This document shows positions 1 to 28,388 of a stretch of DNA of 28,388 bases, one piece after another. Source of the stretch: a virus (Duplodnaviria; Caudoviricetes); IMG/VR virus record IMGVR_UViG_3300042894_003476, positions 1 to 28,388 of that record. One strand, written 5' to 3'. The notes beneath the pieces were generated by a model that was not told the DNA's origin, ran no database searches, and worked only from the letters and a program-made list of their open reading frames with translations. Made by a program: the position numbers and the translations under genes. Within the stretch, counting starts at the first letter, position 1, and each line of letters begins with the position of its first letter.

Positions 1-431
1 CCGCCCTCCTTGCCCTTAATTACGTCCCCGAAAGACTGCGACTTGCCATCAGCGGCTAAAGCAAGCTCCGCGATCGCCGCGTTGATCCGGTAGCCCAGGC
101 TGCGGGATCCGCGCAACTCCTCCGCGTCGCGGCGTTCCATTTCCCGCCTGCGCCTCTCAGCCTCCAAGCGGTCAGCCTCGATCTGCTCCCGGCGCTCCAA
201 ATGCTCAATCGACGTCTGTGCGCGGTGTTCGATCTGAGCGAGAGCCTTCGCCGGTCCAACCTTGCGCACGTAGTACCTCACGTACTCGTCAGTTGGAACC
301 CAAACGTGTTCGTACGGCCTGAAATCAGGGTTACTAGGCGAAGGGTTGCGAAACCTCTCGCGGTTGACCCGGAGTTCGTGGGCGTAACGAAGTACGTCCT
401 GAAGCGAAGGCTCTCGTTCGACCGGCGGCAT
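1..431 (-). CDS. hypothetical protein, partial (runs off window)
   Basis: Not in ORF track. ATG at 431, 5 nt after the SSB-like stop. Open frame MPPVEREPSLQDVLRYAHELR... to the window edge, with a charged coiled-coil stretch. Confidence 0.7.
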   Translation of the reverse strand, partial: MPPVEREPSLQDVLRYAHELRVNRERFRNPSPSNPDFRPYEHVWVPTDEYVRYYVRKVGPAKALAQIEHRAQTSIEHLERREQIEADRLEAERRRREMERRDAEELRGSRSLGYRINAAIAELALAADGKSQSFGDVIKGKEG

Positions 432-436
432 AGCGC

Positions 437-868
437 TTAGAACGGAACCCCGTCGTCAGCGCTTGCCCCGCTAGCGTCCCCAACGTCGGGGCCGCCGCCG
501 TTTTCAATGGGAGAGAACGTATCGACGCGAGTCTGAACGTTTGACTCCCAAACCTCGTGCTTGACCGAAACCTGACACTTGCGGCCAATCAGCGTCGAAG
601 GGTCAAGCTGAAACTCGCCCTCCTCCGGCACCGGCACACCAAGCGCCTTCAGCGCGAGACCAACGCGCCAAAGAGCCTTCGGGGTCAGGTACAGGAACTC
701 TCTAAGTCCCCTGCCGTTGTATTCGCCGCCCTGAATCTCTAGATCAAGCTCGATCTGCGGCGTTTGTTTCTTTGAACTGCGCCCTTCCTTCGCGTCAGTT
801 ACGACGACGGTGTAGGTGCCGGGACCAACGAGCGTCGGATCCTCAGCTTCGGAAAGGTCAATCTTCAT
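437..868 (-). CDS. DUF669-like phage single-stranded DNA-binding protein
   Basis: Likely start MKIDLSEAEDP at 868 with SD GAGGGAG. PGTY..V motif, LIGRKCQVSVKHE, acidic tail ending DDGVPF. Follows a Sak4-like ATPase. Confidence 0.75.
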   Translation of the reverse strand: MKIDLSEAEDPTLVGPGTYTVVVTDAKEGRSSKKQTPQIELDLEIQGGEYNGRGLREFLYLTPKALWRVGLALKALGVPVPEEGEFQLDPSTLIGRKCQVSVKHEVWESNVQTRVDTFSPIENGGGPDVGDASGASADDGVPF

Positions 869-1664
869 TGTCTCCCTCGCTTTCCTGGTTAATGAACGGA
901 ACGTCCGAAAGATCAGGGGCCAGCGCCGAGCGGAACACCTGAACCCACTCAGCCATCGGCACGAGATCGCGCCACGCCCCCAAAGCCCCCGAACGGTCCT
1001 TTGCTCTGCGGCCCTTATCCGGGACGATCTGACCAACGAAACGCTGATTGCCGTCGTCGTCGTGAACCGCCGTGTAAGCGCAAACGTCAACCTCTCCAAG
1101 AAGAAGCTCCGCTGCCTTACCCTTCGCGTCGATCTCCGGCCTAACGACCAGCTTCCCGTCGTCTTCGGTGATCTGCTCGTGACAGACCCAAACCGTTGAA
1201 CAACGAAGATCGCGGCCCTCCCGAAACAAGTCTTTTAGGTAGCGGGCAACCTGCCCCCAATCGGCAACCTGCGGGTTCGGGCCACCAATCGCGGTCGCGA
1301 GGCTTTCGCGCAGCTTGCCTACCCCGTCAATGACGAGGGCATCGACGTTGCCGACGAGACAGAAGTCCAGCGCCTCTCGCAGACGCGGGCGAGGATCTTC
1401 GTCGTGACCGATACGCGCTTCCAGGATCTCTACGTTGCGTTCGGCAGCGAGCTTGCGAGCGAAGAACAACGAGTTAGGGCCGTCCATATTGACCCAAACA
1501 ATCCGCCCGCCCTCTGGGGCGATCGTCGCCGCAGCACTCGATTTCCCTGTACCGGCAGGCCCGTACAGGCAGATATTGACCCCCTCCGGGGCCAGTACCG
1601 GCGCTGAATCAACCCACGCGGGCCGCTTCGGCTTCGCGTCCTTGATCGTTGGCGGAACGGTCAC
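858..1664 (-). CDS. AAA_24/Sak4-like P-loop ATPase (ssDNA annealing)
   Basis: Walker A GPAGTGKS, Walker B ALVIDG, DWGQV and VCHE motifs, AKDR near the C-terminus. Adjacent to the SSB-like gene. Confidence 0.8.
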   Translation of the reverse strand: MTVPPTIKDAKPKRPAWVDSAPVLAPEGVNICLYGPAGTGKSSAAATIAPEGGRIVWVNMDGPNSLFFARKLAAERNVEILEARIGHDEDPRPRLREALDFCLVGNVDALVIDGVGKLRESLATAIGGPNPQVADWGQVARYLKDLFREGRDLRCSTVWVCHEQITEDDGKLVVRPEIDAKGKAAELLLGEVDVCAYTAVHDDDGNQRFVGQIVPDKGRRAKDRSGALGAWRDLVPMAEWVQVFRSALAPDLSDVPFINQESEGDNED

Positions 1665-1927
1665 GCCGCCACCCGCAATTCGACCTCGTACGGCTCCATC
1701 ACCCGCGACACAAACTCGTCAAAGTCCGCGTCCGCCTCGTCCGGGCGAAGCTCCGTAATTGCCGAGCAATCATCGAGCCTGCGCCTGATCAAATGAACAA
1801 GACGAAGAACCTCCGTCTCGCGGTCACTAACCGGCTCGCTCTCGTCAAGCGCGGTCCGGGTCAGCATTACGCCCAACTCAGAGATCCTTCTTCCGAGTTC
1901 GGCAACATCGGTCTTTGTATCCAGCAT
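1661..1927 (-). CDS. hypothetical protein (88 aa)
   Basis: ATG at 1927 (MLDTKTD) with strong SD GAGAGGAG. Stop overlaps the ATPase GTG (GTGA). Confidence 0.7.
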   Translation of the reverse strand: MLDTKTDVAELGRRISELGVMLTRTALDESEPVSDRETEVLRLVHLIRRRLDDCSAITELRPDEADADFDEFVSRVMEPYEVELRVAA

Positions 1928-1940
1928 TCCCCCGCTCCTC

Positions 1941-2078
1941 TCAGTCCTTGTCCATACGTCCGTAAACGCGCTCCCCGAAGTAATCGAGAAGCGTCTTTCC
2001 GACCAGCACAACGAGGACGACACCCGCAACCCAGCCGAGCATCACCAAGTACGCCGCGCAGGCGTCAACGACGGTCAC
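1941..2078 (-). CDS. small single-TM membrane protein (45 aa)
   Basis: Not in ORF track. GTGA-coupled to the upstream gene. MTVVDACAAYLVMLGWVAGVVLVVLVGKTLLDYFGERVYGRMDKD. Confidence 0.6.
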   Translation of the reverse strand: MTVVDACAAYLVMLGWVAGVVLVVLVGKTLLDYFGERVYGRMDKD

Positions 2079-2314
2079 GCCGCCTCCGCAACGGCGCTCT
2101 CCAAAAGAGCAACCGAAAGCGCGAGTTCAGCCCGCGCTACATCGAAAAGAATCTGCCTGACCGCAAACGCAACCAGGGCGCTTGTTTGATCGTCGCCGTA
2201 GTGATCGAGAACGCGGTCGGCGGTCTCGATCATTTTCTCCGAGCAGTAGCGGTGACGCTCCACGCGGTAGCCCAGGTCCGTAACCGGCTCAACTTCTTTC
2301 AACTCCCCTAGCAC
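2075..2314 (-). CDS. hypothetical protein, first gene of leftward early operon
   Basis: GTG start with AAAGGGGG SD. Divergent from the repressor. Confidence 0.65.
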   Translation of the reverse strand: MLGELKEVEPVTDLGYRVERHRYCSEKMIETADRVLDHYGDDQTSALVAFAVRQILFDVARAELALSVALLESAVAEAA

Positions 2315-2361
2315 TTCCCGACCCCCTTTCGCAGCGGCTTACCCCTGCTTAGTTCGCGGTA

Positions 2362-2386
2362 TGTTCCCGAAGTCCTCGCGGGAACA
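2362..2386. promoter_or_regulatory. palindromic operator candidate TGTTCCCG-N9-CGGGAACA
   Basis: Perfect 8-bp inverted repeat between the divergent early gene and the repressor. CGCGGGAAC recurs at 2377-2385 and 2419-2427. Confidence 0.5.
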
Positions 2387-2490
2387 GCGCGGTATCTAAG
2401 CACAGCGGTCGGCGGAAACGCGGGAACTACTGCGGAACTTCCGCCAAATGCGGGTTTTTCCGTGATCCAGCGCCGCTATCGTCGCGAGCT

Positions 2491-2871
2491 ATGACGGAGG
2501 AGACAACGCTTCCAGGGCGGCTAAGAGACCTCCTGAACACTCGCGCCGTAGGCAAATCCCAGGCTCAGATTTGCCGCGACACCGGCATTGACCGCCAAAC
2601 GCTCAAACGGCTTCTGGAAGACGAGGACTGGAAGCCGCGTTACGTCACGGTTCAGAAGCTCGCTCGATACTTGAACACGAGCGTTGAGTACCTGCTAACC
2701 GGGCAGGGATCCAAAGACGAAAGCCCGACCAGCGACCTAGACGACCTTCGTCAAAGGGTCGATCAGCTAGAGCGTCAGCTAAACGCTCTGCTCAAAGCGG
2801 ACGGAGAAAAACTACGGGCAGCTATCGACGCGGCAGAGCGCTTGTCTTCTCAAAGTGACGAAGGTGCGTAG
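2491..2871 (+). CDS. XRE-family HTH immunity repressor
   Basis: SQAQICRDTGIDRQTLKRL HTH, KLARYLNTSVEYLLTG signature, C-terminal coiled coil. Divergent from early genes. Confidence 0.85.
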   Translation: MTEETTLPGRLRDLLNTRAVGKSQAQICRDTGIDRQTLKRLLEDEDWKPRYVTVQKLARYLNTSVEYLLTGQGSKDESPTSDLDDLRQRVDQLERQLNALLKADGEKLRAAIDAAERLSSQSDEGA

Positions 2872-2980
2872 CGAGTTGTTCGACGCCGCTTCGTAGCGGG
2901 TCGTCAGCCGGAATCTTCGGCAGGGAACGAGCAAGCAACGTAGCGACAGCGGCAAGCAATTCGGCGGACGAAACGGACAC
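2822..2980 (-). CDS. small hypothetical protein (52 aa) convergent on repressor
   Basis: Not in ORF track. SD GGGAGG 6 nt before GTG. MSVSSAELLAAVATLLARSLPKIPADDPLRSGVEQLATHLRHFEKTSALPRR. Confidence 0.5.
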   Translation of the reverse strand: MSVSSAELLAAVATLLARSLPKIPADDPLRSGVEQLATHLRHFEKTSALPRR

Positions 2981-3094
2981 CTAGAACCTCCCAGGGCAAG
3001 CTTTGAATTAGAAGAAGACGCGCAGCCTTGCCTAACCGCGACGTTGATTCAATACGCAGTTTCGCGAAAAAAGCGCTTTATCAAGCCCCAGGAA

Positions 3095-3231
3095 CGACGA
3101 AAGCCCCCCACCCGTCAGCCCGAAGGCTGATCGAGTGAGGGGCTTCGGGTGCGCGTTGCGTACGAGAGAAAACGCCGCGCACAATGACCGGCGAGAGGAG
3201 CAGGGGAATACTCGCTCTTTGCTGCCGGACA
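3095..3231 (-). ncRNA. putative three-hairpin antisense sRNA
   Basis: Back-to-back hairpins at 3185-3231, 3149-3182 and 3100-3146. The first two carry sequence complementary to RBS regions at 1923-1942 and 3322-3331. The third is terminator-like. No promoter identified. Confidence 0.6.
3100..3146 (-). terminator. intrinsic terminator-like hairpin
   Basis: Minus strand AAGCCCC..TCAGCC-TTCG-GGCTGA..GGGGCTT. cUUCGg tetraloop with only a short U tract. Confidence 0.6.
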
Positions 3232-3275
3232 ACTAGCGACCCAAAACGGGTCTAAACTTTTTGTTTAGGGGGGTA

Positions 3276-3304
3276 TTGACAAACGTCCTATAGACCCCTA
3301 TAGT
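3276..3304 (+). promoter_or_regulatory. near-consensus sigma70/SigA promoter
   Basis: TTGACA (3276-3281), 17-bp spacer, TATAGT (3299-3304). Confidence 0.85.
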
Positions 3305-3342
3305 TCTGTTTGTCGGATCAAACGAGAGAAAGGAACCCGACA

Positions 3343-3636
3343 ATGGACAAGTTCACTAAGGATCCCATCGAAGAGATCACAAGCGACCAGGACAGGCAAG
3401 ACACCCTCTACCTGATCGCAGAGAACGCAATCGGACTCGGCGGCTGGAAGGTAGACCCCGCCGACCCGTTCAAGGCTCCCTACACCCCGCGCAACGCCGC
3501 AGGGGCCGCAGGCCGCCTCTACTCGATCAAGTACGGCCAGCCGTTTGAATACCGCGACGGCGAGCTTGACGCGATCGCGACGATGGTTCAGGAAGCTAAG
3601 GACGCTGACCCCAACAACCCCGACGACTACCGGTAA
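3343..3636 (+). CDS. hypothetical protein (acidic, 97 aa)
   Basis: ATG at 3343 (MDKFTK) with SD GAAAGGA, directly downstream of the consensus promoter. Confidence 0.75.
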   Translation: MDKFTKDPIEEITSDQDRQDTLYLIAENAIGLGGWKVDPADPFKAPYTPRNAAGAAGRLYSIKYGQPFEYRDGELDAIATMVQEAKDADPNNPDDYR

Positions 3637-3650
3637 GGGGGCGATTCCTA

Positions 3651-4112
3651 ATGACCACCAAGACTGATACTTACGAATCGCGGTTCCTAGACGCGATCAA
3701 AAACACCATTCACGACGACCCGATAATTACAAAATGGCATTCGGGCGGCGGGGTAATGGTGCTTGACGTCAAGTTTCCCACCGTCTCGCCCGAAGTGTTC
3801 CTTTGCTTCGGCTTTGGTCCGGGCGTTCCCGCGTCTGCCAAAGAGGCAAAAGCAAACTCAACAGTAAGCGAGTATTGCCTACTTTGGCAGCTCGTCGGAG
3901 CTGACGGGTGGCCGCTTGAAGAAGACGGCGAGGGAGAACACCTCATCGGCTACGTCAACGATCTACTTGCTGACGTAGATACCGACGAAGCTTTCTTTGA
4001 AGCCGAAGTCTTCGGTGGCTGGCTGGCAGCAACGATCAACAAACACCTTCACCCGTTTGGAGAACCGGTCGAAACCGCCGTCGCGGAAGCACAAAGGCGA
4101 AACAATGAGTGA
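3651..4112 (+). CDS. hypothetical protein (acidic, 153 aa)
   Basis: SD AAGGGGG. Operon spacing with neighbours. Confidence 0.7.
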   Translation: MTTKTDTYESRFLDAIKNTIHDDPIITKWHSGGGVMVLDVKFPTVSPEVFLCFGFGPGVPASAKEAKANSTVSEYCLLWQLVGADGWPLEEDGEGEHLIGYVNDLLADVDTDEAFFEAEVFGGWLAATINKHLHPFGEPVETAVAEAQRRNNE

Positions 4113-4293
4113 GCCGCTAAAGCAAGCTGTCAAAGCCAACCGCGAGTACCAACGAGCCGCAAAGCGAAGCAACGAGCTACGCGAAAAACGCAACCAAGCA
4201 ATCAAGGCAGCCGTAAAAGCCGGAGTCAGCGAAGCCGAACTCGCCCGCGCACTCAAACTCAGTCCAGGGCGAATCAACCACCTAACCGACTAA
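4105..4293 (+). CDS. small HTH DNA-binding protein
   Basis: ATG at 4105 overlaps the upstream gene end. RNQAIKAAVKAGVSEAELARALKLSPGRINHL is an HTH typical of actinophage small regulators. Confidence 0.75.
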   Translation: MSEPLKQAVKANREYQRAAKRSNELREKRNQAIKAAVKAGVSEAELARALKLSPGRINHLTD

Positions 4294-4294
4294 C

Positions 4295-4465
4295 TTGCGT
4301 CCCCTCGTAAAACCCATAAGGCCAATCGAGCTTCGGTTAGGGCCACAACAAGCCGAAGCGCTAGCCGAAGCCGCGATTGCCGGAAGCGAAGCGCTCACGC
4401 CCGCCCAACAACGCGCCTTTGCGGAAGCTATGCGCAGGCTTCAAGAAGCCCGCTTCCCGCGCTAA
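4295..4465 (+). CDS. small helical hypothetical protein (56 aa)
   Basis: Not in ORF track. TTG 1 nt after the HTH stop. MRPLVKPIRPIELRLGPQQAEALAEAAIAGSEALTPAQQRAFAEAMRRLQEARFPR. Stop overlaps the RusA stop. Confidence 0.45.
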   Translation: MRPLVKPIRPIELRLGPQQAEALAEAAIAGSEALTPAQQRAFAEAMRRLQEARFPR

Positions 4466-4878
4466 AGCGCGTCGATCTCCTCAACGACGATTTCCACGCG
4501 CTCAGGATCCCCATAACGCTTCGCGGACCCAATCTCCAAGATCCCGCGATCATCGGTAATTACCGACGCGGCCCCAGCCTTCATCTGAAGCAAATCCCCA
4601 ACCGCCCGAAGGTACTTATCCAAGTCCCCCGAACGCGGATAAGTCGGCTTCTGCGGGGCAGCGAAAAAGAAATCAGCCGTGAGCCGGTACGGCGGCTGAA
4701 GCGTCACCCCATCGAACTGAGCCTCGATCTGCTCCAAAGCCGACCGCGACCAAGAAGGCCAACGCTTCGACGCCTCCCGGTTCACGATCTTTCCGTTAGG
4801 CAACCGGTGAGTAACGCGGCTGCCCTTCGGAACAGGCTTGCCCTCGATCGTCAGCGAAACCCTACGGCGCGGACTCAA
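4462..4878 (-). CDS. rusA: RusA-like Holliday junction resolvase
   Basis: GKPVPKGS N-terminus, DLDKYLRAVGDLL and VITDD motifs, KRYG..P.VEI C-terminus. Confidence 0.85.
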   Translation of the reverse strand: MSPRRRVSLTIEGKPVPKGSRVTHRLPNGKIVNREASKRWPSWSRSALEQIEAQFDGVTLQPPYRLTADFFFAAPQKPTYPRSGDLDKYLRAVGDLLQMKAGAASVITDDRGILEIGSAKRYGDPERVEIVVEEIDAL

Positions 4879-5345
4879 AGATCAACGCGCATATATTCCG
4901 AAAGGCTCGCGTACGCCGTGACCGACGCCGCAAGGGCCATCTTCAAAAGCATTATCGCCTTACCCGCGTCCTCGTCGTCGCGGTCAGCGTCGATCATCTG
5001 AAGAAGCGCCATTACGTAAGCCGAAAGATCAACGGCTTCTTCCATCGCCTCAATCGCAAAATTGCGTTGCTTGACGTCCCGCCAGGGCGCGTCCGCGTTG
5101 GTGCGAAGCTCGCGGTACGTGCTAAACGCCTCCGCGATCCCGTCCGGCTCAGTTACGTACTGCGCGTACTGAGCGGCCTCCGCAACCCAACGGCGTTCCT
5201 GATCCAAGTCACGCGCCATTTCGTCCGGCTCGCGAAGCCTGCCGCAACGCCCACAAAGATTCTGTAGACGCGGATTAGCGATAGCAGTCGGAATATGGCC
5301 CGACTGAAGACACTCGTCATACGGTGTCATTGTTGAACTAGTCAT
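4875..5345 (-). CDS. hypothetical protein with N-terminal C..H..CxxC and MazG-like EExxD helix
   Basis: Likely start 5345 (SD AAGGGGG, ATGA overlap). CLQSGH...CGRC and EAMEEAVDLSAY. Confidence 0.55.
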   Translation of the reverse strand: MTSSTMTPYDECLQSGHIPTAIANPRLQNLCGRCGRLREPDEMARDLDQERRWVAEAAQYAQYVTEPDGIAEAFSTYRELRTNADAPWRDVKQRNFAIEAMEEAVDLSAYVMALLQMIDADRDDEDAGKAIMLLKMALAASVTAYASLSEYMRVDL

Positions 5346-5572
5346 ACTTTCCCCCTTATCGGCTCGACAACGAATCCCGGCTCCACTTCCAAACGGGGCC
5401 GGTCCCTCTCTGATTCCTGCTCGATAAACGCCGTAAAAGCCCTGCGGTGTCCGAGACAATGCGGCACCGAAAACAACGCGACCGTTTGCCGTCCCTCGAA
5501 ACGGATCCCGTGAAGGCTTGCGTACCTGTAACCGCAGCTATGAAGCGTGCGAAGAACTGTCAGCCGGTCCAT
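5342..5572 (-). CDS. hypothetical protein (76 aa)
   Basis: Abuts the upstream stop and overlaps the downstream ATG. Confidence 0.55.
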   Translation of the reverse strand: MDRLTVLRTLHSCGYRYASLHGIRFEGRQTVALFSVPHCLGHRRAFTAFIEQESERDRPRLEVEPGFVVEPIRGKV

Positions 5573-6793
5573 TCACGACCAGCGCTTCCCCCGCCAAAGC
5601 AACGCCCCGTCTTGCTCGCTGTCCTTCACGTAGACCGCGAGATCAAGCGAAAACAAGTCGTCCCACACCTGAGCGGTACAGAAGCCTTGCTGCCAATCAG
5701 GGCGGGCAGCGTGCGTAAGGCCATTACGAATCATCGCCAGCGTCCCCGTCTCCGCAGCAACCAGGGTGCGAGGCTCATTGTCGATCGTCCACTCAGTTTT
5801 GTAATGAAGACCGTTGCGGTGCGTATGCCCCTGAATCGTGGACACCCGCATATGGTCAAGCGTCGCCGCAGCCGACGAAGCCGAACCCTTACGAGCAATC
5901 CAGCCGTGAATAGCCTGTAGCTCCGAAGAGACGCGGGCTGCGGCGTGCTGATAACCCCCGGCCTCCGAACGGACGTACTCAACGCGAAGCTCGTCCAAGC
6001 GCAAAAGGAACGCTGGGGAAAGAACGCTCTGCTCGTCCCCTGCCCGGTGAAGCCCGTAAATCGCTCCGAAGCCTTGCCTGAAAATCGCGTCCCTTAGCCG
6101 GTCCTCGTGATTACCGGCCATATAGAAAATCTCGGCGTCAGGGGCGGCCTCACGGTAAGCGCGAAGGATCTCGTACCCGGCGTCGATACATTCCTGAACC
6201 GATCCAGTCCCACCGTCGGGACTTACGTTTTCGGGGTTTGGTTGCCAACGCGACACACTCGCAAAATCAAGCAAGTCACCCAGGCAGTAGATCCGGTCGG
6301 GCTTCTCGTCCCTAAGCCATTGACAGACCAACTCGTGAAGATCGCGGTCGTGATAAGGCGCGTGCTGATCGCTCAGAAACGCAACAAGCTCGCCGTTCTT
6401 GCTCGCCCGCTTGCGAGGCTTCGGAGCCTTCCAGCCATCAGCCCTCGCGGGCATAACAACCGACGCGACCGGCTCCAAATCAACGCGAAGCTGACGCTCG
6501 TCCGCCCACTCATTGACGCGAACCCGCGTGATCAGGAAATCATCAGGGTTCAGGTTGCGGCGCTTCAAAAGCTCGCGAATATCCCCCCACTCGGCGGGAT
6601 CATCACTAGTTACGTTCGCTGAACTAGCCGCCTCACTATTGGCGACGTCCGCAATCTTGATCCCAAACGAACTAGCCCTAGTTTTGATCTGACTTACCGA
6701 ACGCCCGGTCGCCTTAGCCGCAGCCGTCCACGATCCATACCTACGGCCTAGCTCGCGAATCTCGTCGGCGCTCAAAGGAGCGCGATCGCTCAC
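5573..6793 (-). CDS. calcineurin-like metallophosphoesterase with N-terminal HTH
   Basis: SDQH, GDLLD, GNHE, IHG and GHTH motifs. N-terminal SWTAAAKATGRSVSQIK HTH. Confidence 0.85.
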   Translation of the reverse strand: MSDRAPLSADEIRELGRRYGSWTAAAKATGRSVSQIKTRASSFGIKIADVANSEAASSANVTSDDPAEWGDIRELLKRRNLNPDDFLITRVRVNEWADERQLRVDLEPVASVVMPARADGWKAPKPRKRASKNGELVAFLSDQHAPYHDRDLHELVCQWLRDEKPDRIYCLGDLLDFASVSRWQPNPENVSPDGGTGSVQECIDAGYEILRAYREAAPDAEIFYMAGNHEDRLRDAIFRQGFGAIYGLHRAGDEQSVLSPAFLLRLDELRVEYVRSEAGGYQHAAARVSSELQAIHGWIARKGSASSAAATLDHMRVSTIQGHTHRNGLHYKTEWTIDNEPRTLVAAETGTLAMIRNGLTHAARPDWQQGFCTAQVWDDLFSLDLAVYVKDSEQDGALLWRGKRWS

Positions 6794-6948
6794 GGCTTCA
6801 GATACGAAGCGGCGAAAGCAACCAGCACGCCGATAGCGGCCCCGACGTCACCGGGGATCTCAACGCCGACTTGCTGCGCGGCGAAAATGACCACGACGCT
6901 TACCGCCCCAGCAATACCGCCAGCGGCCACTTTAGGAACAGGCTTCAT
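6790..6948 (-). CDS. holin (2 TM, 52 aa)
   Basis: Not in ORF track. SD AGGAGG. MKPVPKVAAGGIAGAVSVVVIFAAQQVGVEIPGDVGAAIGVLVAFAASYLKP. Directly after the endolysin. Confidence 0.75.
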   Translation of the reverse strand: MKPVPKVAAGGIAGAVSVVVIFAAQQVGVEIPGDVGAAIGVLVAFAASYLKP

Positions 6949-6960
6949 ACTTCCCCTCCT

Positions 6961-7572
6961 CTACCGCGTAACGCGGAGATAGTCGTTTACCTGGGACTTA
7001 GGGCGACGCTTCCTGTAGACACCATCGCCACCCGTCGCAGAATCCGAGACCGCGCCCGAAGCACCCGTGTTGCCTTCGATCGTCTCGATAAACGCGCCCT
7101 GATCACGCACGAACATTCCAACGTGATCAAACGTAAACCGCACAAGATCACCGGCAAGCGGCTTCTGAACACGCTTCACACCCACAACGCTTCCAAGAAG
7201 CCGGACGGCAGCCCACGAGCGAGTCACGGCCTTACTCCCGGCCCGCTGATAGCAGTACGCAACAAAGTCTCCGCACCAGGGTTCAGGCCCGGTGCCACCA
7301 TTAGCGCGAATAATCTTCGAGACCATCGGCCCCTGATTGTTGCCGCCAATCTCCATCACACCAACCAACGACTCGGCAACATCGAGCGCACGAAGCCGCA
7401 TCGGCAACGCACGCTTGCGCCAGAAATCAACGCGCTTCTGCGCGTAACGAACCTTGCGGCGCAGATACTCAACGCGCTTCCCGTTATGAGCCTTCTTCGC
7501 ACGAGCGAGAGCGCGACGCCTATACGCAAGCCGCCACTCCCAAACCCGCAGATACCTCTTCGCTTTACTCAC
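6961..7572 (-). CDS. endolysin, CHAP-type amidase/peptidase
   Basis: PWCGDFV (catalytic Cys), DHVGMF (His), TIEGNT. Next to the holin. Confidence 0.85.
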   Translation of the reverse strand: MSKAKRYLRVWEWRLAYRRRALARAKKAHNGKRVEYLRRKVRYAQKRVDFWRKRALPMRLRALDVAESLVGVMEIGGNNQGPMVSKIIRANGGTGPEPWCGDFVAYCYQRAGSKAVTRSWAAVRLLGSVVGVKRVQKPLAGDLVRFTFDHVGMFVRDQGAFIETIEGNTGASGAVSDSATGGDGVYRKRRPKSQVNDYLRVTR

Positions 7573-7645
7573 TAGTTACCCCCGCCGAAAACGGCATCGT
7601 TAAACCCTCCGCACAAAGCGGCCCGACAAACCCATAAAGCGGCGG

Positions 7646-7855
7646 TTAGCCGGTGAGAATGAAACCGACGATCAAACCCGTAGCAATCGGAGAAAGCACC
7701 GTCAGAGGAATAAGAGCGCCCATCACTCGTTCACGAAACTTCTCTAACTCTTTCACCCGCCCGTTCGTTTCTTGGGCCTGACGAAGAATCGCGTCTAGCT
7801 TCCTATTTGCCTGCTCTAGCTCTTGTTTGAGCAAAGCTACTTCAGTTGCCGTCAT
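7646..7855 (-). CDS. small coiled-coil + C-terminal TM protein (lysis accessory)
   Basis: TNGRVKELE coiled coil then hydrophobic C-terminus. Precedes the endolysin. Confidence 0.65.
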   Translation of the reverse strand: MTATEVALLKQELEQANRKLDAILRQAQETNGRVKELEKFRERVMGALIPLTVLSPIATGLIVGFILTG

Positions 7856-8592
7856 AGCGCTCGAATAATTGAATTGAGAACAATGAACGAAGGAGTATTT
7901 GCGTTAGAACTATTGCCGCTTGTGACCATTCCATTTACGGTTGTCGCAAATAGCCTTTGTCCGGTTGTCGCGGTAGAAGTCGTAAAGAAACTGCTGTTAC
8001 CTGTAGCCCCGGAGTTTTCGTGCGAGGCAAACTGTCCGCCTCTGCCAGTAGTCAAGCTGTGATAGTGCTTCGGCGTTCTGCTCGCAACGGCTACGCCGTC
8101 ATTTTCGCCTAAAGTATCTACATCAGCATTTGTGCCTTTACCGACTGTCACGCGCCCGCGCAAATCAGGAAGATTAAAAGTAGTTGAACCGTCACCTGAT
8201 CCGTAAGTAGTTGAAAGCGCAGTAAACAAATCCTGGTAAGTAGACCGGCTAACGGCCTGTCCTTCACATAACAGCCAATTTGTTGGAGCGGTTGAACCAG
8301 CATACGACTGAACCGAACCAATCGGAATAGCGTTATCTATTGTCCCGTTAGTCGCAACCTCAATCCAGGCCGTCCCGGTATCGAGATAAAGCCGGGAGGT
8401 ATCGGTCGCGTAGTAGTAGCGTCCGTCAACACCCGGCGAACCAACGGTAGAAGTCGGGCGGTTGGCAAACAACCCCTTGCCAAAAACGGCGGCGTTGTCA
8501 ATATCGGACGCAAGGTTGCCAATATCACGCGGAACATCTGCGGTATCAGCGGACGTCGGGTAGCGAAGCGCAAGACGCGCAGTAGTAGCCAA
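7852..8592 (-). CDS. tail fibre protein with tail-collar domain
   Basis: PIGSVQSYAG..P..WLLCEGQAVSRSTY..LF..GDGSTTFNLPDLRGR collar signature. Confidence 0.85.
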   Translation of the reverse strand: MATTARLALRYPTSADTADVPRDIGNLASDIDNAAVFGKGLFANRPTSTVGSPGVDGRYYYATDTSRLYLDTGTAWIEVATNGTIDNAIPIGSVQSYAGSTAPTNWLLCEGQAVSRSTYQDLFTALSTTYGSGDGSTTFNLPDLRGRVTVGKGTNADVDTLGENDGVAVASRTPKHYHSLTTGRGGQFASHENSGATGNSSFFTTSTATTGQRLFATTVNGMVTSGNSSNANTPSFIVLNSIIRAL

Positions 8593-8604
8593 TTTCCCTC
8601 CTAT

Positions 8605-9195
8605 TTAGGGCGCTTGGTAGTCGCGAACGGCGAGATAGTCCGCGAACGTTGATTCAAGGTCTGCGTAATCGTCGTAGCTTGATTCAAGCTCGGCGTAAAC
8701 TTGTCCATCGACCCGAACGTACGTCAGGATTATTCCGGCAGGCTTATGAAGATTCAAAGCCGCTTCAGTCGCGGCTTCATCGGGAGTATCAGAAGTGTAA
8801 GTAACGGCGGTTAGCTGATAAGCGCTTCCGTCGCGCTCGTAAAAGTTGACTATCTTATTCCCGGTAAGGGTCTTTGCTGCCGCAGCGGCCATAGAAGCCG
8901 GGGTGCCGCGAGAGAAACCGTCAACGTCCCCAATCGCAATACGAAACGTCTCGTCGGTGTATTCAGCGCGAGGACGAACACCAACAAACTGACCCAACCA
9001 CGCGAGCGCCGGGGACTCGCTCAACGTAACGGGAACAGTCCAGCCGGGTTGATCGCCGTCAATGACAATCTCCTGAACCTGCTCAAACATCACGCCGATA
9101 GCGTCAACCAGCACGCCGAGATTAGGACTAAGGAAAGGCTCTAGCCGCTCGCGTGAGTCCTCCGAAAACTTCTCAGCGCCGAACGTGCCAGCCAT
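8605..9195 (-). CDS. baseplate wedge protein (gpI-like)
   Basis: LAWLGQFVG, RGTPAS and HKPAG motifs. Follows baseplate J. Confidence 0.75.
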   Translation of the reverse strand: MAGTFGAEKFSEDSRERLEPFLSPNLGVLVDAIGVMFEQVQEIVIDGDQPGWTVPVTLSESPALAWLGQFVGVRPRAEYTDETFRIAIGDVDGFSRGTPASMAAAAAKTLTGNKIVNFYERDGSAYQLTAVTYTSDTPDEAATEAALNLHKPAGIILTYVRVDGQVYAELESSYDDYADLESTFADYLAVRDYQAP

Positions 9196-10346
9196 CAGAT
9201 AGCGGTCGCGACAATTGTTCCAGGCTCAGGCAGCGGGGCGTACCCCGAAAGCACAATCTCAGAGCCGTAAGGGTTGCCGTCAATCTCCAAATAGTCTATG
9301 TAGTCAACGCCGGGAACGCTGTTGACGACTGCCGCGACCTCGTAGAACCGAACGGTCGTTGTGTTGGTCCAGCCTGTCGCCTCGCCTCCTTCAGCGGGCA
9401 AACCCCAGGTAGCCGGTGACAGATAGGTATTCAGCGCGTCTTCTACCGCGTCTTCAACATCGGTCGGGTCGTAGCCCTCAACGATCGTAAAGTCAACCGA
9501 CACATCGACCGGGGAAAGCTCCGGGTCAATGACGTAAACATTGAAGTTGACTTCGCGAGCGCCCTCTAGAGCGTCCTCGATCTCACCCTTCATCGTGGGG
9601 CTAACCGGCTGACCATCAGCATCGACCGCCGCGACCGTAACCGAACGCTCCGCTGAAGTATCCGGCGTAATCGGGTCCAGAAGATCAATCGCGACCGCAC
9701 GCTCCACACCCTCAATTTGCTGCGCCAAAAGGGCAAAGTCACGCGGGATAATCGGACGGGGAGCGAGAGTCTGAAGAAGCGCCGACAAACGATTCAAATA
9801 GTCCTCGTCAGTCTCAGCGTCAACGCCGCCAGAAGAAGTCGTAGTGAACGTGACCGACGAAATGAACGCGAGAGGATCCACAAGCTCTGCGGCACCCGTC
9901 AAACTGTTGCCGTCAACCCCAGGCTCAACCGCCGCCATTTCAACAAGCGTCTGCGTTGTGCTGCCGTTAGCGATAGTGAAAGCGTTTACGTTCGCGAATG
10001 CGACTCCCTCAACATCGACAACGGTTCCGGCGGGAATCGTATAGCCCGCGTTATCGGCCATAACCCAGGTAGCGAACGCCGAAGCGGAAACCGCGTCCTG
10101 GGGCTGGAAACCAAGAAGGGAAGCGCCGAAGTAGCGGAAGATTGACTCCGGGACCGTTGCGGTGATCTCGGCAAGTTCAGCGGCTTGCTGCGCGAACGCC
10201 TCAATGATCAGGACGTCAAGGTTTCCCGGCGAGGGCTGCCAGCCCGGAATCTGAGACTGAATGTAGTCGTAGGCTGCCTGCGCCAGCGAAGAAGTGTCCT
10301 GATCGAGCGGGTAGGTGATATATCCGGTAGCGGGAACGTCAGTCAC
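9195..10346 (-). CDS. baseplate J-like protein
   Basis: TIPAGT, AVEPGVDGN, GGVDAETDEDYLNRL, VPGVDY. Confidence 0.9.
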   Translation of the reverse strand: MTDVPATGYITYPLDQDTSSLAQAAYDYIQSQIPGWQPSPGNLDVLIIEAFAQQAAELAEITATVPESIFRYFGASLLGFQPQDAVSASAFATWVMADNAGYTIPAGTVVDVEGVAFANVNAFTIANGSTTQTLVEMAAVEPGVDGNSLTGAAELVDPLAFISSVTFTTTSSGGVDAETDEDYLNRLSALLQTLAPRPIIPRDFALLAQQIEGVERAVAIDLLDPITPDTSAERSVTVAAVDADGQPVSPTMKGEIEDALEGAREVNFNVYVIDPELSPVDVSVDFTIVEGYDPTDVEDAVEDALNTYLSPATWGLPAEGGEATGWTNTTTVRFYEVAAVVNSVPGVDYIDYLEIDGNPYGSEIVLSGYAPLPEPGTIVATAI

Positions 10347-10636
10347 TAGCTCTCCTTCACTCGCGCCGTCACCGTCGCGGTCGCGTCCTCAATAACTTGG
10401 TCAATGCTTGTGTCCGCTCGCGGCTCCCAGCGCGTAACCGCAGCGCGAAGCTCTGAAAGGTCAGCGCCGTTTTGCCGGAACGCCTGATCGCTAATTCCAA
10501 ACTGCGGCTCTTCAGCCCTAAACCCAACCGGGCAAGACAAGATCGCTGCGACGCAAGCGGTTACGTCCTCGATCGAGTCCTGCTCGTTGTAGGCGTCGAA
10601 GTTGAACGGGAACGTGAAGTGCGGGATCTCAGCCAT
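10346..10636 (-). CDS. gp25/gpW-like baseplate wedge (sheath initiator)
   Basis: Likely start MAEIPH at 10636. G.R...PQFG and RWEPR motifs. Confidence 0.8.
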   Translation of the reverse strand: MAEIPHFTFPFNFDAYNEQDSIEDVTACVAAILSCPVGFRAEEPQFGISDQAFRQNGADLSELRAAVTRWEPRADTSIDQVIEDATATVTARVKES

Positions 10637-10647
10637 AAACAAGTCTC

Positions 10648-10914
10648 CTAGTAAGCGGCGCTTCCGTTCCACCAAGCAAGAACCCAAACCTGATTCTCAT
10701 TGGAGAAACCCACAAGCGCCCGGTCCCCAGCGGAAGGAAGCTCGCCAGCCTTCGGCATAAACAAGGCCGGACCCCACTTGAACGAGTCGTCAAAGGACGG
10801 AATAACAACGTAAAGATCATCGTTGCCGTCAGCGGGAGAGTTCACAACCTCCGCTTCCAGCAAAACCCCAGGTTCGCCCTTGCGGGTCGTGAACACATCG
10901 GCAAGATCGGTCAT
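10648..10914 (-). CDS. small baseplate spike/gpV-like OB-fold protein
   Basis: Likely start MTDLAD at 10914. LPSAGDRALVGF motif. Sits between hub and gp25. Confidence 0.65.
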   Translation of the reverse strand: MTDLADVFTTRKGEPGVLLEAEVVNSPADGNDDLYVVIPSFDDSFKWGPALFMPKAGELPSAGDRALVGFSNENQVWVLAWWNGSAAY

Positions 10915-12833
10915 TACGTCCCCGGCCAATGACGCGGCGTAAACCCAGCCGTTGAGCGCGGCGAGTGCCAACCCGTCCGGGCCTTGTTAGCCCCGCCAGC
11001 TTCCGCAAAGCGAGTCTTGCCGCCAACCTTGAAAGTAATAAAAGTGTGCGAAGCGCGAGCGTTACCGGTTTCCTTAACCCAAACGGTCATAATCCGGCCC
11101 TCGCCTCGCTTACCCCAACTGTTCAACCCAACCGTCGTCAACGGCGAACCCTTCAAGATTCCTGCCGCGTGAAGCACCGACGAAACAAACCCTGAGCAGT
11201 CATAACCGCGAGGATCATTGAAACCGCCGTGACCACCGCCCCAAACGTAAGCCTGTTTCTTCGCGTCAATCGCGTTTACGCGAGCAATCGCCTTGTTCAC
11301 AATCTCGTTGTCGGTACTGTCGCTACCTGAAGCTCCGTCGCTCTCGCTCTCACCCTTCGGCTCCGGCAGACGCTTAGACGCCCTGCGCAACTCAACAGTC
11401 GCTTCAAGATCCGTAAGGCTCCGGCGGAAGCTCTGAACGATCCAGCGGCCATCAGCGGGACCGGCCTCCTGAATCTCAACAACCGCCCCAGGATTCACGC
11501 GCCAACGCGAAGTTCGCAGCACAACCGTTGCCTCTTGAACGCGCTTGCCGGAGTCAAACTCGAACTCCAAACTCATAACCCCCGGATCAAACTCGGCAAT
11601 TACAAGCTGCGGCTGCGACTTGATCAAATCCTCGTCAGAGAGAAAATAGATCGTGTTAGCCGAACAAAACGCCCGAAAGTTGACCTCTTCAGCAAGCCGC
11701 TGAATACAAGTCCAGGAATCCTCTCGCTCTTTGCCCTGACCGCGACTAAACTCGTACTTGCCGTCAGCGGCAGCGCCTCCACCCGTACCGTAAGCCGAAA
11801 TGATCTTCTCGGCTTCCGCCTTGCGACCGTTGACCTTGCTCACGTAATCCGGGGAACCCTCACCCCCATTCACAACCCCGTTATTGACCAGGGCCGCAAT
11901 CTTTCCAATCGACCAACTAGGGTGCCTGCGAGCAACCCCAATCAGGCCGCCACCCTTGCTGTTTTCGAAGCTAGTAGTTGAGTGCTTCAGGATCGAGCGG
12001 ACCGAATAGGCGATATTGAGTGCCTGGGCCTTCGTGAACGTTCCGTCAATGCCGCTAGAGCGCCCGGGGATCGCCTGAATGACTCCAAAGGAAATGGAGT
12101 CCGCGCCCTTGCCCTGAATGTTCTTGAACTCGCACTCAACAATGATCATCGCGACAAGGGCGGTCAGCGCCTTGCCGGTAGCGCCCTCACTCGTAGCGGC
12201 GTCCAAAACCTCGTTCATAACGCGGATCTGCGAACCCGAAGCGCGAGCGCCTTTGACAGTCACGTTCGCGTTCTTCGCGATACCACTTGACTTCGTTTGC
12301 GTCCGCTCAGTCTGCGTCTTCTTGACGCGACCGGCTCTCGTGAGATCCGGGGCGTAAAAGTCAATCGGGTACGTCTTGACTTCCTCAACAAGACGCTTCA
12401 CAAACTGAGAGCGCGTGATCTTGTCGCGACTGACCTTCAGCGGCTTGTCTTTTCTTCTCAAAAGCGCAACTGCCCGCTCCTCAAAGGTAAGCCGAAGCTC
12501 ATTGTCATTCTTGCCGACAGAAACAAGACGGAAATACAAGCCGTCAAGCTGAATATCAACGGCGGTTTCAAAGATCCCCGAACGAAGAAGCTTGCGGTCC
12601 GGGTCGTGAAGGGAAATCGAAAGCGTCGAAGCGCCGTCAATCGTGCGCTCCAAATCCGCGCTCGTGATCGCACCCGCAACGTTGAAATCGCCGGTCTTGA
12701 AGTTCTCCAAGACCAGCTTCTCGATCCCAGCGTCCATACCCGGCGAGATATTCCGGGTAGCCCGCATCGAGTCGATCAGCTTCGGGGGCAGCGCCACCTT
12801 CGCAATCGGACCCGGCAGCTTCTTTTTCGGCAT
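10914..12833 (-). CDS. baseplate hub fused to lysozyme-like insert and C-terminal NlpC/P60 peptidase
   Basis: Hub-like EDSWTCIQRLAEE and GRWIV. Insert MIIVECEF...SFGVIQ. C-terminal YVWGGGH..DCSGFVS..H. Confidence 0.75.
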   Translation of the reverse strand: MPKKKLPGPIAKVALPPKLIDSMRATRNISPGMDAGIEKLVLENFKTGDFNVAGAITSADLERTIDGASTLSISLHDPDRKLLRSGIFETAVDIQLDGLYFRLVSVGKNDNELRLTFEERAVALLRRKDKPLKVSRDKITRSQFVKRLVEEVKTYPIDFYAPDLTRAGRVKKTQTERTQTKSSGIAKNANVTVKGARASGSQIRVMNEVLDAATSEGATGKALTALVAMIIVECEFKNIQGKGADSISFGVIQAIPGRSSGIDGTFTKAQALNIAYSVRSILKHSTTSFENSKGGGLIGVARRHPSWSIGKIAALVNNGVVNGGEGSPDYVSKVNGRKAEAEKIISAYGTGGGAAADGKYEFSRGQGKEREDSWTCIQRLAEEVNFRAFCSANTIYFLSDEDLIKSQPQLVIAEFDPGVMSLEFEFDSGKRVQEATVVLRTSRWRVNPGAVVEIQEAGPADGRWIVQSFRRSLTDLEATVELRRASKRLPEPKGESESDGASGSDSTDNEIVNKAIARVNAIDAKKQAYVWGGGHGGFNDPRGYDCSGFVSSVLHAAGILKGSPLTTVGLNSWGKRGEGRIMTVWVKETGNARASHTFITFKVGGKTRFAEAGGANKARTGWHSPRSTAGFTPRHWPGT

Positions 12834-13465
12834 CAGGGAATACGCAGCTTCTCGCCCTCAACGACGTCTTTAGGAGACCGCCGCGCCTTGCCCTTCTTCT
12901 TGCCTCTCGTGAACTTCGGGTTAGCGGCCAGAAGCTCGCGCCAACGCCCACCAAACCCCAGCACTTCCCCAGCAATCTTCGAAAGGGTGTCCCCCTTCTT
13001 GACCTCGTAAAGCCGAACCCTGTCACGGGTTGTGCGCTCGATCGCATCATCAGCGACCGCTTCAATCAAGGAAAGGTTAATCCCAACGCGGCAAGGCTTA
13101 CCCGCCGCGTTAAGCGCGGTCGGTGTCCAAACAAGATCAGTTACGTACCACGAGATCAAACCGTTACCAGGAACCCCATCACCGGCAACCTTGATCTTCG
13201 GGGGAGCATTCAGTCCGTCGTTGCTTGCCAGCCGCGCAAGCTGAAAAAGCTCGCCGTCAACCGCTCGATCGTCAGCAAACCCATCGAGAAGTAGCGAGAT
13301 TTCAAGGGTGCGGGCAGGGGGCGACTTCCACTCAGCGACCGGGGAACGCTTCGGGCGCTCTACTTCCTCAAAGCCTCCGTAGCCGCCGCCAAAGACCGGG
13401 GGATCCTCACCCATCAGAAGATCAACCGAAGCCTGCGGGTTATCGCACGAAATCCGAACGTTCAT
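12833..13465 (-). CDS. LysM-domain tail tube initiator
   Basis: YEVKKGDTLSKIA...WRELLAAN...GEKLRIP LysM domain. Follows the tape measure gene. Confidence 0.85.
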   Translation of the reverse strand: MNVRISCDNPQASVDLLMGEDPPVFGGGYGGFEEVERPKRSPVAEWKSPPARTLEISLLLDGFADDRAVDGELFQLARLASNDGLNAPPKIKVAGDGVPGNGLISWYVTDLVWTPTALNAAGKPCRVGINLSLIEAVADDAIERTTRDRVRLYEVKKGDTLSKIAGEVLGFGGRWRELLAANPKFTRGKKKGKARRSPKDVVEGEKLRIP

Positions 13466-14964
13466 CGCCGCGCCTGCCTATCCGCAAACTCGGAGCCGAC
13501 CGCCTCCGCGATCTGACGACGATCCAAGTAAACCTTCGTGACAATCGGACGGCCCGCGCCCCCACCCATAACCGGGACGGGATTCACGCGGCCACCCCCG
13601 CCGAAATGCGCCCGCTGCGCCCGACCAACAAAGTTAAGGACGCCGGGAACACCGGTCATACGTTCAAGGATTCGCTCGCCGGAACCGGTGACGACAAACT
13701 CGCCTGGGGAAAGCATCGCGGGAACGGTGTCAGCGGACACCCTCGCGCCGGGAACGTATCCGCCCCCCGCGAACCCAATACGTCCGCCCTGACGTCGCCC
13801 TATGCCGTCAGAGCCGCCGGGAAGAAGTCCCCTGAGCGCACCAACGGGATCTTGAACAACTTGTTTTATGTCTTCAAACGCGCTTTTCGCTGCCCTTAAA
13901 GCCTCAATGAATGATCCAAGCGGCGTCATATCAAAAACCTGCTTGAAAATCTCGCGAAGGACGCGCATCTTCTTGAACGTTGAAACGGCAGTTTTGACGC
14001 GACCAACAACCCAACGAAGAACGCCGCCGACGTCTCGAACAACGCTCCAAACATCTTTCATTGTGCGGCTGAACTCGCCGCCCGCGCCCTTCCCGGTTCG
14101 CATCTGACGAATAAACCGCGTAAGCGTCCTGACGACCGAAAGCATCGCGGGGCGAAGCTGATCTCCAAGCTTGACCTTCGCATCGGAAATCTGCGCCGAG
14201 AGAATGCGTTGCTGATTAGCGAGACCGCCGCTTGTGCGAGCAAAGTCGCCCTGGGCCTTGCTTGTCTGACGGAAGATAAGCGCCTGGGCCGCAAGCGCCT
14301 TTTGCTGCGGCGTTAGAGCGTCCTTCGTGGTCTTGATCAGACCCAGCCGAAGGGCAGCCGTCCGAAGTTGCGCGTCGTTGATATTGACACCGAAGCGGCG
14401 AAGCGGCTCAGTCTCACCAACAAGACCGGAACGCAGAGCCTCTAGAGCGTCCTCGATCGAAGTGTTGTTGAACGACGCAAGATCAGAAGCGAGCTTGGTC
14501 AGAGCAACCGAACTTTTCGCGGAAGCTTCCTCACCTACACCAACGGCCCGGAACAGGTTTCCGAAGACGCCCGTGTATTCCAGGGCTGCGGCCTGACTGA
14601 TACCAAACGAAAGCGCCGACGAATCAGAAAAAGCTTTGACGGCCTTTGCGCTACGACCAAAGAGAACTTCGTTCTTCGAAAGTGACTCGCCAACCGACGT
14701 CGAAAGGTTGATTGAGTCACCAAGAACGCGAACGGCGGTATCCAGCCCAACATAGGCACCGATAGCGGCAGCGGCCCCGCCAGCGATTCCCTTCAGGCCG
14801 CCAGCAAGAAGACCGGTTGCGCCAGCGGTCCGGCGGGTCGTGCGATCGGTCTTGTCAGCCGAACGCTCAATCCCGTCAATGCTTGTAGCAACCTTCTTGG
14901 AATCACCTACGAACTCACGGGAGTTCTTCAGGCGAACCGCAATATCTATATTGCCCTGAGCCAT
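13462..14964 (-). CDS. tape measure protein (short, 500 aa)
   Basis: LASDLASFNN, GETEPLRRFG and LANQQR TMP motifs. C-terminal DTVPAMLSPGEFV and KVYLD.RQIA. Confidence 0.9.
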   Translation of the reverse strand: MAQGNIDIAVRLKNSREFVGDSKKVATSIDGIERSADKTDRTTRRTAGATGLLAGGLKGIAGGAAAAIGAYVGLDTAVRVLGDSINLSTSVGESLSKNEVLFGRSAKAVKAFSDSSALSFGISQAAALEYTGVFGNLFRAVGVGEEASAKSSVALTKLASDLASFNNTSIEDALEALRSGLVGETEPLRRFGVNINDAQLRTAALRLGLIKTTKDALTPQQKALAAQALIFRQTSKAQGDFARTSGGLANQQRILSAQISDAKVKLGDQLRPAMLSVVRTLTRFIRQMRTGKGAGGEFSRTMKDVWSVVRDVGGVLRWVVGRVKTAVSTFKKMRVLREIFKQVFDMTPLGSFIEALRAAKSAFEDIKQVVQDPVGALRGLLPGGSDGIGRRQGGRIGFAGGGYVPGARVSADTVPAMLSPGEFVVTGSGERILERMTGVPGVLNFVGRAQRAHFGGGGRVNPVPVMGGGAGRPIVTKVYLDRRQIAEAVGSEFADRQARR

Positions 14965-15180
14965 CTAGCCCTTTCCGCCGAACAACTGTCCAACTGCGTT
15001 CGCAATCCGAATCGCGAGCGCTTCGTCCCTTTGCTCCGCGACCTCAACAACCTTCGCAATAAGCGCCGTGATCACCGGGAGATCAGCGCTAGAGGCTTCA
15101 AGAACGAGCATCGGGTCAACCCCAAAGCTCGCCGCGACCGCCGCCGCCTCAACTGCGGGGTCGCTAGTTAGCCTTCCCCC
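14965..15180 (-). CDS. tail assembly chaperone -1 frameshift extension (gpT-like)
   Basis: GGGGGAA at 15180-15174. The -1 frame is open (RLTSDPAVEAAAVAASFGVDPM...GQLFGGKG) to a TAG abutting the TMP ATG. Confidence 0.8.
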   Translation of the reverse strand, partial: GGRLTSDPAVEAAAVAASFGVDPMLVLEASSADLPVITALIAKVVEVAEQRDEALAIRIANAVGQLFGGKG

Positions 15181-15683
15181 AAATCAGAAGAAACCTCCTC
15201 GTCAACGTTCGTAATCCACTCCGCGACTTCCAAAGCGTGAGCGTTGATCGTGGTTTCAATCGGGGAGCCGTCCGGGAACTGCGGAAAGCACCCGTAAACA
15301 ACCTCGCGGGCGCTCTCGGCCTCAAAGCCCAGGATCTCCGCAAGTTGCTTATCGAACCGGACCGGGGCATCTTTTCCGGCCTCGTCCTGAAGCGTGCGCT
15401 TCTCACCATCGACCACGACCAGGATCTCCTTACAGGTCGTGATAATCAGGTCAGCCGCAGCCGCCAAATCCGCTTCGGGTGTCGCCTGAGATTCCAGACG
15501 ATCAACCCTTGACGCAAGCTTTCGCATCTCGCCTGCGCGAACCGGGGTGTAACGGGCAACAAGCATTCCCGACCACCCCGGCACTCGCAGATCGAGCGTG
15601 CGTTCGCGCCTAAGTTCGGCGTGCTGTTCACGCAGCCGAACAATGGCGCTATCAACTACCGCCTCGTTCCCCTGGGCTTCCAT
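15168..15683 (-). CDS. tail assembly chaperone (gpG-like)
   Basis: Between tube and TMP. Ends in slippery ...LGEG. Confidence 0.8.
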   Translation of the reverse strand: MEAQGNEAVVDSAIVRLREQHAELRRERTLDLRVPGWSGMLVARYTPVRAGEMRKLASRVDRLESQATPEADLAAAADLIITTCKEILVVVDGEKRTLQDEAGKDAPVRFDKQLAEILGFEAESAREVVYGCFPQFPDGSPIETTINAHALEVAEWITNVDEEVSSDLGEG

Positions 15684-15685
15684 TA

Positions 15686-16108
15686 CTAGGAAACAGTCGC
15701 GTTAGTCGATACTTCCAGTTCCAGCATTCCCGGATCGTTGCTCTGCGAATCGTGATCCGGGAGCTTGACGTTCTTCAGAATGCCGTTGTATACAACCGGC
15801 GAGCCGTAGGCGTTGCCGTCAGCATCGAGCGGCTGTTTAGTGATCGTGACCGCACCCTTGCCGATAGCGGCCTTCAGCGAAGCAAGGTTCGCCGCGTGGT
15901 CGCCGTCAAGCGAATAGATACGCGAGACAGTCACGTTGGAAACGGTCTTCGGACCGCCGAGAGCAACTTCCGCACCCATTCCACCGGGGCGGTACTTGGT
16001 CTCCTCTGAGTCAAGCTCGCCGCCGCTCAGTTTGTCGAACGTCCCCAGGGAGACGCCCGCAACCGAAACGGTGACGGCGTACTGATCTTCTCTACTTTGA
16101 ATAGGCAC
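15686..16108 (-). CDS. tail tube protein
   Basis: 140 aa after the sheath. F..LSGGE...EETKYRPGG, NVTVSR. Confidence 0.85.
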   Translation of the reverse strand: MPIQSREDQYAVTVSVAGVSLGTFDKLSGGELDSEETKYRPGGMGAEVALGGPKTVSNVTVSRIYSLDGDHAANLASLKAAIGKGAVTITKQPLDADGNAYGSPVVYNGILKNVKLPDHDSQSNDPGMLELEVSTNATVS

Positions 16109-17529
16109 TAGTTGATCTCCTGACTGACCGGAACCTTCACGATCTCAATAACCACAAGTTCAGCCATAGGCGAAACTCGCATCGAGATAACGGCCCGAAG
16201 CTGACCGGCCTCGATCGTTTCGGGGGTATTGACTGACGTATCCACGCGGAACGCCTCTTCGGGAGTGTCGCCGTACAGGCCGCCGGACTCGTAGTAGCCG
16301 GTAAGCATTCCCGAAAGGTCGCCAGCGAAAGCGGCAATCGTGCGGCCCTTACCGTCAATCTGCGAGAGGACGTAACGCTCGGCAATCTCAGAAGCCTTCG
16401 CGGTCACGGCCATACGCAGACGCGAATTACCAAGCTGCCAGTTGTTCGGGTCCGTATCCGGATCAACAAGGGTGCGGTAGCCGTACGTGCGCGGCCCGCC
16501 ATAAACGAGCTTCGCGACGTTGACACCGGCATCGTTCAGGGTCTCGCGATCATCGTCAGTCCAAGACTGAGCAAGCTCGATCACCGAAACGGGCTGACCA
16601 TTGACACCAGCGGCGGGAACGTTCGGGTTAAGACCCGAAGCGTCACGGCGAGCTTCAAGCCCCGCCTGAACCGCCGAGTAAGGAACCGTCCTGACGCTAC
16701 CGCCAGAAACCCCAGCGATCTTCGCCCAGGGCGCAAACAGAGCGCCACGCGAAGCACCGGGAAGGATTGAAGCGGCAGCCGCCGCAGCGGTCAGCGTCGC
16801 AACCGTCGCGGTATCCGCAGCATCGAGCAGAGCAATACGGTTCGTATCTTCTGCGTGCTGTAGAAGCTGCGAATGAGCAGTACCGGTAGTGCGACCAGGA
16901 TAAGACACCTGACCGGGGCCGAGATCCGCGACAAACAGATCAAGGGCAGTCTGCCAATCAGAATCGGTCGCGCTTGCGTAATCATCGCTACCACCCGAAA
17001 GCGAAGAAGTCCCAACGCTGGGATCGCTCGCGGAACCGGCGTTATCGGTGATCGTCACGTAAGCGCTATCCCAATCCTCCGCGTCCGCAACGGTCGCGTA
17101 ATCAGGGCTTGTCTCAGACACCGAAGCGTCGCTGTCGTGCGTGACCACAAACCGGAAAGTGCCGGACTGCGAACCAGCCTCAACCTCAACGTTCAGGCCA
17201 TTACCGAACGCACCCGGATACTTCGCCTCAACGTCAACCGTTGAATCAATCGTTACCGAAGCGTTAGCCGCAGCGGGACCAACAACGCGGGCGACGTAAC
17301 ACACCGAACCACCCTCACGGAAGAACGTCTCTACCGAATCGCAAAGCGAACCGGAGTTAACGCGCCCGCCAAACGCGGACTTGAACTCTTTGAGAGACCG
17401 GACCTTTACCGCCTCGTCGGTCGGGCCGAAATCCGCGAAACCGGCTGCGAACCAAGTTCCGGTATCGGTCGGCGCGGTGCGAGCGGGCGGCGCATCACGG
17501 TTAATTACCAAACTGCCTGGGAGAGTCAC
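16108..17529 (-). CDS. tail sheath protein
   Basis: FFREGGS.CYVARV, AKYPGAFGN, RIALLD, LNDAGVN, YGYRTL, EAFRVD, PMAELV. Confidence 0.92.
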   Translation of the reverse strand: MTLPGSLVINRDAPPARTAPTDTGTWFAAGFADFGPTDEAVKVRSLKEFKSAFGGRVNSGSLCDSVETFFREGGSVCYVARVVGPAAANASVTIDSTVDVEAKYPGAFGNGLNVEVEAGSQSGTFRFVVTHDSDASVSETSPDYATVADAEDWDSAYVTITDNAGSASDPSVGTSSLSGGSDDYASATDSDWQTALDLFVADLGPGQVSYPGRTTGTAHSQLLQHAEDTNRIALLDAADTATVATLTAAAAAASILPGASRGALFAPWAKIAGVSGGSVRTVPYSAVQAGLEARRDASGLNPNVPAAGVNGQPVSVIELAQSWTDDDRETLNDAGVNVAKLVYGGPRTYGYRTLVDPDTDPNNWQLGNSRLRMAVTAKASEIAERYVLSQIDGKGRTIAAFAGDLSGMLTGYYESGGLYGDTPEEAFRVDTSVNTPETIEAGQLRAVISMRVSPMAELVVIEIVKVPVSQEIN

Positions 17530-17696
17530 TTAGAAGCTCCTCGCTTTGATTGCTTGACTCGAACTAGACGCCCTTCAGAAACGAGGGCTTTCACTTCAGG
17601 ATCGCGTTCGCTGACCGTTACAACGTCCTTCGGGGCAGCGGTGCGACCATCTGGAAGGTCGATAGCGTGCGGGGAACGCACGCGAAACTTAGGCAT
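17526..17696 (-). CDS. small virion-associated protein (56 aa)
   Basis: Likely start MPKFRV at 17696. Overlaps both neighbours. Typical small pre-sheath gene. Confidence 0.55.
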   Translation of the reverse strand: MPKFRVRSPHAIDLPDGRTAAPKDVVTVSERDPEVKALVSEGRLVRVKQSKRGASK

Positions 17697-18360
17697 TATC
17701 CAAACTCCAATCAACGGGGCCAGTCGGTAGCGGGCCAGTCGGAAGCGGACCGGTTTCGCTAACCAAGTTGACTTCTGTCTCCTCAACAACCGGCCACTCA
17801 GGCGACGTTTCGCTTTCCGAAGCGTCCGGCGCGACCGGGCCAGCATTGGTGCTGATCACTCGATCAACGTCAACGGTGAACCCTTCAATCACGCACGCGA
17901 GCGAACGCGAGGTCTCAGAAGGAATATCGTCGTAGCTCTCGTCAACCCAACGCAGCCCCGAAGCGAAACCGTCTAAGGACGGGTGCTGAAGAAGGGCGGC
18001 GGCAAGGGCGGTGCCGTACAACCGGGCAAGCTGCCGAGTCGCGCCCTGCGTGTTGGCCGAAACCATCGCCGCAACCGACACCCCGTAGCGGGCGCGATAG
18101 AAACCTGTCCCCTCGTGATACGGCTCTTCCGCGAACCCAGGACACATAATGACAATTGCCGGGATCTGATCCTCCGGCCAGCGAGTCGGATCGTCAGCTT
18201 CGCTAACAAGCTGATAGCTGCGGGGAGAAGGAAGCGACCCCTGGGCGCGGTCGTGCTGACGCTCAACCTCACGAAGATACGTCGGCAACCAATCAACTAG
18301 CGCGTCCTTAACGGCGTTCTCAACAACGCCGCCGTGAACCAACGGACCAAAAAGCGTCAT
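17689..18360 (-). CDS. tail terminator/completion protein
   Basis: Position before the sheath. PAIVI motif and alpha/beta pattern. Confidence 0.6.
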   Translation of the reverse strand: MTLFGPLVHGGVVENAVKDALVDWLPTYLREVERQHDRAQGSLPSPRSYQLVSEADDPTRWPEDQIPAIVIMCPGFAEEPYHEGTGFYRARYGVSVAAMVSANTQGATRQLARLYGTALAAALLQHPSLDGFASGLRWVDESYDDIPSETSRSLACVIEGFTVDVDRVISTNAGPVAPDASESETSPEWPVVEETEVNLVSETGPLPTGPLPTGPVDWSLDNA

Positions 18361-18857
18361 ACGTCAGTAATCAGATAGTCGCGCATCTTCTCAGCAAGGA
18401 AAACGTGCGCGTTGGCATTGGCGCGAGCAAACGGGCGCGACTTAGAGACGTACCACGCATAACCCGCACCCCCACTTCGCTTACTGCTCGCCTGCCCGCT
18501 AGTTGTGTTGATCCCGTAACGAAGCATCGTCGGGGTCGTGCGAATCTTGGTCTGCGGGGGCTTTGGACTCACAAGAAGCGAACGCATACGACCCGAAGCT
18601 TCCAGCACGCGAGGACTAGTCGAATAGCGCTTCTCGCGGGCGTAGCGCTGACTCGTAGAGGCCTTGCGCGGTTTCCAAGCTGACCCCTGCGACGCGCCCT
18701 GCGAGGCAAACGCCGTCCGGAAATCATCAGCGAGCATCTTTACGACGTCGCGCTTGAAAAACTCCTGGGGATCCTCTAGGCGCTTGCGCATACGGTCAAT
18801 GACCGCAGCGGCCTCTTTCGCGCCCTTGACCGAAACGTGAATCGTGACGGGCGGCAC
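18357..18857 (-). CDS. neck/tail completion protein (Mu gpG/virion morphogenesis-like)
   Basis: F.SQG....WKP, L.ASGRMRS, SRPF. Basic. Confidence 0.7.
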   Translation of the reverse strand: MPPVTIHVSVKGAKEAAAVIDRMRKRLEDPQEFFKRDVVKMLADDFRTAFASQGASQGSAWKPRKASTSQRYAREKRYSTSPRVLEASGRMRSLLVSPKPPQTKIRTTPTMLRYGINTTSGQASSKRSGGAGYAWYVSKSRPFARANANAHVFLAEKMRDYLITDV

Positions 18858-19565
18858 TTAGTCGGCTACTTCCTCGATCGTTGACTTCATCTTTACGGAG
18901 ACCGGCCCATAACCGCGAACGCCGCCAGAATCAGCAAGCGACGCTTTAAACGCTTCCAGCGCGTCAACGAACATTTCGCGCAAGTGACCATACGGGCTGT
19001 TCTCGCGCTGAACCTGCTCCGGCCAATACGTCAGTTCGACCATCATCGCGGTACGCAAAGCAACCACGTATTGACCAAACGGAACTAGCCGCGACGGAAC
19101 ATCACCGTTAGCGACCGCAGCGACCATCGCCGCCGCCTGAGCGATCAGATCCTCAACCTCCGAGTCAGTCGGGCGAGTATCCGAGTTGAAGTCCCCAACC
19201 TCGTTGCCGGAATCGTCTTTAGTCCGGGCGCGAAGAAGCGAAGCGACGTCCTCAACCGGACACTCCAAGAAAGTAGGTGCGGGATCCGGGACGCTGTAGG
19301 TAACAACGAGTTCTTCGGTCGCGTACTCCGGCGTCGCCCCGCCCGAATCCCAAACAATCAGATATTGACCTTCGAGAGCGGGAGCCGTCAAAACCGCCGT
19401 GTAAATCCCGGACCCCGCCGGAGACTCAACAACGCTAGTCGTGCGGCGAGTAATCGTAGTGCCGCCCGTACCGTCCATCACCCTGACCCCAATCGTGCCA
19501 ACTAGGCCACTAGGGAAATTGCTTGCGGTCGTCTCAAAACTGACCGAAGGCGCAGAGTTCGGCAT
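18858..19565 (-). CDS. head-tail adaptor with N-terminal beta-rich (Ig-like) extension
   Basis: Likely start MPNSAP at 19565. VEDVASLLRART..TRPT..EVEDLIAQA adaptor-like core. Confidence 0.65.
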   Translation of the reverse strand: MPNSAPSVSFETTASNFPSGLVGTIGVRVMDGTGGTTITRRTTSVVESPAGSGIYTAVLTAPALEGQYLIVWDSGGATPEYATEELVVTYSVPDPAPTFLECPVEDVASLLRARTKDDSGNEVGDFNSDTRPTDSEVEDLIAQAAAMVAAVANGDVPSRLVPFGQYVVALRTAMMVELTYWPEQVQRENSPYGHLREMFVDALEAFKASLADSGGVRGYGPVSVKMKSTIEEVAD

Positions 19566-20611
19566 CAGGTCTCCAAATCCACCCGGCAGGCATCGCGATA
19601 CCAACCCAGGTTCTTTCGTAAACGATCATCAGTAGGGGCCAACTCAACGGCGTCTATGCCGTGACGAAGAGCCTCCGCGAAAAGCCCCAGGTTGTAAGCA
19701 GCGAGGGCGGCTAGGTCGTGCGGAAAGTAGCCCCACGCTCGCGGCTCCGTGAAGTACGTAAGGTCACGCTCCGTAATGGAAAGGGCTTTCAAAGCGGCGA
19801 AGTAGCAGCCCGCCCAATCCTCACGCTTGTAGTAAACGTCCGCGAGATCAACCCACCCCTCGCGACGCTCCGGGATCTCCGCACAAGCTCGCAAAACCCA
19901 ACCTTCGGCTTCTTCGGGCTGCGCCTGGGCTAGATAGCGCATAGAAGCGGCTCGCTCAGGCTTCCAAGTTTCAAGTTCAAGCTGCCGGAGCAAGTGCGGG
20001 ACCGCTTCCGCCCAACGGCTCTCATAGGCGTACTCGCGACCCAAATAGAAGCGGTATCGACTGTTGTCCGGCTCGCGTTCAACTGCCGCTTCAAGCATCG
20101 GGAGATACTGCGCCCGCGACTTAGAGCGGTCCGGCTTGTGAGCCATAACCAAGTCACAAGGCGCTTGAATCTCAGGGGAAGCGTCCTCTTGCCGGGTTAG
20201 GTACTCGTGAATCGAACCGCGCCACTCGTACCCGCCGTCATTGAGTCCGATTGCGTGACCGGCGTACTCGTAACCCGGAGCAAATATGTACCGGTAGCGC
20301 GGCCTAGTAACGCCTTCCGGGAGAGCTTCTAGGGCTTTGCGCCAGCCGGGGTGAAGAACCTCGTCCAGATCAACGTTAACCGCCCACGCACCATCAGGGA
20401 CAAGCGCCAACGCCTCGTTTCGGGCTTTATCGAACGCCCAGGGATTAACGACCGTTTCGTGAACCTCAATTCCCAAAGACCGGGCAAGCTCTACGGTCGC
20501 GTCGTCGCTTCCCGTATCGAGAATGACGCGCTTATCAGCGTCGCGGCTTGCCTGCTCCCAACGCTCTACGTGCTTTGCTTCGTTCTTGGCAATCCCGTAG
20601 ACACAAATCAA
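19565..20611 (-). CDS. GT2-like glycosyltransferase with TPR repeats
   Basis: IAKNE, LDTGSDDAT, FDKARN.AL, DLDE (DXD), W.G.IHE, R..FYLGREY TPRs. Confidence 0.9.
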   Translation of the reverse strand: MICVYGIAKNEAKHVERWEQASRDADKRVILDTGSDDATVELARSLGIEVHETVVNPWAFDKARNEALALVPDGAWAVNVDLDEVLHPGWRKALEALPEGVTRPRYRYIFAPGYEYAGHAIGLNDGGYEWRGSIHEYLTRQEDASPEIQAPCDLVMAHKPDRSKSRAQYLPMLEAAVEREPDNSRYRFYLGREYAYESRWAEAVPHLLRQLELETWKPERAASMRYLAQAQPEEAEGWVLRACAEIPERREGWVDLADVYYKREDWAGCYFAALKALSITERDLTYFTEPRAWGYFPHDLAALAAYNLGLFAEALRHGIDAVELAPTDDRLRKNLGWYRDACRVDLET

Positions 20612-20660
20612 CTAAGCCCGCCTACTGGCTGACCGGGAAGCGCCGCTAGGTGAAAGCGCA

Positions 20661-21296
20661 TTAGCCAACACGCACGGGGCGTACTACAAAAGCCGGATAA
20701 CGATACGCGGCGTTTGCTGTGACCGCTTTCCATTCCGGCGTCAGCGTGACGGCGGAAAGCCCCGTCTTAATTTGCGTTCGCGTTATCCAAAGCGAGGGTG
20801 CGTTAGAAGCCCCTAGTGATTCCGTAAACATCGCGTCCGTATCGCTGCTAGCCGCAGAGCCAATTTTGAAACTCATATACGCAACACCTGACGATGCGGT
20901 GTTTCGTGAATAGGTATTCATAGTGATTTGGTAATCACCAGCGAGCGGCAGCGTGATCGCGGCGCAAGCACCCGTGATTGTTCCGTAGCCCCCACCTGCT
21001 GTGCGCGTTGAGTCATTCGCGGTTCCCTGAGTCATTAGCGGCGACCCGCCGACGAACTCCCACTTGTAAGACGAGCTAGACCCACTTCGATACCGCAAGT
21101 GCCAGATCACGCCATCAGTCGCATTGGCCGCGTAGTAAATTTCCTGCCCGTCAATAGGGCTTGACGGCAGAGACGTTTCATACGTCGGACCCTTAGCTAA
21201 CGTCGGGTTCGGGTACGTCCCGGTAAGGTCGCCACCAGCCGTACCGCTGATCTTTTGTAGCTCCTGGCCGGCGCTGTCGTAAACCTGAAAGCCCAT
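20661..21296 (-). CDS. fibre-associated beta-rich protein (paralog 2)
   Basis: AGGDLTGTYPNPTL fibre motif. Shares a ~50-aa block with 21296..21853. Confidence 0.65.
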   Translation of the reverse strand: MGFQVYDSAGQELQKISGTAGGDLTGTYPNPTLAKGPTYETSLPSSPIDGQEIYYAANATDGVIWHLRYRSGSSSSYKWEFVGGSPLMTQGTANDSTRTAGGGYGTITGACAAITLPLAGDYQITMNTYSRNTASSGVAYMSFKIGSAASSDTDAMFTESLGASNAPSLWITRTQIKTGLSAVTLTPEWKAVTANAAYRYPAFVVRPVRVG

Positions 21297-21853
21297 TAGC
21301 CGACGCGAATAGGGGTTACTTGAAATCGCCTAAAGGCGACGCTGGCAGTCCCGCTCGTACATCTATATTGAATCTTGACAACTGTGTTCGCAGATATTCC
21401 AGTCTTTACGCTTTGTCCACCTGCGGCAATTGTCCCGACATTACTTTGGGCTAGCCTGTCATTATCACTTGTTGCGGCGCTTCCAATTTTAGGAGCAATA
21501 ATGGTCGCCTGAGACCCCGCATCTGTATTTACAGTCAAACGCAAAACGTAATCTCCAGCAAGAGGAACAGTTACGCTTGGGCCAACGGTCGCAAGATCAA
21601 CAAAGGTTGTGCTGTTACAGGTTTCGTTAGTGGCAATTTCGTGCCAAAGTGGGGAGCCGCCGATAAACTCCCACTTGTAGCTAGACGACGAAGACGAGCG
21701 GTAACGCAAGTGCCAAATTACGCCGTTGGTCGCGTCAGCGGCGTAATAAACCTCCGTACCATCAGCAGGGGTAGAGGGCAGCGACGTAACGTATGAAGGC
21801 AGCCCAGGCTTAGTGATTAGCGCCCCGGCGCTGTCAAACGTCTGCCAAGTCAT
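21296..21853 (-). CDS. fibre-associated beta-rich protein (paralog 1)
   Basis: SLPS.P.DG.E.YYAA..T.GVIWHLRYRS.SSSSYKWEF.GGSPL block. Beta-sandwich-like C-terminus. Confidence 0.65.
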   Translation of the reverse strand: MTWQTFDSAGALITKPGLPSYVTSLPSTPADGTEVYYAADATNGVIWHLRYRSSSSSSYKWEFIGGSPLWHEIATNETCNSTTFVDLATVGPSVTVPLAGDYVLRLTVNTDAGSQATIIAPKIGSAATSDNDRLAQSNVGTIAAGGQSVKTGISANTVVKIQYRCTSGTASVAFRRFQVTPIRVG

Positions 21854-22176
21854 TAGGTGATCTCAACCCCGGAGACCGTGATCGTCAGCTTCGACGCAAC
21901 CTCACCCTGACTGCTCAACGTCTCGTTATTGCTCATAACGATAGACCCGTTGAACTCAGCCCAGCCACCCGCAGGAATCGTTGTCTGCGGGAGAATGAGA
22001 TTGCTGTCAGCAGTCCCGGCCTGCCAGAGCTTCACCCACCTAGCCGACGTATCCGTGTTCACGATACGAATGCTCTTAACAATCGTCGAGTTGCCCGCAG
22101 TCGCGGGCGAAGTGTAAAGCGTCCCGGCCGACGAACCAGCCTGCGCCTGAGCTAATTTCTTGAAAGTTTCAGCCAT
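21853..22176 (-). CDS. small beta-sandwich virion protein (107 aa)
   Basis: TLYTSP..TIVKSIRIVN...SGVEIT. Starts 3 nt after the collagen stop. Confidence 0.65.
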   Translation of the reverse strand: MAETFKKLAQAQAGSSAGTLYTSPATAGNSTIVKSIRIVNTDTSARWVKLWQAGTADSNLILPQTTIPAGGWAEFNGSIVMSNNETLSSQGEVASKLTITVSGVEIT

Positions 22177-22179
22177 AAC

Positions 22180-23775
<1,596 letters not shown>

Positions 23776-23819
23776 CTGACAACCTCAACGGAGAGCGGGG
23801 ACGAAGAAGAACTGCGAAG

Positions 23820-23886
23820 GCGACGGCGGGGAATCGAACCCCGCCAAACCCGGAGTCCCAACAAGGGGACTCGTCCAGGGCGTCGC
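23820..23886 (-). ncRNA. tRNA-like structured element (no D-stem, no canonical anticodon loop, no CCA)
   Basis: GCGACG/CGTCGC acceptor-like stem, GCGGGG-TTCGATT-CCCCGC T-arm, central GAGTCCC/GGGACTC hairpin. Confidence 0.55.
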
Positions 23887-23895
23887 TGAACCTGC

Positions 23896-24813
23896 CTACG
23901 AAGCGTTCGTGATCTTGCTGAACGCGCCGTTGAGATCGTGGACGGCGAAACCGACCCTCATCTCCCAAAGGACCGCAAGCTGATTGGTCTGCCAGAGGTT
24001 CACCGGAGTACCGCCAACGCTGACGGTCGCCTGATCGCTCGTCTTGACCGTAATATCGCTACGAATAGCGATCACGGCCTGAGACCAATCACCAACAACA
24101 CCGGCAACCTTGCCAGCGCCAGCCGGGAACCCGTCCAGGTTAGACGAGTAATTAATCGGCAGGCCGTACAGGGTGTCCGGCTCGCGATTAAACCCAGCGG
24201 TGTAAACCGGGACGGTCGTCTCAACCGTGTTCCGGGCGTCGCGCAGGTGAGCGCGAACGTCCGAAGCGGCGACAACCGCGTTCGGGGAGTAGCCCGAACC
24301 CTCTACGTCCTCCATCGCGTCAGAGACGGCCTTAGCAAAAGCATCGCCAGTCGTGCCGATCTCCGCGCTTTGAGTCGTATCGGTGATCTCGTCGTCAAAG
24401 TTGCCGGTGATCGCCGTACCGTTGGCGTATCCGAGCATATGAGCGTCGAGCTTGTCAGCAAAAGCGCCAACAACGTCGGGGGTAACGAGACGACGAGGGT
24501 CGTCCTGAGCGTCCTCTAGAAGCTCCTGCGTGTAGAGAACAATCGCGGCCAGCTTCTTGACGTTAATCGTCAGGGAGCCAAACTCCGCGCCGGTAACGGG
24601 CTTCTCTGCCGCTTCATCGACAAAATCGACTTCGGGGCGGCCAGAGTAGACCGAGTAAACACGCTGATTTGAGCCGATCCGCTCAACACGCGCCAGAGAC
24701 GCGACGGCGGACTCACGACGAAGACCGTCAATGAGGGTTGCCCCGTACTCTTCCGGTACGAGGATTCCGCCTGCGGCATCGGTCCCTTCAGCGAAGGGGA
24801 TCTGATTAGCCAT
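23896..24813 (-). CDS. major capsid protein (HK97 fold)
   Basis: GGILVPEE, FVDEAAEKP, KKLAAIV...ELLED, LYGLP, GDWS. SD AAGGAG. Confidence 0.92.
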   Translation of the reverse strand: MANQIPFAEGTDAAGGILVPEEYGATLIDGLRRESAVASLARVERIGSNQRVYSVYSGRPEVDFVDEAAEKPVTGAEFGSLTINVKKLAAIVLYTQELLEDAQDDPRRLVTPDVVGAFADKLDAHMLGYANGTAITGNFDDEITDTTQSAEIGTTGDAFAKAVSDAMEDVEGSGYSPNAVVAASDVRAHLRDARNTVETTVPVYTAGFNREPDTLYGLPINYSSNLDGFPAGAGKVAGVVGDWSQAVIAIRSDITVKTSDQATVSVGGTPVNLWQTNQLAVLWEMRVGFAVHDLNGAFSKITNAS

Positions 24814-24847
24814 AGGTAATATCTGCTCCTTAGCAGTTTTCGGTTAA

Positions 24848-25582
24848 CTAAATTGAGCGCTTTTGCGCTCGTAGCCGCCGTTCCCGGCGTTTGTTCAGCC
24901 GCTCTTTCCTACTGAGAGAACGTGGACCCGGTTCTTCGATTCCCGCCCGGTCACGGGTCGCGTAATACGCGAGAGCAGCGTCAGCCCGACCCTGGGGCCG
25001 GTCCTTTTGACGATGTTCAACGATGATCTTCTGACTCAGGTCAGCTTTAGGCATTCCGTGTAGCGGGTGCCAAAGCCAACGCCCGTCGCGAAGTTTCCAA
25101 TGGTGGTGCGCCGGACCAACCTCAATGCCCCTGTAGGGGCGAAATAGCAGCGGGTGAAGGCTGATACCCGTCGTATTGTCCAGCGTGACGCACGCGACGC
25201 TTTCGCGAACGTCCTTCAGGGCTTCTCTCGCGCCCAGGTGGTCGGTGATAACAAAGTCACCGTCCAGAATGAAAAACCAATCCCCAGCCTTGTTCGACGC
25301 GAGTCTTTCGCCGTAGCGAAACATCTTCTCTCGCTTCTCAACCTCCCCACCAACCCAAACGGTTTCCGGAACGTAAAGGTTGAGTTCAATCCCAATTTCC
25401 TGACAGACGTCGCGAATAACGTCGTGACTGCGCTCACCGCTAGAGGGCTTGCCGCCGGGATAAAGCTTGTAGGCACCATCGACCGCCACGAGCGCGTCAG
25501 CGAACCCCTGAAGACTGCCGATCGACTCCCTGAGCATTTCGTCTGTCTCGTCGTAAAACGAGAGCAAGGCGACAATCCTCAT
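24848..25582 (-). CDS. GT-A fold glycosyltransferase-like protein
   Basis: FYDE..ML..SI.SL...D.LVAVDG, EVEKR, DWFFILDGD (DXD). Confidence 0.75.
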   Translation of the reverse strand: MRIVALLSFYDETDEMLRESIGSLQGFADALVAVDGAYKLYPGGKPSSGERSHDVIRDVCQEIGIELNLYVPETVWVGGEVEKREKMFRYGERLASNKAGDWFFILDGDFVITDHLGAREALKDVRESVACVTLDNTTGISLHPLLFRPYRGIEVGPAHHHWKLRDGRWLWHPLHGMPKADLSQKIIVEHRQKDRPQGRADAALAYYATRDRAGIEEPGPRSLSRKERLNKRRERRLRAQKRSI

Positions 25583-26571
25583 AGCGAAACGACTTGTGAA
25601 CCCGAATCAAGTTCGCGATACCAAGCAACATCACTCGGCACAACTCGCGGCCCGCTCATAGGCTCCCCACGAGCCGCCTCAACTAGCACCGCAGGAAGAT
25701 TTACGCCGGTACTCGCAAAGTGATAACTCGTGGTCCCAAACCGGCCAGCGTTGATCTCCGTTAGCTTCGGAACGCCGTTGCGGTCCTCGCGCAAATCGAA
25801 CATCAGAACGCCGTTAGCGCTCCCAGGCAAAGCCTCAACAACCCGGTAAACAACGTTGCGAACATCGAGCCGGTCAACCGTTACCTGAAGATTCGCAGTC
25901 GAAGCGACCCTCGCCGGGTTACGAGAAGCGCCGTGAAGCCGCAAACGCTCCTTCATTCCAAACGCGAGCAGTTTCCCGTCGCGCCAAACGCCCGTATAGG
26001 ACAAGTCCTTACCGGGCAGGCGCTCGCTGATAACCCACTCCTCCGGCTCAATTCCGAACCGGTCTCGATGGTGGTCAATCCACGCCTGAGCGATCCCAGC
26101 ATCAGAAACGGGAAGAGCGCCAGAGGAACCCGCCCCTGACCGCAACCGAAGCCAACAATCGCCGCCCAACTCGTCTATGACCTCACCAATCGGCTGATCT
26201 TCCGAGACAAGCCTTGTCTCCGGCGCGTCAGTCCCAGCAACAATCGCGGTTCGATACTTGTCCTGCGCCACAAACAACGCCGCCCGATCCGGGAGCATTG
26301 TCGGCGCGTTCAACTCGTGCGCGTGACGGGAGAGGTACTGAACCTCCGGGTCGGGCTGCGCGTGAACAAACCCAACGTCGTACCGGTCGATCAGATCATT
26401 CAAGACCTCAACCGGACGATCCGGGTCCACAAGCTCGCGAAACCTACCCCTAGCTACCTGAATAGCTACCGGGTCAACGTCAACCGCAACGGTTTCGTGA
26501 CCCATTTCGTAGATCGCTCGCGTGAAGTTGATCCCAGCCGGTCCCCCAGCGCCCAGGACAAGAACGCGCAC
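25579..26571 (-). CDS. ATP-grasp ligase (carbamoyl-phosphate-synthase-like family)
   Basis: VLVLGAGG pre-grasp domain, DKY, GAGSSG loop, SERLPG, FDLRED, TEINAGRF (ExN). Confidence 0.85.
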   Translation of the reverse strand: MRVLVLGAGGPAGINFTRAIYEMGHETVAVDVDPVAIQVARGRFRELVDPDRPVEVLNDLIDRYDVGFVHAQPDPEVQYLSRHAHELNAPTMLPDRAALFVAQDKYRTAIVAGTDAPETRLVSEDQPIGEVIDELGGDCWLRLRSGAGSSGALPVSDAGIAQAWIDHHRDRFGIEPEEWVISERLPGKDLSYTGVWRDGKLLAFGMKERLRLHGASRNPARVASTANLQVTVDRLDVRNVVYRVVEALPGSANGVLMFDLREDRNGVPKLTEINAGRFGTTSYHFASTGVNLPAVLVEAARGEPMSGPRVVPSDVAWYRELDSGSQVVSL

Positions 26572-27143
26572 TACTTACGGGCGGCTTTGAGAATCTTCGC
26601 TCCAAGCTCGGCGGCGGGATCCAGCGACTCGTTCGGAGCAGTCGCCCTAACGCCCTGATCCGCCGGTTGCGGAGTCCGCGAACCGAACAGGTGCGGCTTG
26701 CTCTCCACAAGCGCTTTCACTCGCTCGTCTGCGTCCTCAACCTTCCCGGTCTCCGGGTCGATCGTGAAAGTCTCAGACGCAAGAAGCGCAACAACGTCGT
26801 CGGGGTCAATTGCCCCCTGACGAGACGCCTCCGCAACCAGAGCGCTTCTGATCGCCTGCTGATCAGCACGCTTCGCGATCTCCTCGCGCTCACGCTCGGC
26901 CTTTTCGGCGCGCTCAATCAGCTTTTCAAGCTCTGTTTTCTGCTCGGCCTGAAGTTCATCGAACTGCTCGGCCTTCGCTTTCATTTCATCAAAAGCGGAA
27001 AGCTTCTGCTCTACTTCCTTACGGTCACGAGCGAGCCTCTGCGCCACAACCCGATCGACCTCTTCCTGAGTCATATAGACCTTCGACTCCGGGGCCGTCT
27101 CCTCGCTGACGGCTTCCTGAACCTGCTCCGTATTCTCTTCCAT
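26571..27143 (-). CDS. capsid scaffolding protein
   Basis: Likely start MEENTEQ at 27143. TQEEVDRVV..RL.R, KTELEK, KPHLF. Confidence 0.85.
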   Translation of the reverse strand: MEENTEQVQEAVSEETAPESKVYMTQEEVDRVVAQRLARDRKEVEQKLSAFDEMKAKAEQFDELQAEQKTELEKLIERAEKAEREREEIAKRADQQAIRSALVAEASRQGAIDPDDVVALLASETFTIDPETGKVEDADERVKALVESKPHLFGSRTPQPADQGVRATAPNESLDPAAELGAKILKAARK

Positions 27144-27202
27144 ACGTACCCTTTCCACCCCAGGGGGCGTGATAACCGCTCGTTAAACGCCGAACGTTTG
27201 CG

Positions 27203-28045
27203 TTAAGACGAAATGAGATCCGTCAAAGGCTTTTCGCTGACCATCGGAGCGCCACCAAGCTTCATAGGAAGTTCGTTGACAAGCTCCGAAAGCGGAAGGC
27301 CGCCACGAATCAGGTCAGCTTTGCGTTCCCCGCCGCGACCCTCAAAAAGCGCGTCCTGCTCCGCTTTTGTCTTCTGATCGAAGATTTCTTTTCCGGTCGG
27401 GCGACTGATCGAGCCGCGATCACCAACAAGAACCGGCTCTTGGACACAATGGCAGTTAGGGTGGCCCCGGAACGCCTCTTCCGGCTCGTGAACGCGGCCA
27501 TCTGACAACGCAAGGCAAGCCCCGCAAGCTGAAGCGCGAGGAACCCGGATCCAACCCTCGATATAGGGGGAGGCAACCATCAGGTCTTTCATCGCCTCGC
27601 GTCCGGAGTGCGCGATCATCGTCGTAGCGATCCGACGCGCCCTAGCCGAACCAAGCTTCTGAGCAATCGGAACCGCGACGTTCTTCAGGATCCCCAGCTT
27701 GAACGTGTAAACCGCCGGTTCAAGCGCCCTTCTGATCGACCGTCCGAACTGATCAGTCAGCGAATAGTTCGCGGTACTGATCCCCTGCGGCGCAACCCTA
27801 GTCCCCAACTCGTTTGTGACGTACGACGCGAGATACGAGTCAGCAAGAATTGTTTGCTGGGCCTGGAACCCACCAATCGAAGCGGCAGCAAAAATCGCGA
27901 ACCGGTCAAAGCCGCCGTCAATATCCGTCCAGGAAACAAGCTCTTCAAAGCCCGACTCGATCTGCGCCCCGCCTTCCTCGCTGATCAGCCCTGCCCTGTC
28001 GCGGTACTGATCAGTTATGAAAAGCGAAGACTCATTGACCGGCAT
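27203..28045 (-). CDS. minor head/capsid maturation protein (MuF-like)
   Basis: W.RV....CGAC.AL and HPNCHC motifs. Follows the portal. Confidence 0.8.
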   Translation of the reverse strand: MPVNESSLFITDQYRDRAGLISEEGGAQIESGFEELVSWTDIDGGFDRFAIFAAASIGGFQAQQTILADSYLASYVTNELGTRVAPQGISTANYSLTDQFGRSIRRALEPAVYTFKLGILKNVAVPIAQKLGSARARRIATTMIAHSGREAMKDLMVASPYIEGWIRVPRASACGACLALSDGRVHEPEEAFRGHPNCHCVQEPVLVGDRGSISRPTGKEIFDQKTKAEQDALFEGRGGERKADLIRGGLPLSELVNELPMKLGGAPMVSEKPLTDLISS

Positions 28046-28388
28046 CTTCAGGCTGCGTTACATCGAGAGGTAGACCCTGACCGGTATCAAACAAGCCCAT
28101 TTCAAGCGCCTGCTCACGCAACATCGACTTGAAACGGCTGATCTCCTGCGGCGAGTACCCAGCGTCAGCCCAAAGCTGTTCCTGCGGCACCCCAAACGCG
28201 AGTTTCTTCACAAGCGAATCGACGTACTCGCTTTCAGAGCGCGTCTCCGGATTCTTCCACTCCACTTCAGCCATCGGGGAGTTCGCCTTCTCAAAATCAC
28301 CCTCAACCGCGAAAGCAAGCCGCATAGCCTGTTCGATTGCTTCGCCGTAACTGCGCTGCTTGTCTCTGACGCGGTTCGCAAGACCCGA
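28032..28388 (-). CDS. portal protein, C-terminal part (SPP1 gp6-like)
   Basis: Frame open to the window edge: SGLANRVRDKQRSYGEAIEQAMRLA...EVEWKNPETRS..DSLVK..GVP. Confidence 0.85.
   Translation of the reverse strand, partial: SGLANRVRDKQRSYGEAIEQAMRLAFAVEGDFEKANSPMAEVEWKNPETRSESEYVDSLVKKLAFGVPQEQLWADAGYSPQEISRFKSMLREQALEMGLFDTGQGLPLDVTQPEDAGQ

Follow-up and report, generated by a model that had tools for sequence, protein, structure and literature searches.

An uncultured freshwater phage family carries a four-hairpin element at the end of a late operon; in the window, by which we mean the whole 28,388-nucleotide stretch of viral DNA analysed here, it occupies the minus strand at 3252-3089. 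The element is real, conserved and undescribed, and there is good comparative support for the prediction that its RNA would pair, in antisense, with the starts of the phage's own genes. Judging from the sequences, it is likely an antisense RNA that would switch off genes carrying a matching tag. Several unlinked genes appear to be addressed by this single RNA, whose loops are re-tuned together with the leader tags between relatives. A preliminary description had proposed a minus-strand RNA here, and had suggested folding the region, searching Rfam, scoring pairing at gene starts with shuffled controls and examining covariation in relatives. In the main texts of the largely open-access literature searched, neither the window element nor the cluster K1 hairpin RNA discussed below is described.

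Fold, strand and parts of the element

The whole structured element (3089-3252, minus strand), the predicted antisense RNA, is delimited by the span of a covariance model, by folds and by the nearest relative (G002), in which it forms a conserved island between unrelated flanks. Its parts, all on the minus strand, are P0 (3252-3238), a short 5′ hairpin whose loop is the gene-start-matching one in the G007/G008 lineage; P1 (3228-3188), with the loop UUCCCC and a 3′ arm antisense to the Shine-Dalgarno sequence (SD) and AUG of gene 1927; P2 (3182-3149), whose 10-base loop (3171-3162) is complementary to the leader of gene 3343 and more weakly to that of SSB; and P3 (3148-3089), a long terminator-like stem with a UUCG loop. 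The preliminary description had counted three adjacent hairpins; these were confirmed by the fold, and P0 is also part of the element. Its loop for the first of them, UAUUCCC facing the AUG, was misread: the sequence differs, and it is with the upper stem that two of the AUG's three bases pair.

The UUCG stem was rightly seen as terminator-like, P3 being GC-rich and followed by a U-rich tail after the last gene of the operon; the tail is broken, and P3 was not listed by a simple terminator scan of the window. An intrinsic terminator alone does not account for P0-P2. The Rfam search, run on the window and on eight loci, gave no match at gathering score and only weak chance matches.

As predicted earlier, the region folds on the minus strand (z −4.6). 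Since the plus strand of the window does so as well (z −5.1), the strand cannot be read from folding by itself. The RNA strand is nevertheless more stable than the opposite strand in 8/8 genomes, with 39 G:U pairs against 10, and it alone has the U-rich tail after P3. These asymmetries bear on the possibility that the opposite strand, or the DNA itself, is what works. Sense copies of the leader tags, which the well-folded plus strand of the window would show in loops, might then act like CsrB, as a decoy for a tag-binding protein. Apart from the strand comparison, the differences between arm and target are G:U-compatible for the minus strand, and the window's two loops differ, such that one protein would not bind both alike; we give a sense decoy the lowest probability of any reading weighed here.

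Conservation in relatives

A pattern for the Sak4 subfamily returned 11 viral loci, and the element is kept in 10 of them (Sak4 identity 41-100%); in the other, L076 (Sak4 34%), no element was found within the 13 kb examined. The relatives fall into the window with G002; the siphoviruses G003, G004 and G006; G005; and the distant G007, G008, G009 and L083. The window phage is also represented by G001, a 41-kb record that is 99.99% identical to the window over the compared part and carries a serine-recombinase domain. A covariance model trained on six copies recovered the four untrained, most distant ones (E 5e-5 to 1e-4). When nine copies were aligned, 89.9% of cells were paired and 9/27 pairs had changed on both sides, compared with 2-5 in slid controls, these pair counts being inflated because the alignment was fitted to the structure.

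Contigs of two wastewater runs hold further element variants, one of which retains the P1 core in a re-paired stem. In X19, contig depth summed over the element is 93-176, against at most 87 at the listed genes, and related phages collapse there; the X19 and X20 depths are no evidence on expression, because contigs show neither level nor strand and X20 is probably DNA.

The P1-arm pattern matched 40 loci, of which five were already known and the other 35 lack the element by the model; the hairpin-2 pattern matched 24, two of them true; and two further pattern matches, L090 and L096, scored with the model at chance or not at all. The metagenome scan and the first alignment scan were dominated by a generic pattern. 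Among host-candidate genomes the RNA model matched 0/151 in the class of G011, the gene-1927 profile gave borderline partial matches only, in 4/401 genomes of the order of G011, and a pattern search gave 0/3; no match in cultured phages covered the element. Separately, in a phage-satellite-like element with terminase, portal and capsid genes, the packaging operon ends in several hairpins (L089:5812-6056) that have C/U-rich loops and the same terminator style as the window element (model E 3e-6); this match is possibly driven by the terminator.

Pairing with gene starts in the window

The main predicted target of P1 is the SD and start (1923-1943, minus strand) of gene 1927-1661, which encodes 88 aa with three helices and overlaps the Sak4 start. 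The pairing of all 20 bases of arm 3212-3193 with 1942-1923 had been noted earlier and holds: 18 are Watson-Crick, and both mismatches become G:U for a minus-strand RNA. This is the sole site for the P1 arm within five mismatches in the window. The helix grows to 21 contiguous pairs (1943-1923), and its duplex energy is −40.5 kcal/mol, compared with −31.8 when the opposite strand is read. Of 400 dinucleotide shuffles of P1, one reached 21 pairs somewhere in the 41-kb record, and in the shuffled control suggested earlier none of 5000 P1 shuffles reached −40.5 kcal/mol at any of the 68 gene starts.

The P2 loop has a single exact complement outside the element, where 0.05 would be expected, at 3322-3331 (plus strand) in the leader of gene 3343-3636, the first gene of the rightward cassette. 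The preliminary description had this match overlap the SD; the exact complementarity stands, but the site lies 21 to 12 bases before ATG 3343 and overlaps only the 5′ end of the SD. With opening costs included, the gene 1927 and gene 3343 sites rank first and second of the 68 gene starts (−23.4 and −11.4; median −0.7). The SSB leader (871-884, minus strand) is a weaker candidate, ranking third of 68 with a net −9.1 kcal/mol. A weak one, which may be a product of chance, is an exact complement of the P1 loop at 15667-15674 (minus strand); it falls in codons 4-6 of a gene flanked by those for tail tube and tape measure. A point against the P1 and P2 matches is that C/U-rich loops pair by nature with many SD-like sequences.

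Loops and leader tags across genomes

Where loops differ in relatives, the gene-start tags differ with them; the covariation of arms and ribosome-binding sites that had been suggested as a check was thus observed, and a table in which loops are swapped between genomes is largely diagonal. Counted by Watson-Crick pairing only, with words chosen after the matches had been seen and among related genomes that are not independent, the P2 word of G005 occurs at 7/56 of its own starts and at 0/381 others (p 4e-7), its P1 word at 4/56 and 1/381, the window P2 word at 3/134 and 0/303, and the P0 word of G007 at 3/99 and 0/338. The common P1 arm word was non-specific in the same test (3/282 vs 0/155, p 0.27), and the G007 P1 word was not clearly specific (p 0.079). 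Gene starts were taken from a crude caller, by which the gene 1927 orthologue was missed in G002 and G004.

In G002, P1 pairs over 23 bases with the gene 1927 orthologue, and the P2 complement occurs at two sites, both of them leaders of rightward genes; the best gene-start helix beat 5000/5000 shuffles in both G001 and G002. In G004 P1 (13 pairs) and an altered P2 loop match one and the same leader; this helix beat 4933/5000 shuffles (67 reached it) at gene starts and is ordinary genome-wide, where 369/400 shuffles reach 13 pairs. Single-helix significance fails in G003, G006, G005 and G007, in which 1051, 331, 2636 and 2335 of 5000 shuffles, respectively, did as well. The P2 loop of G003 has no complement in its genome, and P2 is degenerate in G006, G007 and G008.

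G005 has both loops changed, and a two-part tag matching both is found at five sites, all directly before start codons, and nowhere in the eight other genomes. Two of the five lie behind sigma-A-like promoters, and one of the tagged genes is a homologue of window gene 3343 (45% identity). The gene 1927 orthologue of G005 is untagged and the gene preceding it is tagged; a window-type P1 also pairs with G005 leaders, through the SD core. In G007 and G008 it is the P0 loop that matches, at the first early gene and at the gene 1927 orthologue. The tail tube/tape measure gene, a chaperone by position, has three versions of its leader, which match P1 in G003, G004 and G006, a different P1 in G007 and G008, and P2 in G005. 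This gene and the gene 3343 homologue of G005 are thus orthologues that stay tagged via different sequences.

The same comparison bears on the suggestion that the element is just a late-operon terminator, its arm matches arising from local inverted duplication and from the general pairing of C/U-rich loops with SDs. It sits where a terminator is needed, P3 is one, several distant relatives show just 7-10-base seeds that are singly non-significant, and the related prophage locus L054 has the same terminator style without the loops. Yet P0-P2 are kept with compensatory changes across 41-54% Sak4 identity, the matches reach beyond the SD core and, from lineage to lineage, change over as the loops do, and no shuffle in 5000 reached the G001 or G002 helix; a terminator only is very unlikely. 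Conservation, strand asymmetry and the co-change of loops and tags together support a predicted trans-acting antisense RNA whose loops would serve as seeds against the phage's own gene starts.

What the pairing would do is suggested by its position. P1 covers SD and AUG directly in G001, G002, G004 and G006, the usual geometry of a translation block, which argues against other outcomes of pairing with the tagged leaders, such as cleavage, altered termination or message stabilisation. These would find precedent in the P4 immunity RNA (CI), which is described as acting on transcription termination (PMC3632133), and would suit the P2 site, which is mostly upstream of the SD, and the presence of a late gene among the targets; overall we regard them as highly improbable.

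Origin of the RNA and probable role

Like the preliminary description, we found no promoter upstream of the element: a sigma-A −10 box (TANNNT) is missing within 70 bases upstream in 7/8 genomes. The element begins 6 bases past the RusA stop in G006, 3 in G007 and 2 in G008; the scripted fold for G004 overlapped this stop, and P0 begins a few bases beyond it. Four genomes (G001, G002, G003 and G005) have a cassette of 424-1882 bases, facing the opposite way, between RusA and the element, and no terminator-like site on the RNA's strand lies between the two there. In the window this rightward cassette (3343-4465, plus strand) has a sigma-70-type promoter (3276-3304, plus strand; 11/12 matches) back to back with the element, and it is missing at the same place in G004, G006, G007 and G008. 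On the element's strand, the structure/lysis run closes with the gene for a RusA-like resolvase (4878-4462, minus strand). The holin and phosphoesterase genes and those up to RusA overlap or abut, and the element is therefore the 3′ end of the lysis run. With no promoter found, and with the element 2-6 bases after the RusA stop in four relatives, it is likely that the late/lysis transcript has the predicted RNA as its 3′ end.

On balance it is probable that the element gives a stable RNA, made late, whose loops pair with tagged gene starts and block ribosome loading. The element would be transcribed as part of the late transcript, and the RNA would be either the 3′ end of that transcript or one of its cleavage products; the RNase E of mycobacteria is described as cutting before C (PMC10641625). 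The RNA would then accumulate late. Its C/U-rich loops would seed pairing, and in the window phage P1 would unzip to complete the 21 pairs. Binding would repress translation of gene 1927 and, by coupling, of Sak4, as well as the first genes of cassettes with sigma-A promoters and SSB; in the siphoviral relatives the chaperone-position tail gene would be repressed. The outcome would be a late brake on early and over-strong messages.

The preliminary description had left the role between an RNA layer of immunity and an early-gene shut-off. Shut-off fits better because a −10 box is lacking in those seven genomes and the element ends the lysis/RusA operon, and the role is likely translational shut-off rather than that of a lysogen immunity RNA. 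The competing proposal keeps the antisense mechanism and gives the RNA its own promoter and production in the lysogen, as a c4-like second layer of immunity or as leak-proofing of lytic genes. Integrases are present in 5/9 records (tyrosine type in G004, G005 and G006; a serine-type Recombinase domain in G001 and G002), the element adjoins a cI-like gene, the targets are early, replication and tail genes, as expected of a lysogen brake, and the P2-matched cassette would already be covered by read-through antisense, which suggests a separate stable RNA. Besides the missing box, the sequence upstream of the element is RusA coding sequence in four genomes, and the G007/G008 lineage has the element without an adjacent cI match; we consider production in the lysogen unlikely. 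The late shut-off that we favour has its own difficulty, in that the conserved late-gene target fits a pure early shut-off badly.

The reach of the RNA had also been overstated. It was said to co-silence both early operons, which is too wide: in the leftward operon gene 1927 comes third rather than first, and the two genes upstream of it have no site; moreover, the adjacent rightward operon is absent from three relatives whose element bears loops. Likewise, of the reported GTGA coupling of gene 1927 to the Sak4/SSB genes, the Sak4 part stands, its start being overlapped by GTGA, whereas SSB overlaps by 11 bases and has a leader to itself (884-871).

Comparison with known antisense RNAs

To our knowledge, trans-acting phage antisense RNAs directed at the phage's own genes are confined to a few proteobacterial phages, with one message controlled. 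The c4 RNA of phages P1 and P7 and the CI RNA of satellite P4 are cut by RNase P from a precursor that carries their target too. Target 2 of the element is on the opposite strand and is therefore unable to share a precursor with it. In c4 and CI the complementarity is borne in loops, and pairing at the ribosome-binding region of the phage's own message is described (PMC12197685). By computation, the window element is similar in being phage-encoded and structured, with loops complementary to the phage's own ribosome-binding regions, and the G005 element shows the recognition of one leader by two loops. Unlike c4, which controls one antirepressor message, it matches several unlinked genes on both strands, and it closes a late operon with a terminator of its own. 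Membership of the c4/CI family (RF01695) was rejected by Rfam, with no match at gathering score in the window and eight loci and, in 1800-3500, no C4 match even at E values up to 10. PMC2864571 lists the c4 motif for Proteobacteria; there are weak indications that the element-bearing phages are actinobacterial.

RsaA- and RsaE-type sRNAs of Staphylococcus display a C-rich motif in loops. That motif pairs with SDs (PMC3961350, PMC4409812). These are chromosomal RNAs with host targets, and no homology is implied; the C-rich anti-SD pairing is alike.

Cluster K SAS repeats

A parallel to the tags is offered by the SAS/ESAS repeats of cluster K mycobacteriophages, which are described as asymmetric gene-start tags that extend beyond 16S pairing and often stand behind a sigma-A-like promoter (PMC3203893, PMC11373665). 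Pope et al. noted one reverse-orientation SAS in four K1 phages and in 2011 left open whether the partner was RNA or protein (PMC3203893); the role of SAS was still called unknown in 2024 (PMC11373665). In Anaya, Angelica, Shaobing, Biglebops and Adephagia we found the reverse-orientation SAS, read on the coding strand, to be the loop of a hairpin, complementary to the SAS core. In Anaya (JF704106, about 59850-59900; L116:35850-35900) 36.8 kb of the coding strand contain no such core other than this 10-base loop, while forward SAS sites number 16. In Adephagia the anti-SAS loop is between genes 92 and 93, at 58685 (L168:1386), an interval in which late transcription appears to start (PMC11373665).

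The anti-SAS hairpin lies in a conserved multi-hairpin intergenic region found in 150 mycobacteriophage records and matching no Rfam family. Among 10 records inspected across the ranking (L119-L127 among the loci), four keep the loop, with stems that vary but pair, two have a near-matching pyrimidine stretch, and four (Yuna, Keshu, SirPhilip and Pixie) are without it; neither Pixie 24000-61147 nor TM4 22000-52797 contains the anti-SAS core. With the loop missing in some cluster K phages, the hairpin cannot explain SAS in all of cluster K.

Both systems have gene-start tags beyond the SD core, and in cluster K the one reverse copy is a hairpin loop. A repeated asymmetric tag of this kind, in part behind sigma-A-like promoters, is found in G005 (five sites, two of them behind promoter-like sites), while the window has a single main site for each tag. 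The differences are that cluster K genomes have 11-19 tags each and those studied here 1-5, that the tag sequences differ (the 13-base SAS consensus has no match within two mismatches in the window), that the RNAs have no sequence homology beyond terminator pieces, and that the late transcript has the hairpin at its 5′ end in cluster K but the element at its 3′ end in the window. We tentatively propose that actinobacterial phages may run a tag-and-antitag translational regulon, in which the phage-specific leader tags of chosen genes would be addressed by one structured RNA of the late transcript with exchangeable loops and the tagged class shut off, the element and the K1 reverse SAS both being instances. 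If true, this reading would give the SAS repeats their missing function. It leads to a direct test, as cluster K phages are cultured and can be edited in M. smegmatis.

Genes around the element

The window phage is tailed, with a sheath, lysis genes, RusA, a cI-like repressor, Sak4 and SSB. The regulatory/early region and the element are common to the tail-sheath phage (G001/G002) and to relatives with other tail modules (G003, G004 and G006). The Sak4-like annealase (1664-858) and SSB (868-437) genes are downstream of target 1 (437-1664, minus strand). The product of gene 1927 belongs to no PHROG or Pfam family, has no fold match at E ≤ 0.001 and has a generic predicted structure; the score of 0.80 for its atlas neighbour 'Derepression' (PF25738) is no higher than chance would give.

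Downstream of P3, a small conserved ORF with its own SD (2980-2822, minus strand) overlaps the 3′ end of the cI-like HTH repressor gene (2491-2871, plus strand). We considered the element as a 5′ leader or riboswitch of this ORF and rejected it, as the G007/G008/G009/L083 lineage has a different gene there with its own promoter-like site. The small ORF is kept opposite the repressor 3′ end (L074:5023, L077:4886 and a copy in L082), and in three relatives it opens with 10-12 consecutive Gs, which keep the frame in two but not in L077, a pattern suggestive of phase variation or of a slip in assembly. No clear SD precedes the ATG of the cI-like gene itself, which may be leaderless.

Within 3254-3303, an inverted repeat whose spacer is 5 bases long lies upstream of the rightward promoter, and it and a motif in the promoter spacer are both kept in G002; a spacer motif similar to that of the window rightward promoter recurs in the cassette promoters of G003, G005 and G006. 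The repeat and the motif are possible operators. Amid the head/neck genes are two genes of glycosyltransferase families (20611-19565 and 25582-24848), suggesting virion glycosylation, and a collagen-like repeat protein of 531 aa (23775-22180) follows the major capsid gene.
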